Below are positions 1 to 64,000 of a DNA stretch of 64,000 bases, one piece after another; the first letter of the stretch is position 1, and the number at the start of each line of letters is the position of its first letter. Location: the IMG/VR virus record IMGVR_UViG_3300042895_001344, positions 124,001-188,000 of that record. One strand, written 5' to 3'. A program made the translations under genes and the position numbers. Below the pieces are notes generated by a model, which was not told the DNA's origin, searched no databases, and saw nothing but the letters and a program-made list of their open reading frames with translations.

Positions 1-3
1 GGC

Positions 4-207
4 TTAATCTTGTAATAATTGTCTACCGTCATTGGTAATATATCTTTTGTTTATTCTTTCAACGATACCGTCTTTTTCTCTGATTGTATAACATTCTCCT
101 GTTACTAAATCACATTCTTCTCTTTCCATACCATCATTAGATACGTTTTTAACCTTTTTAGGGTTTAAAAACTGATCCATGGTATTATTTAATCTATTAT
201 TTTCCAT
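4..207 (-). CDS. Small hypothetical late protein (67 aa, MENNRL...)
   Basis: Track ORF 4..288 overlaps the upstream gene. The ATG at 207 lies just downstream of a TATTTATA motif (225-232), so it is the likelier start. Confidence 0.7.
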   Translation of the reverse strand: MENNRLNNTMDQFLNPKKVKNVSNDGMEREECDLVTGECYTIREKDGIVERINKRYITNDGRQLLQD

Positions 208-224
208 AATATTTGTTTTATTAC

Positions 225-232
225 TATAAATA
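225..232 (-). promoter_or_regulatory. Late motif TATTTATA
   Basis: Upstream of ATG 207. Confidence 0.65.
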
Positions 233-250
233 TCCCAAGTTTTATTAATA

Positions 251-3200
251 TTACACTTTCTCCAATTTAAAATAAACAATATCACCATCTTGTAAATCTA
301 AATCTTTCATCAATTTAGGTGATAGAGCAATTCCATATTCTTTTTCATCCCTAATATTGTCAATTGGACCTATAGCTATTGGTTTAGTTTTATCTGAACT
401 ATCTTGATGATTTACTGTTATATTTTTATTTTTATTTGGATTTAGGAAAAGTGTTTTATAATCTGTTAATGTTTCATTAACATCCATTTTATCTAAAATA
501 AATCTGGTTGAATAGAAATAATTTTTATCACTAAATTGTCTAATATTACCCCAAGTAAACGCTGGATCTTGTTTAAAATTAGATTTAGTTATTAAAGACA
601 TACTGTCCGTATCGTTCATCGAATAATTTGATTCTCCCATTCTAACCACCTGTGCTCTTAACCATTTATCACCTTTATATTCAACTTGAACAATATATCT
701 AAATTCATTAAATCCATTATATGGTATTCCATTTACGGTTACTCCCACATCGTCTAAAGTAACCTTTTCTCCCGGTACTTTCTTTTTATCAGGACCCATA
801 TCATATGTGTATTGACTACCGTCGGCAGTTACAATTGATGCACTTGTTTCCGTAACTTTATCTGAACCATTAACCCTATTGATCGCCTTTTGTTGTAGTT
901 TATCAAATAATGTTCTATAACTTGACATAAATGAATCTGTCAAATCAGGTAATGCTGTATATGGCATTCTCGATCCTTTAAATTTGGTTACAATATTATT
1001 ATTCCTAATTTCATGACCAACTTCAGTTATCCAATATGTTCCTTTAAACATAGGGATATTTTTCAAATAGAAAAACATCGTAGGTTGTATCATAACATTA
1101 CCCATACAAGTTATTTCACATGTGTATGCCGCTTGTCTATAATACTCATATAAACCAATATCAACATTATGTGATGATGAACCCGATTCACTTCTAGCTA
1201 AGTTTTCTAATACGTAAAATGACTCTGTTGTATTTTTAATTGATGCCTGATCTAAACTAATACCTTTAAAAATACTTTGATTTTGATCTCCAAAACTTAC
1301 TTCAAATGCAACTACTTTATTTGTTTTAGATAAATCTCCCGTTTGAAATACTTTAGGTAAAGTAATCATAACTGGGTTATTATTAGTATTACCAATATTA
1401 AAACTATCGTCAGTAAATCTATATTTTTTATTATCTGACATGTCAGGTCTTGTCGAATTTTTACCTACATATTGTACTATAATTTTAGGTGATGATTCTT
1501 GATAATCAACTTCTAAGAATGTTCCAAATATATTTTGTGCTATTTTTTTGGATGGTGTTAATTTAGGTGTGTTTGAAAAATTTGTTCCATAGAAATTAAT
1601 ATAAGCTGGTAATGCTCTTAGATCAAAACCTGTATCTTGTAATAATATTGATATTGAACTGAATAAATTTTGTTTAATGTTTTCGGGTTCTCCTAAATTG
1701 AGTAATCGTGATATGTCTATAAAATATTCATTGCCTATGTCTTTATTAGCCTTATCTAAAAATAAAAACTCTTCTAAAAGTGACCTTTGACCTATAGAAT
1801 TTCCTGCAATCCATTTATCGTTCATAGATTTAAAGAAATTATATAACTCAACCTTTAATGGTTTATTATTATAACCATCAAAAAAATCTATTTTACTTTT
1901 AGATTCTTCAATATTAAAAGATGAAAATTGAGGTATCAAAGTACTAAAGAATAATGACATTCTATTATTTAGACCTGTATTATTTTCACTATTAAAAATA
2001 ATATTTTTATATAGATATTGTTGGAATGTATATTTGTCTCGTGTTCCACCATTTTTTATATATCCCGCGTAAATGTATATTAATGATCTAAACATTAATA
2101 CGTTTGATTCATTTAATTTAACATTATTATCTTTAAAGAAATCTAAATATTCATTATCTAAATATTCATTATTTAAAGACGTTCCAGTTACATACGGTCC
2201 TACATATAATTGAATATATTTTGTGTCTCCCGATTGTGCGGTCAAATCGTAAGTATCGTATTTAAATTTATCTGTTTTATTAATGTCAATAAAACCATTA
2301 ATTACATGTGGGTCTAACTCTTTTGGGTTTCCAATTGTTATATTTATTAAATCATTATTTGATAATAATGAAGTTGTAATTGTTTTTAACTTTTCAGATT
2401 GTTTCTTTTTTAAATTCTGAATTTGAGTATCAATGTTATCAGAATCACTATTTTTATCATATGAAAGGTTTACTATGTCTCTTAATACTTCTTGAAACTT
2501 ACCATATTTTGTTAAACTAAACGATTTATCAGAATAATTTAAATTAACTTTTTCAGATGCGAAGTTTAAAAAGTGAGTTTCAAAATCTTCTAACATTTGT
2601 GGATTAAAAGTCGCAATTAAATCAAATACCTTTTTATTGTTACTACTTAAATTATAAAAATTACCTATTGTTCTGTTATATTCTTCCGGTGAGAAAAATG
2701 TCTTACCACTATATGTGTTATTAATATATTCATCTTCCCAAATAATTCTAAAATTATTTTGTTCTTCTAACGCAAAAGAATTATCACTAAATGGTGTGTC
2801 ATTATTTACTAATGATTGTTTTTTACCGTGATGTAAGTTACCACCTGTGGACGGTAATAAAGTATATCCATTATTTCCATTATTAACATATTGTGTCCAA
2901 TAATTAATTTTGTTGGTTCCTCTACTATCGTATTTTTTTAATTTTAATTTTCCATTTGTAATTGCGGTTGTATAATTTTCAGTGGCACCACTTAAATATA
3001 TGAAGAAACTATCGTTGTTTACTACATTATAAAAAATATTATCATAATAAGGATGTATACCAACATCACTATAACCACTAGTGTCACCTGTATATCTAAC
3101 AGGTTGAGTCCCTCCTGAATTAGTAAAAAATGTTAAGTTATTTTGATTATCAAAAAATCTACTTCCATTTATATTTGTCGTTGTAAATCCCGTTACACCA

Positions 3201-6085
3201 CTATGTGAGGTAATACCGGTTATGATACAACCTTCATTTAGATTTTTTTGTTGACTTAATATATCTTTACCTTCTAATATATATTTTTTGTATCTGTGAT
3301 AAATTGACCCCCATTTCAACATTAAGAAATAAGGAACATATTGCGACGTACTAATTTCTCTAAATAATGATGAAACCATTATAATCATCCCATCATAATT
3401 TACATTATCATCCAAATCAACAAAAGGTAAAGAATTTAAAAATAAATAAGCCGATGCTGTATATCTACCATTTGGTCCGTTAACATCTGTATCCATAAAA
3501 TCCGCAAACAATTGTTTATGAAAATATGGGGTGTTTAATATGTTAGTTTTATTATTATCAACATTAATTGGCATTGAAAATAAATTAGTAGTATAACCTT
3601 GTTTAACCCAAAATTTTGAGTCCTTTTTTCCAGATATTAATCCTTGTGTTGTATCGATTTCTAAAAACCCTTGGTATGTAAAATTATCTACTCCGAATTT
3701 TTCAACGGAAGATCCATTAAGATTTAAATAACTTAAATATTTTGTTGAACTAAATGGATATATGTTCGTCCTATAATCATCAACTCTATAATTTAATAAA
3801 TTATTTTTTAATTTTGGGTATACTTCAACGTCATTAAATGTACGGATCGGAAAATATTGTTTAATGGAATATGATTGTGAATAAAATGATTTTAAATAAT
3901 CTGTTGTTGGTAAACTATCTAAATAATAATTATAACTCTCAAATGGTGCAATTTTCTGTAATTGTAATAAAAGATCAGTTTGACTTTTAATACTATCTTT
4001 TAATAATTTTCTTAGATTATTATCTCCTTTTACCGATTCTAATATATTTTGAAATTCAATATTCGCCAATTCTTTAATTGTATCTTTATTAAATGTATCG
4101 ACTAAATTATATGTTAATGCTCTTTCATAAATTTCATATACAAATGATGATGGTGTTTTATTTATATAAGGTAATATATTAGTGATCGAATTAGCCGTAT
4201 TGATTTTCTTTATTTTATTAACATCAGTATCAGTTTCAAATTGTGTTTTATTTTTATCAACTCCACTCTCTTTATTTGTTAATGAATCCACTTTATTTGT
4301 TGATATTCCAATATATGTTTCAATAAACTCAACTTCAGGCCATCTAACTGGATTATCCGAACCTAATCTAACATGAAAATCAGGATCGCCAGGATAAATA
4401 ATTGTATTTTCTTTACCTAAAATAGTTGATTTTAATTCCGGCCACGGATATATCGACTCTCCTTTTGATTCTTTAGAAAATTCACCTACTACTTTTTTTC
4501 TTGTGTCCGCCTGATCAATTGCTCTTCTGTGTACGTCTTTCATTAAACGTATTAGAACTTCAGCATTGGCTAATATAACTGCAAAAATATTTCTAATTGT
4601 GGGTTCAAATCCAAAACCGTTCTTTTTATTACGAACAATTTCGTTCATTTTTTTCTCCACATCATTTTCCAATCTATTTCTTTGTTGTTCAAAACTTCTT
4701 CTAACGTCTCGAATATCATCAACTAATTTCTCAATTGCAACCGCAACAAATTTTTGGTCATCGGTTGTGGTATAACCACTTATTCCCTCTATTTTGTTAA
4801 TACCTAAACTATTTTTTGAAAAAACAGAAGTTGTATTATTAATTAAAGATGGTTGTTGTGGTTTACTTGATAAAAAATTAGTAAACATCTGATTTTCATT
4901 TATTTTTTTATCATATAATTTTAATAAATTTTCTAATGTTCCATTACCATCACCTATTACTTGTGTTGTTTTCTTTTTGTCCTCGTTATTAACATAAAAA
5001 TATTGAACTATTGTACCGTTCGGTTGCTTGGAGTTTAATGAATTTACAGGAGTGTTAATTAAATTACTTGATGCCCACGATCTAACTGACTTTTCATATT
5101 CATCTATAGTTTCACCAAATTCTTTTGTGGCAGCAAATAATCTCATGTCAACCACTTGATCAAATATTTGTTTTTCCAATAAAGAATCTAAATTAGATGC
5201 AATAGTTAAAATTTCTCTAACTGTCTTTACAGGAAAATCTTTTGGTATAAGTCCTTTTAATTTATATTCATTATAAACTGTCTTTAATATTTCGTACCCT
5301 CTTGAAGATTTTTTTAATTCTTCTTTTTCTAATCCTAAAGTTTCATTAAAACGAGTTGTTCGTGTTGACTCATTAGGAAAAAGATATGGGGCATTTAATA
5401 TTCCTTGTAATGGAATATCGGACAACCACGCATATGTTGATCCAACGAATGTTGTACTAACTTCAAAATTACCACTAGATTCATTAAATTTACTTGTAAA
5501 CTTAACTAAATGAAGTCTATATTTGATCGCTTTACCATAATAACCTTTTACCGTTAAATAAAATATTGGCCAAGGTATATGAAAGAATGCTTTATATGGT
5601 GAATTTTCAGGTGATTCAAATAATGTTTTACCTCTTACATCAATAAAATTTATTCGAACTTGTGGTATCGCATTAAATCCTTTAATTTCTATTGAAATAC
5701 TATCGATACCAAAGGACTGTCCAGTTTTATCTGATTGAAAAAATTCACCTGTTGGATTACCTTTATTATCTTTTTTTTCTTCTGTATTTAAAAATGAGTC
5801 AGTCCATGTTGTATCATAGTCTTGTCCGTCTCCATTTTTTAGAAAATTAAGGGTTCCACTTGCAATACTTGTTAACGTGTTTGTTTCATTATCTGATACT
5901 AAAATAGATCTTGGAACGATGTCCGCCTCTAAATTAACATACATGATTAACTTTTCCGCTTGTATGTTTCTTGGGTTTACATTTCCATCCGCGTCAACAG
6001 TTGAGTTTGGGTCAATATAAATTAAATTATTTTGATCAACTTTTACTTGTATATCTTCAGTATTTGTTACGTTATTTTTCACCAT
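251..6085 (-). CDS. Very large baseplate hub-like structural protein (1944 aa)
   Basis: C-terminal segment YTCEITCMGNVMIQPTMFFYLKNIPMFKGTYWITEVGHEI...TKFKGSR resembles gp27/late-control-D hub proteins. Sits in the baseplate operon after the gp53/gpX-like gene. Confidence 0.6.
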   Translation of the reverse strand: MVKNNVTNTEDIQVKVDQNNLIYIDPNSTVDADGNVNPRNIQAEKLIMYVNLEADIVPRSILVSDNETNTLTSIASGTLNFLKNGDGQDYDTTWTDSFLNTEEKKDNKGNPTGEFFQSDKTGQSFGIDSISIEIKGFNAIPQVRINFIDVRGKTLFESPENSPYKAFFHIPWPIFYLTVKGYYGKAIKYRLHLVKFTSKFNESSGNFEVSTTFVGSTYAWLSDIPLQGILNAPYLFPNESTRTTRFNETLGLEKEELKKSSRGYEILKTVYNEYKLKGLIPKDFPVKTVREILTIASNLDSLLEKQIFDQVVDMRLFAATKEFGETIDEYEKSVRSWASSNLINTPVNSLNSKQPNGTIVQYFYVNNEDKKKTTQVIGDGNGTLENLLKLYDKKINENQMFTNFLSSKPQQPSLINNTTSVFSKNSLGINKIEGISGYTTTDDQKFVAVAIEKLVDDIRDVRRSFEQQRNRLENDVEKKMNEIVRNKKNGFGFEPTIRNIFAVILANAEVLIRLMKDVHRRAIDQADTRKKVVGEFSKESKGESIYPWPELKSTILGKENTIIYPGDPDFHVRLGSDNPVRWPEVEFIETYIGISTNKVDSLTNKESGVDKNKTQFETDTDVNKIKKINTANSITNILPYINKTPSSFVYEIYERALTYNLVDTFNKDTIKELANIEFQNILESVKGDNNLRKLLKDSIKSQTDLLLQLQKIAPFESYNYYLDSLPTTDYLKSFYSQSYSIKQYFPIRTFNDVEVYPKLKNNLLNYRVDDYRTNIYPFSSTKYLSYLNLNGSSVEKFGVDNFTYQGFLEIDTTQGLISGKKDSKFWVKQGYTTNLFSMPINVDNNKTNILNTPYFHKQLFADFMDTDVNGPNGRYTASAYLFLNSLPFVDLDDNVNYDGMIIMVSSLFREISTSQYVPYFLMLKWGSIYHRYKKYILEGKDILSQQKNLNEGCIITGITSHSGVTGFTTTNINGSRFFDNQNNLTFFTNSGGTQPVRYTGDTSGYSDVGIHPYYDNIFYNVVNNDSFFIYLSGATENYTTAITNGKLKLKKYDSRGTNKINYWTQYVNNGNNGYTLLPSTGGNLHHGKKQSLVNNDTPFSDNSFALEEQNNFRIIWEDEYINNTYSGKTFFSPEEYNRTIGNFYNLSSNNKKVFDLIATFNPQMLEDFETHFLNFASEKVNLNYSDKSFSLTKYGKFQEVLRDIVNLSYDKNSDSDNIDTQIQNLKKKQSEKLKTITTSLLSNNDLINITIGNPKELDPHVINGFIDINKTDKFKYDTYDLTAQSGDTKYIQLYVGPYVTGTSLNNEYLDNEYLDFFKDNNVKLNESNVLMFRSLIYIYAGYIKNGGTRDKYTFQQYLYKNIIFNSENNTGLNNRMSLFFSTLIPQFSSFNIEESKSKIDFFDGYNNKPLKVELYNFFKSMNDKWIAGNSIGQRSLLEEFLFLDKANKDIGNEYFIDISRLLNLGEPENIKQNLFSSISILLQDTGFDLRALPAYINFYGTNFSNTPKLTPSKKIAQNIFGTFLEVDYQESSPKIIVQYVGKNSTRPDMSDNKKYRFTDDSFNIGNTNNNPVMITLPKVFQTGDLSKTNKVVAFEVSFGDQNQSIFKGISLDQASIKNTTESFYVLENLARSESGSSSHNVDIGLYEYYRQAAYTCEITCMGNVMIQPTMFFYLKNIPMFKGTYWITEVGHEIRNNNIVTKFKGSRMPYTALPDLTDSFMSSYRTLFDKLQQKAINRVNGSDKVTETSASIVTADGSQYTYDMGPDKKKVPGEKVTLDDVGVTVNGIPYNGFNEFRYIVQVEYKGDKWLRAQVVRMGESNYSMNDTDSMSLITKSNFKQDPAFTWGNIRQFSDKNYFYSTRFILDKMDVNETLTDYKTLFLNPNKNKNITVNHQDSSDKTKPIAIGPIDNIRDEKEYGIALSPKLMKDLDLQDGDIVYFKLEKV

Positions 6086-6398
6086 AATATAGATTATACA
6101 ATTCTACACCTCTTTTATAATCTTGTAAAGAGCTAATTAATGGGTACGGTATTCTTATGAAGAAATTATCTGGTATATCAAATTCTAAACTTCCCGCCTG
6201 TGGATTTGCTAACATAATTAACCATCCAAAAGTGGGTCCACCATAATATTCTTGTGACATTTTATCTAATCTGTCTTTACCTTTCTTAAATAAAATATAC
6301 TTATCCGTTCCTTTAATTGGGATTTCAATTCCCGGTACAATTCTAAATGTACCATCATCTATAAAAAACTGATACCTATCAAAATAATCCCTACTCAT
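6072..6398 (-). CDS. LysM-like baseplate wedge protein (T4 gp53 / P2 gpX-like)
   Basis: DRLDKMSQEYYGGPTFGWLIMLANP...IRIP motif; 108 aa; position in baseplate operon. Confidence 0.75.
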   Translation of the reverse strand: MSRDYFDRYQFFIDDGTFRIVPGIEIPIKGTDKYILFKKGKDRLDKMSQEYYGGPTFGWLIMLANPQAGSLEFDIPDNFFIRIPYPLISSLQDYKRGVELYNLYYGEK

Positions 6399-9300
6399 TT
6401 TCTATAATAGTTTAATTTATCTGTCACATTATTTGATGATCCGAATAACTTTTTAACTTCATCTATAGTTACCACATCTTCTGGAGATTCTCCCATTGGT
6501 TCCAAATCAATCTTAATTTGTTTGTCATTTTTACGAACCGGATCTTTACTAAATTTAATATTAATTTCTGATGGTTGGTATAGTGATTGATTTAATTTTT
6601 TAGTTATTCTATCCAAAAGATCATTATCCGTTGTAGATAAAGTAGTTCCTATTTTACTAACTATAGATGATTTATCATCGTAAAATAATACTCTTATAAT
6701 ATCTTCAGCAATTTCAAATGTATATTGTATATTTAAAAAGTTAATTGAAGTATCTAATTTAGAATACATCTTTTCGGTATTCTTTTTTATATGTTCAATA
6801 CAATCACTATAATTTGAATAGAAGCTTACTTTTCTTTGTTCATCTGTTGTTCCGTCTAATTTATATATATTCTTTGTTACTTTTTCTTTTTCAATTTTAA
6901 CATCTCTAGCGTATTTTGTAATAAAATTAACATTATCAATAGATTTAATTAATTCATTTCTATTATTTTCAAAATCTGTAATATTTTTAAATGTTGATAA
7001 ATCAATCATTTTTGATGGTATTTGTTCTATCACATACGAGTGTAGAACATTAGCAACATCATCTTTTATATTTAATGGAATGGTGTCCTCAAGTTTCAAT
7101 ATCTTTAAAATATAATACTTATCTGATAAGAAGTTAAGGTCATTTAAATAAGTTTTTAACGAATCGGCGGTGTGATTACATAGTGAAGGTAAACTAGAAT
7201 TATTAGGATATAATCCAAATAAATTTAAAGTTGTTGCAGCTCCGCCGGTTTCCACATCATAAACATTTATTTTACGATAATCTTTATTAAAAACTAAATT
7301 TGTTAAATGTTTACCATATTTTGTTAGAGTACTATTATAAAAACTTTCATATGAGACAAAATATTGACTTGTATTTTTATAAAGATTATCAATAACGGTC
7401 GTATAATCTAATGCTGATCCATCTATCAAAGCACCAATATATTGTCCTTCAGATACGTTATTTTTACTAGGACTATCTTTTAATAATGTTGGTGGAAATA
7501 ATTTATTATTTAAACCTTGTATGAATTCTTTTGTAAATTCATTTGCATCCATACCTCCTATTTTTGTACTAGTTGATTCAGATCTTTCATCATACATTTC
7601 GGTATTTGCATAGAAATTAGATGATAATGCGTTTTGTAATCTTTCGATAGGTCTTTCTAAACCTTGTCCACCTAAGAAATTCAATTGTATTGTGACAGTT
7701 GCAATCATAGGTTGTATTCCAATACCTTCAGAATTCAAATCCCATACGTTTTCTTCAAATTGAATATTAAGATCTCTAATCACAACTTTTGAATTATAGA
7801 AATCACCAACTCTCATTACACAAACAGGTGGAGGTCCAAATGTTGTATTTCTCGCATTTATATCGGAATCATCAGATGATCCTTTTATTGGTATTGTGTT
7901 GCCCGGTCTTAAACATTGTTGTAAAAACGTCAATCGTGAGTTCAAACCTTCAGGAGTCATTGAGTGAAATCCAGGATGAAAATATCTTAATTTTTCTTTT
8001 AATGAACTATAAATCATTGGAGACGTTTCTTCTAATTTCTTAAAATAAAACTCTTCAGATAATGTTTTCATTATGATTTTTTTCATCAAATCAATAGGTG
8101 GTTTAGTTTTGTTAGTACTAACATTACCCGTAGGTGACATTCTTATACTAGACACGTTTGAAGGTCCATCTACATTCGTTTTAGTATCATAATCGATTGA
8201 TACAGTAGATTGTCTACATCCATATGATAATGGTGAAAATTTGTTTAAATTTGGAGTCTCGTACGTTACTTTACCACAGTCAACATTATCTACATTTTTT
8301 TGCTTTCCATAATTAATTGTTCTAAAAATTATAGACTTATCTAAACCATCAAAACCTAAATCTTTATTCAAGGTATAATCAACTTCAATTGGGAATACTT
8401 CAAATCCTGGTGAAAACTCTTTCGATGTTACGTTTTTAAACTCCCATTTATCTTTTACATTTGATTTTAATGTTTCAATAACATATCTAACAATAGAATG
8501 TGATCTTCTCATAGATAAGTTATAATCACTAACATCATCTCCTGTAGCTGAAGTTGTAGATCCAATTAAAATAACAATATCGCTATTTATATTTTTATTT
8601 TCTATATTTGTTTTTAATTTTTCAATTGCAGTTTTAAAACTATTAAAGTTTGTTTCTTGATTTTCAAAAACTTTTAACAAATCATCTTTAACATTTTGAA
8701 TTGATTGTGTTGATTCTGGTCCACTTATATTATCTTTTCCAAATACATTAACTAAATCTTTTTTATCGTTTTGACTAATAATAGTGATTAATGCGGTCTC
8801 TAATCTAGCTAATGCAGTTTGTTGACTTGTTGTTCCACTTAAACTTTGGGCAATATCATTATAATTCTGAATTGATTTAAAACTTGTTCCACTATCACTA
8901 TCTGGATCTGAATTAGGGAATATTAATTTTACCTTTAATGATTCATTTTTCTTATTAGCGTCGTTTGTTGAACTTCCTTCAGGATTATTCCCCACTATAG
9001 TCGGAACAGCATCTTTTAATCGATTAATGTCATTTGGATTTTTATTGGTGTTTAAATAATTCTGTATTGCAGTAATATCATCTTCATTTAAATTTGCATA
9101 TGTTCTTATTAAACTATAAAAATCAATATCTTTTGCTCCCGCAAAAAATGAATTAATATAATCATCCGCCTGTTCGTCGTTTAAATTTTTAAAATGTTCT
9201 CTAACAAGTAAATTCATAATACTTGGGTGATCCACAACAATTTTAAAATTTAATGTTCCACTTCTTTCAGTATTTTGATATGTATAAATTGGTTCGGGTC

Positions 9301-11158
9301 TACCTAAAAACGTATTAGATTCCCATTTAGCACTATTTTGTTCAGATACTTTTAAATCATATGGTGGAAACCACATTACTCTACCTCCGTTAGGTCCTCT
9401 TTCTGAGAAAGGTAAATCATTTACTGTATAACCTGGTAATGTTGATGAACCCCATGCTAAATTTTCAATTGACAACATATACTTTTTAGCATAAAAATTT
9501 TTCTCTCCTCTAACAATATTTGTTGAACCTGGAAATTCAGGGTTAGTCGTTCCGTCCGACATAGGAGCCATATTCAAATTCCATGTGTCTGACATAACAC
9601 TTCCATCAAAACGTCTTATACCTTTTCTTCTAAATGGTGTTTCTCCTCCCTTATAATATGGTTTATCTTCCGTTTCCTTATAAAACGGCATCGTATTACC
9701 ATAATTAAAATATGGTCTATCTTTAGTCCATACTCTTGCATATTCAACCCCTATATCTCTACCCGAATTATCTATATATTTTACACCTGAACCTCTTGAT
9801 ATTAATGTGTCTCCATCTTTAAAATATCTACTTGTTTGATCTATAACGTGACCGATATGTGCTAAAGAATCTCCACCATTTTGTGGTTTTGAATCCAATA
9901 TTTGTTGAGTAATTTCTAAAATTGAATCTGGCCTAAATTTATATCTTGTAGATAAATCTTCATTAATATTTTGTAAATTTACACCTTTGGTTGTTCCATT
10001 TTTACTAGCCCATGTTAATTTACCACCTATTTTACCTCCCTGTGTAATATTTTTATTACTATGAAAAAGTTCAGCAGCAATCGTATCAAACATTAATGAA
10101 AGATAATAACTACTTCTTATTGGTCTACCACTAAATAAATCGGTAGTGGCGTTTTTAACATTATTTGCTCTATCATCTCCAATATATGCAGCTCCGGCTG
10201 GTGCCTCAACACCTAATATACTTTTAACACCTTGAGCAACCATACTCGGTATTCTACCTAATCCGGTTGACATTTGAGATCTTGCACCTGTTGTATAGTT
10301 AGGAGCATAAGCGTTGAAACTTAATAAATCAAATAATCTATACTTTGTGGCGTCTCCCATATTTTCAATTAATATGTCGGACGGTTTTCTTGATGGTAAA
10401 GGTCTTCTTTGAATACCTACAATTGAACCTAATACCCCCGTTAAATCTTGCCATACCTTAGTTCCCGTAGAAACGTCTGTAGGTCTTACATTAATGGGTG
10501 CTCTTGGGTTTGTTAAGTAATCACCAGGTATTGTACTAAACGGTAATTGTGTTCCCGCCACGGTACCTAAAAAATCAATTCCTTTACCTAATATACTTCT
10601 AGATGCGGTAATTTTTTCATTACCCTCAATTAAAGGTTGTTTACCTCTAATAATGTTTATTAGTGTGTTAGTATTACCTAATAATGCTTCTCCTATTTTA
10701 TTTTTAGCAACCGTTGCGGTGTATAAATTTTGATTAATTCTTGCTAAAACGGGACCATTACTATTGGTTCTGATATTATGTGCCGCGAACTTAAATAATT
10801 CGGATTCCGTATCATAACTTCTAGTAGCCATAATACTAATCAAATTTTCGTCCGTCTTTACAAAATATGGATATAAATTTAAATTTGCTCTTCTTGGTAA
10901 ATCTGCAATTGTTTCTTTAATGAAATATTCAGTTGGTTTAAAAATATTAGATTTTTGTGGAACCAAAAGATCGTTCTTTCTATTGTCGTCGACTTGAGGA
11001 AGTAATAGATTTGGACTGTCTCCTAATGTTTGAATACTATAATCATCACTTTTAAAGGTTTTAGGAGACGGACTTCTTCCGTAAACAGGATCTAAGGTCC
11101 TATTTAACATTCTATCTCTAATGTCCTTAGTAGCGTCAAAACTTAAGTATTTTGGCAT
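6395..11158 (-). CDS. Baseplate / tail-tube initiator protein with internal OmpA-like domain (1587 aa)
   Basis: Two tube-like segments (WFPPYDLKVSEQNSAKWESNTFLGRPEPIYTYQNTERSG; PPVCVMRVGDFYNSKVVIRDLNIQFE) flank an OmpA-like signature (IGSTTSATGDDVSDYNLSMRRSHSIVRY). Directly downstream of the tape measure gene. Confidence 0.6.
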   Translation of the reverse strand: MPKYLSFDATKDIRDRMLNRTLDPVYGRSPSPKTFKSDDYSIQTLGDSPNLLLPQVDDNRKNDLLVPQKSNIFKPTEYFIKETIADLPRRANLNLYPYFVKTDENLISIMATRSYDTESELFKFAAHNIRTNSNGPVLARINQNLYTATVAKNKIGEALLGNTNTLINIIRGKQPLIEGNEKITASRSILGKGIDFLGTVAGTQLPFSTIPGDYLTNPRAPINVRPTDVSTGTKVWQDLTGVLGSIVGIQRRPLPSRKPSDILIENMGDATKYRLFDLLSFNAYAPNYTTGARSQMSTGLGRIPSMVAQGVKSILGVEAPAGAAYIGDDRANNVKNATTDLFSGRPIRSSYYLSLMFDTIAAELFHSNKNITQGGKIGGKLTWASKNGTTKGVNLQNINEDLSTRYKFRPDSILEITQQILDSKPQNGGDSLAHIGHVIDQTSRYFKDGDTLISRGSGVKYIDNSGRDIGVEYARVWTKDRPYFNYGNTMPFYKETEDKPYYKGGETPFRRKGIRRFDGSVMSDTWNLNMAPMSDGTTNPEFPGSTNIVRGEKNFYAKKYMLSIENLAWGSSTLPGYTVNDLPFSERGPNGGRVMWFPPYDLKVSEQNSAKWESNTFLGRPEPIYTYQNTERSGTLNFKIVVDHPSIMNLLVREHFKNLNDEQADDYINSFFAGAKDIDFYSLIRTYANLNEDDITAIQNYLNTNKNPNDINRLKDAVPTIVGNNPEGSSTNDANKKNESLKVKLIFPNSDPDSDSGTSFKSIQNYNDIAQSLSGTTSQQTALARLETALITIISQNDKKDLVNVFGKDNISGPESTQSIQNVKDDLLKVFENQETNFNSFKTAIEKLKTNIENKNINSDIVILIGSTTSATGDDVSDYNLSMRRSHSIVRYVIETLKSNVKDKWEFKNVTSKEFSPGFEVFPIEVDYTLNKDLGFDGLDKSIIFRTINYGKQKNVDNVDCGKVTYETPNLNKFSPLSYGCRQSTVSIDYDTKTNVDGPSNVSSIRMSPTGNVSTNKTKPPIDLMKKIIMKTLSEEFYFKKLEETSPMIYSSLKEKLRYFHPGFHSMTPEGLNSRLTFLQQCLRPGNTIPIKGSSDDSDINARNTTFGPPPVCVMRVGDFYNSKVVIRDLNIQFEENVWDLNSEGIGIQPMIATVTIQLNFLGGQGLERPIERLQNALSSNFYANTEMYDERSESTSTKIGGMDANEFTKEFIQGLNNKLFPPTLLKDSPSKNNVSEGQYIGALIDGSALDYTTVIDNLYKNTSQYFVSYESFYNSTLTKYGKHLTNLVFNKDYRKINVYDVETGGAATTLNLFGLYPNNSSLPSLCNHTADSLKTYLNDLNFLSDKYYILKILKLEDTIPLNIKDDVANVLHSYVIEQIPSKMIDLSTFKNITDFENNRNELIKSIDNVNFITKYARDVKIEKEKVTKNIYKLDGTTDEQRKVSFYSNYSDCIEHIKKNTEKMYSKLDTSINFLNIQYTFEIAEDIIRVLFYDDKSSIVSKIGTTLSTTDNDLLDRITKKLNQSLYQPSEINIKFSKDPVRKNDKQIKIDLEPMGESPEDVVTIDEVKKLFGSSNNVTDKLNYYRK

Positions 11159-11172
11159 TATCTTCTTTTATC

Positions 11173-11180
11173 TATAAATA
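11173..11180 (-). promoter_or_regulatory. Late motif TATTTATA
   Basis: Upstream of baseplate operon (11158). Confidence 0.75.
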
Positions 11181-11198
11181 GATAATATATGATTTTAA

Positions 11199-13079
11199 TT
11201 ATTTTTTATTGTGTAACATAATATAAGGAGTTCCTTTAACATTAACCGCTGGTTCCATGTTAAATCCTTTATTCGTAACTTCTATCTGTGATTTTATAAC
11301 AAATTCGTTTGTTTTAGGATTCGATCTTTCATAATAATCTTTTTTCTCTTTATCGTAACCCTCAAGTCCTTTTCTTCCGGTTTCATCTCCCATAAGAAAT
11401 TTTCTCAATCTGTCGTTTTCTTTTTTGATCTGATTCTCCAAATCTTTGGTTGCAGATATTAAACCGTCAGTATACTTAGTCATTTCTTTACCGAAATTTG
11501 TCGCAACACCTTTTAATGTTTTATCCGAAAAATCTGTTGCCCATTTTAAATTTTCTTGTGCTATTTTTTCTAATGGAATTGCACCTTTGTATTTTGGATC
11601 ATCTCCTACATATTCATTTCTTCCAAATGCTCTATCTTTTGCTGTCTTAACACTTTTTAAACCCGCACCTTGTAACATATTTTCAATATTTTTAACTGAT
11701 GAAAATTGTTGTTTAGCAATTTGTTCAGGATTCATATCTTCAAAAGCCTTCCTATTAGCCTTTAATACATCTATTTGTGATTGTGTTAAGGAATCTAATG
11801 TAACTTCTGTTTGTTTACCAAATTTATCTGTTAAACTTTCAGGTATGGTAATTGACATTTTACCATCCTTCATTTGTGACATATTTGTAAGAAATTCTCT
11901 GTCATTTTTACTCATATCAAACCCTTTAGCTAATAAAACGTTATTAGCTTGTATTCTTTCTTGAGCAGCAATTGCTGTTTTATTTAGTTCTCCAGTTGTC
12001 ATACCTAATTGAGCTGCCATCTCTTTCGCTCTTCTTAAATTTGCACCCGTAACTTCAAACTTTTTTTGTTCATTATTGTATGTTGCTAAACCACCTGCAG
12101 CACCAATTAACGCATCTTGTAAACCCTCAACATTATTCGTTGCCATATACATTAACTTAAGTGGATCATTAAAATCACCAATTGCACCACCTAATACTTG
12201 TAAATTTGCGGTTAATTCAATTGCACTATCAGGACTCATAACTTTATCCGCAATCTTAAATACGTCATTCATATTCGTTCTAAATTCAAGAGATTTTTGT
12301 ATCATTCTATTTAATCCTTGAACACCGTTAGAAAACCCGTATTCGTTTAATTTACCTATATCTGTTTTCAACATTTCTGTTGTTTTCTTTGCATTTAAAC
12401 CTAAAGAAATTGACGATCTACCTGCCGTATCAATTTTTAATAAAGTATCGGCAGCACCAAATCCCACTTTTTCAAATTCACTCATTGTCTCCGACATATC
12501 TCTTAAAGAACTACCAAATGCTCTAGTTGTTACTAAAGAATTTTCCATCGTTTTTTGAGATAATAAGTTAAATCTACCAGATTTTTCACCTAACCCAGTA
12601 ACTAAATCACCCAAATTTTCCATATCAAATCCTAAAGTTGCTGCCATAGGAACGGTCTCTAATATGATATCTCTATATGCTCTTGATAGTTCTCCCGTAA
12701 TACCTATTTTTTCATTAATAGTTGTATGTAATTGAGACTCTCTTTCTAATTGTTTGAATATTTCATTTTGAAGTGCTGAGGCCGCAGTTTTGTAATTTGT
12801 TAACCCCTCCATATTAACTTTAAATTCACCACCCATTTCTGATTTTGATGAAACACCTTTTGCCATTGCTTTCGCAACATCTATTGGGTTAGTTAAACTT
12901 CTATTTGCACTTTGTGTGGTTGATGTAGTATTTGATTGTATTGATCTTCCGTATCTAGATTGATTACCGATCCAACTCTGTGTTGCAGGATCTCTTCCAC
13001 CATCATTTATATAAGCACCAACAGCAGAATTTTTATCTGCATAATTGTTTACGTAATATTCTTTATCTCTTACCGACAT
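11199..13079 (-). CDS. Tape measure protein (626 aa)
   Basis: Ala/Gly/Leu/Met-rich helical sequence; follows tube and chaperone genes; size similar to T4 gp29. Confidence 0.7.
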   Translation of the reverse strand: MSVRDKEYYVNNYADKNSAVGAYINDGGRDPATQSWIGNQSRYGRSIQSNTTSTTQSANRSLTNPIDVAKAMAKGVSSKSEMGGEFKVNMEGLTNYKTAASALQNEIFKQLERESQLHTTINEKIGITGELSRAYRDIILETVPMAATLGFDMENLGDLVTGLGEKSGRFNLLSQKTMENSLVTTRAFGSSLRDMSETMSEFEKVGFGAADTLLKIDTAGRSSISLGLNAKKTTEMLKTDIGKLNEYGFSNGVQGLNRMIQKSLEFRTNMNDVFKIADKVMSPDSAIELTANLQVLGGAIGDFNDPLKLMYMATNNVEGLQDALIGAAGGLATYNNEQKKFEVTGANLRRAKEMAAQLGMTTGELNKTAIAAQERIQANNVLLAKGFDMSKNDREFLTNMSQMKDGKMSITIPESLTDKFGKQTEVTLDSLTQSQIDVLKANRKAFEDMNPEQIAKQQFSSVKNIENMLQGAGLKSVKTAKDRAFGRNEYVGDDPKYKGAIPLEKIAQENLKWATDFSDKTLKGVATNFGKEMTKYTDGLISATKDLENQIKKENDRLRKFLMGDETGRKGLEGYDKEKKDYYERSNPKTNEFVIKSQIEVTNKGFNMEPAVNVKGTPYIMLHNKK

Positions 13080-13082
13080 ACC

Positions 13083-13090
13083 TATAAATA
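13083..13090 (-). promoter_or_regulatory. Late motif TATTTATA
   Basis: 3 nt before tape measure ATG. Confidence 0.75.
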
Positions 13091-13234
13091 CTATTGAGTA
13101 TTATTTTCCAACTCAATTATGTAATTTACATAATATCTACGTAAGTGAACCGGCATTGTTAATAAATCGCCGTAAGAAAACCCTTTTTTAATTAAAAATA
13201 AAATTTCGTCTAACTGTCCTTTCTTATATTCCAT
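13091..13234 (-). CDS. Small tail-assembly protein missed by the ORF track (47 aa, MEYKKGQLDEILFLIKKGFSYGDLLTMPVHLRRYYVNYIIELENNTQ); possible frameshift extension of the upstream gene
   Basis: Translated by hand. Fills the gap between chaperone and tape measure. The FSYGDLLTMPVHLRRYY motif resembles the small T/gp51-type chaperone partner. Confidence 0.75.
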   Translation of the reverse strand: MEYKKGQLDEILFLIKKGFSYGDLLTMPVHLRRYYVNYIIELENNTQ

Positions 13235-13973
13235 AGAAAGGGCGAAAAAACTCTACCCCAAATCCAATTCTAACTTGGACATCTTCTCCTGATGGGGTTC
13301 TTACTGTTTGGGTTAAATCTAACCCGGGTTTATTATCTTTTACAAATTTCCTAAAATCTTGTGAATCTTTAATTGGCATGGTTTCAATAAAACCTCTAAT
13401 TTTTAATGCGTCTCTCACCCCACCAACAGATTTAATCATCATCTCAAGTTGTTTGGTTATAACAGGTGCAACACCATTACCATTCCAACTCTCTTTAATT
13501 TTTTCAATTTCATCTTCTTGTTTTTGTGTTAAAAACTTGAACGTGATTTCCGTTTTACTTTTTTCTAAATAATGACCATATTCACCGTTTGTATCTTCTA
13601 CTAAATTAAAATCTTTTATTTTTAATGAACCTAAATCTACCTCAACGGTAAATTCATTTCCAGTTTTATCGTCTGTAATTGTTAAATTATAATCAGAACC
13701 AAATGCGGTATTTCTTAAAAAGATTAAAATTGCTTGTCTATCTTCCTCAACAATTTCTTCTATGTTTAAATCTTTATCTAAAATTTTTCTTTTTAAAAGT
13801 TCAGTAATAACGGTATTTGTATTTAAAAAACTTGGGGACGATAAAATGTTCTCATCTGAAGCCGTTAAATAAGCTACTCTTACCGATTTTTTCTTATTAG
13901 TATAATGAATACCTTTACTTGGTAATTCTATTACATCATAGGCAATCGCCGGGTCAATTCTAGTTTCTTCCAT
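13224..13973 (-). CDS. Tail/baseplate hub assembly chaperone (gp26/gp51-like, G-type)
   Basis: YDVIELPSKG...YLTASDENIL N-terminus, ends VEFFRPFYGI; lies between tube and tape measure genes. Confidence 0.7.
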   Translation of the reverse strand: MEETRIDPAIAYDVIELPSKGIHYTNKKKSVRVAYLTASDENILSSPSFLNTNTVITELLKRKILDKDLNIEEIVEEDRQAILIFLRNTAFGSDYNLTITDDKTGNEFTVEVDLGSLKIKDFNLVEDTNGEYGHYLEKSKTEITFKFLTQKQEDEIEKIKESWNGNGVAPVITKQLEMMIKSVGGVRDALKIRGFIETMPIKDSQDFRKFVKDNKPGLDLTQTVRTPSGEDVQVRIGFGVEFFRPFYGI

Positions 13974-14021
13974 AATACTATAATTTACTTAATAACTAGT
14001 TCAAAGTAAAGTTTTTAAAAA

Positions 14022-14056
14022 AGAAAAACCGATAATCTTGTGAACTATCGGTTTTC
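14022..14056 (-). terminator. Intrinsic terminator after tail tube gene
   Basis: 10-bp stem aaaaccgata (14025-14034) / tatcggtttt (14046-14055) with a T-tract on the minus strand. Confidence 0.8.
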
Positions 14057-14076
14057 GTATATGAAAATCTGTAATA

Positions 14077-14565
14077 TTAGTATATCAAAATACATCTATC
14101 CATTCTCAAAGAACATGTAATATTAGCTAATTCATCTCTGTTATAGTCTAATTCACCAAAGTTCAAGTCAGTTAAGAAACAGTTTTCTAATAACCATTTT
14201 TCAACTACTACTCCTGTTGGGTCTAACATCTCCAATTCAATATCCTTTTTATAACCTGCAGCATAACCCATACGACCTGTTACAGATTCAGCATGTAAAC
14301 GGAACCATTCCATTAAAGCTTGAGAAGCTGAAGGTCCAATTGGATCTCTAAAAGTCATTTTAATTTCATTCCACTCAAATCTACCTGCAACATATGTTGA
14401 TGTGTTCAGGAAAGGAATTGCAACTGAATTGATTTTAGCACTTGGTCTTGACGCTGCAGATACATACCATTCGTTTATACCCAAAGATGAGTTGAATCTT
14501 ACGATAAATCGGTTGACCCTTTTTGGTTCGTAAGGTGTCGGCATTTTCATTAATAAATCGGCCAT
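14077..14565 (-). CDS. gp19: Tail tube protein
   Basis: YEPKRVNRF...GRFEWNEIKMTFRDPI...AAGYKKDIELEMLDPTGVVVEKW...FGELDY; directly after the sheath gene. Confidence 0.9.
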   Translation of the reverse strand: MADLLMKMPTPYEPKRVNRFIVRFNSSLGINEWYVSAASRPSAKINSVAIPFLNTSTYVAGRFEWNEIKMTFRDPIGPSASQALMEWFRLHAESVTGRMGYAAGYKKDIELEMLDPTGVVVEKWLLENCFLTDLNFGELDYNRDELANITCSLRMDRCILIY

Positions 14566-14603
14566 ATTGTGTGTTTGTTAAGTTTTGTTAGTTATTTACT
14601 TTC

Positions 14604-14612
14604 TAATAAATA
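14604..14612 (-). promoter_or_regulatory. Late motif TATTTATTA
   Basis: Upstream of tube gene. Confidence 0.7.
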
Positions 14613-14660
14613 TATCCAAAAGGAAAATAATTTTATTTTAAATTAATTATCTGAAAAAGG

Positions 14661-14691
14661 TTGTTTATGTCAATTATTTTTCGTAGTTTTT
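14661..14691 (+). promoter_or_regulatory. Candidate host-type (Bacteroidota sigmaA-like) promoter pointing into the intergenic repeat element
   Basis: TTG (14661-14663), 20-nt spacer, TAGTTTTT (14684-14691), which fits TAnnTTT(G) imperfectly; no ORF downstream. Confidence 0.35.
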
Positions 14692-14696
14692 TACAG

Positions 14697-14786
14697 GCCC
14701 CAGTATCTAGTTCCAGTTTAATACTCTACTTTAATAAATAATATATCATTAATAAATACTAGAATATCTAGTTCCAGTATTCTGGG
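14697..14786. repeat. Intergenic repeat element
   Basis: 14-bp direct repeat TATCTAGTTCCAGT (14704-14717, 14765-14778), TTAATAAATA twice (14731-14740, 14749-14758), CCCAG/CTGGG inverted ends, AT-rich core. Confidence 0.8.
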
Positions 14787-14816
14787 TAAAGTATAATTAT
14801 TTTTTTGTTATACATA

Positions 14817-14832
14817 TGTTCCACGTGGAGCA
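14817..14832. promoter_or_regulatory. parS-like palindrome TGTTCCACGTGGAGCA
   Basis: 15/16 match to the chromosomal parS palindrome TGTTCCACGTGGAACA; intergenic and GC-rich in an AT-rich background. Confidence 0.55.
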
Positions 14833-14834
14833 TT

Positions 14835-14862
14835 AAAAAAGGGTACCATTTCTGATACCCTT
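14835..14862 (-). terminator. Intrinsic terminator after tail sheath gene
   Basis: Stem aagggta (14839-14845) / taccctt (14856-14862) followed by T6 on the minus strand; may be bidirectional. Confidence 0.7.
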
Positions 14863-14886
14863 CTTATTTTTATATCTCCTTTTAGA

Positions 14887-17871
14887 TTAGATATTTTCAA
14901 ATGAAGCTCCTGTTGGAGTAATAATGAATTCCACATCGATGTATTCAAGAGAACGAGTTGGTTTGATGTAAATCTTACCTCTCATTGTGTTTGCGTCGAT
15001 GTCTTCAGGATCGTTAGAAACTGTTACACGGAAGTCATACAAACCTCTTTCTTTCTTAATTGCATCCAAGATAGGGTTTACCAATCTTAAGAATTCATTT
15101 CTTACTTGGTCATCGTTTTGTTCAAACAATAATCTTACAGAAACTGCAGAAATTAACTTTCTTGCTCTTAATAACAATCTTCTTACGTTGATTCTATCCA
15201 AAGCGGATTCTCTAACTTGTAACGTTTTGTTACCCCAAATAATAGTACCTGTATCAGAGAATGTAGCGATTGGGTTAATTCTGTTCTTATATAATACGTC
15301 TCTATCGTCTAAAGTCAATTTTTTAGTTGCTTTGATAGCATTTATCAAACCTCTACTATAACCCGCAACTGCGAACCAAGGATAAGACACGTTGTCAGTT
15401 AAAGCAATATTCTTAACAACCTCACCTGTTGGTGGGATATATAATTGTGTTGCATTATCTGTATCTCTTACTTGAATCCAAGGCCAATATGTTGCCGAGT
15501 AGTTAGAATCTATACCTGCATTATCTAAAGCAGTAACAATATCAGTCGTTGCTGAAGGACCTGTGATATTTGGTGAGTTCATAATATATAATGAATCTGC
15601 TCTTTCAGTTTCAATCATATCAATCGCTTGATTAACTAATGAACTATGACGATCAAAGTTAATACCAGGTGTAGCAAATACGTTAATATCTACCGCTTCA
15701 GGATTTGAATATGTTTCAATACCTTGTAAGTAAGCGTAATAGTCAGAATTACCTACTGATTCACTAAACACTCCTCCGGGGGTTGTATGTCCTAACTTAT
15801 AAATAGATTTACCAAAAATATAACGATCGTCGTTAGTTCTTTCTGATCTGTATATATCCCAACCGTCTCTACCTCCGTAAACCGAAAAAGTGAATTTACG
15901 GAAATTAATATTAGTTAATTTATTATTACCATTATTATTAAGCTCATCTTGACCTTCTAAATCATATGGTGTTGTTTGGAAAGTTGTTGTTCCAGTAATT
16001 GTAGAGGCGTTTACAGACAAATGGAAACCAAATGTTTCTGTTGTTGCCATCTCACCTTTATATTTTAATAAATCTCTATCGAATCCAACAGCATCAGATA
16101 AACCTAACATAACTTTTCTTACCTTATCTCCACCTTCAATATTAGGTGAACCATTCACATCGTAAGTTTCAACATCACCCGCATCGTTATATTTTGTTTT
16201 GAATATTACATTACCTAATCCCATATTAATTCCTGATACAGTACCAAAGTTTTTGTTGTTTGCAAAACCTCTAAAACCAGCAGGAATAGCATCTACAGGT
16301 GCTCCGTCCGCCATAAGCAACATAATTCTTTTAGAAACTAACGCGTATTCACCATCAGATGTACCGATTTTTTTAGCTATATAACCTGGAGTATCTGGAT
16401 TCATAGAACATCTTGAATATTTTTCAAGAGCTACTTGATTCTCATCAGTATCGTTAAAATCACGAACCACTAAATCAAACTCCATAGTTTCTAAATTAAT
16501 ATTTTGAATATTGATTTTTACTTCAAAGTTAGCGGCCTCTCCATCGGAGATTGTAATAACTTGAAATAAATCAGCAACATTACCACCACGAACTTCAGAA
16601 ACAACCATCGGTGAAATTGTTGTATCCCATGGTTTTAAGTAATTATATGAATTAGAATCTTCTTCTGATTCATATGAAACGTCCATAGAAATACCTCTTA
16701 CTAATCCTCTTTCAAAGGCGGTTCCTAAATAATTAGGATATGATTCATGTACATATACCGGATAGTCACCTTTATCTTTATCAAATACATCAGTTCCTAA
16801 AACTTTAGAAATATATTTTGATGATGATCGATTTAATGAACAAACAAATTGTTTAACTCCACTTGTTGTACCTGTTACGTTGATTGAAAACTCACCCATT
16901 GGGTTTGTATTCATATCAGATCCCGTAACACCTGATAATATGAATTTATTATCATCCTTAACTTCATGTATTAATGTTTGTCCGCTATATATACCTCTTG
17001 ATCTTATTGCTGCAACCACTACATTATGGTATTCATCGGCTAAAAGTGCTTCCCAATCAAATTGAGTAATTGACCATTTGTTAGTTGAATTTGTAAATGT
17101 GAATAAATAAGAATAAATACCATTTACACCGTCACCGTCTGGAGGAGTGACCAAACCATCAGATTGGTGATGCATTGTATTCCACCATTCTTTTGTATTA
17201 TTACTACTACTATATTTTTCTCCAGATAATGGAGAAACTAATTCTGTACCATTTCCAACAATTGCACTATCTTCTGTTCCTTCCGTATTTCTTCCTATCC
17301 AAAAATATTCATTAGTTGATCCAGTAGTTGAACCTTCATAATCACCGTAAATATCTTTTAAATATGTTACAATATCAGTACCATCAACAGATGTTACACC
17401 TGACAAATGAGCAATAATTTCATTTAATGAATTTATTGAAGATCCGGTTTCTGTTGTTGTAATTCCTGTTGTTGTAATTGTTACACTACCAACTTCATTA
17501 GTTACGCCAGAATACCCTTCTAAAATTACACCACCTACGGTTTTAATACCGAATGTTTTATATGGTCTATAACCTGTAAGACCCAATACTCTCGTTACGA
17601 ATAATTGATTAGATTCTTGTAAATATGATTTTGCAACATATCCTAATTCATATTTTGGATTACCATCACTGTACTTTTCAGGTGAAGTAGATCCAAAATA
17701 CAATTTGAATTCGTCAAAATTTGAAATTAAAATAGGTTCGAAAGCTGGACCTTTTAAAGTCTCACCAGCTAAACCTAATGTTGTAACACCTACACTCTGT
17801 GCTACAAATGTTAAATCGAGCTCGGATGTATAAACACCTGGAGACACGAAAACTCTGTTATTACTTGCCAT
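14887..17871 (-). CDS. gp18: Contractile tail sheath protein (994 aa)
   Basis: N-terminal VFVSPGVYTSELDLT; C-terminal YPWFAVAGYSRG, RINPIATF, IWGNKTLQ, LDRINVRRLL, IKPTRSLEYI. Confidence 0.95.
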   Translation of the reverse strand: MASNNRVFVSPGVYTSELDLTFVAQSVGVTTLGLAGETLKGPAFEPILISNFDEFKLYFGSTSPEKYSDGNPKYELGYVAKSYLQESNQLFVTRVLGLTGYRPYKTFGIKTVGGVILEGYSGVTNEVGSVTITTTGITTTETGSSINSLNEIIAHLSGVTSVDGTDIVTYLKDIYGDYEGSTTGSTNEYFWIGRNTEGTEDSAIVGNGTELVSPLSGEKYSSSNNTKEWWNTMHHQSDGLVTPPDGDGVNGIYSYLFTFTNSTNKWSITQFDWEALLADEYHNVVVAAIRSRGIYSGQTLIHEVKDDNKFILSGVTGSDMNTNPMGEFSINVTGTTSGVKQFVCSLNRSSSKYISKVLGTDVFDKDKGDYPVYVHESYPNYLGTAFERGLVRGISMDVSYESEEDSNSYNYLKPWDTTISPMVVSEVRGGNVADLFQVITISDGEAANFEVKINIQNINLETMEFDLVVRDFNDTDENQVALEKYSRCSMNPDTPGYIAKKIGTSDGEYALVSKRIMLLMADGAPVDAIPAGFRGFANNKNFGTVSGINMGLGNVIFKTKYNDAGDVETYDVNGSPNIEGGDKVRKVMLGLSDAVGFDRDLLKYKGEMATTETFGFHLSVNASTITGTTTFQTTPYDLEGQDELNNNGNNKLTNINFRKFTFSVYGGRDGWDIYRSERTNDDRYIFGKSIYKLGHTTPGGVFSESVGNSDYYAYLQGIETYSNPEAVDINVFATPGINFDRHSSLVNQAIDMIETERADSLYIMNSPNITGPSATTDIVTALDNAGIDSNYSATYWPWIQVRDTDNATQLYIPPTGEVVKNIALTDNVSYPWFAVAGYSRGLINAIKATKKLTLDDRDVLYKNRINPIATFSDTGTIIWGNKTLQVRESALDRINVRRLLLRARKLISAVSVRLLFEQNDDQVRNEFLRLVNPILDAIKKERGLYDFRVTVSNDPEDIDANTMRGKIYIKPTRSLEYIDVEFIITPTGASFENI

Positions 17872-17908
17872 TGATTTTTGTTTGGTTAATTAATTTTATT
17901 ACTTATCT

Positions 17909-17916
17909 TATAAATA
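17909..17916 (-). promoter_or_regulatory. Late motif TATTTATA
   Basis: Upstream of sheath gene. Confidence 0.75.
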
Positions 17917-17986
17917 TCTTTGTTTTTATCAAAGATTTCCCAACTTTTCTTAAAAAGATAGTTATTTATCTTTTAATATCTTTTAT

Positions 17987-18145
17987 ATGGAAAACACTCA
18001 AAAAAACGTTAAAATAAGTGGGAAACACCACGAAATGTTAAAAAATTACTGTGATAAAAACGGTTTAAAAATCTATAAAGTTTTAGAAAAACATATAGAA
18101 GAACTTTGTAAACCTAAAAAGAAGGACATATACGGGGATGATTAA
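17987..18145 (+). CDS. Small ribbon-helix-helix-like DNA-binding protein missed by the track (52 aa, MENTQKNVKISGKHHEMLKNYCDKNGLKIYKVLEKHIEELCKPKKKDIYGDD)
   Basis: Translated by hand. Strand-helix-helix pattern (VKIS...HEMLKNYC...LKIYKVLEKHI); TATTTAT at 17963-17969. Confidence 0.65.
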   Translation: MENTQKNVKISGKHHEMLKNYCDKNGLKIYKVLEKHIEELCKPKKKDIYGDD

Positions 18146-19404
18146 TAAAGATAAACAAAATCTAAAGTGGCACCGAATACAGGAGCACTTGTTAGTGTTA
18201 TTTGTTTTTGTCCTGTTATTTCATATCCCTCATCACTAAATTCAATAAGTCCATTTGTGGTAACACTAATAACACTATTAATCTTTTCTTGTAGATCAAA
18301 AACTAAGTTGACTCCATTGAAATTAAAACTTTCACGACCAACCTGTAGTTCATTACCGTTTTGGTCATACATTTTGTTATTTCTACCTTTATAGTAACTT
18401 ACAACAATTACATCACCTTGTAATGGGGTTCCGCTAAAATTTATGTTTGATAATCCCCCAAAATGAGAATGTGAATAATGTACGTCTTTTTCCTGTACAA
18501 TTCCATTAATTGATACGTTAAATAAAACTGTTATATTCTCACCTACACTATATATTGTACTAGTACCATTTGATATTAATGTGGCTAACGTTATATCAAT
18601 TGTTTTAGATATATATTTTTTAGTTAAACTACCTCCACCTTTCATCGATTCATTTACGATAAACGCTCGACTAATAGCTGGTTTAACCTCAAATTCATCA
18701 CTATCAATTAAAAACCCTAACATAGTACATTTATATGTTTGCATATAAAATCTACGACCATCAATTGTTTCCATAGGTGTATTGTCTTCTATTGTGTCTA
18801 AAACAATTGGAATATAATGACCTTTAACTTGAGTGTAATCTTGTCTAGATGAAAAATTTTGTAAAACTAATTTATTAAATTTATTTAAATCTCTAAACTT
18901 ATTACAAACAATAGTAATGTCGTATGTAATATCACATGGAATCGGTTGTGGTATTTTATAAATGTCAGCCCCCATAGAATTACCATTCCAAGTTGGAACC
19001 GTTGCATAGTGAAACTGATGTCTATCGGGAATAGTTCTTTGTATTGATGGGTTTGTACCAAACTGTACGTCAGGTTTTCTAATGATTGTAATAAATGGTA
19101 ATTTTACATTACCGTCAGAATCTGAAAATTCCCAATTGTTTGAAAATTCACCCCATCTTTGAATTGTTAATATTTTATCAATAACAGGTATTTGTACACC
19201 ATCAGATACAACTTTAAATGTATTTTTTACATAATCCAACATACCCCTATCTAAATCATCATGTAAAATAGAGTCAGGTAGAAAAGAATCGGATTTTGTA
19301 ATCATATCCAATAATTCCTCTCTTCTTTTTAATATACCTTCACCTTGGTAAGTATCCTTACCGCCGTAAACGTTGATCATGTTTTTTCTTTTAGGTATTC
19401 CCAT
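18142..19404 (-). CDS. Tail terminator/completion protein (gp15-like) with two appended beta-domains
   Basis: KLPFITIIR...PQPIPCDITYDITI...YIPI pattern; neck region. Probable start MGIPKRK at 19404, right after the upstream stop (track start is 19443). Confidence 0.6.
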   Translation of the reverse strand: MGIPKRKNMINVYGGKDTYQGEGILKRREELLDMITKSDSFLPDSILHDDLDRGMLDYVKNTFKVVSDGVQIPVIDKILTIQRWGEFSNNWEFSDSDGNVKLPFITIIRKPDVQFGTNPSIQRTIPDRHQFHYATVPTWNGNSMGADIYKIPQPIPCDITYDITIVCNKFRDLNKFNKLVLQNFSSRQDYTQVKGHYIPIVLDTIEDNTPMETIDGRRFYMQTYKCTMLGFLIDSDEFEVKPAISRAFIVNESMKGGGSLTKKYISKTIDITLATLISNGTSTIYSVGENITVLFNVSINGIVQEKDVHYSHSHFGGLSNINFSGTPLQGDVIVVSYYKGRNNKMYDQNGNELQVGRESFNFNGVNLVFDLQEKINSVISVTTNGLIEFSDEGYEITGQKQITLTSAPVFGATLDFVYLY

Positions 19405-19405
19405 A

Positions 19406-19918
19406 TTAAACTCCTCTAAATTCACCTTCTTGTGTTGGAGCACAAACTATACTTCTATAATGTGGTTTGTACCCAAACATTTTATGTTTATTGTCCGATG
19501 TAATTCTACCGTCATTTGTAACGGTATAATATCTCAATTTTTCTTCTGAATCTGCATAACCAATATAATCACCATATCTAATGTCTACCCCCAATTCATT
19601 AAGGTGTGTAATGTAAACCGATAATATCATATTACCTGGCTCATTATATCTCAATAATCCTTTAGTATAAGTTGAATTTTTTGGTTCCTCAATTTTAACC
19701 AATGCATTAAACTCAACGGGAGGAAAAAACTTAATCTCATCCATACCCGCCTCGGCGTATACGTCGTCATTATCGGTCTTTTGTCTATCAACACGATATA
19801 AGACCAATTTCATATTTAAATCCCCGTGTAGATACTCCTGACCCATCTGAATGTTAATATCAAAGTCATCTTGAGAGAAGAATTTACCTAAACGAGTAAT
19901 TGGTAGTTTATTGTTCAT
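19406..19918 (-). CDS. Head closure / neck protein (gp14-like)
   Basis: KLVLYRVD...DDVYAE...FFPPVEF...GDYIGY...YYTV pattern; neck cluster. Confidence 0.6.
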   Translation of the reverse strand: MNNKLPITRLGKFFSQDDFDINIQMGQEYLHGDLNMKLVLYRVDRQKTDNDDVYAEAGMDEIKFFPPVEFNALVKIEEPKNSTYTKGLLRYNEPGNMILSVYITHLNELGVDIRYGDYIGYADSEEKLRYYTVTNDGRITSDNKHKMFGYKPHYRSIVCAPTQEGEFRGV

Positions 19919-19922
19919 ATCC

Positions 19923-19931
19923 TAATAAATA
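19923..19931 (-). promoter_or_regulatory. Late motif TATTTATTA
   Basis: Upstream of head-closure gene. Confidence 0.7.
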
Positions 19932-19972
19932 GTTTAATCTTCCATTCTATTTAGTTATATTATATATAATAG

Positions 19973-21724
19973 ATGGAAAAGAAAATACCTGAGGTTGAAG
20001 CAAGGGAAATATTAAATGAATATGACGGATCTAATAATGTTTTATTAGAATACAAACGTAAATTTGTGGAAGTTAAAAACTTTAAATTAACTCGTCCACA
20101 GTCGGAATACGTCATCAAATATAAAGACACTGCCCCTAAAGTTGCTCGTAAACATATCAATATCGTTTCAACATTTGGTGAGAAATTAATGGAAGAAATG
20201 TTATTACCATTACCACCCGAAAAAGTATGGTGTGAAAAATTGTTATGTGAATCTGATAAGGCATTTCATATTTGGGGTAAAGTAATTGACAGTCAACAAA
20301 ACCACGCGATGTGGTTACCTAAATCCGCAATCGTTCAAGAAGAGAAAAAGTTAAATCGCGTAATTGATTATAGTCCGTATGATAATCGTCCTCCTATGGA
20401 ACATCAGAAGGTCGCCATTGAGAAATTATTAGCGAACAATAAGTTTATATTGGCCGATGACATGGGTCTTGGAAAAACGACGGCAGCCGTTATTGCGTCA
20501 ATGGAAAGCGGAGCTAAAAAAGTTTTAATTGTTTGTCCTGCATCTCTTAAAATAAATTGGGATAGAGAGATTAAAAATTACACAGATAGAAAAGTATTAA
20601 TAGTGGAAGGTCGTAAATGGGGTTCTACTTTTGACTACTACATTATCAATTATGATATATTAAAAAATTATCACACCACAGAAAAAAGTGAAGATAGTGA
20701 CGATTATAAATTATTAGTAAATGAAAAGTTTGATTTGGCAATTGTGGATGAAGCACATTATGTTAGTAATAGTACCGCAAATAGAACTCGTTTATTAAAT
20801 GATGTATTGGAAACCATACCACGAGTTTGGTTATTAACGGGAACGCCAATGACATCAAGACCAATAAATTATTTCAACTTATTAAAGATTGTTGACTCAC
20901 CTTTAACATTAAATTGGCAATCATACGTTCGTCGTTATTGTAAAGGTTATCAATTCACGGTTGGAAATAGAAAAGTGTGGAACACAAGTGGCGCAAGTAA
21001 TTTGGATGAGTTAAGAGAAAGAACAAAGTCATATGTTCTTCGTAGAATGAAAACAGATATTTTAGATTTACCTGAAAAAATTGTTACACCTGTATTTGTA
21101 GAGTTAAGTAGTAAAATGTATGACGAGGAGTTAGAAGAGTTTACAAGAATAAGTAATGATAATAAAGATAAAGAAACATTAAGTGTAACATTAAATCGTT
21201 TAATGAAAATTAGACAACTTATTGCTTATGAAAAAATTCCATACACTTGTGAGATTATAGATAAATGTTTAGACCAAGGAAAAAAAGTAATCGTATTCAC
21301 CAACTTTACGATGTCATTAGATATGTTACATGAGAAATATAAAAAGAACTCTGTAATATTAAATGGTAGTATGTCTAAAGAAAAGAAACAAGAGAGTGTT
21401 GATAGATTTCAAAATGAAGATAAAATAAAAATATTTATTTCAAATATTATTGCAGGTGGTGTTGGTATTACATTAACTGCGGGTGAAGTTGTGGTTATGA
21501 ATGATTTATCATTTGTTCCAGCTCATCATAGTCAAGCTGAAGATAGAGCATATCGTTACGGACAACAGAATAGTGTGTTAGTTTATTATCCCGTGTTTGA
21601 GAATACGGTTGAGAAAATTATATATAATATATTACAAAAGAAAAAGAACGTCATTGACCAAGTAATGGGTGACGGAGAATATTCCGAATCGTTCAGTAAA
21701 GACCTACTTAAAAGTCTCTTTTAA
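19973..21724 (+). CDS. SNF2/SMARCAL1-family SF2 helicase
   Basis: ADDMGLGKT (motif I), IVDEAH (II), LTGTP (III), VGITLT and QAEDRAYRYGQ (V, VI). Confidence 0.95.
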   Translation: MEKKIPEVEAREILNEYDGSNNVLLEYKRKFVEVKNFKLTRPQSEYVIKYKDTAPKVARKHINIVSTFGEKLMEEMLLPLPPEKVWCEKLLCESDKAFHIWGKVIDSQQNHAMWLPKSAIVQEEKKLNRVIDYSPYDNRPPMEHQKVAIEKLLANNKFILADDMGLGKTTAAVIASMESGAKKVLIVCPASLKINWDREIKNYTDRKVLIVEGRKWGSTFDYYIINYDILKNYHTTEKSEDSDDYKLLVNEKFDLAIVDEAHYVSNSTANRTRLLNDVLETIPRVWLLTGTPMTSRPINYFNLLKIVDSPLTLNWQSYVRRYCKGYQFTVGNRKVWNTSGASNLDELRERTKSYVLRRMKTDILDLPEKIVTPVFVELSSKMYDEELEEFTRISNDNKDKETLSVTLNRLMKIRQLIAYEKIPYTCEIIDKCLDQGKKVIVFTNFTMSLDMLHEKYKKNSVILNGSMSKEKKQESVDRFQNEDKIKIFISNIIAGGVGITLTAGEVVVMNDLSFVPAHHSQAEDRAYRYGQQNSVLVYYPVFENTVEKIIYNILQKKKNVIDQVMGDGEYSESFSKDLLKSLF

Positions 21725-21907
21725 TTCTTTAATTTTATCAGTTAATAACTGATCAAACTCCTTATCTTCAATATCGGGAATATTAACTACGATGGTTTTA
21801 GGGTCTAAAGTATAGTCTATATAGTTAGTTTCTCCCTCTTTTTGTAAGTGGAACACAAAATCGTTAATCCCACAGATACTGAATAATTCGTTTAGTTTCT
21901 CGTTCAT
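21704..21907 (-). CDS. Small hypothetical protein
   Basis: 67-aa ORF with ATG and natural composition, convergent with the helicase. Confidence 0.55.
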   Translation of the reverse strand: MNEKLNELFSICGINDFVFHLQKEGETNYIDYTLDPKTIVVNIPDIEDKEFDQLLTDKIKELKETFK

Positions 21908-21922
21908 AATAGAAATATAAGA

Positions 21923-21930
21923 TATTTATA
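21923..21930 (+). promoter_or_regulatory. Late motif TATTTATA
   Basis: Upstream of neck gene. Confidence 0.75.
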
Positions 21931-21945
21931 AGAATAAATCAAATT

Positions 21946-23061
21946 ATGTCTCAAATTATTTCACAAGCGGAAAAAGATAAATTATATACTCAGGTATTCC
22001 ACCTTTTAGGTATGCCTGTTCGTGGTATTGAACTTACCGAAGAACAAATGGATACCTTCATGGAATTGGCTTTATCTGAATACGAACAATACGTTAGTGA
22101 TTGGTTGATTGAATCTCAATGGTCGGCACTTGCGGGATTAGATATAGATACACAATCATTATCAAGAGCGTTTACAACAAGAAGTTTAGATTACGAAACA
22201 CAATATACTCACTCATACTCCAAAATTGTAGGTTTACAAGCTGGTGGTGATTGGGAACTAAAAAAGGATTATTTTACACTTTCAGGAGAAACCCAAGTTT
22301 ATGAAATTCCTGCTGGTCGTGAAGTAAATGAATTATTATGGTTTGCTCGTGCTGAATTAAGTGATTCATTTGTTGATCCGTTTATGGCGGGATTTGGTGG
22401 TCTTGGTGGATTAGGTTTCGGTGGTGCCGGTGGATTTGCACAGATGGGTAATGCTGGTTCTTATTTTATGACGCCAGCATTTGACTTATTATTAAGAATG
22501 CAAGATAGAAGTATTAAAAATAGACTAATTGGTGGTGATTTGACTTATAGAATAACTGCGGGTCCTGAAGGTAAAAAATTAGTTCATTTATATAATGTAC
22601 CGGGTGGTAAATTTGATTTTGGTTCAATAAAACAAAAAAATTATAATGTTTGGTATTGGTATTATGATACTATGGATAGAGACACCTGTCTTAAAGATAA
22701 TAAGGATGTAATTAAATTACCGTCCGATGTTGATACTGAACAATTGGTATGGGAAAACTTAAATAAACCAGCTCAAAACTGGGTTAGAAAGTATTTGATT
22801 GCTTATTCTAAAGAAGGTTTAGGTCGTATTTGGGGTAAATTTTCGGGTGATTTACAAGTTCCTGACAGTCAAGTTAAGTTAGATTATCAATCTTTAATTA
22901 CGGAAGGTAAAGATGAGAAATCTAAATTAGTTGAAGAACTTATGGCGAGATTGGAAAGACTCCGCCCCGACAAACTTCTTGAAAGAAAAGGTGCCGAAGC
23001 GGAGAATCTTAATAAGGCACTTAAGTTTAGAGCGATGCCTTCATCTATTATTGTTATCTAA
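21946..23061 (+). CDS. Neck / head-tail adaptor protein (gp13-like)
   Basis: LGMPVRGIELTEEQMD N-terminus; WVRKYLIAYSKEGLGRIWGKF...DYQSLITEG C-terminus; late motif upstream. Confidence 0.75.
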   Translation: MSQIISQAEKDKLYTQVFHLLGMPVRGIELTEEQMDTFMELALSEYEQYVSDWLIESQWSALAGLDIDTQSLSRAFTTRSLDYETQYTHSYSKIVGLQAGGDWELKKDYFTLSGETQVYEIPAGREVNELLWFARAELSDSFVDPFMAGFGGLGGLGFGGAGGFAQMGNAGSYFMTPAFDLLLRMQDRSIKNRLIGGDLTYRITAGPEGKKLVHLYNVPGGKFDFGSIKQKNYNVWYWYYDTMDRDTCLKDNKDVIKLPSDVDTEQLVWENLNKPAQNWVRKYLIAYSKEGLGRIWGKFSGDLQVPDSQVKLDYQSLITEGKDEKSKLVEELMARLERLRPDKLLERKGAEAENLNKALKFRAMPSSIIVI

Positions 23062-25955
23062 ATTTCAATCGCGTGAAACGCATAATCGTGATTGTTATTT
23101 TCAATTATTTCTTCTTCATTTGATTTGGTACTTTCAGCTTGAAGTGTAACAACTTTTCTATTATGTTCCACCCAATATTGGTCTGCAAGTTCTAAACTAT
23201 TTTCAACATACATGAAGTAAGGATCACGTCCAACTCTATTCCAAAAAATCACTTCACTATCAGACAAAGTCATAACTTCATCTAATTTATCTTGACCTTC
23301 TTCTTTTAATGGAAAACCATTAACTAAATCACATTGTGCTTTTGTAAAGTATTGTCTATCTTTTGGGTCTTCAATTAGTATATCTTCTCTGATTGCCGGA
23401 TTGAAAACAACTAATAAAGGTTCAACACGTTTGTTAAAATTATTAAGATAACGAGGAACATTATAATCACCTTTTAAATCAGGATTATTTAATATTTCTT
23501 TTTCATCAATCATATAACAATTCACTTCTATGTAATCATTTGGCATCGGGTAACCATTCTTCGCTGTGAATTCTTCTTGTTGTTTCTTAGTTGGTTTAGC
23601 AATCTTTTGTACGTCACCTGATGATTTCTTCGTACCGTTATTTACATAATAAATTGTATCACCTAAACCCGCAGGATAATCACTATTCATAATTAATTCC
23701 ATATGTGCTTGACGAGACATTAATGAACCAGCCTTAGTAGTTTTCATAACATACTTTTTATATTCATTAATACTTTGTTTAACACGCGCTTTGTTTGCAA
23801 TTTTTGATAATGGAATTTCTTTATCAAATATCTTCGTTACATAATCATAATACAATTCCACAAACGAATGACCATCTCCATTTAACAAATACTTTAATCC
23901 TTCATCTAAGAACTCAACAATATATGTTTGTAATTTTTTAGATTTAATTGTATTACCCGTTAATTTAATTTTCTCTTTTCCTTTCTTTATAATTTTAATA
24001 ATATAGTTCTTACGAGAAACATTAATACAAGCTGGTGCAACATAGTCAATATCTAATCCCATTTCACCTCTCATAAAAATATCATTGAACTCTGCAGTAT
24101 GTGCTTCAATACCTACATATTCTTTTCCTTCTGTAACTAATTCATTTAATCCTTTACCAACGTATATTGCATCTTTTGCACTCTCAGGTGTTTCAAAGTT
24201 CACACCATCCGTATCCATTACGAGAGGTTTATAACCCTTCTTCATGTAGAACATAATCATCATACGTAAACACTGACGACCAATACAGGTAATGGTTTCA
24301 CCTGAATTCATTTCACCCCAAGGAAATACATGTGGTGCGGATAAACTACCGAAATATGCGTTGATAAAAATCTTGATTGGTAATTGTTTACGATCATATA
24401 CCTCCGACATTGCAGGATCACTATTCTTTAATTCACCCGATAAGTTTTTATATTTTATACGAATGTTTCTGAAATATTTTAACATTGATTTCTGAACTCC
24501 CATAACATCACAATCAGGAAACACATCATACACTAATTGAATAGACGGATAGAGTGATGAATAGTCAAACTTAACAATGTTCTTTGCAAATCCCACATTT
24601 AATAAACGAGATAGACCTCCTGTGAAAGCACGTTTCTCATCTTTTGCTGGTATTGCCAAGTTGTGTTCGTATGACCACGCTAACATGATAATTTTCCACA
24701 GTGTTGCAGTTCCCATAGTTGCAATTCTTTCATACGTGGTAGGAACCAATTTAGAAAGTAAAAATGTTGATTGAGAGAAACTATCATCTACGATCATAGT
24801 CTCATACAAATCATCATCAAGATATTGTTCTACAATTTTTCTTCCCGTCCATATCTCAAACTTGCCAGGATATTTCTGTGTTAAATTTTCTGTACCGGGT
24901 TCACCAATTTGTTTATAACCACCCGTCTTTGGATTTACATAATAACTTTCGTTCTCCAAATATATTTTGGAAATCTTTGCACCATCTACGTATACACGAT
25001 TAGGTTTTTCTTTCTCCAAATATGTTGTAATATATTTTAATCCCCAACTTTTAATTTCAGAGTTAATAGCTTGTGCTCTACGAACTGAATGTGCAATATC
25101 AATAATATTAAATCCCCAAATAACGTGTTGTTTATATGGTTCAATTTCATTTGCAAGTTTTAACATTCCCTCTTTCTCTTTCATTCCTTGTGTTGTAAAG
25201 ATTTGTGTTAAACCATCAACATCAACACCAAGAATTTCTGCACGTTTTAATATAAAAGGCCAATCAAAAAACGCTGAGTTATAACCTGCAACAATAGTTG
25301 GTTTTAAATCTTTAATATACTTAAAAAATCTTTCTATACATTTCTTTTCACCGTCTTCACCAAACGCTGGAATTGTTTCATTCATACCACGATTGTCTTT
25401 TACTCCAATCAATATAATAACACAAGTCTCAGGATCCAAACCTGTGGTCTCAATATCAAATACAAATCTATTGACTCCACCGTAATCTTCAATACCTTTA
25501 AATAATCTTTTTTTCTTTTGTATAAGGTATTGTTCAACAGGGTTTAAGATTGTAAAATTATGTCTAACTTTTTCGTCCCATGGATTTAATCCACCCATTC
25601 TAAAGAACGAAACTAAATCCGTATATGATTTAATACTCTTAACGATATGGGTCATACCATTTTCTAAACGTTCGTTTCCGTGTGTGTCTAACTTTTCAAT
25701 TAATATACCAAACTCACCCATACGTTTCTTTTGCATGGCTTTTGAGTTGTTATAGAAATTTAAACCTGTTAAATCACCCACCCATAAAAACGGAGTAAAT
25801 GTATCAGTTTTAATAATTTTACCCTCAATTGGGTCCTGAATAATCTTGTAGATTGTGTTGGTTGGGTAGTCGTATTCAACTCCGACGATATACATTTCAT
25901 CGTCTCCACCATTAAGGAAGCCTTCAATAACTTCCTGAGAGATAACCTCTTTCAT
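23058..25955 (-). CDS. polB: Family B DNA polymerase
   Basis: ExoI FDIETTG, ExoII YNSAFFDWPFI, ExoIII YLDDD, motif A FDYSSLYPS, motif B KIFINAYFG, motif C MDTDG. Confidence 0.95.
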   Translation of the reverse strand: MKEVISQEVIEGFLNGGDDEMYIVGVEYDYPTNTIYKIIQDPIEGKIIKTDTFTPFLWVGDLTGLNFYNNSKAMQKKRMGEFGILIEKLDTHGNERLENGMTHIVKSIKSYTDLVSFFRMGGLNPWDEKVRHNFTILNPVEQYLIQKKKRLFKGIEDYGGVNRFVFDIETTGLDPETCVIILIGVKDNRGMNETIPAFGEDGEKKCIERFFKYIKDLKPTIVAGYNSAFFDWPFILKRAEILGVDVDGLTQIFTTQGMKEKEGMLKLANEIEPYKQHVIWGFNIIDIAHSVRRAQAINSEIKSWGLKYITTYLEKEKPNRVYVDGAKISKIYLENESYYVNPKTGGYKQIGEPGTENLTQKYPGKFEIWTGRKIVEQYLDDDLYETMIVDDSFSQSTFLLSKLVPTTYERIATMGTATLWKIIMLAWSYEHNLAIPAKDEKRAFTGGLSRLLNVGFAKNIVKFDYSSLYPSIQLVYDVFPDCDVMGVQKSMLKYFRNIRIKYKNLSGELKNSDPAMSEVYDRKQLPIKIFINAYFGSLSAPHVFPWGEMNSGETITCIGRQCLRMMIMFYMKKGYKPLVMDTDGVNFETPESAKDAIYVGKGLNELVTEGKEYVGIEAHTAEFNDIFMRGEMGLDIDYVAPACINVSRKNYIIKIIKKGKEKIKLTGNTIKSKKLQTYIVEFLDEGLKYLLNGDGHSFVELYYDYVTKIFDKEIPLSKIANKARVKQSINEYKKYVMKTTKAGSLMSRQAHMELIMNSDYPAGLGDTIYYVNNGTKKSSGDVQKIAKPTKKQQEEFTAKNGYPMPNDYIEVNCYMIDEKEILNNPDLKGDYNVPRYLNNFNKRVEPLLVVFNPAIREDILIEDPKDRQYFTKAQCDLVNGFPLKEEGQDKLDEVMTLSDSEVIFWNRVGRDPYFMYVENSLELADQYWVEHNRKVVTLQAESTKSNEEEIIENNNHDYAFHAIEI

Positions 25956-26045
25956 GTTTTATATTTTTTTAATGTGACGTATTAGCTTGTGGAAAACCAC
26001 AGTTTGCCTTGTTTACATTAATAAGTATAAGAAAAAAAGGGGGTA

Positions 26046-26402
26046 TTAAAAAATATTGATGTATAATTTTTCTTTAACGGGTAGGATAAGAATATTTCCA
26101 TTATCAAATGTAATCGTTATCTTACCCTCAAATCTACCAACTTGTGATGTGTGTTCAGTTGTAAATCTATGTGTGATATAATATTCGTCAGTTGTATAGT
26201 TATACTTCTTTGTTCTATTGGTTAAAAGACATTCAGATCCTAAAACCATAGGTTCTCCCGTTGTCACATCAGACATTTCAAAGGTGATTGTTGTACCACT
26301 TGCTAACATTTCATTGAATGATGACTTATCGTTTTTACCGTCGTCAATCATTCTCATCTTTAATATTGGGTCAGTTGCCCCTTGTCTTATGTGAAATTCC
26401 AT
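26046..26402 (-). CDS. BppU-like baseplate upper-protein domain
   Basis: FHIRQGATDP...GRFEGKITITFDNGNILILP pattern; late motif upstream. Confidence 0.55.
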   Translation of the reverse strand: MEFHIRQGATDPILKMRMIDDGKNDKSSFNEMLASGTTITFEMSDVTTGEPMVLGSECLLTNRTKKYNYTTDEYYITHRFTTEHTSQVGRFEGKITITFDNGNILILPVKEKLYINIF

Positions 26403-26406
26403 ATGT

Positions 26407-26414
26407 TATAAATA
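26407..26414 (-). promoter_or_regulatory. Late motif TATTTATA
   Basis: Upstream of BppU-like gene. Confidence 0.75.
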
Positions 26415-26445
26415 CATTAAGAACCGAATGTTGTTTATGTTTGGT

Positions 26446-27090
26446 TTAATTGGTGGTTTCTAATGTTTTCTGAAAATACCTTTCAATTCTTTTACTTAAT
26501 CGGACTCTTACATCGGTTGTGGTTCTACCCACCACATCGTATGGTAATATAAAACCAAAACTTAGGAAAACTCTTCTTGATTTGAATTCGTTTGTCCAAT
26601 GTTTGTATAACGATGCCTCAAATCCGTATAAATCACCTTCATTTATTTTTATAACATCTTTATCTAAAAACAATTCGTAATCCTCCGATAAAACACTAAT
26701 ATTACATTTATAATTAACATGTCCTTCAACTGCCGCATCATAGTGAGGATTTATCTTTCCACCACTATTCATATCTACCGCTTGTAAAAAGATATGGTTT
26801 TTAGGAAATTCAAATTCTTCCGAAATTCTATCAATAATGGTATCAATAAAATCAGGTAGTTTATCTTTTGAAACATCTGATACCGCTTGAAACTTTGTAA
26901 TATAATTTGTAAAAGGTGTATCCGAAATATCAAACATATAAGTTTTACCTTTTAGTTCTTTTGATAATTCCGAAAGATGGTGATTAGCACCATTACCACT
27001 ATGGTCAATTGAGTCTATCCAATTTATTATTTGTTTGGACTCGGATGGTGTAATAAATCCCCTTTTAATTTTATAATTATTATTTTCCAA
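26446..27090 (-). CDS. 2OG-Fe(II) oxygenase
   Basis: GGKINPHYD (HxD) ... KHW (His) ... RRVFLSF (Arg) in a double-stranded beta-helix pattern. Confidence 0.8.
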   Translation of the reverse strand: MENNNYKIKRGFITPSESKQIINWIDSIDHSGNGANHHLSELSKELKGKTYMFDISDTPFTNYITKFQAVSDVSKDKLPDFIDTIIDRISEEFEFPKNHIFLQAVDMNSGGKINPHYDAAVEGHVNYKCNISVLSEDYELFLDKDVIKINEGDLYGFEASLYKHWTNEFKSRRVFLSFGFILPYDVVGRTTTDVRVRLSKRIERYFQKTLETTN

Positions 27091-27328
27091 TTTTTTTCAA
27101 ATTATGTTTTGCTAAAAACTCTTTTGGGTTCATCGCCTCTATTATAGTTAATTCAGCAGAATCCATCATCTGTTTAGCCTTTTCTTCCGTAACCGCCATT
27201 ACACACAATTTGTGAGTTGAAGGTAATTCTCCGTTTGGTGATAAATCTATTTTTAAGATATTATCATCTTTCATTTTTTCTTTTGCTTGCTGAACTTTGG
27301 AGTCCTCACATAATATACATATTCTCAT
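27080..27328 (-). CDS. Small hypothetical protein (82 aa)
   Basis: Coupled between fibre and oxygenase genes. Confidence 0.6.
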   Translation of the reverse strand: MRICILCEDSKVQQAKEKMKDDNILKIDLSPNGELPSTHKLCVMAVTEEKAKQMMDSAELTIIEAMNPKEFLAKHNLKKIGK

Positions 27329-27343
27329 ATTTCTTTTGTTTTA

Positions 27344-29623
27344 TTAGTCGTCTATAGCTTCAGTGATTGCCGATGATATATACCAGTTACCATTATTATC
27401 TAATGCAGTTAATATAGGTGTTCCATCAAACCTTCTTTGAATAGTTTTGTTATAATATTCATAAACCATTGGGGTTGCACCAATCGTATCTACCGTCAAA
27501 ACTAAATCACTCGTTCCACCAAATGAACCAGAAGCAATTGTTATTGTATCACCTGTTAGGTATAGTTTTCCAATAGTTGAAGTTTCAACATCACTAACAA
27601 AACTTGACGCAACAGTGATAGTAAATACTGAATCTACTCCTGCACCTGATGATGTTCCAGTTACACCTGTATAAACTCCATCGGTTCCAGCAGTTGATGT
27701 GTATGAATAAGGACCAATAGGGTTTCCTAAATATGTGGTAAAATCCGTAGAACTGACAGGAGTTTCTATTCTATTAAATTGAAAATCGTTACCTATTGTA
27801 TTGTTTTCAAACTCATCTCCAATATTATTATTATAGAAATATTCCCCAATTGTGTTGGCATTAAAATAGTTTCCAATTACATTACCTCTACTATTGCTTC
27901 CACCATATCCAAAACCTTCACCGATGTTGTTACTATAAAAACTATTTCCAATTTGATTATATCTAAAATCATCTGTTATTCCGTTATCAAAAAAATTATT
28001 TAATATAAAATTATTTTGAAAATATGATCCTATATCGTTTGAATAAAAGTCGTTTCCAATGTTATTATTTTCAAAATAATTTTCAATCTCATTTCCCCCA
28101 AAGTCGTTCCCAATTTTATTATCATCAAACTGACCCACTATTAAATTCGCCTTAAAATCATTACCAATATGATTGTCCTCAAAAGTTGAACTATTATTAA
28201 TTGTCCCTAATGTATTATTGTGAAAACCAAACCCAATTGTATTCCTATAAAAAGAGTGATAAATATTATTTGTATAGAAATTATCCCCCACCGTGTTATT
28301 ATTAAAATCATTTTTAATAAAATTACTGTAAAAATTACCAACTACGTTATCATCAAAACTATATTGTATAATATTATTATAAAAATAGGATTTTAATATG
28401 TTATTGGCGAAAGAGTCGTCACCAGTGTAAAAATTACCATAGAATGATCCCATTATTAAATTATAATCAAAATCATTTGAGTCATTATCACCTAAATTGT
28501 TGTTATAAAAATCATTTTGAATAATATTATTTGTGAAATCACATATAATTATGTTATCGTAAAAATCCGAAGATATTGTGTTGTAATCAAAATCATTATC
28601 AATTATGTTACCATAGAAATTACCACTAATTGTATTATTTCCACAACTATCATTAAAGGTATTGTTTCTAAAATTACTTCCAAAAGAGTTATCTCTATAT
28701 GGGCCACTTCTAAAAACATTATTTGAAAGTAAGAAAGTATCTTCATTTTCTATAGTGTTTGCAACTCTATTACCACAAGTATTGTTAAAACATTCATCAT
28801 AACTTGTGAATGTATTGTATTGGCTAAATCCTGTGTTAGAAAAGATATTATTTTGTTTGTAAGACATTCCATTATCGGTTACACTGTCAGTATAGAAAGT
28901 GTCATTGACGCTATAAATTGTACGTCCCGTAACAGTCATACTCGTTTCTGCATCAATAGAAACAATTTCATAAAAATTTACACCATACGCCGTATTTGGA
29001 TTCACGATACCTATAACTTCTCCGGTAGTTCTACCTGTAAAATTTGTTCCTACACCCGTTACAACACCAACACTATTAATACTTACTTTTCCGTCATAAA
29101 TTTCCTCGGCACTATATGCGTTATATCTCTTGAATAATACTTCTCTAAAGTCATAATCAAAAGCATTTCCTTTATCGTCAATTCTGTATGTTATTCTACC
29201 AAACGCAGCACCCGCGGTAACTTCAGTAGATGTAAAATATGGATCATATTGTATTGTATCACCTGAATATTCTGGTTGATATGCGTGTTCTGAAATTTTA
29301 TCAACATCAGTTGCCAACACAAGTATAGGTGCCACATTACCTTGTTTGTAATTACCCGTTTCAATTGTACTACCAGTGTGGTCATAATCAGGTTGGTCAT
29401 AACAAGTTTTGAAATCTGTAATTAAATAATGTTTACCTGGTGTTAATGTTGCACCTGTTAAAAGAGAATATAACTCACTATGTGTTACTTCCTCATATAT
29501 TGAGACACTTAGTAAATTACTTACGCTTACTTTTTTAGTTTCTCCGTTGTTAACTATTGGTAACATATCTCCCGATAAAGGTTCGGTAAGTTCATTTAAT
29601 AGTGAAATTTTTTGATCTGCCAT
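27344..29623 (-). CDS. Tail fibre/spike with Asn-rich beta-helix repeats
   Basis: N-terminal MADQKISLL attachment-type motif; many roughly 9-aa N-x-F-x-x-N-x-I-G repeats; C-terminal G..GDTITI..GG..DLVLTV fibre motif. Confidence 0.7.
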   Translation of the reverse strand: MADQKISLLNELTEPLSGDMLPIVNNGETKKVSVSNLLSVSIYEEVTHSELYSLLTGATLTPGKHYLITDFKTCYDQPDYDHTGSTIETGNYKQGNVAPILVLATDVDKISEHAYQPEYSGDTIQYDPYFTSTEVTAGAAFGRITYRIDDKGNAFDYDFREVLFKRYNAYSAEEIYDGKVSINSVGVVTGVGTNFTGRTTGEVIGIVNPNTAYGVNFYEIVSIDAETSMTVTGRTIYSVNDTFYTDSVTDNGMSYKQNNIFSNTGFSQYNTFTSYDECFNNTCGNRVANTIENEDTFLLSNNVFRSGPYRDNSFGSNFRNNTFNDSCGNNTISGNFYGNIIDNDFDYNTISSDFYDNIIICDFTNNIIQNDFYNNNLGDNDSNDFDYNLIMGSFYGNFYTGDDSFANNILKSYFYNNIIQYSFDDNVVGNFYSNFIKNDFNNNTVGDNFYTNNIYHSFYRNTIGFGFHNNTLGTINNSSTFEDNHIGNDFKANLIVGQFDDNKIGNDFGGNEIENYFENNNIGNDFYSNDIGSYFQNNFILNNFFDNGITDDFRYNQIGNSFYSNNIGEGFGYGGSNSRGNVIGNYFNANTIGEYFYNNNIGDEFENNTIGNDFQFNRIETPVSSTDFTTYLGNPIGPYSYTSTAGTDGVYTGVTGTSSGAGVDSVFTITVASSFVSDVETSTIGKLYLTGDTITIASGSFGGTSDLVLTVDTIGATPMVYEYYNKTIQRRFDGTPILTALDNNGNWYISSAITEAIDD

Positions 29624-29644
29624 TTTGTGTTTGTTTTTCTTTTA

Positions 29645-29671
29645 TATAAATAGTTTTATTTTTTGTCTATT
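29645..29671 (-). promoter_or_regulatory. Late motif in duplicated 27-bp cassette (copy 1)
   Basis: 25/27 identical to 32675-32701. Confidence 0.75.
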
Positions 29672-29688
29672 ACTTAGTATTTTTATTA

Positions 29689-32667
29689 TTAACTACCGAA
29701 TGTTATTGATATTGGGTCGGCATATACAAATGGATTAGCCGATGTTACTGTTTGTGTGGCAGGTCCCGTTTGTATTGTAAAGATTCCGCCAATAGTATCA
29801 GCAAAGAACGTACCTGGTGTTGTACTTGTGTATGTTACAGTGTTAGCACCTTGTGTTATAGATATTGTACCACCATTAGTTGCCAATTCAGTAAATTGAG
29901 TTGTGTAGTTGGTACCATTACTATCATCTAAATTGAAATAAATTTCATTAACACCGTTTGATTTATTTGGATTAAATGTTTCAGTTACTTCATTAGTTTC
30001 ATTATTTCTTATTAAAAATATAGAATTACCATCTGATAACGGTGGTTGTGCATCAAAAATACCTCCTTCATCACTATAGAAATACCACGCACCTATTCCT
30101 CCACCTATTGATGTTGGTGTGGGTGTCGGTGTTGGTCCTCCTAATCCTATACCTACAACGACATCAATCGAACCGCCAGACCATGTGTAAGTATATGTTC
30201 CATTAGTTAAACCTAAACTCGATAATGTTTGACCTGTAAATGTTTGACTACTTGAAATGTTCGCACCTGATGTGTATCCTGTTGGTACAATCAATAAGTA
30301 TGGTGGTGCCATATTCATGATTACACCAAACGCCTGTCCAGTACCTGAACTATGTGGTAATCCAGAACCACTTCCGAAATTACTTGGTACAGATGTGAAT
30401 CCACTATATGAACTACCTGATGAACCACTAGCCCCACAAACAAATGTTGCATTACTAATACCTAAACCTCCATTTCCAAATGGTCCAGCACTTGATGATA
30501 CTAAAGTTAATCCACTAAGGTCAACTGTTCCCGATGCAGACATAACAACATTAGAACCTACTTCAGTTATAGTAACTGTCATTGGTGCCGAACCAGATGT
30601 TGGTGTTGGAGTTGGTGTACTTGTTGCCGGTAAAGGTGTTGCAGTACTTGTCGGTTCTGGTGTTGGTGTACTTGTTGCAGCTAAAGGTGTTGGTGTAGGT
30701 GTATCTGTTGGTACTCCTGTTGGTGCTGGTGTCGCCGTTGCAGGTTCAGGTGTACTTGTTGCCTCAGGTGTTGGTGTAGGTGTGTCTGTTGGAACGTTTG
30801 TTGGTTCTGTTGTAGACGTAGGTGTTGGAGTTGGTGTCGATTGACCTGAAACTAATATATCTATATAGAAAACCTCCCCAAATGTAAATGTAGAAACGGG
30901 CGAACTTTGTACTAATGATAATTTAGTTGAATCTAAAAAATACGAACTATTACTACCGTCATATACCATGGCAATATTTGTACCTGAATATATTGCACTA
31001 TTTCCATTTTGACATAATGTTACAGTAAATGAAGTACCTACTGCATTTCCGAAGTATGTTGTTTGGTCTGTTCCATCATTATCAATTTCATTAAAATATA
31101 ATACCGAAGAATTAGTACCTAATATATTAACGAGATTTAATGCTGTTGCCGGCATTGTACTTGATATCCAAAGTGACTCACCTGAACTTGGTGTTGTTAA
31201 TAAATTTGACAACACATAAGGTTTACCACTACATGATGCAACTGTTGTTGGTGTAGGGGTTGGTGTTTCAGTAGGTGTCGGTGTTGGTGTTGCGGTTGAT
31301 GAAACTACTGTTGGTGTAGGTGTTGGTGTCATTTCAGGGAACACAGCTTTTAATGTTGCTGTATCACCAGTAATAGTTACAATGGTGTTAGATGAATTAG
31401 GTACAGGTAAATTAACATTAGTACCCTCCCAATTTTGGAATAACCCACTACCACTAAACGCAGTAATAGAATATTGTTGATTTTTAACAACACTGATTGT
31501 TGTATCTGATGTATATGTGACTCCACCGAATGAAATACCATCATAACCCATAACTATATCAATAAATAACGACGCCATTTCTGGTGTTGGTGTTGGTGTA
31601 GCGGTTGGACCTGGTGTTGGTGTTGGTGTAGGTGTATTTGATGGAATACAGTTAACAATATCCACAAATTGACTATTGGTAAACTGAGATAAGAAATAAA
31701 ATCCACTACCATCGGTAAGAATGTAATACCCATCAAATAGTAATGAAACTGTTTCATTTGAATTTGAACTTACGTAAACATAATCAAAAATTTCACCATC
31801 GACATAACCGATAATTGAATCCTGTGCGGAACAACTTGAATTCATTAAACAATCAAGTGCACTACAAGCGGTGGTTAAATCATTAAAAAATGGACCCGTA
31901 TTATCGGTATTACCAATTATTGTAATTTGATATGGATGATTAATTGGTTCATTCGTTGCCGTTGGTGTACTTGTTGCCGGTAAAGGTGTATCTGTTGGTA
32001 CGGGAGTTGGTGTACTTGTTGCCGGTAAAGGTGTAGGAGTATCAGTTGGTACCGATGTTGAATCTGGCGTTGGTGTAGGAGTTGGGGTTGTTGATGTAGA
32101 TTCTAATAAAATATTATCCCCATTTTCTTGTAATAAACTATCACCATTCTCTTGTAATAAACTATCACCTAAATTATCTGTCGGTGTTGGTGTAGGTGTT
32201 GCTGTAGCTGGTAACGGAGTTGGAGTACTAGTTGCCGGTAAAGGAGTAGGTGTTGCCGTTGGTAAATTTGTAGGTGTAGGGGTTGGTGTTGGTAAATCTT
32301 CACCATATGTTGTAAAATAACCGTTATTATTTAACCAAGTTTTAGCATCACTACCATTTGTAAATGGTTCTAAACCATCTGTTATTGGTAAAACGTTTAA
32401 TAAATCTAATAAAGATTGTTCGGTTAAATCTGTTGATCTCCAAAAATTAATATAGGAATCTTCATCCACCGGTGTCGGATGATCTCCCGTTGGTACTTGG
32501 TTGGCAATAACATAACCTAACTCTTCATCGGGTCCCATCCACCATTTAACCCCACCTGGATCTTGTGAATAATCTTGATCTGAAACACCTATTGCGATGT
32601 TTCCAATTTGTATTGTTCCGTCTATGGTGGTACCTGTGTTGTATGCGAAGGGTCTTGTTGTTGCCAT
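29689..32667 (-). CDS. Multidomain virion appendage protein with Pro/Thr-rich linkers (992 aa)
   Basis: Beta-rich domains separated by (PT)n linkers; LLQENGD repeats; late motif upstream. Confidence 0.7.
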   Translation of the reverse strand: MATTRPFAYNTGTTIDGTIQIGNIAIGVSDQDYSQDPGGVKWWMGPDEELGYVIANQVPTGDHPTPVDEDSYINFWRSTDLTEQSLLDLLNVLPITDGLEPFTNGSDAKTWLNNNGYFTTYGEDLPTPTPTPTNLPTATPTPLPATSTPTPLPATATPTPTPTDNLGDSLLQENGDSLLQENGDNILLESTSTTPTPTPTPDSTSVPTDTPTPLPATSTPTPVPTDTPLPATSTPTATNEPINHPYQITIIGNTDNTGPFFNDLTTACSALDCLMNSSCSAQDSIIGYVDGEIFDYVYVSSNSNETVSLLFDGYYILTDGSGFYFLSQFTNSQFVDIVNCIPSNTPTPTPTPGPTATPTPTPEMASLFIDIVMGYDGISFGGVTYTSDTTISVVKNQQYSITAFSGSGLFQNWEGTNVNLPVPNSSNTIVTITGDTATLKAVFPEMTPTPTPTVVSSTATPTPTPTETPTPTPTTVASCSGKPYVLSNLLTTPSSGESLWISSTMPATALNLVNILGTNSSVLYFNEIDNDGTDQTTYFGNAVGTSFTVTLCQNGNSAIYSGTNIAMVYDGSNSSYFLDSTKLSLVQSSPVSTFTFGEVFYIDILVSGQSTPTPTPTSTTEPTNVPTDTPTPTPEATSTPEPATATPAPTGVPTDTPTPTPLAATSTPTPEPTSTATPLPATSTPTPTPTSGSAPMTVTITEVGSNVVMSASGTVDLSGLTLVSSSAGPFGNGGLGISNATFVCGASGSSGSSYSGFTSVPSNFGSGSGLPHSSGTGQAFGVIMNMAPPYLLIVPTGYTSGANISSSQTFTGQTLSSLGLTNGTYTYTWSGGSIDVVVGIGLGGPTPTPTPTSIGGGIGAWYFYSDEGGIFDAQPPLSDGNSIFLIRNNETNEVTETFNPNKSNGVNEIYFNLDDSNGTNYTTQFTELATNGGTISITQGANTVTYTSTTPGTFFADTIGGIFTIQTGPATQTVTSANPFVYADPISITFGS

Positions 32668-32674
32668 TATGTTA

Positions 32675-32701
32675 TATAAATACTTTTATTTTCTGTCTAT
32701 T
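32675..32701 (-). promoter_or_regulatory. Late motif in duplicated 27-bp cassette (copy 2)
   Basis: 25/27 identical to 29645-29671. Confidence 0.75.
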
Positions 32702-32709
32702 TTAATTTT

Positions 32710-34131
32710 TTAGTGTAATCTTTCTATTGAAATAAAGTTATTAAGATAAGTGTCACCGATTATCAAAATAATTCTATATACTCTATTGTTTGTATCATCT
32801 CTTAAAATGTAGGTAGATGTATCACCTTGTCCAGTAAAGTTCCAATTAAACATTGATGCAGTTGCGGTTGTTGATAATGAAGTTGAACTAACACTTCCCG
32901 ATGAAGAACCTCCAAAAGCTTGATAATGTGCCGAAATAAATCCTGTAACAGTATCAGATACTGTTGCGACACTCAACCCCCTATTACCGCTTGATGTTAG
33001 AGTTGCTTTAATATTATCTAATGTTACAAATGTTCCAGCATTTACTATTCCACTTGATTTACACGTCAATTCACCACTAACGCCGGCGGGTGACTTACTT
33101 AAATCAAGATATACACCTCTTGCACCTCCACCTTGTTCAAAAATTCTTAATCTATTTTGATAAGAATCAATTGTAATTCCACTACCTGTAAGTGAGTTGT
33201 TTGTTTGTGATTTTGCTAATAAAATTTCTCCACCTTCATCACCACTTCCAGTTCCAATTTGTAATGCAGTTGTTATTATATTCATTGAACCACTTATTAT
33301 TACCGAACCTGTAATATTTTGAGTTGTTGAAATTGAACCTGTTGTAATTAAACCCGTATAACTAACAACTCCACTAGTTCCTGATGAACCATTAGAACCC
33401 GATGTTCCACTACTACCATTAGAACCTGATGTACCACTTGTACCTGACCAACCATTTATTTGGGTTACCATCATAAAACACTGATTTGTGCTAAACCCAC
33501 CAGTTGAATTACTAAAAGTACTTCTTAGGGCTACTTGTGTCGTTCCTGTTGTGACAATAATTGCCTCCGCCAATGGTTGCCAAGCTGCAGGAGCGACACT
33601 ATTAACAACTATTACACCTGCTAGATTTCCTATTAAAGTATTACTTGTGGTTACATTTATCCATTGATATTGTGTTTCAGCATTGTTTATATTATTTGCC
33701 AATGCAAAACTAGCATTAAGTTTATATGTCTTATTTGCTGCTAAGGTTATAATACCCGTAGATTGATTATAAGATACCGAACCATTTGATATTGTGGTAC
33801 CCGATAATATAAAATTATTTCCCGTTGATGGTATGGTTGCAGTTGATGGTGTAAAATATAACCAATCATTGTCTACGTAACCTGATGTTCCCGATGACCC
33901 TGAACTACCGTTTGAACCTGACGAACCCGAAGAACCGTTAGACCCCGATGTTCCCGATGAACCGGCAGTTCCTGAAGAACCTAAATCAAGAAATGGTTGA
34001 CTTGATACCAAATCTTCAATTGATATGCGATTTGATGTGTACCCACTACCGCTGGTTGAGGATATCATTAATATATCATCAATTTTTACGGAACCCGTAC
34101 TAGTTAATTCTGAAACTTTTATTAGTGCCAT
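32710..34131 (-). CDS. Tail fibre-like protein with collagen-like Gly-Ser/Thr repeats
   Basis: Two (G-S/T-S/N)n tracts; N-terminal MALIKVSEL motif similar to 27344..29623. Confidence 0.65.
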   Translation of the reverse strand: MALIKVSELTSTGSVKIDDILMISSTSGSGYTSNRISIEDLVSSQPFLDLGSSGTAGSSGTSGSNGSSGSSGSNGSSGSSGTSGYVDNDWLYFTPSTATIPSTGNNFILSGTTISNGSVSYNQSTGIITLAANKTYKLNASFALANNINNAETQYQWINVTTSNTLIGNLAGVIVVNSVAPAAWQPLAEAIIVTTGTTQVALRSTFSNSTGGFSTNQCFMMVTQINGWSGTSGTSGSNGSSGTSGSNGSSGTSGVVSYTGLITTGSISTTQNITGSVIISGSMNIITTALQIGTGSGDEGGEILLAKSQTNNSLTGSGITIDSYQNRLRIFEQGGGARGVYLDLSKSPAGVSGELTCKSSGIVNAGTFVTLDNIKATLTSSGNRGLSVATVSDTVTGFISAHYQAFGGSSSGSVSSTSLSTTATASMFNWNFTGQGDTSTYILRDDTNNRVYRIILIIGDTYLNNFISIERLH

Positions 34132-34155
34132 TTTTATTTATATTTTTATAATTTT

Positions 34156-34479
34156 TTATTCAGGTATTAGTATGTTTCCATTTTCATCTGAAATTATGTA
34201 AACACCGTTTTCGGTTATTATACCAAACTCATTCGGAGTTGGACTTGGTGTATTTGTTATTGTAGGAGTTGGTGTAGGTGTAATTGTTGGAGTGGCAGTT
34301 GGTGGAACAGGGGTAGATGTTGGCGTTGGTGTTGGTGTATCTGTTGGTACCGGTGTTGGTGTACTTGTAGCTGGTAAAGGTGTATCGGTAATTGACGGCG
34401 TCGGCGTAGGTGTCCCCGTTGGTGGGGATGTTTGGTTTTTTGGGACTAAAATGAATTTACCGTTTATCTGCCAAGACAT
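34156..34479 (-). CDS. Small Pro/Thr-linker protein
   Basis: Mostly (PT)n; C-terminal [18 protein letters not shown] resembles the LLQENG motif of 29689..32667. Confidence 0.65.
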
Positions 34480-34504
34480 ACATTAAATATTTTGTTTTAT
34501 GAAA

Positions 34505-36232
34505 TTATATTGGTGTAGGGGTTGGAGTTGGTAAAGTATTCTGATCTACGAATCCAAAACAAACCGTACAATAGTTTTCTGTTTCAGTGTAATTAAAACT
34601 TACGCTACTTACCGTACCATCTATACGGATAATATTAAACCCTTCAATTCCTGTAAATTGAGTATATTGAGTTCCATTTACTGGGTTTTGGTATGTTGTA
34701 TCTAGTTCCCAAATTGGTGTGAATGGTGCGGAAACGATAACCGGAACGGATGTAATTGAATTACCCACACTAGCAAAGGCAATCAAAGGATTTGTAACTG
34801 GTTGACTAAATGTTGCGGTAAACACACCCATCGATGTATTTCGTATTTGAGTTCCACTAACCGGAACATTATATTCTTGAGGGAACGTTGTACCCTCATA
34901 CATACCTGAACTCTGTATTCCCATACCACCTACACTTTGTGTAACTGCAATAGTAATACCATTTTGACCTATACCTGATGCGGTTGAATCGGTAACTGAG
35001 TTAATAGTCATCCATTGAAATCCTAAACTTACAGGTGTTGCTGTAGGTGTAACAGTTGGCGTAGGAGTTGGACTTGGTGTCGATGTAGGAACCGGAGTTG
35101 GTGAAGGTGTTACTGTTGGTGTTGCCGTTGGTGGAACATATGCTCTCACGTCATCAACACAAGGTGCATTACATATTTCAAAAGTATATCCTGTTAATGT
35201 TCTAAAATTATGTTTAACGTGAATAAAATCTAATGGTTCTTCATAATATAATGCCGATTTAATATTAAACCCACATGTTTTTGATGTATTACCAAAATAA
35301 GTGTAGTTATATCCTCCACCCCAAGATTGTATTAAAGTTTGTTCGTCTCTATATGACGGTATAATCTCTTCCCAATTAGTTTCGGTATAAATTAAATTAC
35401 CATTTAAATAAAACTTTAAATCACCCAATCTCATATCTCTTTGTTCCGCCCATTTTTTATTTAATTCTTCAACATACTCAGTTGTAATTGTACCACCCGT
35501 AACCCAATCTTCTATTGTATTGGTAATTGTGTATCCTGTTGTGATTTGTGTTGATGTCATTGCGGTGACACCTGTTAATGGTTTAATAAATTCTACCGCA
35601 TGTGGACCTCTAATTAAATTGTTAAATCCACCCACATTATCCAAATCACAATCTGTAAATTCTTTATATCTATTAAAAACTATCGTTAAATTAAAATCAC
35701 TCGTATTTCCTGTTACACATAATACAGGTGTTTGACCATTTAAAAGACTATGTGTCTCAGTATAACCCGTAGTATTACAATAACCTGAATAATGATATGA
35801 AACCCACTTTACCCTACCATCATTTGTAAATTGAAATGATAAGTTATTATCCAAATAATTTGTATATGTAGTATCACCATCAACCCCGATATAGTAAAAA
35901 ATCGTACCTCCAGACCAATTTACTGAGTTTCTATTGAATACAAAATCCAACGTCCAACCCTTTTCTGTTCTTCTTCTAACCGTAAAATCACAGGTATCTC
36001 CCGTGTAACGACTAGCAACCGGAACAACCCATGGTTTCTGATCGTTTAAAGGTGTGGTTAAACAACTTGAGTCAATTGTAAGAGCACTATATGTGATTGG
36101 GGTAGTTAAATCTAACACATCTGTATCGTAATCAACCTCATTTGTGGTTAATTGATAGTCATAAAGTTCCGATGAATCTAACTTCAAATCCAATTTAGAT
36201 CCGTAATAGTTTAAAATATTCTGTCTATTCAT
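34505..36232 (-). CDS. Virion structural protein with PT linker and variable C-terminal domain
   Basis: Beta-rich N-terminal part, PT linker, second domain. Start moved to MNRQ (36232) because TATTTATA (36238-36245) falls between the two ATGs. Confidence 0.65.
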   Translation of the reverse strand: MNRQNILNYYGSKLDLKLDSSELYDYQLTTNEVDYDTDVLDLTTPITYSALTIDSSCLTTPLNDQKPWVVPVASRYTGDTCDFTVRRRTEKGWTLDFVFNRNSVNWSGGTIFYYIGVDGDTTYTNYLDNNLSFQFTNDGRVKWVSYHYSGYCNTTGYTETHSLLNGQTPVLCVTGNTSDFNLTIVFNRYKEFTDCDLDNVGGFNNLIRGPHAVEFIKPLTGVTAMTSTQITTGYTITNTIEDWVTGGTITTEYVEELNKKWAEQRDMRLGDLKFYLNGNLIYTETNWEEIIPSYRDEQTLIQSWGGGYNYTYFGNTSKTCGFNIKSALYYEEPLDFIHVKHNFRTLTGYTFEICNAPCVDDVRAYVPPTATPTVTPSPTPVPTSTPSPTPTPTVTPTATPVSLGFQWMTINSVTDSTASGIGQNGITIAVTQSVGGMGIQSSGMYEGTTFPQEYNVPVSGTQIRNTSMGVFTATFSQPVTNPLIAFASVGNSITSVPVIVSAPFTPIWELDTTYQNPVNGTQYTQFTGIEGFNIIRIDGTVSSVSFNYTETENYCTVCFGFVDQNTLPTPTPTPI

Positions 36233-36237
36233 TATAA

Positions 36238-36270
36238 TATAAATATCTTTCATAACATTTGATATTTATA
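36238..36270. promoter_or_regulatory. Back-to-back divergent late motifs
   Basis: TATTTATA on minus (36238-36245) and on plus (36263-36270). Confidence 0.75.
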
Positions 36271-36285
36271 TAAAAGTCTATTTAG

Positions 36286-37035
36286 ATGAATAATTTTATA
36301 AAACAGGTAATTGAGGAGAAATTTGCTTCAAAAGCACAACAAAGGTTCTTCTACGCTAAGGCGAATGAAAAGGGTAAACCCAAGAAAGAAAAGAAGAAAT
36401 GGTCTAAATGGGCTAAGGAGTTCTCCGATAAAACAGATTATGATGAAATCCCCGATAAAGTAGAGAAAGAGGAAGAAGTAGATGAAATCGTGGACGGTGC
36501 CGGTAATTTTGCTAAAAGTAAAAAACCAACTAACTCAAGAGCTGAAGTAACATCAAATTCAACAACTGATGAATTTGTATTAACAGGAGCGGGTCAATCG
36601 TCTATATCACCAAAATTAGGTATGGGTTTTAGAAGATATTGGGGTGAGTCTGATATGAGTAAAGCATTAGGTGCTGAAGATACAATTATGGATGATGCTA
36701 ATTATGAAGAAGCTAAAAAGAAATTTATTGAGTTGGGTGTAACTGACCCAAAGGAATTGGAAGATAGATTAGGACAAATGGGATATGATCCAAAATTACC
36801 AGACGATAAGGTGAGATTGGTAGAAAACCCTAAAAAATTCATGGAAGAATACATAGATAATCTTTTAAAACAAAAAGGAAAAGATAATGATGTATTACCC
36901 AAAGAAGAAGAGGTTGAGGAGATTGAAATCAATCCAATAGTTGTAAAACAAATAAAATCACTTAAAAATAGTATGAAAACTTATGGTCTTAAACCAGACC
37001 ATATTTTGAAAGGACTTAAAGACGATAATGAATAA
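36286..37035 (+). CDS. Late hypothetical (probable head-associated) protein
   Basis: VIEE followed by KFASKAQQRFFYA basic module; late motif at 36263-36270. Confidence 0.7.
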   Translation: MNNFIKQVIEEKFASKAQQRFFYAKANEKGKPKKEKKKWSKWAKEFSDKTDYDEIPDKVEKEEEVDEIVDGAGNFAKSKKPTNSRAEVTSNSTTDEFVLTGAGQSSISPKLGMGFRRYWGESDMSKALGAEDTIMDDANYEEAKKKFIELGVTDPKELEDRLGQMGYDPKLPDDKVRLVENPKKFMEEYIDNLLKQKGKDNDVLPKEEEVEEIEINPIVVKQIKSLKNSMKTYGLKPDHILKGLKDDNE

Positions 37036-37519
37036 AGAGTTAAAAAATAGGGACTTTGATTTACCACAGAACATTTTAGATAAGATCAACCACACGGTTA
37101 CAGGTCTTAACGGTCAAAATGTGCATGGGGTAATGAGAGCAAAAAAACTTTTAACCGATAAAAAAGTAACATATGGTCAACTTAAACGTATTATTCATGA
37201 CATACAAGGTATGGATAAAGTTGCTGATAAAATTAGGTATGACTTGGCTGGTGGTGATTTAATGGATACGTGGTCAAAACAATATCTTCAGGGTGAGAGA
37301 GATTTAATTCAAAATAGAAAAGAAGGTAGAAAACAGGCTGATGATATTTCAAGTACAACGGGAGAAAGAAAAAATAGTTTCTTAACGAAACATACAAAAA
37401 AATCAAGTTGGTTACCGTCATTTAAATTTAATTCTAATTCAGAAAAAAATTCAGTGGCGTCAATAAAATTAACAGGTTTATTTGAACAAGTTAATAGAAT
37501 AAAAAAATTAATGTTATAA
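37028..37519 (+). CDS. Late hypothetical protein with C-terminal LFEQVNRIKKLML tag
   Basis: Overlaps the previous gene; tag shared with 38213..38962 and 52324..53085. Confidence 0.7.
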   Translation: MNKELKNRDFDLPQNILDKINHTVTGLNGQNVHGVMRAKKLLTDKKVTYGQLKRIIHDIQGMDKVADKIRYDLAGGDLMDTWSKQYLQGERDLIQNRKEGRKQADDISSTTGERKNSFLTKHTKKSSWLPSFKFNSNSEKNSVASIKLTGLFEQVNRIKKLML

Positions 37520-37520
37520 T

Positions 37521-38213
37521 ATGGCAACAAAATTAGATCAAATATCAGAACAGTTTAGAAAAGAATCTATTACAAGAAATTCTTATAACGAAAAGAATTT
37601 ATATAATAGTCAAAATATTAATGCATTATCTAACGGAGATGAAAAAGGTAAAGGTCAAATTGGTGACAGCGATAAAATCGGTTCAACCACTGACATTCAA
37701 AATAGAATTTCAAGTTTAGGTAGAAACACTTACAATGAAAATAATCAATATAGTTTAACTAATCCAAATGCATTAGCAGATGGAGATGAAAAAGGAAGAG
37801 GTCAAAAAGAAGATAATGTTGCAATTGGAACATCTGTAGATATTGCAAATAGAAATTTATTATTAAGTAAAAACACATATAAATTAAATAATAAATATGG
37901 TGTTAACAATCCTAATGCAATGTCCGACGGTGATGAAAAAGGTAAGGGACAAAAAGGTGAAACAGGTGAGGTTGGTTCAAGAACTGACGTGTTAAAAAGA
38001 ACTGAAAATTTAGTAAAAAATAAGTTTAATAAAAAGAATTTATATAATAGTACAAATCCTGATGCAATTTCTGACGGAGATGAAAATGGTAAAGGACCTA
38101 AAGATGAAAATGGAACTGTTGGTTCTAAAACTGATATTTTAAAAAGAACCGAAAATACTGGTAAGAATAGTTATAACTCTAAAAAAGAATATAATAGACA
38201 TCCAACAGAATAA
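37521..38213 (+). CDS. Tandem-repeat protein (four 49-aa units plus a partial fifth)
   Basis: NPNAxSDGDEKGKG core; GGA/GGT-GAT-GAA starts at 37635, 37782, 37929, 38076 (147-nt period). Confidence 0.85.
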   Translation: MATKLDQISEQFRKESITRNSYNEKNLYNSQNINALSNGDEKGKGQIGDSDKIGSTTDIQNRISSLGRNTYNENNQYSLTNPNALADGDEKGRGQKEDNVAIGTSVDIANRNLLLSKNTYKLNNKYGVNNPNAMSDGDEKGKGQKGETGEVGSRTDVLKRTENLVKNKFNKKNLYNSTNPDAISDGDENGKGPKDENGTVGSKTDILKRTENTGKNSYNSKKEYNRHPTE

Positions 38214-38962
38214 TGAGTTTTACAAATACAATCTTCAAAATACTTGAAGAACAAAATATTTTAAGGACATCAAAAACTAAACCTATAGTTGATTCAATCA
38301 AAAATAGGAATAAGATTTCTTTTTTTTATACTGGTCCAAGAAAACCTGCAAAAGATAGTGTTAAACCTGGTAAAAGAATTGATGCCGAAGCAGTGGCTTT
38401 AGGGTTAAGTAAAAGAGGTAATTTAGTTATTCGTGCATATGTCCAACCACCTTCAGTATCCAAAAAAGGATTTGATAAAACAGGTTGGAGAACTTTTATG
38501 GTTAGTAGAATGAGTGATTTAAGAATTAGCGATGAAAAATTTGATCAGAAGAGACCCGACTATAAAGAAGGTGATGATAAATCAATGAGTGTTACTTACG
38601 TAACAACAGATTGGACAAATAAACCTGAGGTTAAGAAACCAAGGATTGTTAAACCAAAACCAAGTGTCCCTTCGGCAACTGCAACAACTCAATCAACTCC
38701 AAGTGTTGACCCGACAACAACAACTACACCTGAGGAACCAAAAACAACAGAACTACCACAACCAAAAACTCAAACTAAACCTGAGAAAGTTGTACCAAAA
38801 CCTGAACCAACAAAAACAGAACCTGAAACAACAGAACCTAAAACACAAGAATTACCTCAACCAAAACAAACAGAAAAACCAGTTGCAAATCCTGAAGAGG
38901 ATGAGGAAAATAAAAATTTACAAGAAAGTATTAAAAATATTAAGCGTTTAATGTTTTCTTAA
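38213..38962 (+). CDS. Stand-alone WYL-domain protein with Pro/Thr/Glu/Lys linker and C-terminal LQESIKNIKRLM tag
   Basis: SIKNRNKISFFY...R..E..ALG......IRAY...GWRTFMVSRM fits the WYL fold; no HTH. Confidence 0.7.
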   Translation: MSFTNTIFKILEEQNILRTSKTKPIVDSIKNRNKISFFYTGPRKPAKDSVKPGKRIDAEAVALGLSKRGNLVIRAYVQPPSVSKKGFDKTGWRTFMVSRMSDLRISDEKFDQKRPDYKEGDDKSMSVTYVTTDWTNKPEVKKPRIVKPKPSVPSATATTQSTPSVDPTTTTTPEEPKTTELPQPKTQTKPEKVVPKPEPTKTEPETTEPKTQELPQPKQTEKPVANPEEDEENKNLQESIKNIKRLMFS

Positions 38963-38995
38963 AATAGTTTATTATAATATAAAATATTTATTAAC

Positions 38996-39565
38996 ATGTC
39001 ACAACAAGGATCAATATCATCTAACGATTTAATGAAAAAGTTAGTACAAGCAAAAAAAGTAATGAATAAAGTTGATGGTGGAAATTATGAAAGAGGTCAT
39101 GTTAATAGTGAAATGTTAAGATCTGATCCTTCAGAATTAATGGAAATGCAAACACCTCAACAACCTAATACAAGACCTGTGGGTGGTAATATGAGTATTG
39201 ATAAAATACAAAATTCAAAATTACCTGACGCAATTAAAAAAGCAATGATGGAAAACCCAATTCAACAAATTTCTTTAAATGATACTTTAGATATGGATTT
39301 CGTTAAAGGAGCAAAACGTTTAATGGAACAAGAAGGTGTTGCAACAAGACCGTCGGCACAACCAAAACAAACTATTGTTAATAATAATATTGACATGAAC
39401 GCAATCGCAGTTCTTATTGAAAATACAGTTCGTAAAGTAATGGATGAAAAATTAAATCAAATCCTTACAGCATCCACAACATCATCTATTAATGAAAATT
39501 TAGTACTGAAGGTGGGAGACTCTATTTTCAAGGGTAAAATTACAGGAGTAAATAAAGCCAAGTAA
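38996..39565 (+). CDS. Late hypothetical protein
   Basis: 189-aa ORF; TATTTATT at 38985-38992. Confidence 0.7.
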   Translation: MSQQGSISSNDLMKKLVQAKKVMNKVDGGNYERGHVNSEMLRSDPSELMEMQTPQQPNTRPVGGNMSIDKIQNSKLPDAIKKAMMENPIQQISLNDTLDMDFVKGAKRLMEQEGVATRPSAQPKQTIVNNNIDMNAIAVLIENTVRKVMDEKLNQILTASTTSSINENLVLKVGDSIFKGKITGVNKAK

Positions 39566-39566
39566 T

Positions 39567-39597
39567 TTTGTTTTTCCAATTTTTTTAGTTATATTTT
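39567..39597 (+). promoter_or_regulatory. Host-type promoter (TTTG - 19 nt - TATATTTT)
   Basis: Close to Bacteroidota -33 TTTG / -7 TAnnTTTG; upstream of a glycosyltransferase. Confidence 0.5.
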
Positions 39598-39617
39598 AGA
39601 CATATAAGTTAATTTAA

Positions 39618-40838
39618 ATGTCAAAAATTAGAATTTTAGCAATTCCATCGGATAAGCATGGTGTAGGTAAGTTTAGAATGATGGATCCATTTGTATTCAT
39701 TTCAGATAAACATTCGGAAGATATTCACGTAGATATTTCGTATAATGCGGAAGATAGAGATGATTATTTTTTAAACTACGATATTGTAGTTTTTCATACT
39801 TTTATCCATCAAACAAATCACGAACATAACATTAAAAGAATTAATTGGTTAAAATCCAAAGGTATTATTACTATTATGGATATTGATGACCTATGGTTTG
39901 TTGATCAAAGACATCCAATGTATCATGCAATTAAAATGAATAAAGTTGGTGAGATGAAAATTGACATGTTAAAGACAGTTGATTATGTTAGTACTACCAC
40001 TCCAATATTTGCAAAAACAATTAAAGATAAATTAAAAGTTAATAATGTTGTTGTTTTTCCAAATGCGGTAAATGAAGATGAACCACAGTTTCAAAATAAA
40101 CCTGTTCAATCAGATAAAGTTAGATTTGGTTGGTTAGGTGGGTCTTCTCATTTACATGATTTAGAGTTATTGTCTAATGGAATTTCTTCCACATATAATT
40201 TATTTAAAGATAAAGTACAATTTGTTTTATGTGGGTTTGATACAAGAGGTAGTGTTACTGTGATTGATCAGAGTGGTAAACAACAACAAAGACCTATACA
40301 ACCAACTGAAACAGTATGGTACAAATATGAAGGATTTTTCACAGATGATTTTAAAGTATTAAGTTCTGAATATAAAAATTATTTAGGAACATTTACTCAA
40401 GGAGATTACAACGACATAGATGAACCATATAGAAGAAGATGGACAAAAGATATTAACAGTTATGCAACAAACTATAACACGTTTGACGTATCATTAGCAC
40501 CGTTAGTTGATTCGGTATTCAACGCAAATAAATCACAATTAAAAGTAATTGAAGCGGGATTTTTTAAGAAGGCAATCATTGCAAGTGATGTTGATCCATT
40601 TACAATCGATTTAATTTCTGCGGTTGATGAAGGTAAGTTTAATGATAAAGGAAACGCATTATTAGTAGGTTCTAAAAAGAACCATAAAGATTGGGCAAAA
40701 CATATGAAACGTTTAGTTGAAAATCCTAATATGATTGAAGACTTAGGTAATCGTTTATATGAAACAGTTAAAGACACATACTCATTAAAGAAAGTATGTA
40801 AAGATAGAGTAGAATTTTTTAAATCAATAATAAAATAA
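39618..40838 (+). CDS. Glycosyltransferase, GT-B fold (GT4-like)
   Basis: GVGKFRM, IMDIDDLW, VSTTT, FPNA, RFGWLGGSSHLHDL, LAPL...FN..KSQLKVIEAG. Confidence 0.8.
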   Translation: MSKIRILAIPSDKHGVGKFRMMDPFVFISDKHSEDIHVDISYNAEDRDDYFLNYDIVVFHTFIHQTNHEHNIKRINWLKSKGIITIMDIDDLWFVDQRHPMYHAIKMNKVGEMKIDMLKTVDYVSTTTPIFAKTIKDKLKVNNVVVFPNAVNEDEPQFQNKPVQSDKVRFGWLGGSSHLHDLELLSNGISSTYNLFKDKVQFVLCGFDTRGSVTVIDQSGKQQQRPIQPTETVWYKYEGFFTDDFKVLSSEYKNYLGTFTQGDYNDIDEPYRRRWTKDINSYATNYNTFDVSLAPLVDSVFNANKSQLKVIEAGFFKKAIIASDVDPFTIDLISAVDEGKFNDKGNALLVGSKKNHKDWAKHMKRLVENPNMIEDLGNRLYETVKDTYSLKKVCKDRVEFFKSIIK

Positions 40839-40844
40839 AACAAC

Positions 40845-41081
40845 ATGCATTATTTAGTTACAATCGGTTATGAGACCGAACAAATGGACAGAGAAGGAAA
40901 CCCTCGTGTTAAAAAGTACAAGTACATTATCGAGGCAGAATCAGTAGAAGAAGCAACCATTGTTGCATCAAAATACAGAGCTGGTGACACACGTTCAAGT
41001 GAAAGTATTTCAGTTGCAAAAATGGCAATTGAATGTATCATTGACAGTAAGAACACACCCGAGTATTACAAAAGTAAATAA
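40845..41081 (+). CDS. Small protein resembling DUF4494 (Bacteroidota family)
   Basis: YLVTIGYETEQMDREGNPRVKKYKYIIEAESVEEA pattern, recognised from memory. Confidence 0.45.
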   Translation: MHYLVTIGYETEQMDREGNPRVKKYKYIIEAESVEEATIVASKYRAGDTRSSESISVAKMAIECIIDSKNTPEYYKSK

Positions 41082-41100
41082 CAATTAAACACCAACTGAT

Positions 41101-41316
41101 ATGGAATTTTATAGTCGTGAGATACAAATTATGCGTCAATCACAAAGTAAAATGGCATTGGAATATGTAACATCAGTTGGTGTTTCTGTTACTCTTGAGG
41201 AGTTGGTAAGGATTACCGATTTATTTGTGGAGATATGTTTACGTCCACAAGATGATAATCTTAAACAAAGAATTAAGGCATTAGATAAATGGTTAGAAGA
41301 AAAGAAAAATAAATAA
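41101..41316 (+). CDS. Small hypothetical protein
   Basis: 71-aa ORF within the operon. Confidence 0.6.
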   Translation: MEFYSREIQIMRQSQSKMALEYVTSVGVSVTLEELVRITDLFVEICLRPQDDNLKQRIKALDKWLEEKKNK

Positions 41317-41317
41317 A

Positions 41318-41950
41318 ATGGACCAAAAAGAAGCTGAAGAATATTTAAAAAAATTAGAAGATTTTGAAAAAACAATCGGAACCGATAATGAAGATGATTT
41401 AGATTTAAATTTTATGTCGGAGTTAAATGAATTGTTGACAAAATTACAAGAAGAATTACAACCAATTCAACCTGTTACTGAACAAAATATAATTAACACT
41501 CAACCAACGATGACGGGTGGGGGTGTTTTAGTTAAAGTAAAAAAATTAGATACAAATGCGGTTATTCCTTCATATTCAAAAGTTGGTGATGCTGGTATGG
41601 ATTTAACAATCACAAAAGAAATTGAAAATACATCATTTAGTGTATCGTATGGTTTTGGTATTGCAATGGAAATTCCTAAAGGTTATGTTGGGTTAGTATT
41701 TCCTCGTTCATCAGTTAGAAATCAAGATTTAATATTATCAAATTGTGTTGGTGTTATTGATAGTGGATATAGAGGTGAATTACAAGCAACATTTAAGAAA
41801 ACTCAAGGTTTGGATTCAATTAAATATAAAGTGGGTGAAAGAGGTGCACAGATTATCATATTACCTTATCCTACTATATATATGACTGAAGTTCCTGAAT
41901 TATCAGATACTGAAAGAGGTAGTGGTGGATTTGGATCTACGGGAAAATAG
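41318..41950 (+). CDS. dut: Trimeric dUTPase with N-terminal helical extension
   Basis: GDAGMDL, FPRSS, GVIDSGYRGE, GAQII, RGSGGFGSTG. Confidence 0.95.
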   Translation: MDQKEAEEYLKKLEDFEKTIGTDNEDDLDLNFMSELNELLTKLQEELQPIQPVTEQNIINTQPTMTGGGVLVKVKKLDTNAVIPSYSKVGDAGMDLTITKEIENTSFSVSYGFGIAMEIPKGYVGLVFPRSSVRNQDLILSNCVGVIDSGYRGELQATFKKTQGLDSIKYKVGERGAQIIILPYPTIYMTEVPELSDTERGSGGFGSTGK

Positions 41951-41953
41951 TGA

Positions 41954-41961
41954 TATTTATA
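41954..41961 (+). promoter_or_regulatory. Late motif TATTTATA
   Basis: Upstream of phoH. Confidence 0.7.
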
Positions 41962-41993
41962 AACAATAAACGGATCATTTAAAACTATCAACT

Positions 41994-42725
41994 TTGGCGT
42001 ATAAAACAAAAACCAAGACAACCAACCACCCACCCGTATTAGTAGAAGAAAAGAAAGTATCACATAAAGATAGGATTAGACAAATCATCAAACGTCCTAA
42101 AGAAAAGTTCCTAACCAAAAACCAAGAAACCTATTGGAATATTCTTGGAGAAAATCAAATTACATTATGTTTCGGTCCCGCAGGTGTAGGTAAATCCTAC
42201 ATAGCAATGAAACGTGCAGTAGACCTATTATACGACGATTCTAACAAGTATGAGAAGATTATCATAGTAAGACCCGCAGTTGAAGCTGAGGAGAAATTAG
42301 GGTCACTTCCAGGGGGATTAGAAGAGAAATTAGATCCATACATATACCCATCATATTATCTATTAAATAAGATTATCGGGAAAGAGGCTCGTGAAGAACT
42401 AAAAGATCAAGGTTATATCGAAGTTGCTGCCCTTGCTTACATGAGAGGTTGGAACGTAGATAATACTATCCTTGTTTTTGAAGAAGCTCAAAATGCTACA
42501 CCATCTCAAATTAAGTTATTATTAACTCGTATCGGTTTTAATTCTAAATTCTTTATTTCGGGTGATCTTGAACAATCAGACAAATATCGCGACAAAACAA
42601 AATCAGGACTTTACGATGCTAAAATGAGATTACAAGATGTTAAAGGAATTGGTTTATTTGAATTCGGAATGCAAGATATTGTAAGGAACCCTATCATCGG
42701 TGAAATATTGAATAGATACGATTAG
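41994..42725 (+). CDS. phoH: PhoH-family ATPase (TTG start)
   Basis: GPAGVGKS, RPAVEAEEKLGSLPG, AYMRG, EEAQN, GDLEQSD, VRNP. Confidence 0.95.
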   Translation: MAYKTKTKTTNHPPVLVEEKKVSHKDRIRQIIKRPKEKFLTKNQETYWNILGENQITLCFGPAGVGKSYIAMKRAVDLLYDDSNKYEKIIIVRPAVEAEEKLGSLPGGLEEKLDPYIYPSYYLLNKIIGKEAREELKDQGYIEVAALAYMRGWNVDNTILVFEEAQNATPSQIKLLLTRIGFNSKFFISGDLEQSDKYRDKTKSGLYDAKMRLQDVKGIGLFEFGMQDIVRNPIIGEILNRYD

Positions 42726-42762
42726 TATTTACTTATAATTCAATTCGTTGTATATTTTTACA

Positions 42763-43449
42763 ATGGAAATATATATTAGTATTGATGGTGTTTTAAGAAA
42801 TACAATTCAAAAGTTTGATTATCATTATAATGAATCATATTTCAATAGTGATATTACAATTGAAGATGAAGAAGAAAACACATTTGAATATGCAGTTACT
42901 GAACCTATTCAAAATGATAATCTTTTAAATTCTTACAAATTTCAATCACAAGAAGAGTTTGAAAACTTTTTATTCATTGAATACCCAATTGAAATATTTG
43001 GTCATGCTGGATTAAGTTATTCAACTACATTTACCGATTTACATAAAATTTTATTTGATAATCCCGAACATAATTTTACATTAGTTGGGTTGGACGAATT
43101 AGGTAAATCTAAACCTGCAACATTATTCTTTTTATCTAAAAATGGTTTTCTTGGTAATAATATTAAATTTATTAAAACAAAAGATATTGAAGATAATTGG
43201 AAACAATGCGATGTGTGGATCACCGACAATAAAAAGATTATTGACTTAATTCCTGAGAATAAAACTGGAATCAAATTCAATACCACTTATAATCAATTCT
43301 TTACTTATGGTAAAGAAATATCTAAATTAATAGAAATAAACGAACCATGGTTGAAATCTTTGGAAAAAACTACTACATTGACCTTGACGGAATCACAGAG
43401 AAGTGTAGAACAGGAGGAACCATCCCAGACGAAGACGGAACTGAAGTAA
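42763..43449 (+). CDS. HAD-like (5'-nucleotidase-type) protein with degenerate motif I
   Basis: ISIDGVLR replaces DxDGVL; DVWITD. ATG at 42763 follows TATATTTT (42751-42758), preferred over the track TTG at 42748. Confidence 0.5.
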   Translation: MEIYISIDGVLRNTIQKFDYHYNESYFNSDITIEDEEENTFEYAVTEPIQNDNLLNSYKFQSQEEFENFLFIEYPIEIFGHAGLSYSTTFTDLHKILFDNPEHNFTLVGLDELGKSKPATLFFLSKNGFLGNNIKFIKTKDIEDNWKQCDVWITDNKKIIDLIPENKTGIKFNTTYNQFFTYGKEISKLIEINEPWLKSLEKTTTLTLTESQRSVEQEEPSQTKTELK

Positions 43450-43631
43450 CCGAAGTAAACATATTCAAATACGAAATTATAAAAATGTGTTTGGATAGAG
43501 TTTTAGGTGAAATTGACGAAGTTGACGAAGGGCTTGGAAAATTTGCACAAGAAGGAACATCAGTATCTTTCAGAATTGCATTTAACACATTAATAAAAAA
43601 TCAAATTTTAATAGAAGACGAAGATGAGTAA
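43347..43631 (+). CDS. Hypothetical protein (94 aa)
   Basis: ATG start, coupled to the next gene; overlaps the upstream ORF by 103 nt. Confidence 0.65.
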   Translation: MVEIFGKNYYIDLDGITEKCRTGGTIPDEDGTEVTEVNIFKYEIIKMCLDRVLGEIDEVDEGLGKFAQEGTSVSFRIAFNTLIKNQILIEDEDE

Positions 43632-44679
43632 AGAAAACATAGAAAAACTTGAATCAGCCTTAGGAAGGTTAGAAACAAAAGAAAACGTTATATATTTTTT
43701 AACGTACGATACTAAAAATAATGCGAGAGCAGCGATTAAACATATCTATGATATGGCTTTAACGTTAAAAGAAAATGGACACACTCCAAAAATTTTAACA
43801 GAAGATAAATCATATATTAGACCTGAATGGTTAGGTGAAAAATATGATGATTTAGAACTTGTTTCAATTAAAGAAGACAAAATCAATATTCAAATTGATG
43901 ATGTGATTGTTGTTCCTGAATATTATTCAAATGTACTACAACAATTATCAAATGTAAGATGTACTAAAGTTATGTTGATACAACAAAAAGAATATATTTT
44001 TGAAACATTACCAGTTGGTAGTCGTTGGAGTGATTATGGATTTGATCGTGTAATCGTAACCACCGAGTCAACTAAAAAATATGTACAAGAATTATTTCCA
44101 GAATCTTTAGTTCATATTATCCCACCAATTATTGGTGATAATTTTAAACCTACTGAAGGTATTGTAAAACCTTACATTGCAATTAGTTGTAGAGATAGAG
44201 TTAAACATAGAAAATTCATTTCTGAATTTTATATCAAATATCCTCATTTACGTTGGATCACATTTAAAGATATGGTTCAAATGACATATGAAGAATTCTC
44301 AGAAGGACTAAAAGATTGTATGGTTTCATTATGGGCCGATGACGAATCAACATTTGGTACGTTCCCATTAGAATCAATGAAATCGGGTGTTCCGATTATT
44401 GGTAAAATACCAAGTACAGAACCTGATTGGTTAAATGAAAATGGTATGTGGACTTATGATGAAAATAAATTAGTTGACATTTTAGGGACATTTGTTTTAG
44501 CTTGGTTAGATGGTGTTGAATTAACTGATGAAGTTAAACAAAAAATGAAAGATACTTTATTACCATATGATACTGAAATAACTAAAAATAATATCTTATC
44601 AATTTTCAATTCATTTACCAATAAAAGAGTTGAGACTTTATCGAAGGCATTAGAAAATCTAAAAAAAGAACAAGAATAA
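43624..44679 (+). CDS. Glycosyltransferase-like protein, GT-B fold
   Basis: VIVVPEYY, DDESTFGTFPLESMKSGVPIIG (GT-B donor-binding pattern). Confidence 0.7.
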   Translation: MSKENIEKLESALGRLETKENVIYFLTYDTKNNARAAIKHIYDMALTLKENGHTPKILTEDKSYIRPEWLGEKYDDLELVSIKEDKINIQIDDVIVVPEYYSNVLQQLSNVRCTKVMLIQQKEYIFETLPVGSRWSDYGFDRVIVTTESTKKYVQELFPESLVHIIPPIIGDNFKPTEGIVKPYIAISCRDRVKHRKFISEFYIKYPHLRWITFKDMVQMTYEEFSEGLKDCMVSLWADDESTFGTFPLESMKSGVPIIGKIPSTEPDWLNENGMWTYDENKLVDILGTFVLAWLDGVELTDEVKQKMKDTLLPYDTEITKNNILSIFNSFTNKRVETLSKALENLKKEQE

Positions 44680-44680
44680 T

Positions 44681-45460
44681 ATGAAAAATATAACAGTAAT
44701 TTTACCTGTACATAGACTAGATGGCATTTATAAAGAAATGTTAGATAATTCGATTAAATCAGTTGAACAATTTCATAATGATGTTAACTTATCAATAGTA
44801 TGTCCACCATCATTAAAAACAGAATTAGTAAATTTATCTGAAGTTTTAGAAATTGAAGTTATTTCTAACAATGGTAAAACTGATTTTTGTTCTCAAGTAA
44901 ATTTGGGAATTGAAAAATGTAAAACTGAATGGTTTAGTATTTTAGAAATTGATGATGAGTATAAATCAATTTGGTTAAAATCAACAAACGAATATGTTAA
45001 AACATATACCGATGTTGATGTATTTTTACCTGTAGTTAAGGATATTAATGTTGATGGAAATTTTGTAAGTTTTACAAATGAATCAACTTGGGCATATGGG
45101 TTTACTGAAAAACAAGGTATATTGGATAATGAAGTTTTATTAGATTTTCAAAACTATCAAATTAGTGGTGGACTTTATAAAACACAAGTTATTAAAGATA
45201 ATGGTTCATTAAAAGAAAATATCAAGTTAACATTTGGTTATGAGTTTTTATTAAGATTAACACATAACAATATTAAGGTTATGACCGTACCAAGAGTAGG
45301 ATATCAACACTTAAACTTTAGAGAGGATTCGTTATTTTGGTCATATAAAAACGATGAAACTAATAAGATTAGTGAAGATGAGGCTAAGTTTTGGTTGGAG
45401 ACGGCAAAGAAGGAATTTTTCTTTAAAAATAAACGAGATGTAAATTATGAAATAGCTTAA
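44681..45460 (+). CDS. Glycosyltransferase family 2 (GT-A)
   Basis: ITVILPVH, FCSQVNLGIE, WFSILEIDDEY (DxD-like), YEFLLRL. Confidence 0.8.
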   Translation: MKNITVILPVHRLDGIYKEMLDNSIKSVEQFHNDVNLSIVCPPSLKTELVNLSEVLEIEVISNNGKTDFCSQVNLGIEKCKTEWFSILEIDDEYKSIWLKSTNEYVKTYTDVDVFLPVVKDINVDGNFVSFTNESTWAYGFTEKQGILDNEVLLDFQNYQISGGLYKTQVIKDNGSLKENIKLTFGYEFLLRLTHNNIKVMTVPRVGYQHLNFREDSLFWSYKNDETNKISEDEAKFWLETAKKEFFFKNKRDVNYEIA

Positions 45461-46161
45461 TGCCAAGACCAAGAACCCAAAAAATATATTTTGGGGAGGA
45501 TCAAGAGAAGGCGGTAGTCAATTACTTAGAAAGTACTGATGAAGCAGAAAAAAATAAGATATTCAATGAATATTTACGTGAACCCCTAATTATAATGGTC
45601 GAATCAATTATTCGACGTTATAAACTTTATAGAAAAGATATGGAATTTGAAGAGATTCATACAGACACCATGTCCTTTCTTATAACAAAGATCAACAAGT
45701 TTGATCATACCAAGAATACCAAAGCATATTCTTATTTTGGTACCATCTGTAAAAACTACCTTATGGGTGCAATACAGAAGGATACAAAGGAACAAAACAG
45801 ACAAGTATCGTATGATGATATATCCTCAGATTTTGAAGATAGTAAAGACCTTTCATATGTAATTGACGAATTCGTAGTTGATTACGCATCTGTAATTGTA
45901 AAACTTACCGTGGATTTAGAAAATTTTGTGGAAAAGGAAAAAAACCTATCTGATAATGAAAGAAAACTGGGTTATGCATTATTAGAAATTTTTGGAAACT
46001 TCGATAAGATATTTCAAGTAGGAGATGGTAATAAATTCAATAAGAACCTCATTTTACTCTCTTTAAGAGAAATGACCTCATTATCAACAAAAGAGATTAG
46101 AGTCTCCCTAAAACGTTACAAGAAATTATATGACGGTATTTTGGGTGGGTTTTTAGAATAA
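45460..46161 (+). CDS. Phage late sigma factor (T4 gp55-like)
   Basis: IYF...KAVVNY...MVESII...KINKFD...KAYSYFGTICKNY matches the gp55/sigma region-2 pattern. Confidence 0.7.
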   Translation: MPRPRTQKIYFGEDQEKAVVNYLESTDEAEKNKIFNEYLREPLIIMVESIIRRYKLYRKDMEFEEIHTDTMSFLITKINKFDHTKNTKAYSYFGTICKNYLMGAIQKDTKEQNRQVSYDDISSDFEDSKDLSYVIDEFVVDYASVIVKLTVDLENFVEKEKNLSDNERKLGYALLEIFGNFDKIFQVGDGNKFNKNLILLSLREMTSLSTKEIRVSLKRYKKLYDGILGGFLE

Positions 46162-46164
46162 ATC

Positions 46165-46172
46165 TATTTATT
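46165..46172 (+). promoter_or_regulatory. Late motif TATTTATT
   Basis: 3 nt before ATG 46176. Confidence 0.7.
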
Positions 46173-46175
46173 GAT

Positions 46176-46556
46176 ATGAGAACACAAAGAAACAATATTA
46201 CATTAGATGTTGATTCGGCGTTAGCCTTAATGCAGGAGATCTACAACGATGTCGTTGAGAATAGAAATACCGCATCCACCATTTTGAGAAAAATGATGAG
46301 TTTTATGAAGGACGCTGAAGATATGAGTACAATCGGACCTGTTATTAAAGAACAACAGAAGATCCTTAACGATTGTACCGAGAAGAAAATTTCATTAGTT
46401 AAATTACAAAGTGTTTTACTTAAACAAACCACCGGTGGGTCTGGTGGTGGAGGTGGTTCTATGGGTAAATTGACTTTATCTGACGAAGATCGTGAGATTT
46501 TGGATAGATTGGTTAATGATGGAAATGATAATAAATCAACTAACTATTCATTATAA
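46176..46556 (+). CDS. Coiled-coil late protein, possibly small-terminase-like
   Basis: Helical 126 aa with Gly linker; late motif 3 nt upstream; function is a guess. Confidence 0.35.
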   Translation: MRTQRNNITLDVDSALALMQEIYNDVVENRNTASTILRKMMSFMKDAEDMSTIGPVIKEQQKILNDCTEKKISLVKLQSVLLKQTTGGSGGGGGSMGKLTLSDEDREILDRLVNDGNDNKSTNYSL

Positions 46557-48490
46557 TGTTTGACAAATTAAAGACCAAAATTGATTTAATTCAGAAAAGT
46601 GTTGATAGTGCATCAGTTAAAATGGAAATTAATTCTGATGACTTTATTAAAAAACATGCTCCTAAATTACCAAATTTAGATGCTAAATTAGAACAGTTTA
46701 AATCTAAATTAGCAAACAAAAAAAAGAAAAAACAAAATCAAAAAAATATTTTTGAGGAAGTTATTAGTGTAGTAAATAAATTTTTAGAAGCGGGTAGAAA
46801 AGTTAATGATTCAAGTAGATTTCAATCTACTCAAAGATTAAGACAACACGTTATTGATTCTGTAGAAGTCACATCTAATTCCGCAAAACAAATTTTAATG
46901 GATTGCGTTAAAAGTGCGTTTTTTGCAAATGGAGGAATATGTGGTACTGATCGATTTCTTACAGGTGCCGATATGGACTCTGTAGTTATTTCACCAAAAG
47001 AGATTGATTTTTTAAATATGTTTAGAGTTCCACCAAAAAGTGATTATGGTGCAATAATGTATGAAAACCCCAAAAGAACGGGGGGTAATAAAGTTCAAGT
47101 AAATACAGGACTATATAATTCATTTACAGGAGGAACATTTGAATATGAAACACCAAGTAATAAAACATTATTTACATCAACTTGGAATACAAGTGATCAA
47201 ACATTTCAAATAAGTGGATTAACACAGGGTCCAGGTCTTGGACAATATGGTATTATTAAAGTAGAAGATTTCTTTAATGATTATTATTCAAATATAGAAA
47301 TGCCAGATTTAAATGAAATTGTAAAGAAAGCGATGTTACTTACTTTAAAGGCGGCTAGTGTCAGTGCAGATAAAACCGGTGTAAAAGTCGGAGGATCTGC
47401 AACAGGAATGGAAAATCCTTTAGATTTTACCCCTTCATTAGATGAGGCAATTAATAACTTGGAAAGAATGTTAAATAAATTGTTTGCTTTTTGTAATAAC
47501 CAAACCGAACAATTGAGTGGACAAACTCCAACAAATCTATTTCACGAAAATGAAGAACCCGATGAATTTTATTTTGATTTTGATGACGTTGAAGGAATTG
47601 ATATAGATTCTGAAGATGCGAGAAGAAGAAAAGTTTTAAAATTTGTGGACTGTAACAACTTTGAGGTTCCTTATAATACGGTTCATATTGAGGACTTTAT
47701 TTATTTAGAAGATAAAACGGATCTAAGAACATTGATAGACGGTGCATTAAATAAAGCTGCGTCAGATGCATATGAACAATCTAATTTTGCAATTGACTTA
47801 CCTAGTTTTCAATTATCCATAAATTTATCTTTTATCTTCAATATACCTAAGGCCTTAATAATGAGTGTAATATCACCTAAGATGTTTTTACCATTTGTAA
47901 TAATTTATAAATTATTCACAGCGGGAGCAAAACAATTGATATTCGATGTAAAAACAATAATGAAATTATTGAAAAAGATTTTCTTATGTACAATTAACCA
48001 ATTGTTTTGGAAATTTTTACGTGAGTTTTGGAAAAGAGTTAAAGCCGACCTTAAGAATTTTTTAAAAAGAATAATACAAAAAATATTAAGAGATAAGTTT
48101 AGAAGATATTATATAGTAATTGCCGCGTTGATTGCATTATTAAAAAGAATAATTGAAACTGGTATAAATAACTGTGCGGATTTAATTGGTGCAATTGGTG
48201 CTGCAATTGACGGCGCATTAAGTGCATCGGGGGGTTTAAACATACCAAACGTCCTTTTATTAATTGCAGATAAATTACCTGGTTTTAGTGCGGTTAAAAC
48301 ATCTATGGACGTTAATGAAAAAATGGAAGCGATGGGGATTCCAACAGGAGATGTAAATGGAGAACCTAACTATCACCTACTATCACATTCAGCGGCGATA
48401 GAGGGACTCGCCGATAATTTAGCAAAAACACCATTTATATCAATACCTAAAGCATCAGGTATACCGGTTGGTGCATTAATGAAACATTAA
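46556..48490 (+). CDS. Large hypothetical structural protein (644 aa)
   Basis: In the late operon ahead of the spike gene. Confidence 0.6.
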   Translation: MFDKLKTKIDLIQKSVDSASVKMEINSDDFIKKHAPKLPNLDAKLEQFKSKLANKKKKKQNQKNIFEEVISVVNKFLEAGRKVNDSSRFQSTQRLRQHVIDSVEVTSNSAKQILMDCVKSAFFANGGICGTDRFLTGADMDSVVISPKEIDFLNMFRVPPKSDYGAIMYENPKRTGGNKVQVNTGLYNSFTGGTFEYETPSNKTLFTSTWNTSDQTFQISGLTQGPGLGQYGIIKVEDFFNDYYSNIEMPDLNEIVKKAMLLTLKAASVSADKTGVKVGGSATGMENPLDFTPSLDEAINNLERMLNKLFAFCNNQTEQLSGQTPTNLFHENEEPDEFYFDFDDVEGIDIDSEDARRRKVLKFVDCNNFEVPYNTVHIEDFIYLEDKTDLRTLIDGALNKAASDAYEQSNFAIDLPSFQLSINLSFIFNIPKALIMSVISPKMFLPFVIIYKLFTAGAKQLIFDVKTIMKLLKKIFLCTINQLFWKFLREFWKRVKADLKNFLKRIIQKILRDKFRRYYIVIAALIALLKRIIETGINNCADLIGAIGAAIDGALSASGGLNIPNVLLLIADKLPGFSAVKTSMDVNEKMEAMGIPTGDVNGEPNYHLLSHSAAIEGLADNLAKTPFISIPKASGIPVGALMKH

Positions 48491-48493
48491 GAT

Positions 48494-48697
48494 ATGGAAA
48501 GTCAAAAATTAATTGAAATTGCAAACGATGTAGAAAATAAATCTAATAAAGATTTAATGATTGTTGCGGATGAATTAAATGAGGAATTTGAAAAAACTAA
48601 AGAATTAATTATTGATTTAACCAGACATTTAGATGGTGTTGAAAGTTTATATAATAAGGTTAATAAAGAAATAGAAAAAAGATATACAGGGAAATGA
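48494..48697 (+). CDS. Small coiled-coil protein
   Basis: 67 aa heptad pattern; coupled to the next gene. Confidence 0.6.
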   Translation: MESQKLIEIANDVENKSNKDLMIVADELNEEFEKTKELIIDLTRHLDGVESLYNKVNKEIEKRYTGK

Positions 48698-50208
48698 AAA
48701 TAATAGATATTGGTAAATGTATTGATAATGTTGATCCTTTAGGTATTGGTAGAATAAGGGTTAGTCGTTATAACGAATATACGGGACAGAAAGAAGGTGC
48801 GATCGACTATGAACCATGGAGTGATAGAGATTTATTTATTGCCAATCCTTTCTTACCTTCTAATGTCAATTTTATTCCTGAGATTAATCAATCTGTAAAA
48901 ATAATACAATACAATACTGATAAAGATACAGTAAACGTTGAGTACATTGCCGGTCCATTTACAACGATGTATGATTATAACGGACAAACATTCTCACAAC
49001 AAATTGCAAATACCACTTATGGTACTAACGTTAAACATAAAGCTAATATTAGAAATTCGACAGGTGAATATATAAATAAAAAATCTGAAAATACATTTGC
49101 AAAAGAAAAAGATTTTGCAATATATGGTAAGAGTGGTTCTGATGTTCTTTTTACAGAAAATGGATTACAATTGAGAGGTGGTAAATTATTATCCAAAGAG
49201 GCGGCCAGTACTGTGAATAGACAAACTATGTTAGATTATCCTTTAATGGCTAAAAAGTCATCAAGGATTTATTTGAAAAAATTCCCTAAAAAAATGAACT
49301 TAGAGGAGGTTTTAACTACCGAAAATATAAGTGAAAACAAAGATTTAAATTATATTATTGAATATGATGTAAATAGTTTTGTAAATGATGCAACGGGTTA
49401 TACTATTAGTTTGTATGTTTATAAAGTAAACGGGGCGTTAGGTGATCTATTTAAAACAAATTATTTTACCGAAAATACCGAGGTTCAATCTTCTTTAATT
49501 AAGTTAATTAATGATGACAACACGAACACAACACCCACTTATCAAATAACTGTAACATCAATATCCGACATATATAGAGAAATAAGAGATAAAATATTTT
49601 TAGTACACGACAAAGGATTAAATGAATTAAACACTCAATATCCTTCAGATGATATACATCCGTTCTTTTTTAGGCCATACACTAATTTTAAAAGATCTTT
49701 ATCGACTACGGACGAATTAAATAATAAACAAACTATTTTGAATGGAATTAACGTATTAAGAATTGGTCCTGGTGCTGGTTTAATATGGTCAGCAACAAGA
49801 GCAAAGGCGGAAGTTAATCCTGTTAATTCGATTGAGAAGGTTGCTAAAATTGATAATAATACTGCCGAACAAACATTTGGAGCTATGTTAGTGGATAAAC
49901 TTTATCTATTATCAACTGATTTAGGTACAAACGAATCTACCAATCCTGTACCATTTGTCGATTTAAATGGTTATGAATTATCTCAACAAGATTATATAGA
50001 AAAAATTGAACCTTCAACCTTTTCAACGGTAAGAGGTGAAAATCTATTAAAATTACTTAGTAAAATGATAGAAGTTATTTTTACTCATAGACATAATCCA
50101 TTAATGCCAATATCGGGTCAATATGATTACGATCATGGTAATGAACTTAAGGAACTTTTTAAGACTATTGAAAATGACATTTTAAATAAATCGATTAGAA
50201 TCAACTAA
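48694..50208 (+). CDS. Baseplate central spike (gp5/gpV-like)
   Basis: N-terminal OB-fold pattern CIDNVDPLGIGRIRV...PFLP...IPEINQSV; C-terminal THRH (HxH iron-binding tip motif). Confidence 0.75.
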   Translation: MKIIDIGKCIDNVDPLGIGRIRVSRYNEYTGQKEGAIDYEPWSDRDLFIANPFLPSNVNFIPEINQSVKIIQYNTDKDTVNVEYIAGPFTTMYDYNGQTFSQQIANTTYGTNVKHKANIRNSTGEYINKKSENTFAKEKDFAIYGKSGSDVLFTENGLQLRGGKLLSKEAASTVNRQTMLDYPLMAKKSSRIYLKKFPKKMNLEEVLTTENISENKDLNYIIEYDVNSFVNDATGYTISLYVYKVNGALGDLFKTNYFTENTEVQSSLIKLINDDNTNTTPTYQITVTSISDIYREIRDKIFLVHDKGLNELNTQYPSDDIHPFFFRPYTNFKRSLSTTDELNNKQTILNGINVLRIGPGAGLIWSATRAKAEVNPVNSIEKVAKIDNNTAEQTFGAMLVDKLYLLSTDLGTNESTNPVPFVDLNGYELSQQDYIEKIEPSTFSTVRGENLLKLLSKMIEVIFTHRHNPLMPISGQYDYDHGNELKELFKTIENDILNKSIRIN

Positions 50209-50213
50209 TTTGA

Positions 50214-50221
50214 TATTTATA
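50214..50221 (+). promoter_or_regulatory. Late motif TATTTATA
   Basis: Upstream of 50233. Confidence 0.75.
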
Positions 50222-50232
50222 ATAAAAAAGAG

Positions 50233-51654
50233 ATGTCATATATACGTTCCTATTTTGAGAAGAATAACACAATTATAAAGGGTTCAACCACAAATACCGC
50301 TAAAAATCCAACCACGGAGATTTATTACGGTAATAGCACTTTTTCTAAATTTATATTTAAGGTTGATTTCACAGATTTAATTGGAAAATTAAGTAATGGA
50401 GAATTGACTCTTACAGATATTGGTGTTAGTGGTAATACTGTATCACATACATTACACCTAACAAATTGTATATTTGGTGATGAGGGGTTTAAAGGTCAGG
50501 GTAGAAGTACTGGTAGACAAAGAGCGACCTCTTTTGATCTAATATTATTTGAAATTACCGAAGAATGGGATGAGGGTGTTGGTTTTGACTATGTGAATGC
50601 TCCCTCAGATACTACAGACGATAGTACAATTTTTGATCAAAACCCATCAAATTGGTACAGTAGAACGACTTTAGACGCTTGGTCAACATCAGGAATTTAT
50701 GCTGAAAACCCAACTGTGATAGGGACAATACATTTTGATAATGGAAATGAAAATATTGATTTTGATTTAACAACTTATATTAATCAAAAATTAAGAAATG
50801 AGGTATTAAATTTCGGTACTAAATTAAGTCAAATTAAGGGATTTGGATTGGCGTTTTCTTTACCTTATCAAGATCTCACACCTGAATATGATAAGTCAGT
50901 TTCGTTCTTTACAAAATATACACAAACATTTTTTGAACCTTACGTCGAGACATTTGTAAATGATAGAATTAACGATAATAGAACAAACTTTGCTGCGGGT
51001 GTTTATAATTACTTATATCTTTATGTTACTAAAGGTTCTAATTTTTATAATTTAGACACTATGCCGATAGTTAATGTTTTAGATTCAAATAACAACGTTA
51101 TTGATGGTTTAGGTAATCAACAAGAGGTTTCTAGAGTTAAAAAAGGTGTTTATAAAGTAAAATTAGGTATTGATGGTGATTTGTGTGACGGTAAAAAATT
51201 CTTTTACGATCAGTGGACAAACCTTTCGATTGACGGGGTTGAAATTGATGATGTGAAACAAAAATTTGTTCCTAAACCATTTACCTCACAATATACAATT
51301 GGGGAAAATCAAACGGAATTACAAAGATATAAAATACAATACTTTGGTATAAAACAAAACGAAAAGATTGTAAGAGGTGAATTGAGAAAAGTAGTTGTAA
51401 CCATTAAATCTATAGATATTCAAAAAGCCAACTTGTTTGATGAGGTTTATTTTAGAATGTTTATTAAGGAAGGTACTACAAATGTAAATGTACATGATTG
51501 GACATTGTTAGATAAAACTAATGAAAATTCGTTTCATTTTGACACTTCAGTTTATATCCCAAGAGAATATTTTATTGAAATTAAAGCTAAAACTCACACT
51601 GAAGAAATATTCTATAATGAACATATTAAATTTGAGATTGTCTCAGAAAAATAA
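50233..51654 (+). CDS. Virion structural protein (DNRLRE/CBM-like beta domain possible)
   Basis: LHLTNC...ITEEWDEG...SNW...W...G pattern; late motif upstream. Confidence 0.45.
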   Translation: MSYIRSYFEKNNTIIKGSTTNTAKNPTTEIYYGNSTFSKFIFKVDFTDLIGKLSNGELTLTDIGVSGNTVSHTLHLTNCIFGDEGFKGQGRSTGRQRATSFDLILFEITEEWDEGVGFDYVNAPSDTTDDSTIFDQNPSNWYSRTTLDAWSTSGIYAENPTVIGTIHFDNGNENIDFDLTTYINQKLRNEVLNFGTKLSQIKGFGLAFSLPYQDLTPEYDKSVSFFTKYTQTFFEPYVETFVNDRINDNRTNFAAGVYNYLYLYVTKGSNFYNLDTMPIVNVLDSNNNVIDGLGNQQEVSRVKKGVYKVKLGIDGDLCDGKKFFYDQWTNLSIDGVEIDDVKQKFVPKPFTSQYTIGENQTELQRYKIQYFGIKQNEKIVRGELRKVVVTIKSIDIQKANLFDEVYFRMFIKEGTTNVNVHDWTLLDKTNENSFHFDTSVYIPREYFIEIKAKTHTEEIFYNEHIKFEIVSEK

Positions 51655-51657
51655 AAC

Positions 51658-51665
51658 TATTTATA
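51658..51665 (+). promoter_or_regulatory. Late motif TATTTATA
   Basis: Upstream of operon 51670-54119. Confidence 0.75.
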
Positions 51666-51669
51666 TATT

Positions 51670-52323
51670 ATGAAAGTAATTAAACTAAAAGAAAACGATC
51701 TTAGAAAATATATTGCTAAGATTATAAAGGAAAATCAATCAACCGAAAACTATATGTTTTTCAGTAATTTACAACAAATACATAGACAATGTGAGATGTT
51801 GATGAAAATGGATCCACAAGAGTTAGATCAAATTATTAAAAACGGTCACGATTGGGCGGACGATCATGTATCTGAAGCTAAGAACAATATGGATCAAGTT
51901 TTTGATTTCTTTATGAATGAAACTAAAAGTAAAGATAAACAAGATGTTACTGCCGATATGGATCAGTTTAGTATGAACGAAGAAGGACAACTTGACGAAA
52001 AATGTTGGGATGGGTATAAACAAGTTGGTAGTAAGAAAAAAGGTGGAAAAATGGTACCGAATTGTGTACCTGTAAGTGAAGCAAGTAGTCCTGCACAACA
52101 AGCTGCAATTGCAATCAATATGAAGAAAAAGGGTGTTGAACCTAAAAATGAGTCATACGGTGAAATAGACGAAAGTAAGAACTGTCCAACAGACCCTGCG
52201 AAGTGGGCAGCATCAAAGGCTAAAGCTAAATCTAAATTTGACGTCTATCCTTCAGCATATGCAAATGGATTCGCGGCGAAAGATTATAAAGCAAAAGGTG
52301 GTGGTTGGAGAAAATGTAAATAG
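51670..52323 (+). CDS. Modular basic protein (probable internal head protein)
   Basis: Leader MKVIKLKENDLRKYIAKIIKE; modules KCWDGYKQVG...PNCVP, SSPAQQAAIAI, CPTDPAKW...GGGW, each starting after xxE. Confidence 0.65.
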   Translation: MKVIKLKENDLRKYIAKIIKENQSTENYMFFSNLQQIHRQCEMLMKMDPQELDQIIKNGHDWADDHVSEAKNNMDQVFDFFMNETKSKDKQDVTADMDQFSMNEEGQLDEKCWDGYKQVGSKKKGGKMVPNCVPVSEASSPAQQAAIAINMKKKGVEPKNESYGEIDESKNCPTDPAKWAASKAKAKSKFDVYPSAYANGFAAKDYKAKGGGWRKCK

Positions 52324-53085
52324 ATGAATTTAGAAGAGAACATACAAAGAATTAAACAAATGATGATTTCTGAGGAGATGGTACAATCTGATGCTTGGAA
52401 GTCTTTAAAGAAGACATTAGATGTTCTTAAAAAGAAGAAAAAAGTTTTACTATTAAGTTGTTCTAATAGACACAATTGGGACGAAAATGATATTGATATA
52501 CCAAAATCTAAAATGATTGCGATGTATCTTAACGAAGAATTAGGTGACAAATCCGTTTTAATAGATGTACCTGAACTTAAGATATTTCCTTGTGAAGGTA
52601 ACGTATCAAGAAAAGACGGAGATTCATGTGGAGTATTAAAATCTAAACTTGAAGACAAGGACAAAAATCCTTCAGGTCATCATAGATGTTGGGCAAGTAT
52701 AAACAACAAATCAGATGAACTTTGGAAAATATCTAAAGAACTATTTGAATCGGACGCGGTTATATTTTTTAGTTCAATAAGGTGGGGACAGACAAATATG
52801 TATTATCAAAATCTAATTGAAAGACTTAATTGGATTGAAAATAGACATACAACACAAAATGAATCAAACATAGTAAAAGATATTGAATCTGGATATATTT
52901 GTACGGGACATAATTGGAATGGAAGTAACGTTGTTGATCTACAAAAACAAGTTCATTCATTTTATGGATTCAAACCAAACGATGATATATATTGGAATTG
53001 GCAGTATACTAAAGATATTAACGACGAAAGTCAAAAATCATATAAAGATTCTCATGATAAATTCATAAAAGACACTAAATTATAA
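52324..53085 (+). CDS. Flavodoxin-fold NAD(P)H-dependent FMN reductase / iron-sulfur flavoprotein-like protein with N-terminal tag
   Basis: LLLSCSNR, PCEG...SCG...RCW, ESDAVIFFSSIRWG...QNLIERL; extra leader MNLEENIQRIKQMM. Confidence 0.75.
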   Translation: MNLEENIQRIKQMMISEEMVQSDAWKSLKKTLDVLKKKKKVLLLSCSNRHNWDENDIDIPKSKMIAMYLNEELGDKSVLIDVPELKIFPCEGNVSRKDGDSCGVLKSKLEDKDKNPSGHHRCWASINNKSDELWKISKELFESDAVIFFSSIRWGQTNMYYQNLIERLNWIENRHTTQNESNIVKDIESGYICTGHNWNGSNVVDLQKQVHSFYGFKPNDDIYWNWQYTKDINDESQKSYKDSHDKFIKDTKL

Positions 53086-53086
53086 T

Positions 53087-53365
53087 ATGAGAATAATAAT
53101 AACCGAAGACCAAAAAAATAAAATTATGAATAGTAATGATTGGGTGGAAACAAACGGTAAATTAATTAAAACATTTTATTTTAAAGATTATAAGGAAGTT
53201 ATGTCATTTGCTAATGAGGTGATGAAAATTGCCAACAAACAAAATCATCACCCCGATATGACGGTTCATTATGATAATGTAAAGTTATCAATTACAGACC
53301 ACGATAAGGGTAAGGTGTCCGATAAGTGTCATAAATTTGTTAATGAGGTAAATAAAATTATATAA
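53087..53365 (+). CDS. phhB: Pterin-4-alpha-carbinolamine dehydratase with short leader
   Basis: W...KLIKTFYFKDY...F...HHPD...TDHDKG.VS; leader MRIIITEDQ. Confidence 0.85.
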   Translation: MRIIITEDQKNKIMNSNDWVETNGKLIKTFYFKDYKEVMSFANEVMKIANKQNHHPDMTVHYDNVKLSITDHDKGKVSDKCHKFVNEVNKII

Positions 53366-53366
53366 C

Positions 53367-54119
53367 ATGAAAATTATTGTTTCAAAGGAAGATAAAGAAT
53401 ATATAAACGAATGTCTTAAATCAGGTGAGGTTTTAAAAGAAGATCTTACAAGGTGGTTTAAAGAGAAGTGGGTAGATGTTAGTAAAAAGGTAGATGGTAA
53501 ACACCCACCTTGTGGTAGAAAAGATGCTGATGGTAAATCGTATCCTAAATGTAGACCTTCTAAAAAAGTGTCTAAAGAAACTCCAAAAGTTGCCTCTTCA
53601 TATGATAAAAAAGAAAAGAAAGCAATGACTTCACAAAAAAGAAGAGCAGAAAAGAAAGACCCTAAAGTGGGTAAGGGTAATAAACCAACAATGACTAAAT
53701 TTGATGAGAATATGGAAAAGAGAACAATAATTCAAATATCTGAAGATCAATTCGAAAGACTATTTGAATACAACGAAGAAACTCCTGTATTGATATATGA
53801 GGATGAGTTTGGATCAATAGAAAATACTAAATTTGAATACGACTTAGGTCTTTTAAATGAGGCTGAGTATCAAGGACGTAAAGTTCAACTTGGTAAAATC
53901 ATGCAAGGGGACGTAAAGAAATCAAAAGTTTATGTTAAGAACGATAAAGGTAAAGTCGTTAAAGTAAACTTTGGTTTTGGTGGTAAATCCGCTAAAGGTA
54001 AACGAATGGTTATTAAGAAAAATAACCCTGCAAGACGTAAATCATTTAGAGCACGTATGAATTGTGATAATCCAGGTCCTCGTTGGAAACCAAGATATTG
54101 GGCTTGTAGAACTTGGTAA
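53367..54119 (+). CDS. Modular basic protein (probable internal head protein)
   Basis: LKE then DLTRWFKEKWVD...PCGR...YPKCRP module; LNE then AEYQGRKV...RRKSFRARMNC...RYWACRTW module. Confidence 0.7.
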   Translation: MKIIVSKEDKEYINECLKSGEVLKEDLTRWFKEKWVDVSKKVDGKHPPCGRKDADGKSYPKCRPSKKVSKETPKVASSYDKKEKKAMTSQKRRAEKKDPKVGKGNKPTMTKFDENMEKRTIIQISEDQFERLFEYNEETPVLIYEDEFGSIENTKFEYDLGLLNEAEYQGRKVQLGKIMQGDVKKSKVYVKNDKGKVVKVNFGFGGKSAKGKRMVIKKNNPARRKSFRARMNCDNPGPRWKPRYWACRTW

Positions 54120-54416
54120 TTAAATTAATTTTTGATTAGATATAAAGTATACCCTATCGGACGCATAGAGACCTTTATAGGACGCCTCTTTCTTTTCCAC
54201 TAACTTACCCATCTGTATTAAATGAAGACCGTTTTTAAGGTCTATTCCCACTAATAAACGACCTTGCCACTTTTCGTAGGTTGTTTCACGCACATATTTT
54301 CCCTCATCGTCCATTTTGAGGTGTTCAATCATCACTTCTTTTTTAATTTTACACGTAATCCCCCTCTCATCTATGAGTTTGGTTAAGACGTCTAATCGTA
54401 GATTTTCGTATTCCAT
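54120..54416 (-). CDS. Small protein with SAP/HeH-like N-terminus, host-type promoter
   Basis: YENLRLDVLTKLIDERGI...KEVMIEHL pattern; TATATTTG at 54421-54428 on the minus strand. Confidence 0.55.
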   Translation of the reverse strand: MEYENLRLDVLTKLIDERGITCKIKKEVMIEHLKMDDEGKYVRETTYEKWQGRLLVGIDLKNGLHLIQMGKLVEKKEASYKGLYASDRVYFISNQKLI

Positions 54417-54420
54417 AACA

Positions 54421-54428
54421 CAAATATA
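54421..54428 (-). promoter_or_regulatory. Bacteroidota -7 element TATATTTG
   Basis: Exact TAnnTTTG with TTGG further upstream. Confidence 0.65.
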
Positions 54429-54450
54429 CTATATTTTTTAGAATATACCA

Positions 54451-54484
54451 AAAATAAAAAACCCCCGATTTCTCGAGGGTTTTT
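54451..54484 (-). terminator. Intrinsic terminator after major capsid gene
   Basis: AAAAACCCTCGA-GAAA-TCGGGGGTTTTT then T-tract on the minus strand. Confidence 0.85.
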
Positions 54485-54503
54485 CGTGATATTCCTATTA
54501 AGA

Positions 54504-56261
54504 TTATCTTAATGTATCTAAACCAAACACTTGGATACCTTGTACATCGATTACACCGAAGTAACGGTTGTTCACCATTTTCTTTGCGTAACGTGTCATG
54601 ATACCTTTGATTGGAGTCATGTTGAATGGATTGTACATTGTAGGAGTTAATTGTAATGGCACATATGGTGCGTATACATAACCTGCATCTAACAATGATT
54701 TTCCTTTATGACCGATCAAGATTTTGTTAGCTGGGAAGTAAGGATCACGATACACTTGGTAACGACCACCTACTGTACCGATTTTCTCGATACCCATGTT
54801 ATATTGATCTTGTTCTGGTTCTGCGTTAGAAACGTGGAAATACTCTAAATCATCGAATACTGCAGAAACTTCTGAAGAAACAACGATCCAGTTAGCACCA
54901 CCTCTTAACGTAGTTTTGTGGATTTGAGCAGAAATTTGGTTGATTTTTGTAACCAAAGTTTGGTTCCAATCTTTTTGAGTGTAACCTTGTAAAGTTGAGT
55001 TTCCAGATCCACCGTATTTCCATCCATTGTAATCCCATTTAGCTTTCCATGCTGCACCTTTACGTAAGTCACGTAAGATTTCACGGTCAACCTCAGCAGC
55101 GATTTGCTCTGATAATAAAGCTGTCAATTCAGCTTCAGCGTCGATGTTGTGGAACGCACTAACATCTTGTGCTAATTCTGGAGACCAGCTAGCTCTTAAT
55201 TTTCTTTCAGTTACAGAAACTGTTACTGATTCTAAATCAAAAGATACTTCACCAATTTGATCTTCAAACTCCAAAGTATCGTACTTGCGATAAGAAGCGT
55301 TGAATTCTGTTCTTGCTAAAGTTGAACCTGTTACTTCGTAATCAGAAAAACCCGAAGTTGGGTCGTATTTTTGTAAATCTACTTGTACATAGATTTTACC
55401 GTCAGTATCACAAATATCGTAGAAATTTTGTGTTGCGTTAGTTGTTTTAGCACCGTATTCTACAATACCTTTACCGTACTTTTGAGTAACGATATTGATT
55501 GGTAATGAAGTACCTGTAGTTGCACCTAAGAAAGCTAATAAGTTAGCATCTGAAGTGAAAACTTGTAATGAAGCTAAGAATTCTTCAGAATCCATTTCAT
55601 TACCGTCTGGTCCTTTCAATTTACCTGCACCTGCAGATTCAAATCCTTCTAATTCTAAAATTACATAAGATTTAGTTGTACCGGTATTAATAGCAGATGT
55701 ACTTGTAGTAACTTCACCGTTAGAGAAAGTTGTGAAACCATTTACAGTTAATGCGCTAACAGAATAAGCACCTTTTGAATAATCAAAAAGACCTTGTTCT
55801 AAGTCGTCATTAGCTTCGTAGAAACGATCGTAAAGATTCTTAGCACCTGTATTATAACCTGCTGTTGCAGCGTCAGAGTTACCTGGCATACCGTAAGGAG
55901 AGTAATGACCGTTAGCGTCAGTTCTCTCTTGGATTTTAGGTACGAAGAAGAACAATTTACCGATTGGTAAGTTCATAGCTTGTACAGACACGATGTCGTT
56001 AGCTAATAATTTAGAGAATACACGACGAATGATAGGGAAAACTACAGTCTCGAAAGAACCAGACGCATCAGCTACTGCTGCTTCGTTGATTAAGTAAGAC
56101 GCTTGGTTTTCATACAATTGCGCGATGTTATCTTTTTGGTGACCACCAAGACCCTCTAAGAATCCTAATTCGTCCCATTTTTTAATGGTATCTTCTTTGA
56201 TAACTCTAAGGTGCTTAAGACCTATGTTACCAACCATACCGCTTTCTAATAATGCTCCCAT
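54504..56261 (-). CDS. gp23: Major capsid protein (T4 gp23-like)
   Basis: IVSVQAMNLPIG, ERKLRASWSPELAQD, AEAELTALLSEQIAAEVDREIL, DAGYVYAPYVPL, KGIMTRYA. Confidence 0.97.
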   Translation of the reverse strand: MGALLESGMVGNIGLKHLRVIKEDTIKKWDELGFLEGLGGHQKDNIAQLYENQASYLINEAAVADASGSFETVVFPIIRRVFSKLLANDIVSVQAMNLPIGKLFFFVPKIQERTDANGHYSPYGMPGNSDAATAGYNTGAKNLYDRFYEANDDLEQGLFDYSKGAYSVSALTVNGFTTFSNGEVTTSTSAINTGTTKSYVILELEGFESAGAGKLKGPDGNEMDSEEFLASLQVFTSDANLLAFLGATTGTSLPINIVTQKYGKGIVEYGAKTTNATQNFYDICDTDGKIYVQVDLQKYDPTSGFSDYEVTGSTLARTEFNASYRKYDTLEFEDQIGEVSFDLESVTVSVTERKLRASWSPELAQDVSAFHNIDAEAELTALLSEQIAAEVDREILRDLRKGAAWKAKWDYNGWKYGGSGNSTLQGYTQKDWNQTLVTKINQISAQIHKTTLRGGANWIVVSSEVSAVFDDLEYFHVSNAEPEQDQYNMGIEKIGTVGGRYQVYRDPYFPANKILIGHKGKSLLDAGYVYAPYVPLQLTPTMYNPFNMTPIKGIMTRYAKKMVNNRYFGVIDVQGIQVFGLDTLR

Positions 56262-56283
56262 TTTTAATATTGGTTTTAATTTT

Positions 56284-57582
56284 TTATTTTATTTTTCTCA
56301 TCATTTCTTTAATTCTACTGAATTGAGGATTTTCATAAGCTTTTGACTCAGATAATACCTCTGTAGAAGAAGATGTTGATGGAGTGTTAGAGATTTTTTT
56401 CGCAACTGATTCGGTAACCGTAGTTTTTGAACCTAATTCAGTTTTGATTGTTGAGAATAAAGACTTAGCTTCATTCATAGTAGAAACTGTATCAAATCTC
56501 TTTAATATATTCAATTTCTCTTGTTTTGTAGTTGAATGTTCAGTAAACAAACGTGTAGCGTAAGCTAAGTTTGCATTGAATACTGCAACTTCATTTAGTT
56601 TATCCTTGAATAATACTAACGCCTTTTTATATTCAGCATTTTGTTTTTTCAATGTTTCAACTTGTTCGTTGATACCTGAACCCGCTTTGTACATTTTTTT
56701 AGATGGTAAACCAGCTCTTTTCATACCGTTCTTGTTTCCATGAGGGTTTGATTTTGTACGTGCAGCTTCTGTAGCTTCAACTTTTTTAGGTTCTTCAACC
56801 TCGTCTTCCTCGTCTAATTCGATTTCATAGATAGTTTCTTCGTCAGCTTCTAATTCGTCTTCAGCATCAACATCTTCCATATCGGTTTCTGTATCAACAT
56901 CAGATTCTAAATCAGAATCAACGTCTGTATCCATTCCACTCATATCAACGTCGGAATCAACGTCAGAATCAACATCTGTATCTAAGTCAGCTCCCATGTC
57001 CATTCCAGTATCAAGATCAGAATCTTCACTATCTAATTTGATAATGTATTCATTTTCTCCGTCACCGAATTCGACATTGTTACCGTCTTTTTTAACTACA
57101 ATACCATCTTCTGGTTTCATAGCCTTGAATACTTTAAGAACTTCATCGTCTGAAGCACCTGTCATATCCATAACGTCTTCATCATCCATTGAACCTTCGT
57201 CACTCATAGATTCCATATCAGTACCCATATCGGTACCCATGTCATCCATGTCAACATCAGTGTCAACATCCGAATCAACGTCATCTGTTGAGTCTAAGTT
57301 ATCGAGGTCTGTATCTGTATCAACATCTGTATCAACGTCTTCTTCAGATTCATCATCTGTGTCTTCGTCGTCAGCTGTTACATCTTGTTCTGCCTCTTCT
57401 TCAGGTTTAGCAACTTCTTCATCAGTTGTTGTTTCTTCCTCTTCTTCCAATGATTCTTTTAGCAAATCTTTAAGTTCTTCCTTCATTGTTGAAGCAAGTA
57501 TACCTTTTGCATTTTGCTTTACGGCCTCTTCAAGATTTTGTACTTGAAGTAACGCTTGTTCTAAAATTGATTTTTCGCTCAT
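56284..57582 (-). CDS. Prohead core scaffold protein with long acidic linker
   Basis: Between protease and MCP; helical ends, Asp-rich repeats, LNEVAVFNANL motif, many LxE sites. Confidence 0.8.
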   Translation of the reverse strand: MSEKSILEQALLQVQNLEEAVKQNAKGILASTMKEELKDLLKESLEEEEETTTDEEVAKPEEEAEQDVTADDEDTDDESEEDVDTDVDTDTDLDNLDSTDDVDSDVDTDVDMDDMGTDMGTDMESMSDEGSMDDEDVMDMTGASDDEVLKVFKAMKPEDGIVVKKDGNNVEFGDGENEYIIKLDSEDSDLDTGMDMGADLDTDVDSDVDSDVDMSGMDTDVDSDLESDVDTETDMEDVDAEDELEADEETIYEIELDEEDEVEEPKKVEATEAARTKSNPHGNKNGMKRAGLPSKKMYKAGSGINEQVETLKKQNAEYKKALVLFKDKLNEVAVFNANLAYATRLFTEHSTTKQEKLNILKRFDTVSTMNEAKSLFSTIKTELGSKTTVTESVAKKISNTPSTSSSTEVLSESKAYENPQFSRIKEMMRKIK

Positions 57583-57609
57583 TGTGAAAATTAATTGTTT
57601 TTATTACCT

Positions 57610-57617
57610 TATAAATA
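57610..57617 (-). promoter_or_regulatory. Late motif TATTTATA
   Basis: Upstream of scaffold-MCP operon. Confidence 0.75.
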
Positions 57618-57671
57618 CTACGATTTATTAAAAAATCGTGTTTTTTAATGTTCCTGCCCCTAAAAAGTTTA

Positions 57672-58355
57672 TTATTTAGATAGAAATGTATCTAAATTGC
57701 CCATAAGTTTAGACATTCTACTGTCAAGTGTTGGTTTCTTAATTTCCGCTTCTTGATATTGGTCTCTTTCTGATGGGTCTTTAAAAATATAAGCACCGGG
57801 AGTTGATGGTGATGATACTAAATCAAAACAAACTAATTCGAAATCATCTTGTACGATGTTTTCTCCTTTAACTTGTTTAAGTGATCCTACACCACGTGAA
57901 GAGATACCTAAAGTTGCCCCGTTCATTAATAACATCGCAGCTTGATCTCCTTTGGTTGAAACGATACCCATCTTCTTCCATCCAGGAGAAGTGAATAACT
58001 TGATTTTACCCATAAGGATTCTACCGTCCCACCAAGTTTCTAAAATTGAATGTGATACTCGATCTAAATCGATTAGTGAAGATGAAGGGTGATTTAATTC
58101 ATTTAATGCTCCACCCTTTTTAATTAGTGATTGATATTTTTCGTTTTCTCTCTTAAGTAACATTTCAGGATATATCCTTCCGTTCTTATTTGGAGTATCG
58201 AATTTTTGTAAAACAGCATAAAGGATTAGATCTTCAGAGAAGTCCACACCCTTCATTTCCTGTATAATTTTTTTATTCTCTTCTGGAGATACGTGTCCTG
58301 CGTCGTATTCTATTAAAATTCCTGTTCCAAGTTCTTTGGGTCCTAATATCTTCAT
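57672..58355 (-). CDS. gp21: Prohead maturation protease (gp21-like)
   Basis: PNKNGRIYP, ELNHP (His), LGISSRGVGS (Ser), FDLVSSPSTPGA. Confidence 0.95.
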   Translation of the reverse strand: MKILGPKELGTGILIEYDAGHVSPEENKKIIQEMKGVDFSEDLILYAVLQKFDTPNKNGRIYPEMLLKRENEKYQSLIKKGGALNELNHPSSSLIDLDRVSHSILETWWDGRILMGKIKLFTSPGWKKMGIVSTKGDQAAMLLMNGATLGISSRGVGSLKQVKGENIVQDDFELVCFDLVSSPSTPGAYIFKDPSERDQYQEAEIKKPTLDSRMSKLMGNLDTFLSK

Positions 58356-58371
58356 TTATAGATTTTATTAC

Positions 58372-58379
58372 TATAAATA
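58372..58379 (-). promoter_or_regulatory. Late motif TATTTATA
   Basis: Upstream of protease. Confidence 0.75.
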
Positions 58380-58393
58380 CATCGATATCCCTA

Positions 58394-58819
58394 TTATTTT
58401 TTGGATTTGTAGAAATTGAATAGATTTTTGTCAGAAAGTCCATCTTCTATTACCATAGATAGAATATCTTTTACGTTATTTTTAATTTCTTTTGATTTAA
58501 CGTCGAACTGTTTATCAACATATAATGTGATTTCTAAGTTCATAAAAGATCTTTTTTCTAATTTAATTCCCTTTGTTCTAATATCTAAATCAACAATAGA
58601 TTGTTGTTTAAAATAAGGGTTCTTAAGATTATAAATTATTTCTTTAACCTTTCGTCTTGATTTATGAATCATATGATCAAAATCATCAGTCTCATTTTCG
58701 GCTTGTACCCATGAGTTTAATTTCAAATAAATGGTTTTAAGATTCTTAAAATCTACGGTACCATAACCGATCTTTACATCATTGTAAATCCCTAATGGGA
58801 TATACTTACCTGTTTTCAT
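58394..58819 (-). CDS. Hypothetical protein (141 aa)
   Basis: Clean ORF in the head cluster, divergent from rpsU. Confidence 0.7.
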   Translation of the reverse strand: MKTGKYIPLGIYNDVKIGYGTVDFKNLKTIYLKLNSWVQAENETDDFDHMIHKSRRKVKEIIYNLKNPYFKQQSIVDLDIRTKGIKLEKRSFMNLEITLYVDKQFDVKSKEIKNNVKDILSMVIEDGLSDKNLFNFYKSKK

Positions 58820-58896
58820 TAATATTTCATATTATTATTTCTTATGGTGTTTTTAAAAAATAACTAAAATACTTGGAATAACCAAAAATAATTTCA

Positions 58897-58904
58897 TATA
58901 TTTG
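58897..58904 (+). promoter_or_regulatory. Bacteroidota -7 element TATATTTG upstream of rpsU
   Basis: Exact TAnnTTTG with CTTGG further upstream. Confidence 0.65.
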
Positions 58905-58909
58905 TTGTA

Positions 58910-58917
58910 TATTTATT
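58910..58917 (+). promoter_or_regulatory. Late motif TATTTATT
   Basis: 4 nt before rpsU ATG. Confidence 0.65.
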
Positions 58918-58921
58918 ATAT

Positions 58922-59113
58922 ATGATTATTATAGACTTATCTAAAGAAAAAAGTATTGAGACAGCGTTAAGAACTTATAAACAAAAAGTTCAAAAAACAA
59001 AGCAAGTTCAAAAATTGAGGGAAAGACAACAGTTCGTAAAACCTTCCGTTAAAAAAAGAACTGAAAAATTAAAAGCAGTTTATTTACAACAAAAAAGAAA
59101 TGGACTTAGTTAA
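58922..59113 (+). CDS. rpsU: Ribosomal protein bS21
   Basis: SIETALRTYKQKV...LRERQQFVKPSVKKR...KAVY matches bS21 (ALKRYKRK...FxKPS), Bacteroidota type. Confidence 0.92.
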   Translation: MIIIDLSKEKSIETALRTYKQKVQKTKQVQKLRERQQFVKPSVKKRTEKLKAVYLQQKRNGLS

Positions 59114-59843
59114 GTCCATTTTTTAATTCGTTTAATCTGTAGTAATTGTATCTCGACGGAAACATTTGATTTACTTCATCTTTAACAGCATTTAATTTAT
59201 TTATTAAATCCGTTTCATTTGATTCACTTAAAAGTGTTGATACTTGACTTACAATTGATTCTTTTAATTCAGTTGTTTTGGTGATGATCTCATCATAAGG
59301 AATAGATAAGATATTTTTTAATTCTTCTTTTTGTGATTCTGATAATGTATTAGAATAAAGAGCGTTAAAATTGTTTGTTAACACCGCATTTAATAAATTT
59401 TCATTTGGTATCAAGGTTGAATCTTTAGATTCTTTAATTTCTTTTTTGGTTGTTAAATGATTTACTAAATTCTTTTTTGCATTAACCTTCTTTTCAATAT
59501 TTGATAGACTATCTTTTTCAATTAAGATATCTAATGAATTGTATATTTCATTTTCATTAATTGCCTCTACGTTTATCATTTTATTTAATGATGTACAAAA
59601 TGTAGTTAAATCATCCATTTGTTGTTTTAAGATACTAATAACTCCCTCGACGTATAACTTTGCGGTTTCTTTATCGTCAATATATTTGTTTTCAATTTCT
59701 TCATAAAACAAATACATTTCTTTAAAATTTTTATTTTCTTTAATTGTTGTTAAAATATTTTTAATCTCACCTTTATTTTCATTGGTGTAAGATTCAGTTA
59801 ACTTGTTTAATAATTTGGTTTTAATGACCCCGAATTTGTTCAT
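59106..59843 (-). CDS. Helical prohead-core-type protein
   Basis: Directly after portal; helical, with LTE/LSE/LKE/LNE sites. Confidence 0.55.
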   Translation of the reverse strand: MNKFGVIKTKLLNKLTESYTNENKGEIKNILTTIKENKNFKEMYLFYEEIENKYIDDKETAKLYVEGVISILKQQMDDLTTFCTSLNKMINVEAINENEIYNSLDILIEKDSLSNIEKKVNAKKNLVNHLTTKKEIKESKDSTLIPNENLLNAVLTNNFNALYSNTLSESQKEELKNILSIPYDEIITKTTELKESIVSQVSTLLSESNETDLINKLNAVKDEVNQMFPSRYNYYRLNELKNGLN

Positions 59844-59845
59844 GT

Positions 59846-61687
59846 TTAATCGTTTAAGATATCATTTATTTTTGTCTCTATTTCATAAATATTCTGTTGA
59901 GCTTTTTCCATATCAAACAGAATATTAAAATCTTCTTTTTCTTCACCTAACATACCAAGTATTTTAGATTTTTTTGATTTTTTAGCTAATGTAGATTCAC
60001 TCAAAGGTTCCTCTCCTCCACCCGCTGGTGGCGGTGGTGCTCCACCTCCCATATCCATTCCTCCACCTCCCATATCCATTCCTCCACCCGCTTCTGCTCC
60101 TGCGGCTTCCATTGCCTTTTCTCTATCCTCTTCAGGAATACCATACTTAGCATCTACCTCATCAAATACACCTGAACGTTTAATAACATTCTGAGTATTC
60201 GTTAATTCAAATCCTAATGCACGTTCTAAACGTTGTTGTTGTAAGTCTAACATAACTTCACTATCACTAAATCCAAGGATATTTTTCTTAGCCCATGTAT
60301 GTGATACTGGTAAGATACCCACTTGAGATTGATCCGATGTTGCGTCTTTATAAAGTGTTACTTTTTCTTTCCATTGTTCAATACGTAATAAATCAGATTG
60401 TGCTGATGGGTTAGTTAATGATAATGAGAAATTATTTAATTCATCCTCCATACCTAAAAGGTATAATTGAATTAATGCAATTTTATTTAATTCTTGAATA
60501 ACAGATTTTTGAATTCTATTAATAGTTCTAGCAAAACGAATATCCATTAAAGCTAAACTCTTACCTTCACCGACAACTTCTTCAAATCCTAAGAACGCTT
60601 TAGGTATACGTAATGCGGCTAACATCTTCTTTTGAATGTATTCAATATCAGCAATCTCTCCTAAGTTTTGTGCTCCTGGTAATGTTTCAATTGGATTAGA
60701 TTGTGATGGATCACGAACAGGAATAAAATAATCCTGATCAACAGCCATTTGATTATATCTCATATCGACTTGACCGTTACGTGGATCTGAAATCTGATCT
60801 CTTTTAAATTTGTTTGCAACACGTTGTACGTAAGATTCAATATCCTTATCATCCATATTACCAACGAATACTTTGAATACACGTCTTTCAGGTGCTCTTG
60901 ATGTTCTATAGATTAACATGGCATCTTCAGCAAGTAAAAGTTGTTTCCAAATACGTCTAATTTTATCTAACATAGAAGTACCGTAAGGTAACTTTCTATC
61001 ATCACCTAATAATCTAAAGTGAGCAATTTCCCATGCTTGAAATTCCAAATCTTTGTTCTTCCATTGAAAACGTAATTCTCTTGATGGAACTTTTAAATCT
61101 CTATTTTGTGTTGTGGTCTTACCCGCGGCACCTTCAATTCTTTCAATTTCAATATTTGGTAATTGTTGACATCCGATGATACCTTTTTCGGGATCTAACT
61201 TTAAATAAACAAAGTTGTCACCATACTTACAAACACCTCTAGTCCACATTTGTAAGTTAGTATTAACGTCTAATCTGTTATTAAATAAATCTTCTAATAT
61301 TTCTTTAATTCTATCTGATTCAGAATAGATCGTTAAAATTTGACCCTTTTCAGACATTGTAGTGGATTCTTCCGCATATATGTCTAACGCTGCAGATATT
61401 TCAGGAGTAAACTCCATCGCCTCATAATCGTAATAAGCTGCTAATCTATTTGGTTCATAATAAACCGATTGGTTATAGAGAGATTGGTCTAATTTAGTCC
61501 ATTTATCAGCGATGTATTGACTCTGTTGAGCCTGTAACATTGCCTTATCATAATCTTCTTTGTTATCTGTTTTTAATAATTCATCTTTACTGAAATTAAA
61601 TGAAGGTGCCTGTGTTACCTGAGGTTTCCCTGGGTACCCAAACATCTTTGTTAATTTCTGAAATACAGTTAAATTTTGATTTGCCAT
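59846..61687 (-). CDS. gp20: Portal protein (T4 gp20-like)
   Basis: PEISAALDIYAEE, IAHFRL, PYGTSML, LLLAEDAMLIYRTSRAPERRVF, DYFIPVR, IETLPGAQNLGEIADIEY. Confidence 0.97.
   Translation of the reverse strand: MANQNLTVFQKLTKMFGYPGKPQVTQAPSFNFSKDELLKTDNKEDYDKAMLQAQQSQYIADKWTKLDQSLYNQSVYYEPNRLAAYYDYEAMEFTPEISAALDIYAEESTTMSEKGQILTIYSESDRIKEILEDLFNNRLDVNTNLQMWTRGVCKYGDNFVYLKLDPEKGIIGCQQLPNIEIERIEGAAGKTTTQNRDLKVPSRELRFQWKNKDLEFQAWEIAHFRLLGDDRKLPYGTSMLDKIRRIWKQLLLAEDAMLIYRTSRAPERRVFKVFVGNMDDKDIESYVQRVANKFKRDQISDPRNGQVDMRYNQMAVDQDYFIPVRDPSQSNPIETLPGAQNLGEIADIEYIQKKMLAALRIPKAFLGFEEVVGEGKSLALMDIRFARTINRIQKSVIQELNKIALIQLYLLGMEDELNNFSLSLTNPSAQSDLLRIEQWKEKVTLYKDATSDQSQVGILPVSHTWAKKNILGFSDSEVMLDLQQQRLERALGFELTNTQNVIKRSGVFDEVDAKYGIPEEDREKAMEAAGAEAGGGMDMGGGGMDMGGGAPPPPAGGGEEPLSESTLAKKSKKSKILGMLGEEKEDFNILFDMEKAQQNIYEIETKINDILND
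60040..60088. repeat. 21-bp tandem repeat in portal C-terminal tail
   Basis: CTCCACCTCCCATATCCATTC twice plus a partial copy; encodes GMDMGGG. Confidence 0.85.
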
Positions 61688-61691
61688 TCTA

Positions 61692-61699
61692 TATAAATA
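61692..61699 (-). promoter_or_regulatory. Late motif TATTTATA
   Basis: 4 nt before portal ATG. Confidence 0.75.
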
Positions 61700-61741
61700 C
61701 TTTTCTTTATAATATAAACTAAAATAATGATAAACTAAACA

Positions 61742-63520
61742 TTATCTACGTTTACCAAATAACCAAGAATTCTCTTGATATGTTTGTTTACTGACATTCA
61801 TATTATTATCTCGATAATATAAATTATTATTATCCGTTCCCATTGAACCTATTTGATCAAATGCGGTACCATATGAATAGAATGATTTACTTGTCTCATA
61901 TGATCTTTCACTCATAGTCCAAGAATCTAACATTGCTTTGTTCGCATTTTCGTTCTTTTGTAATAAATTAAATGATACATCCGCAGCATATAAAGCCATT
62001 GACATACCCATAATAGCATCATCATGTGTTCCTTTCATATGATCAGGTCTACCGTTCATATAAACAAACGTGTTAAGTTCGTTTAATAATCTTGCAGATC
62101 TAACAATAAATCCTTTTCTAAGTTGTTCCTCAAATGCTGCAACAATTTGAGTTCTTTTGTTGTTAAAGTTAAGACCTGGTATTTTCTCCATCGCCTTAGC
62201 GTTATAGTCCCAAATGTTTTGAGTATTAACACCCTCAACGTATACGTTTTTGTAATTTAACTCAGTTAATTTTCTTGATGTTGCAACTCCCATTCCACCT
62301 GTAATATCCGTTACAATAAACGCATTACCATATAGGATAGCCCATTTGTATGCAACTGCCGCTAAGTCATCGGGAGGTATTTTACCAATATATTCTGCAA
62401 CCTGTTCCCTATCATCAAAATCTATAATTGATATAGCCGAAAAATCCTCACTATCTCCTCTACTAACATCCACACCCATAATATAACGATGACCAATTAT
62501 TGGTTCTTTCCATTGCCAAAACGTAGCCTGCATGTATTTTTCAATAGGTTCTCTAATCATGTTTTTAGCAATATTCTCTTGAATATCACCAGGGATAACA
62601 CCATCTCCCGAACCTAAGAAATCACATTCCAACTCCTGAGCAATTTTACGTCTATCGTATTTAAATTTCTTAGACATTGACTCAAACCACGAAGAAAATG
62701 GTTTATAACCATCCTCTAAAAGTTTGTTATATTCTTTCATATCAAAATCATGTAAAACAACTTCATCGTCATTATATTGTTCTCTATTCAACATGTAATG
62801 ACAGATGTCCTGACATTTAACCCAATGTAAATCTTTGGTGTAACGAGGGTCTTTAAACCACCTTAAATCTGTTATATGGAAATCATTGATTCCACGTAAT
62901 GCTTGGTCGTAAACACCGTAATAGATAGGGTCATAACCATTTGGAGTGGAGATAAGAATAATCTTACCACCCGTTGATAGGGACGCCATAGATGCTGCCC
63001 AAAAATCATCACCTGCTTCAATATATGCTGCCTCATCAAATACAAGTATGGTAGGTGTATAACCACGAAGGGCATCCGCTGAAGTTGCAACCGCCTTAAC
63101 CTCACAACCATTATTTAATCTAAATCTACTCTCTGAGTTTTTATCAGGTGAGAACCCAACATTTAACCATTCAGGCCATTGTTCCAAGAAGTGTCTAACC
63201 TTATTAGCCATCTCCACCGCAGTATCACGTTTGTTTGCAATAAGTAGAACTCTCTCAGGATTATCGGGTTTTGCTAATTGTAATTTTTTTGATAACCATG
63301 CGGCCGTTACTGTTGTTACACCCGCCTGTCTATATTTTCTTGTAATGTTTTCGTTGTAATCTTCGTAGTCCTTTATTAGTTGAATTTGATCTTCAAACAG
63401 GTCCATTGGGACATACTTCTTCTGTGTATTATCGAATGTTTGTAAATACGTTCTAAGTGCATACGGAGTATCTTTTATAATCTTTGCATACTCAATTAAT
63501 TGTTCCGTTCTGGTATTCAT
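61742..63520 (-). CDS. terL: Terminase large subunit
   Basis: RQAGVTT (Walker A variant), LVFDEAA (Walker B), ISTPNG, MGVDVSRG, HDD. Confidence 0.95.
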   Translation of the reverse strand: MNTRTEQLIEYAKIIKDTPYALRTYLQTFDNTQKKYVPMDLFEDQIQLIKDYEDYNENITRKYRQAGVTTVTAAWLSKKLQLAKPDNPERVLLIANKRDTAVEMANKVRHFLEQWPEWLNVGFSPDKNSESRFRLNNGCEVKAVATSADALRGYTPTILVFDEAAYIEAGDDFWAASMASLSTGGKIILISTPNGYDPIYYGVYDQALRGINDFHITDLRWFKDPRYTKDLHWVKCQDICHYMLNREQYNDDEVVLHDFDMKEYNKLLEDGYKPFSSWFESMSKKFKYDRRKIAQELECDFLGSGDGVIPGDIQENIAKNMIREPIEKYMQATFWQWKEPIIGHRYIMGVDVSRGDSEDFSAISIIDFDDREQVAEYIGKIPPDDLAAVAYKWAILYGNAFIVTDITGGMGVATSRKLTELNYKNVYVEGVNTQNIWDYNAKAMEKIPGLNFNNKRTQIVAAFEEQLRKGFIVRSARLLNELNTFVYMNGRPDHMKGTHDDAIMGMSMALYAADVSFNLLQKNENANKAMLDSWTMSERSYETSKSFYSYGTAFDQIGSMGTDNNNLYYRDNNMNVSKQTYQENSWLFGKRR

Positions 63521-63525
63521 ATATG

Positions 63526-63533
63526 TATAAATA
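63526..63533 (-). promoter_or_regulatory. Late motif TATTTATA
   Basis: 5 nt before terL ATG, just after a terminator. Confidence 0.75.
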
Positions 63534-63534
63534 C

Positions 63535-63564
63535 AAAAAAAGGTGGTTATTGTAAACCACCTTT
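63535..63564 (-). terminator. Intrinsic terminator upstream of terL
   Basis: Stem aaaggtggtt / aaccaccttt followed by a T-tract on the minus strand, then the late motif. Confidence 0.8.
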
Positions 63565-63567
63565 GTA

Positions 63568-64000
63568 TTATTTCGTAGGTCTGTCTAACCCTAACTCGTC
63601 AAATAGACTGTCATCATCATCTTCTTCATCATTACCACCACTTGGTAAATCAACACCTAAATTATTTAAAAAACCCTTTAATTCATCGTTATCAGTTTCA
63701 TCACTTATACCTGTTAAGTCCTCGTCAAATTCCGCCATCGTTTGTTCGTAATCGTAATTGTTGATGTCCTCTTCAATTGCACGAACCAATGTTTCCATTA
63801 AACGATTTCCATTCTCAGAATTAGAAACTATTTCTTTCATGAATACTAAGAATTCCTTTGCTGGTTTTTTGAATATATGTTGGAATACCATTAATTGAAT
63901 AATTCCTTTATCTTCATCTGTCAATACATCTTCAGGGAATTTAGATCTAATTCTATCCCAAATTGCAGGTCCTAAACGTAAATCCCACATTTCTTTTTCC
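63568..64000 (-). CDS. C-terminal part of a hypothetical protein (5' end outside the window)
   Basis: Frame stays open to the window edge; acidic C-terminus. Confidence 0.7.
   Translation of the reverse strand, partial: EKEMWDLRLGPAIWDRIRSKFPEDVLTDEDKGIIQLMVFQHIFKKPAKEFLVFMKEIVSNSENGNRLMETLVRAIEEDINNYDYEQTMAEFDEDLTGISDETDNDELKGFLNNLGVDLPSGGNDEEDDDDSLFDELGLDRPTK

Follow-up and report, generated by a model that had tools for sequence, protein, structure and literature searches.

The closest described counterparts of the genes reported here are the internal head proteins IPI, IPII, and IPIII and the Alt protein of phage T4, in which a gp21-type S77 protease acts on precursors with a short leader ending in hydrophobic-x-Glu ahead of a basic mature part. 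The T4 CTS is MKTYQEFIAE (PMC8442874), and its residues 8 and 10, equivalent to P3 and P1, govern processing (PMC9026906). T4 gp22, gp67, and gp68 and head proteins of phiKZ, 201phi2-1, and SPN3US are single precursors with several cuts after Glu; some fragments of prohead-protease precursors stay in the head, and the sites in their propeptides are redundant (PMC5694885, PMC9026906). The peptides retained from the T4 core precursors are acidic scaffold remnants, and giant phages of the phiKZ type use the motif S/A/G-x-E to yield large ejection or inner-body proteins. The polyvalent proteins (Iyer et al. 2017, PMC5512222) are large, enzyme-rich assemblies of shuffled domains, usually with a metallopeptidase of their own, that are encoded near virion genes and predicted to be packaged and delivered, and for which proteolytic release has been proposed. 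The family DUF5872 (PF19197), to which Pfam assigns no function, also bears on these genes. In adenovirus, the precursors pVII and pre-mu are trimmed within the capsid by the viral protease, yielding small and highly basic peptides that associate with DNA; this serves as a working analogy only, the virus, its protease, and its sequences being unrelated to the phage described here.

The window, a 64,000-nucleotide stretch of the 217-kb genome of a T4-like phage (IMG/VR record IMGVR_UViG_3300042895_001344, positions 124,001 to 188,000), contains three genes, here called A, B, and C (Table 1). Judged from sequence, A, B, and the N-terminal part of C probably encode T4 internal-protein-like head precursors that are built as small polyproteins and cut by the S77 protease. 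They have in common with the T4 proteins the type of protease, the leader ending, basic mature parts, and a homologue in virions, and relatives place enzyme cargo behind the same leader, as in Alt. However, the T4 internal proteins are cut once, whereas A and B carry several unrelated mini-modules per gene, with cleavage-type marks and long acidic spacers; moreover, the mature parts have no sequence similarity to IPI-III, there are two cysteines per module, and A and B have longer leaders (21 to 25 residues). The multiply cut T4 core and giant-phage precursors resemble the polyproteins proposed here in having several Glu sites per precursor, and they differ in that the products predicted here are conserved basic mini-domains, the mark is hydrophobic-x-E, and the products exist as separate genes in other viruses. 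In contrast to polyvalent proteins, which have at least two effector or enzyme domains, A, B, and C are small, are without an enzyme or peptidase domain in Pfam, and would be cut in trans at a tripeptide mark. The DUF5872 profile combines two separable modules (M3 and M4) that are here split over two genes. The literature searched, on DUF5872, cyanophage CTSs, and polyprotein or internal head proteins, yielded no description of this arrangement.

Table 1. Genes, modules, and neighboring features in the window (positions are those of the window)
Feature	Coordinates	Strand	Basis
TATAAATA, T4-type late-promoter-like octamer, 41 nt upstream of gene C	36238..36245	+	Motif scan
Gene C, 249 aa: 11-residue leader MNNFIKQVIEE, basic AQQ-type module, longer mixed-charge part	36286..37035	+	ORF
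Gene A, 217 aa, predicted head-internal precursor: leader, acidic spacer, M1, M2, M3	51670..52323	+	ORF
A leader, residues 1-21, amphipathic; contains LKE-8, ends IKE-21	51670..51732	+	AF2 helix at 8-21
A acidic spacer, residues 22-110, net -13, ends LDE-110	51733..51999	+	AF2: helical, low confidence
M1, CW.GY...VPNC, 27 aa, net +4, two invariant Cys, then VSE-137	52000..52080	+	Alignment A1
M2, AQQAAIAI, 31 aa, about neutral (net -1), ends IDE-168	52081..52173	+	Motif and copies
M3, PTxP..W...PSAYANG...GGGW, 49 aa, net +9	52174..52320	+	N-terminal half of Pfam DUF5872
Two genes between A and B, same gene string	52324..53365	+	253-aa protein without assigned function; 92-aa pterin-4a-carbinolamine dehydratase homologue
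Gene B, 250 aa: leader, M4, acidic spacer, M5	53367..54119	+	ORF; Pfam DUF5872, 49.6 bits
M4 unit, B residues 26-114, DLxxWF...C...C and basic tail ending FDE-114	53442..53708	+	C-terminal half of DUF5872; phrog_23735 (81-position profile)
B spacer, residues 115-165 (127-165 net -10); ISE-126, LFE-134, IYE-145, ends LNE-165	53709..53861	+	Site conservation
M5, AEYQGRKV...NCDNPGP..YWAC..W, 85 aa, net +21, two Cys	53862..54116	+	phrog_7595 (96-position profile)
Major capsid protein, gp23 type	54504..56261	-	Pfam Gp23, E=9e-73
Scaffold-like protein, very acidic, between protease and capsid genes	56284..57582	-	16 hydrophobic-x-E sites
Prohead protease, T4 gp21 type	57672..58355	-	Pfam Peptidase_S77 (PF03420), E=1.7e-21; phrog_207

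Modules, spacers, and neighbors of genes A, B, and C

At a distance of 0.4 to 6 kb from gene B lie genes for a capsid protein of the gp23 type, a portal, an acidic scaffold-like protein without a family match in Pfam or PHROGs, and an S77 protease that has the His/Ser/Asp motifs. The protease had originally been predicted to be a prohead protease, and this is borne out by its Pfam and PHROGs matches and by its alignment with T4 gp21 (PDB 5JBL), in which the motifs ELNHP, SSRG, and DLVSSPS fall into place. A gp21-type (Peptidase_S77) enzyme with its catalytic residues, as befits a T4-type system of head-internal proteins, is thus encoded here, and we propose it as the enzyme that would process A, B, and C. 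It has an LIE ending at residue 16, near its own N terminus. In the capsid protein, hydrophobic-x-E motifs are clustered in the first 60 residues, ending at residues 6, 23, 36, 51, and 60, compared with seven in the other 525; its residue 70 is aligned with residue 26 of mature T4 gp23.

The three open reading frames and six junctions quoted in the original prediction are all present (a slash marks the predicted cut): LDE/KCWDGY, VSE/ASSPAQQ, and IDE/SKNCPTDP in A, LKE/DLTRWF and LNE/AEYQGRKV in B, and IEE/KFASKAQQ in C. Placing module starts after Glu is circular on its own, and the starts were therefore redefined by homology, stand-alone genes, and Cys covariation, which gave the same register. 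The description of the spacers as acidic and the modules as strongly basic fits both spacers and M1, M3, M4 (the M4 unit is net +15, computed over B residues 26 to 126), and M5, but not M2 or most of C. M1, M3, M4, and M5 have exactly two cysteines each.

Gene A has more than 7,800 homologues, and its module part alone is represented by 4,181 clusters at 50% identity. M1 has five invariant positions (C1, W2, G9, K11, and C21; alignment A1), and the junction Glu stands one residue ahead of the Cys in 71 of 113 copies. The M1/M2 junction, VSE-137, is a weaker site, for close relatives have V, T, or I at P3, often Thr, and across M2 copies P1 is Glu in 40/42 and P1' is Ala in 38/42. M3 is the sole confident part of the AF2 model of gene A (pLDDT 71 to 86), a compact unit from residue ∼170 composed of a strand (171 to 173), two helices, and a second strand (213 to 215), with the junctions lying within low-confidence linkers. 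Its two cysteines, Cys172 and Cys216, covary. Residues 173 to 211 match DUF5872 profile positions 1 to 38 in Pfam with 14.2 bits, below the gathering threshold of 27.5 bits, and an ESM Atlas look-up of M3 returned viral hypothetical clusters and DUF5872 clusters only. Three sites in A, LKE-8, IKE-21, and VSE-69, do not stand ahead of any module.

Gene B, with at least 8,000 homologues, passes the DUF5872 gathering threshold of 27.5 bits through the match of residues 8 to 97 to profile positions 41 to 115; its AF2 model (mean pLDDT, 50) is too poor for fold searches. The junction Glu directly precedes D-L-R/T-x-W-F in 37 of 58 M4 copies, and hydrophobic-x-E directly precedes Ala in all 11 copies of M5. 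INE-15, FDE-114, ISE-126, LFE-134, and IYE-145 do not precede a module in B. In relatives of B at 78 to 81% identity, additional modules sit at the precise point that follows FDE-114, one being bordered by its own VDE/ and LSE/, and the sites in the B spacer are kept in 85 to 100% of 120 homologues.

Gene C is the sole ORF of the 214 in the genome with exact T4-CTS spacing, and its leader MNNFIKQVIEE is the same in all of 118 homologues, even those at 62% identity. There is a single convincing predicted site in C, at the N-terminal leader, and past the first ∼45 residues its charge is mixed. The octamer TATAAATA upstream of C is weak evidence, as it is not enriched in the window (23 found versus 17.4 expected).

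Conservation of the junction motif and its association with the S77 protease

In the proteins of this genome, [LI]xE ends at 1.16% of positions and [LIV]xE at 1.5%; A, B, and C have four, six, and two [LI]xE sites, 5 of the 12 falling exactly at junctions. Across 150 diverged relatives, each standing for one cluster at 50% identity, [LIVMF]xE ends 0 to 4 residues before the module core in 73% of M1 (n=113), 62% of M2 (n=42), 95% of M3 (n=120), 64% of M4 (n=58), and 100% of M5 (n=11) copies, compared with 12% at random positions over the same span and 2.4% of positions overall. These rates (1.2 to 2.4% per position and 12% at random versus 62 to 100% at junctions) rule out an artifact of chance or composition. 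The comparative check originally suggested, whether homologous modules are shuffled with xxE ahead of each, gave a positive result. In the sequence logo of the junctions, P1 is Glu in 69 to 95% of cases, P3 is L, I, V, M, or F in 61 to 86% (background, 19%), and P2 is free, in agreement with the pattern recognized by T4 gp21. Asp at P1 prevents processing in T4.

Presence of the motif follows that of the protease. It stands ahead of a module in 22/22 S77-positive records examined, compared with 2/15 complete or near-complete S77-negative records (Fisher p=5e-8, although the lineages are not independent). The S77-negative records that nonetheless have it, BLv36 (LEE/DPCW) and L055 (VKE/A), count against a cleavage reading. 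Few lineages are represented among the S77-negative examples, and many of the metagenomic contigs are fragmentary. Viruses without S77 encode M3 and M5 as small genes of their own, which lack the motif and begin with Met and then the residue that follows Glu here. The M3 genes of this kind are P0275, P0276, L137, L164, and L169, with M-SKNVPNNP of L137 corresponding to IDE/SKNCPTDP of A, and the M5 genes are Kolga gp56, CRP-902 gp67, and ORF21 of a Nitrosopumilaceae spindle virus, with M-AKYQGR of Kolga gp56 corresponding to LNE/AEYQGR of B and the other two being similar. Units of a predicted polyprotein thus occur autonomously elsewhere, and PHROG profiles 50, 81, and 96 positions long each correspond to a single module. 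In S77-positive HTVC008M, a pelagimyophage, gp131 has a 46-residue acidic leader ending LEE/AEFQGK, and in the S77-positive contig L106, a short M3 gene (63 aa; leader MIKLKDIISEEVLEE) is located two genes after that for the protease. The A-type leader is directly ahead of M3 in L106 and directly ahead of M1 in P0127 and P0199.

The motif could instead be a structural or linker feature, such as a capping and packing residue, of cytoplasmic nucleic-acid binders unrelated to the prohead protease. Most M3 (E-K-N-x-P-T) and M4 (E-D-L-R) copies have it in a fixed register with the core, it occurs at true N termini, and Pfam and PHROGs give no functional annotations, all of which suit such a role. 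We nevertheless regard it as highly improbable. The motif is wholly absent from stand-alone M3 and M5 genes, and it stands ahead of five folds unrelated to one another as well as of enzyme domains (for example, LEE/GVNDPG before P-loop kinases in relatives). It also covaries with S77, the leaders are CTS-like, and a homologue has been detected in virions. In many copies, it is kept while its spacing from the core varies, as in LAE/KKGPCW, IDE/KKKNDDPCW, and ITE/KKKKPKPTSP, which argues against its being part of the fold. That it is an integral part of each fold was judged unlikely from this variable spacing and the motif-free stand-alone genes.

Leaders and detection in virions

Near-copies of the T4 CTS are found at the N termini of relatives, including MKTYKEFREA, MKTYKEFIQN, MKTFKQYLGE/DLRQWF, and, in PANV1 gp34, MKTFKQFTLE/K. 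A CTS-type leader of ∼10 residues (aromatic at 4, hydrophobic at 7 and 8, and Glu at 10) is present in gene C and in many relatives of A and B, and in many relatives a module follows directly behind a leader of 9 to 10 residues. The leaders of A and B themselves are 21 to 25 residues long, ending at IKE-21 and LKE-25, and are without exact T4-CTS spacing, which counts against the processing proposed here.

A homologue in cyanophage S-SM1, T4-GC119 (SSM1_115), was detected in purified virions by mass spectrometry, with 13 peptide counts (PMC3037559 Table S8). It carries modules of the M1, M3', M4, and DUF6321 types. The virion-detected S-SM1 cytidylyltransferase, T4-GC190, was considered as a module carrier and set aside, as the only CW module of S-SM1 is in T4-GC119. 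A search of the literature for PANV1 virion proteomics found none. BLv36 ORF44, a candidate protease-scaffold fusion, was dropped because Pfam and PHROGs gave it no support. The mature parts have no homology to IPI, IPII, IPIII, or Alt among the Pfam and PHROGs matches, and the PHROGs matches are all to families without known function.

Predicted processing and alternative readings

In the processing route that we favor, the short amphipathic N-terminal leader would carry each precursor into the assembling prohead core, where the prohead protease would cut after the Glu of hydrophobic-x-Glu, both where the leader ends and between modules. This would free basic mini-proteins of 27 to 90 residues (M1, M3, M4, and M5), each with one Cys pair that probably forms a disulfide within the module or a metal site. 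In the precursor, the acidic spacers would neutralize the basic modules, and they would then be lost, like T4 propeptides, and the basic products would remain with the packaged DNA, possibly entering the host alongside it. Cleavage, a place for these proteins inside the head of this phage, what becomes of the fragments, DNA binding, and any function following injection are predictions, and peptides of 3 to 5 kDa may escape from the capsid. The original prediction that the precursors are cut is partly supported, by the conserved mark, the covariation with S77, the register of the stand-alone genes, the CTS-like leaders, and the virion-detected homologue.

A single cut after the N-terminal leader, as in T4 IPI-III, would produce a mature multimodule DNA-binding protein resembling beads on a string, with the internal marks being leftovers or kept for another reason. 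Because the T4 internal proteins are cleaved once, beside the CTS (PMC8442874), internal cutting is without precedent among them, which counts against our reading, and shuffling could bring a junction along where a module sits directly behind a 9- to 10-residue leader. Very short leaders precede the motif in L132 (MLTE/KNVPT), P0209 (MFLE/KN), and P0274 (MNE/DLRKWF); they are too short to target anything, fit a motif that is carried along with its module, and also count against cleavage. Furthermore, the S-SM1 homologue was reported as a structural protein with no size given. Leftover sites would be expected to decay, yet P1 and P3 are kept in 61 to 95% of cases, with P2 free, across clusters less than 50% identical, and several conserved sites lie in the acidic spacers of A and B, like those of the multiply cut T4- and phiKZ-type propeptides (PMC5694885). 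The predicted products also coincide residue for residue with the stand-alone genes, and we therefore consider a single cut unlikely. Still less probable, in our estimation, is that the precursors are cut at the marks but the modules serve as injected effectors or antidefense factors, or as scaffold or core parts needed for assembly only, rather than chiefly as DNA condensers. In relatives, these modules and marks occur joined to Zeta_toxin/AAA_33-type kinases and cytidylyltransferases, reminiscent of T4 Alt and the polyvalent proteins (PMC5512222), T4 IPI is an antirestriction factor (PMC3012670), and the turnover of cassettes among close relatives would fit an arms race. However, the high positive charge and the spread across widely differing viruses, a spindle-shaped archaeal virus among them, favor generic nucleic-acid binding.

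If the predicted cuts are real, genes that are very abundant in marine and freshwater T4-like phages and annotated as hypothetical would gain a biogenesis and a location, and several DUF families would be separable, shuffled head-internal modules. Targeting and processing of the T4 kind would then extend far beyond the coliphages, and they would do so in a polyprotein format that the literature searched does not describe for internal proteins of phages. Exact N termini and product masses would be predictable for the cultured phages S-SM1, HTVC008M, Melnitz (where the carrier is gp18), and PANV1, and the natural leaders and small DNA-binding cargo could be used for packing proteins into phage heads. 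A broader reading, which we offer as a tentative and rather doubtful one, is that T4-like phages of aquatic bacteria might draw on a combinatorial repertoire of cysteine-locked cationic mini-proteins, made as acid-neutralized polyproteins and released in the prohead by the maturation protease at hydrophobic-x-Glu, that coat or condense the genome and enter the host; in non-T4 viruses, these would be single genes. Such mini-proteins would then make up an old class of nucleic-acid binders in virions, widely distributed and comparable in phages to the core peptides of adenovirus. DUF5872, DUF6321, and other families would gain a function if this were true.

DUF5824, DUF5661, and DUF6321 also occur in relatives of these genes. 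The non-T4 viruses that carry the same mini-proteins as single genes include podoviruses, siphoviruses, and a spindle-shaped archaeal virus.

Genes A, B, and C and their surroundings

The window spans bases 124001 to 188000 of a virus record that is a single sequence of 217,142 bp with a G+C content of 31.6%, and genes A and B lie among the clustered head genes of a distant T4-like phage. The closest cultured relatives of the capsid protein (~38% identical) are in Microcystis phage Mel-JY01 and the Flavobacterium 'immuto' phages, and the prohead protease, aligned to T4 gp21 (PDB 5JBL), retains the ELNHP, SSRG, and DLVSSPS motifs. Long D/E-rich stretches with repeated DVDTDVDS-type units are present in the scaffold-like protein, the portal has a low-complexity C-terminal tail (GGGMDMGGGGMDMGGG..PPPP), and a metabolic gene, the pterin-4a-carbinolamine dehydratase homologue, is oddly placed within the structural gene string between A and B.

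Genes A, B, and C and neighboring features
Feature	Coordinates	Strand	Match
Neighbor with Pro/Thr-rich linker	34505..36253	(-)	
Gene C	36286..37035		
Gene after C	37028..37519		
Tandem-repeat protein	37521..38213		
Gene after C, with Pro/Thr-rich linker	38213..38962	(+)	
Gene A	51670..52323		
Gene after A	52324..53085		
Pterin-4a-carbinolamine dehydratase homologue	53087..53365		Pfam Pterin_4a E=5e-18
Gene B	53367..54119		
gp23-type major capsid protein	54504..56261	(-)	Pfam Gp23 E=9e-73
Scaffold-like protein, very acidic	56284..57582	(-)	
Peptidase_S77 prohead protease	57672..58355	(-)	E=1.7e-21, phrog_207
Portal	59846..61687	(-)	

Translations of all three genes agree with the original prediction, and all six module junctions that it proposed (6/6) are present. 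[LI]xE sites number four in A, six in B, and two in C, this motif occupying 1.16% of positions in the genome's own proteins; the site between modules M1 and M2 of gene A is degenerate. The proposed alternation of acidic spacers and basic modules holds for the spacers of A and B (net charges -13 and -10) and for M1 (+4), M3 (+9), the M4 unit (+15), and M5 (+21), but not for M2, which is about neutral (-1), or for most of C, which is mixed. M1, M3, M4, and M5 contain exactly two cysteines apiece, and none of the modules recurs among the other ORFs of the genome.

Of the genome's 214 ORFs, gene C alone matches exactly the spacing of the T4 capsid targeting sequence (CTS; MKTYQEFIAE [PMC8442874]); it begins with MNNFIKQVIEE, a start that is invariant in 118 homologues with identities down to 62%. 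A loose CTS pattern starts at residue 1 in 30 of 146 representatives of 50%-identity clusters of relatives, including near-copies of the T4 sequence (MKTYKEFREA, MKTYKEFIQN, MKTFKQYLGE/DLRQWF, and MKTFKQLREE, a slash denoting the predicted cut), and PANV1 gp34 begins MKTFKQFTLE/K. The leaders of A and B are helical and longer, and are found directly before modules in relatives too. The capsid protein has five marks within residues 1 to 60 and seven across the other 525, and the prohead protease has a mark at LIE-16, as T4 gp21 does at LIE-9.

We note that the full 217-kb sequence has just three instances of [IV]x[RN]IKx[LM]M, at the C termini of both genes after C (..VNRIKKLML and ..IKNIKRLMFS) and at the N terminus of the gene after A (..IQRIKQMM..); this motif may be a further signal common to the gene set. 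The 230-aa tandem-repeat protein, with about four ~47-residue repeats that each contain ..N(A/P)(L/M/I)SDGDEKGKGQ.., is without a family match in PHROGs, and two neighboring proteins have long Pro/Thr-rich linkers (PTPTVTPSPTPVPT.. and ..TTTTPEEPKTTELPQPK.., respectively).

Modules as separate units and the mark ahead of them

Five lines of evidence establish the modules as real units. Pfam DUF5872 is split over two genes, with positions 1 to 38 at the end of A (M3) and 41 to 115 at the start of B (M4), and three PHROG profiles (50, 81, and 96 positions) correspond to one module apiece. A phmmer search with the module part of A against 1.84 billion cluster representatives gave 4181 matches, in proteins of 69 to 1045 residues with modules in every order and number. 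The modules are likewise shuffled in the cyanomyophage proteins S-BM3 T4-GC119, S-RIM8 gp114, the RN05-S 'structural protein', and a C48C1 cytidylyltransferase fusion. The M3 cysteines after the junction (KNC..) and at the terminus (GGGWxxC) are gained and lost jointly across relatives. In the AF2 model of A, M3 is the sole confident part (pLDDT 71 to 86; the model of B is poor) and its ends form paired strands (171 to 173 with 213 to 215), which places the start of M3 no more than 3 residues from the junction Glu without recourse to the original module definition. As side observations on M3 of gene A and its relatives (P0128 to P0266; P0135, P0147, and P0214), KNC.. accompanies ..GGGWxxC, versus KNV.. 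with ..GGGWKSVS, and separately another subfamily has DVCPSAYCNG in place of DVYPSAYANG. These are cytoplasmically made proteins, and both covariations point to disulfide bonds or metal sites.

Each module was anchored by its conserved core in 150 representatives, and the mark was scored as [LIVMF]xE ending 0 to 4 residues upstream. It precedes 73% of M1 copies (n=113), 62% of M2 (n=42), 95% of M3 (n=120), 64% of M4 (n=58), and 100% of M5 (n=11). The original prediction expected homologous modules in shuffled order behind xxE, and stood to fall if xxE were unconserved there; orders do vary, and the mark is found at 62 to 100% of copies versus 12% of random positions in the same proteins. In the most frequent register, Glu occupies P1 in 69 to 95% of copies and L/I/V/M/F occupies P3 in 61 to 86% (background, 19%), P2 is nearly unconstrained (D, N, E, K, L, Q, C, T, and others), and P1' depends on the module (A or K in M1, K in M3, D in M4, and A in M5 and M2). 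This P1/P3 preference is the recognition pattern of T4 gp21, which has a hydrophobic-x-Glu motif with processing governed by residues 8 and 10 (P3 and P1) of the 10-residue CTS (PMC9026906). Where inserted residues shift the mark off the core, it is retained (LAE/KKGPCW, IDE/KKKNDDPCW, and ITE/KKKKPKPTSP), large relatives have recurrent ..EQIDE/ separators as punctuation, and the mark also precedes enzyme domains (e.g., LEE/GVNDPG before P-loop kinases).

Relatives of B at 78 to 81% identity have extra cassettes exactly behind FDE-114, either a basic 40-residue unit between VDE/ and LSE/ or a four-Cys unit (CxC...CxxC), and this is cassette polymorphism inside one phage population. The variants (P0410, P0431, P0458, P0516, and others) are 289 to 319 aa long, with either cassette in the same spot.

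The prohead protease and predicted processing

Module-carrying records were checked for a Peptidase_S77 gene. The mark precedes the module in 22/22 positive records (this genome, 17 IMG/VR contigs, PANV1, Melnitz, HTVC008M, and S-SM1) and in 2/15 complete or near-complete negative records (Fisher p=5e-8, with lineages that are non-independent and several negatives interrelated). In the negative viruses the modules are small stand-alone genes beginning at Met. M3 takes this form in DSL-LC04, where its gene lies between those for capsid/cement and for the adaptor, and in C72C1, L137, L164, and L169; M5 does so in pelagisiphophage Kolga, roseopodophage CRP-902, and a Nitrosopumilaceae spindle-shaped virus. 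Their N termini equal the predicted cleavage products, residue for residue (M-SKNVPNNP in L137 and IDE/SKNCPTDP in gene A; M-AKYQGR in Kolga and LNE/AEYQGR in gene B; M-ACWKGY in protein P0198 and xxE/ACW). In the protease-encoding pelagimyophage HTVC008M, M5 follows a 46-residue acidic leader ending LEE/, and positive contig L106 has a 63-residue M3 gene with leader MIKLKDIISEEVLEE, two genes downstream of the protease gene.

A homologue has been detected in virions: T4-GC119 gave 13 peptide counts in purified S-SM1 particles, with a gene size of 1488 nt (Sullivan et al. 2010 Supplementary Table 8, PMC3037559). This is SSM1_115, the only S-SM1 protein with a CW (M1) module, which also has M3'-, M4-, and DUF6321-type modules. 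Gene sizes in the T4-GC119 family span 276 to 2985 nt in 16 cyanophages, which fits gain and loss of cassettes.

From these comparisons, A, B, and C probably encode head-internal precursors akin to T4 internal proteins, arranged as polyproteins with boundaries at prohead-protease marks. In such a precursor, a leader and one or more acidic spacers would be combined with basic mini-modules of two Cys each, every boundary bearing a mark. Cleavage would release three peptides from A (27, 31, and 49 residues), two units from B (about 89 and 85 residues), and C minus its first 10 to 11 residues. The main alternative, a single cut behind the leader with the module string staying whole, we regard as unlikely. 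More doubtful still is a purely structural meaning of the motif, which is a poor match both to the existence of stand-alone genes and to the covariation of mark and protease. The weak points of a protease reading include the degenerate M1/M2 site, the two negative records that retain the mark, and the leaders of only 3 to 4 residues before it in some relatives. The acidic spacers plausibly shield the basic modules up to assembly and leave thereafter, in the manner of T4 propeptides (PMC5694885). The products may act in DNA condensation or protection, or may have a role after injection.

Known systems and wider distribution

T4 has basic internal proteins that are CTS targeted and gp21 processed, and head proteins cut several times are known among T4 core proteins and in giant phages. 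Multidomain packaged 'polyvalent proteins' have already been described (PMC5512222). In the literature searched, we found no description of strings of small autonomous basic Cys-pair modules parted by protease marks, of their very broad distribution among aquatic T4-like phages, or of such modules as single genes in protease-less viruses.

Archaeal viruses also carry modules, with CW in Halorubrum tailed virus BLv36 ORF44 (L005) and M5 in Nitrosopumilaceae spindle-shaped virus ORF21 (L176); one of the two is a non-head-tail virus. From this distribution, the modules either long predate the T4-like lineage or move more readily than it does. In six protease-negative, probably actinobacterial phages (L034, L026, L015, L051, L006, and L008), the CW module forms a fusion with a domain of DUF5824 type (..AVYRRGAGA.SSSHRPG..WA.ARVNAFL..), which is also present in the cytidylyltransferase proteins of Melnitz and HTVC008M.

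What the first reader, a model, noticed from the sequence alone, without database searches (positions are those of the whole stretch)
58860..59113. Phage bS21 with dual promoter, no SD, and retained Tyr54
Seen: rpsU is inserted antisense inside the head operon and overlaps the next gene's 3' end by 8 nt. Its upstream region has both a host -7 element (TATATTTG) and the late motif, and no Shine-Dalgarno. Residue 54 is Tyr (KAVY). No other gene here shows an SD. Known: phage bS21 genes next to structural genes have been described in Bacteroidota phages; in Flavobacterium, bS21 Tyr54 helps occlude the anti-SD and host rpsU is autoregulated through its own SD. Inference: the phage copy escapes autoregulation and keeps ribosomes in the ASD-occluded state that suits SD-less phage mRNAs.
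Basis: partly seen in the sequence, partly recalled or inferred. Interest (0 to 1): 0.6.

Follow-up and report, generated by a model that had tools for sequence, protein, structure and literature searches.

The report
Phage-encoded ribosomal protein bS21 cassette
A large lake-water phage of Bacteroidota carries its own ribosomal protein bS21 gene, which is already published for this phage group; new here is that the gene is a self-contained unit with a host-style promoter, no Shine-Dalgarno site and a two-way terminator.

Summary
The gene is real. It is a 63-codon bS21 ORF at 58922-59113 (+), on the opposite strand within the T4-like head gene cluster of a ~330-kb freshwater myophage. It aligns without gaps to F. 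johnsoniae bS21, so Tyr54 is equivalent. Nothing SD-like lies upstream, in this copy or in 40 relatives' distinct upstream sequences. The phage as a whole is SD-depleted.

The arrangement, the Tyr54 retention and the Bacteroidota host were all published by Chen et al. 2022 (ISME Commun), so the core finding is a rediscovery.

What I add:
- **Promoter.** The conserved promoter is a host sigma-A type -7 box (TATATTTG), kept in 36 of 38 relatives at 17-18 nt from the ATG.
- **Late motif.** The genome's late motif is TATTTATA. rpsU carries only a one-mismatch copy (TATTTATT), and 19 of 38 relatives have lost it, while the neighbouring head genes keep the exact motif. 'Dual promoter' is therefore weakly supported.
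- **Overlap.** The 8-nt overlap lies in a conserved hairpin that scans as a terminator on both strands, shows one compensatory change, and encodes the C-termini of both convergent genes.
- **Operon.** The cluster is not a single operon.

The idea that the SD-less phage copy escapes the host's SD-based bS21 feedback is logical and fits McNutt et al. 2023. It has not been tested. Interest is modest.

The parts
58897..58904 (+). Host sigma-A type -7 promoter box TATATTTG (fits the revised consensus TAHHTTTG). The predicted transcription start is about A58909, giving a 13-nt leader.
   Evidence: Read directly. TAHHTTTG is kept in 36 of 38 distinct relatives, 17-18 nt from the ATG in 34, while the flanking bases vary. 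The exact 8-mer occurs in 5 oriented upstream regions of the contig against 0.39 expected, with no reverse-complement cases. The consensus and the 4-5 nt spacing to the start site come from Baez 2019. The start site is inferred, not measured.
58910..58917 (+). Late-like motif TATTTATT, one mismatch from the genome's late motif TATTTATA, 4 nt from the ATG.
   Evidence: TATTTATA is 36-fold enriched in oriented upstream regions. It peaks 3-7 nt from start codons, and 6 of the 8 start-proximal TATTTATT copies lie 3-6 nt away. Across 38 distinct relatives the rpsU site is exact in 8, TATTTAT[TCG] in 11 and absent in 19. The orthologous protease, scaffold and portal sites are exact in 28/31, 24/26 and 28/29. 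Function here is uncertain.
58922..59113 (+). rpsU: 63-aa phage bS21 of the Bacteroidia type. Tyr54 is the codon at 59081-59083 and residue 55 is Leu.
   Evidence: Pfam S21 E 1.1e-11. The best solved relative is F. johnsoniae bS21 (7JIL_z, E 1.2e-10, gapless 1-62). All 38 distinct relatives are 63 aa with Y54. dN/dS is about 0.11. The C-terminal half resembles the bacterial protein; the N-terminal helix carries phage-specific residues.
59095..59124 (.). Bidirectional intrinsic-terminator-like hairpin that holds both stop codons and the 8-nt gene overlap (59106-59113).
   Evidence: It scans as terminator-like on both strands. Folding energies are -13.9 and -14.1 kcal/mol, z -5.7 and -5.0, with 0 of 200 shuffles as good. 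It is present in all 37 distinct relatives, with a compensatory change GGACTT/AAGTCC to GGTCTT/AAGACC. It encodes ...NGLS* in bS21 and ...NGLN* in the convergent gene.
59106..59843 (-). Convergent 245-aa hypothetical gene, probably the 'bS21_CN' family of Chen 2022. It ends inside the same hairpin.
   Evidence: ORF. No Pfam or PHROG match. Present next to rpsU in the relatives. Chen 2022 reports a conserved neighbour on the opposite strand that co-varies with bS21 and is missing from outgroup phages without bS21. Identity with that family was not tested by sequence.
58883..58890 (-). Second -7-like box TATTTTTG on the opposite strand, back to back with the rpsU box and facing the 141-aa gene.
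   Evidence: Read directly. CAAAnnTA is kept at this place in 27 of 41 distinct sequences, and the CCAAAAA block is conserved. Function is inferred.
58394..58819 (-). Divergent 141-aa hypothetical gene, first gene of the downstream head unit (then protease, scaffold, MCP).
   Evidence: ORF. No confident family match. It has no late motif in most relatives. A conserved 3-codon uORF at 58819-58830 abuts its start codon.
61692..61699 (-). Late motif TATTTATA of the portal gene, given as a reference example. The others are at 63526-63533 (TerL), 58372-58379 (protease) and 57610-57617 (scaffold).
   Evidence: These four are the only - strand copies in 54001-64000, and each lies just upstream of a head gene. 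They are conserved in relatives.

Best explanation
This is the bS21 gene of a roughly 330-kb freshwater T4-like myophage that infects Bacteroidota, a member of the already described 'bS21 phage' group.

**Anatomy.** The gene is an autonomous, moron-like cassette placed between two late head-gene transcription units.
- It has its own host sigma-A type -7 promoter (TATATTTG), with a predicted start near 58909.
- Its 13-nt leader is unstructured, A-poor and has no SD.
- The 63-codon ORF is under strong purifying selection.
- It ends in a hairpin that scans as a terminator in both directions. That hairpin would also end the convergent portal/245-aa unit.

**Protein.** It keeps the C-terminal, 16S-binding half of Bacteroidia bS21, including Tyr54 and a hydrophobic residue 55. 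It carries a phage-specific N-terminal helix.

**Mechanism (inferred).**
- The protein most likely assembles into host 30S subunits at the platform and keeps the anti-SD tucked away.
- Its mRNA lacks the extended SD through which many Bacteroidia make bS21 only when ribosomes lack it. Its synthesis should therefore not be feedback-limited.
- The result would be ribosomes kept replete and efficient on the phage's SD-less mRNAs.

The sequence features and their conservation are measured. Promoter and terminator activity, ribosome incorporation and the effect on translation are all inferred.
For: - **Identity and equivalence.** Pfam S21 match; gapless alignment to 7JIL bS21 with Y54 and L55. Jha 2021 names Tyr54 (stacks on A1534) and Ile55 (van der Waals contact) as the bS21 contacts to the 3' tail.
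- **Selection.** dN/dS is about 0.11 over 49 distinct coding sequences. All 38 distinct proteins are 63 aa with Y54.
- **Phage group.** The record is 217,142 bp at 65% estimated completeness. Relatives' contigs reach 335-351 kb. GC is 31.6%. The sequence occurs in lake-water runs. The gene order matches Chen 2022.
- **Bacteroidota-type expression signals.** SD is depleted (4 of 215 genes). Positions upstream of start codons are A-rich, with A at -3 in 59% of genes. TAHHTTTG boxes are used.
- **Promoter.** The -7 box is conserved in 36 of 38 relatives at fixed spacing. The same TATATTTG-N17-ATG layout precedes a ClpP homologue elsewhere on the contig.
- **Terminator.**
- **No SD.** None in 41 distinct upstream sequences, where the minimum duplex energy is -5.4 kcal/mol. 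Eight of 47 sampled Bacteroidia rpsU genes reach -7 or lower, and one reaches -21.6. The two bacterial bS21 closest to the phage protein (Saprospiraceae) carry AAGGAG upstream.
- **Literature.** Host autoregulation through an extended SD, and poorer initiation on SD-less mRNAs when bS21 or its C-terminus is missing.
Against: - There is no direct evidence of ribosome incorporation or of any effect on translation.
- The start site is not mapped. RNA contigs from four lake metatranscriptomes cover the rpsU region only thinly (depth 2.5-4.8, in two of four runs), against hundreds to thousands for MCP and scaffold, and contigs cannot show transcript ends or strand.
- The rpsU initiation region scores at only the 10th percentile of the phage's own start-site profile, with 5 A in 20 nt against a median of 11. 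Translation may be weak.
- The host is unknown, and SD-based rpsU autoregulation is not universal in Bacteroidia. In my crude scan with one canonical 16S tail, only 8 of 47 sampled genes showed an SD.
- Chen 2022 tie expression to the late stage, which a host-type promoter alone does not explain.
- The -33 TTG is poorly conserved (14 of 41).
Confidence: 0.6

Rival explanations
1. Selective hijack, the hypothesis of Chen 2022. The phage bS21 displaces host bS21, and its divergent N-terminal helix makes ribosomes prefer phage transcripts over host transcripts during late protein production. This does not exclude the best explanation.
For: In my sample the N-terminal helix residues are class-specific. 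The residue sets of 38 phage and 44 Bacteroidia sequences do not overlap at positions 7, 9, 10, 14, 17, 18, 21 and 30, and they barely overlap at 23, 24, 27 and 28. Positions 38-56 are shared. Chen 2022 report the same pattern and high bS21 transcription alongside structural genes.
Against: No phage-specific mRNA feature that such a ribosome could recognise was found. Phage start regions look like ordinary Bacteroidia SD-less, A-rich ones. No binding or selectivity data exist. The divergence could equally reflect relaxed or different constraints.
Confidence: 0.3
2. True dual (or late-only) promoter. The TATTTATT element 4 nt before the ATG acts as a late promoter, so rpsU is made from a leadered early transcript and a nearly leaderless late transcript.
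For: The element is one mismatch from the late motif and sits in the preferred register. Six of the 8 TATTTATT copies near starts lie 3-6 nt from an ATG, as do 16 of 29 TATTTATA copies. Chen 2022 saw bS21 RNA together with late genes. A TATTTAT[AT] match in these 20 nt by chance is unlikely, since there are only 114 copies in 434 kb of both strands.
Against: The element has drifted to TACTTATA, TAATTATA and similar forms in 19 of 38 relatives, whereas exact TATTTATA is kept at the neighbouring late genes in 80 of 86 cases. TATTTATT shows no orientation bias near starts: 8 copies against 7 for its reverse complement. A second + strand copy lies inside the neighbouring gene at 59198.
Confidence: 0.25
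3. Extraribosomal role. The small basic protein acts off the ribosome, for example as an RNA-binding regulator of neighbouring genes or as a decoy against a host defence that stalls translation.
For: Chen 2022 raise counter-defence and virion packaging as possibilities. The gene is tightly linked to the convergent 245-aa gene of unknown function.
Against: The residues kept are those that bind 16S rRNA in the solved ribosome, namely the KPSV motif, R46, L50, K51, A52 and Y54. Per McNutt 2023's summary, another phage bS21 (HTVC008M) enters E. coli ribosomes; I did not read the original paper.
Confidence: 0.1
4. Neutral passenger: a recently captured host gene with no role for the phage.
For: None beyond its cellular origin.
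Against: dN/dS is about 0.11. Length, position, promoter box and terminator are fixed across hundreds of relatives: 205 confirmed viral loci and 613 protein clusters.
Confidence: 0.02

Closest known systems
bS21-encoding freshwater Bacteroidetes myophages, clades a-e (Chen et al. 2022, ISME Commun, PMC9723584)
   Same: bS21 lies on the reverse strand between two hypothetical genes, inside the TerL, portal, prohead protease and MCP block. Genomes are about 293-331 kb with GC 31-34%, from lakes, with a Bacteroidetes host signal. Tyr54 is retained and the N-terminal helix is divergent. The region is not transcribed as one operon.
   Different: Nothing essential differs. The paper's main text does not use the words 'promoter' or 'terminator' and mentions SD only in general terms, not for the phage gene. 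The host-type -7 box, the bidirectional terminator and the absence of an SD are therefore added detail. Placement of this contig in their TerL clades was not tested.
F. johnsoniae bS21 / rpsU with anti-SD sequestration and SD-dependent autoregulation (Jha 2021 PMC7797042; McNutt 2023 PMC9976891)
   Same: The protein has the same fold class and length. The alignment is gapless, with 27 of 62 residues identical. Tyr54 and a hydrophobic residue 55 are kept.
   Different: The host gene carries an extended SD (pairing down to about -20 kcal/mol) that lets bS21-free ribosomes translate it. The phage gene has none (+0.8 kcal/mol). The N-terminal helix differs at many positions.
Pelagibacter phage HTVC008M bS21 and other viral ribosomal proteins (Mizuno et al. 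2019)
   Same: A phage-encoded bS21 in a large myovirus. The HTVC008M protein is reported to enter E. coli ribosomes, as cited.
   Different: The host phylum differs, and there is no Bacteroidia-type Tyr54 / anti-SD occlusion context. I did not compare the sequences. This rests on the literature summary.
T4 head gene cluster (gp20, gp67, gp68, gp21, gp22, gp23) and T4 late promoters (TATAAATA)
   Same: Portal, protease, scaffold and MCP occur in the same order, with two small genes between portal and protease. An 8-bp A/T late motif lies close upstream of the late genes.
   Different: The motif, read in the direction of the gene, is TATTTATA, the reverse complement of the T4 word. An opposite-strand rpsU cassette is inserted. 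There are no SDs. The T4 facts are from my own knowledge and were not tested here.
Phage morons (autonomous promoter-gene-terminator insertions)
   Same: A single cellular-type gene with its own host-type promoter and its own terminator sits between two phage late units, on the opposite strand.
   Different: Classical morons are described in temperate phages and are expressed from the prophage. This is a large lytic-type myophage, and the gene is fixed across the whole lineage.

Membership tests
Ribosomal protein bS21 (Pfam PF01165) | Sequence match above the curated threshold | tested here: met
   44.7 bits against a cut-off of 27, E 1.1e-11, residues 6-54. The PHROG 'ribosomal protein S21' family matches at E 8.8e-7.
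Bacteroidia-type bS21 (anti-SD occluding) | Signature Tyr at position 54 (F. johnsoniae numbering), followed by a hydrophobic residue that contacts the 16S 3' tail | tested here: met
   The alignment to 7JIL_z is gapless, with Y54 and L55. Y54 is present in 38 of 38 relatives, and residue 55 is V, I or L. The roles of the residues come from Jha 2021.
Bacteroidia-type bS21 (anti-SD occluding) | Physical incorporation into the 30S platform with the 3' tail sequestered | not testable with these tools
   This needs ribosome purification with mass spectrometry, or cryo-EM.
bS21 phages of Chen et al. 2022 | bS21 on the reverse strand between two conserved hypothetical genes, within the TerL/portal/protease/MCP block | tested here: met
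   compared with the description.
bS21 phages of Chen et al. 2022 | Genome about 293-331 kb, GC 31-34%, freshwater, Bacteroidetes host | tested here: met
   217 kb at 65% completeness. Relatives reach 335-351 kb. GC is 31.6%. Lake-water runs hold 72-98% of the sampled words. SD depletion and TAHHTTTG boxes fit the host. The host itself is inferred.
bS21 phages of Chen et al. 2022 | Placement inside clades a-e in the TerL tree | not tested
Bacteroidia sigma-A promoter | -7 element TAHHTTTG | tested here: met
   TATATTTG at 58897-58904, conserved in 36 of 38 relatives. Consensus from Baez 2019.
Bacteroidia sigma-A promoter | Transcription start 4-5 nt downstream of the box, and activity with host RNA polymerase | not testable with these tools
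   Only assembled RNA contigs were available, with no 5' ends.
This phage's late promoter class | Exact TATTTATA close upstream of the start codon, conserved in orthologues | tested here: not met
   The rpsU site is TATTTATT. In relatives it is exact in 8 of 38 and absent in 19 of 38, against 80 of 86 for the portal, protease and scaffold sites.
Intrinsic (rho-independent) terminator, bidirectional | Stable G+C-containing hairpin followed by a T-run on each strand | tested here: met
   Termination activity itself was not tested.
SD-autoregulated rpsU of Bacteroidia | Extended SD complementary to the 16S 3' tail upstream of the start codon | tested here: not met
   +0.8 kcal/mol for this gene. 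The minimum over 41 distinct phage upstream sequences is -5.4, and none reaches -7. The phage gene does not belong to the autoregulated class.

The most novel reading that the evidence does not exclude
The phage does more than escape the host's bS21 feedback: it exploits it. The phage protein is made from a host-type promoter and an SD-less leader, so it fills every bS21-free 30S subunit. That removes the only ribosome species that translates the host's SD-led rpsU mRNA efficiently. Host bS21 synthesis therefore shuts itself off, and the ribosome pool is progressively converted to the phage version, with its altered N-terminal helix. This would happen ahead of a burst of late mRNAs, many of which may be leaderless, because the late motif sits 3-7 nt from their start codons.
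Probability: 0.15. Interest if true: 0.7.

Novelty: already known. Interest (0 to 1): 0.33.

Why it matters
bS21 is the ribosomal protein most often carried by phages. In Bacteroidia it is the switch that hides the anti-SD, and it is also the sensor of its own synthesis.

If the phage copy really bypasses or exploits that loop, it would be a compact example of a virus rewiring a ribosome-based feedback circuit. The strains and reporters needed to test this already exist for F. johnsoniae: the rpsU depletion, deltaC and Y54A strains and the GFP reporters described in McNutt 2023.

The cis-regulatory anatomy found here offers concrete handles for those tests and qualifies two published inferences:
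- A host-type promoter suggests that expression need not be strictly late.
- The conserved C-terminus of phage bS21 may be constrained by the terminator hairpin and the overlapping gene, not only by ribosome binding.

The finding itself is a rediscovery of a published arrangement.

Tried and rejected
- **Nucleotide search of the head region against the phage collection:** no match. A protein search with bS21 found only four huge uncultured phages at 47-52% identity.
- **Relatives of a virus record:** they are not drawn by the genome search, and a locus cannot serve as a centre. I reached bacterial genomes through loci found in genome contigs instead.
- **RNA evidence:** the six RNA runs found are held only as assembled contigs. 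Laying four of them showed MCP and scaffold strongly and the rpsU region thinly. They give no 5' or 3' ends and no strand, so promoter use and timing remain open.
- **SD in host rpsU:** I scanned 47 sampled Bacteroidia genes against one canonical 16S tail with automatically chosen start codons. Only 8 reached -7 kcal/mol or lower. This is cruder than the published organism-specific analysis, because many Flavobacteriales have altered anti-SDs. I treat my scan as inconclusive on how widespread autoregulation is.
- **The 245-aa and 141-aa neighbours:** Pfam and PHROGs gave nothing usable.
- **E. coli-type sigma-70 promoter reading:** rejected. Hits in the region are no more frequent than in shuffles, 39 against 45 +/- 7.
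- **-33 TTG at 58873:** present, but conserved in only 14 of 41 sequences.
- **Not run:** structure prediction, complex prediction and the large representative protein search. The protein's identity was not in doubt, and bS21 binds mainly RNA.
- **Literature:** a search found no paper linking phage bS21 to the missing SD or to autoregulation, apart from the speculation in McNutt 2023.
Full report
**What is there**

The window is bases 124001-188000 of a 217,142-bp IMG/VR virus record, estimated 65% complete, with 31.6% GC. The ORF at 58922-59113 (+) encodes 63 aa and matches Pfam Ribosomal_S21 (E 1.1e-11, 44.7 bits against a cut-off of 27). It is the only S21 match on the record.

All neighbours from 54120 to 63990 lie on the - strand:
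- TerL, 61742-63520
- T4-type portal, 59846-61687
- a 245-aa hypothetical, 59106-59843
- a 141-aa hypothetical, 58394-58819
- prohead protease, 57672-58355
- an acidic scaffold-like protein, 56284-57582
- gp23-type MCP, 54504-56261

The closest cultured relatives by MCP are distant, at about 38% identity: Microcystis phage Mel-JY01 and Flavobacterium phage immuto. Near-identical DNA occurs in many lake-water metagenomes. The bS21 protein has 205 confirmed relatives in IMG/VR and 613 protein clusters in the large collection, on contigs of up to 335-351 kb.

**Checking the observation**

- **Overlap.** The 8-nt 3' overlap (59106-59113) is exact.
- **Tyr54.** Residue 54 is Tyr, at codon 59081-59083. 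The best solved relative is F. johnsoniae bS21 (7JIL chain z, E 1.2e-10), and the alignment is gapless over 1-62, so Tyr54 is the equivalent residue. Residue 55 is Leu where F. johnsoniae has Ile. Jha et al. 2021 show that Tyr54 stacks on A1534 and that Ile55 makes van der Waals contact with the sequestered 3' tail.
- **No SD.** The best duplex of the 20 nt upstream with the anti-SD is +0.8 kcal/mol. None of 41 distinct upstream sequences (this copy plus 40 relatives) contains even GGA, GAG or AGG within 20 nt of the ATG.
- **Genome-wide SD.** Only 4 of 215 called genes have GGAG, GAGG or AGGA at -18..-4, fewer than in windows further upstream (7-27). SDs are depleted, not merely absent. One gene in the window (18142-19404, with a weak tail-fibre PHROG hit) has GAGGAG at canonical spacing. 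I treat that as a chance case.
- **Start-codon context.** Positions upstream of start codons are A-rich, with A at -3 in 59% and at -11 in 65% of genes. This is the pattern reported for F. johnsoniae.

**Promoters**

The genome's late motif is TATTTATA.
- It occurs in 26 oriented upstream regions against 0.72 expected, with only 5 in the opposite orientation.
- Within 54001-64000 its four - strand copies sit exactly upstream of TerL, portal, protease and scaffold.
- Its distance to the start codon peaks at 3-7 nt.

Upstream of rpsU there are two elements.
- **Host-type box.** TATATTTG at 58897-58904 fits the Bacteroidia sigma-A -7 consensus TAHHTTTG. Transcription there starts 4-5 nt downstream of the box (Baez 2019). 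That predicts a start at about A58909 and a 13-nt leader.
- **Late-like element.** TATTTATT at 58910-58917 is one mismatch from the late motif and lies 4 nt from the ATG.

Conservation separates the two.
- Among 38 distinct relatives the -7 box is kept in 36, and it lies 17-18 nt from the ATG in 34, although the bases just after it vary freely.
- The late-like element is exact in 8, TATTTAT[TCG] in 11 and absent in 19, mostly as TACTTATA or TAATTATA.
- In the same loci the true late motifs of protease, scaffold and portal are exact in 28/31, 24/26 and 28/29.
- TATTTATT shows no orientation bias near starts, 8 copies against 7, and a second + strand copy lies inside the neighbouring gene.

The conserved promoter of rpsU is therefore the host-type one. 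A working late promoter in this particular phage is possible but unproven.

The exact word TATATTTG precedes only five genes on the contig, against 0.39 expected. One of them is a ClpP homologue with the same 17-nt spacing to its ATG. A second -7-like box on the other strand (TATTTTTG, 58890 to 58883), kept in 27 of 41 sequences, faces the 141-aa gene.

**The overlap is a terminator-like hairpin**

- Positions 59095-59124 form a 13-bp hairpin followed by a T-run on both strands. It scans as terminator-like in both directions.
- It folds at -13.9 and -14.1 kcal/mol, with z of -5.7 and -5.0 and none of 200 shuffles as stable.
- It contains both stop codons and encodes ...NGLS* in bS21 and ...NGLN* in the convergent gene.
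- All 37 distinct relatives keep it. About 15 of them carry the compensatory pair GGACTT/AAGTCC to GGTCTT/AAGACC, and one has a different hairpin at the same place.
- Other terminator-like hairpins lie before the TerL promoter (63539-63564) and after MCP (54456-54485).

The 'head operon' is therefore at least two units, TerL-portal-245aa and 141aa-protease-scaffold-MCP. rpsU sits in the gap between them as its own promoter-gene-terminator cassette. This fits Chen et al.'s RNA observation that the region is not transcribed as one operon.

It also offers a second explanation for the conserved C-terminus of phage bS21, which they attributed to ribosome binding. Those codons are constrained at once by a hairpin and by the overlapping gene.

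**The protein**

- Selection is strongly purifying, with dN/dS about 0.11 over 1137 pairs.
- Against 44 Bacteroidia bS21 sampled from two orders, positions 38-56 are shared: F38, KPSV at 40-43, R46, L50, K51, A52, Y54 and Q56.
- The N-terminal helix carries phage-specific residues. The residue sets do not overlap at positions 7, 9, 10, 14, 17, 18, 21 and 30. This repeats Chen et al.'s result.
- The bacterial proteins found by shared peptides were from two Saprospiraceae MAGs, whose C-terminal half is 17/22 identical to the phage protein (by eye from the two sequences) and which carry AAGGAG upstream, and from Blattabacterium.

**Comparison with what is known**

Chen et al. 2022 describe exactly this:
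- 47 freshwater phage genomes of 293-331 kb with GC 31-34%;
- bS21 on the reverse strand between two hypothetical genes, inside the TerL/portal/protease/MCP block;
- predicted Bacteroidetes hosts;
- Tyr54 in 54 of 61 sequences;
- RNA detected together with structural genes.

The core of the finding is therefore already known. Their main text does not use the words 'promoter' or 'terminator', and it mentions SD only in general terms, not for the phage gene.

McNutt et al. 2023 show the following for F. johnsoniae:
- rpsU has an extended SD.
- Ribosomes lacking bS21 or its C-terminus translate rpsU faster.
- Y54A gives about 3-fold derepression.
- Such ribosomes are worse on SD-less mRNAs.

They speculate about phage bS21 but do not note the missing SD. 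Two 2026 follow-up papers do not mention phages, and a search for the combination of terms found nothing else.

**Mechanism**

The features measured in the sequence and conserved across relatives are:
- a Bacteroidia-type bS21 with the anti-SD-contacting residues;
- a conserved host-type promoter box;
- an SD-less, unstructured leader (fold z +1.2);
- a conserved hairpin that scans as a terminator on both strands.

The following steps are inferred:
- The protein enters host 30S subunits and keeps the anti-SD sequestered.
- Because its mRNA lacks the SD sensor, its synthesis is independent of ribosome bS21 occupancy.
- Ribosomes therefore stay replete and efficient on SD-less phage mRNAs.
- A corollary is that filling bS21-free subunits would also turn down host rpsU translation.

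The caveats are:
- The rpsU initiation region is A-poor and scores at the 10th percentile of the phage's own profile.
- RNA contigs cover it only thinly, in 2 of 4 lake metatranscriptomes.
- The host order is unknown. By the literature, SD-based autoregulation ranges from about 80% of Flavobacteriales to none of Bacteroidales.
- My own scan with a single canonical 16S tail found a strong SD in only 8 of 47 sampled rpsU genes, and I regard it as too crude to settle the point.

**Verdict**

The phenomenon is published. The increments are the promoter class, the terminator and the explicit contrast with host autoregulation. They are useful for designing experiments but not surprising to a specialist.

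Noticed in passing
Whole contig; in the window e.g. 61692-61699 (portal), 63526-63533 (TerL): The late motif TATTTATA or TATTTATT ends only 3-7 nt before the start codon in 19 of 37 start-proximal cases. If transcription starts 4-6 nt after the motif, as at host -7 boxes or T4 late promoters, many late mRNAs, including portal and TerL, would be leaderless or nearly so. This could bear on why a phage tunes the ribosome platform.
   Followed up: partly
window 58819-58830 (- strand): A 3-codon uORF (ATG AAA TAT TAA) has a stop that overlaps the start codon of the 141-aa gene (TAATG). The same start-abutting mini-uORF, with variable codons, occurs in 26 of 31 distinct relatives, and 2 more have the stop directly adjacent (my reading of the five listed exceptions). 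Only 2 of the contig's 215 genes show the pattern. This suggests termination-reinitiation coupling in an SD-less system.
   Followed up: partly
window 58843-58850 and 58854-58863: TTATGGTG (CACCATAA on the - strand) and TAAAAAATAA are almost invariant blocks in the rpsU / 141-aa intergenic region of all relatives. They lie in the predicted 5' leader of the 141-aa gene. Their function is unknown.
   Followed up: no
G000:C1:84022-84699 (locus L138): A ClpP protease homologue (Pfam CLP_protease, E 1.4e-54) is preceded by the same TATATTTG box at the same 17-nt spacing as rpsU. Two cellular-type genes thus share the rare host-type promoter. McNutt 2023 speculated that such phages might encode a protease aimed at host bS21.
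   Followed up: partly
window 18142-19404 (- strand): This is the only gene in the window with a canonical SD (GAGGAG, 6 nt before the ATG, -8.4 kcal/mol). It has a weak tail-fibre PHROG hit. It is probably chance, but in principle it would be translated better by bS21-free ribosomes.
   Followed up: partly
Contig-wide, e.g. window 61713-61721 region upstream of the portal late motif: A third upstream word, TTATATTAT / TATATTAT, is about 12-fold enriched before a dozen genes, several with a TTTG about 20 nt further upstream. It may be a further promoter class, such as early or middle.
   Followed up: no
L085, L086 (Saprospiraceae MAGs): The bacterial bS21 reached by shared peptides come from Saprospiraceae. 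Their C-terminal half is 17/22 identical to the phage protein (by eye from the sequences), including KAVYLQQKR, and AAGGAG lies upstream of their start codons. This is a hint about the donor or host lineage, but a weak one.
   Followed up: partly
window 54401-57600: In four lake metatranscriptome assemblies, contigs matching MCP and the scaffold gene have summed depths of hundreds to thousands. Protease, the 141-aa gene, rpsU and the 245-aa gene are at 0-15. Many of the contigs are 90-95% identical, so several related phages contribute.
   Followed up: no
window 54424-54463 (- strand), upstream of the 98-aa gene 54120-54416: Directly after the MCP terminator lie two -7-like boxes, TATTTTTG and TATATTTG. 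The second is only 4 nt from the ATG, which would give a leaderless transcript from a host-type promoter.
   Followed up: no
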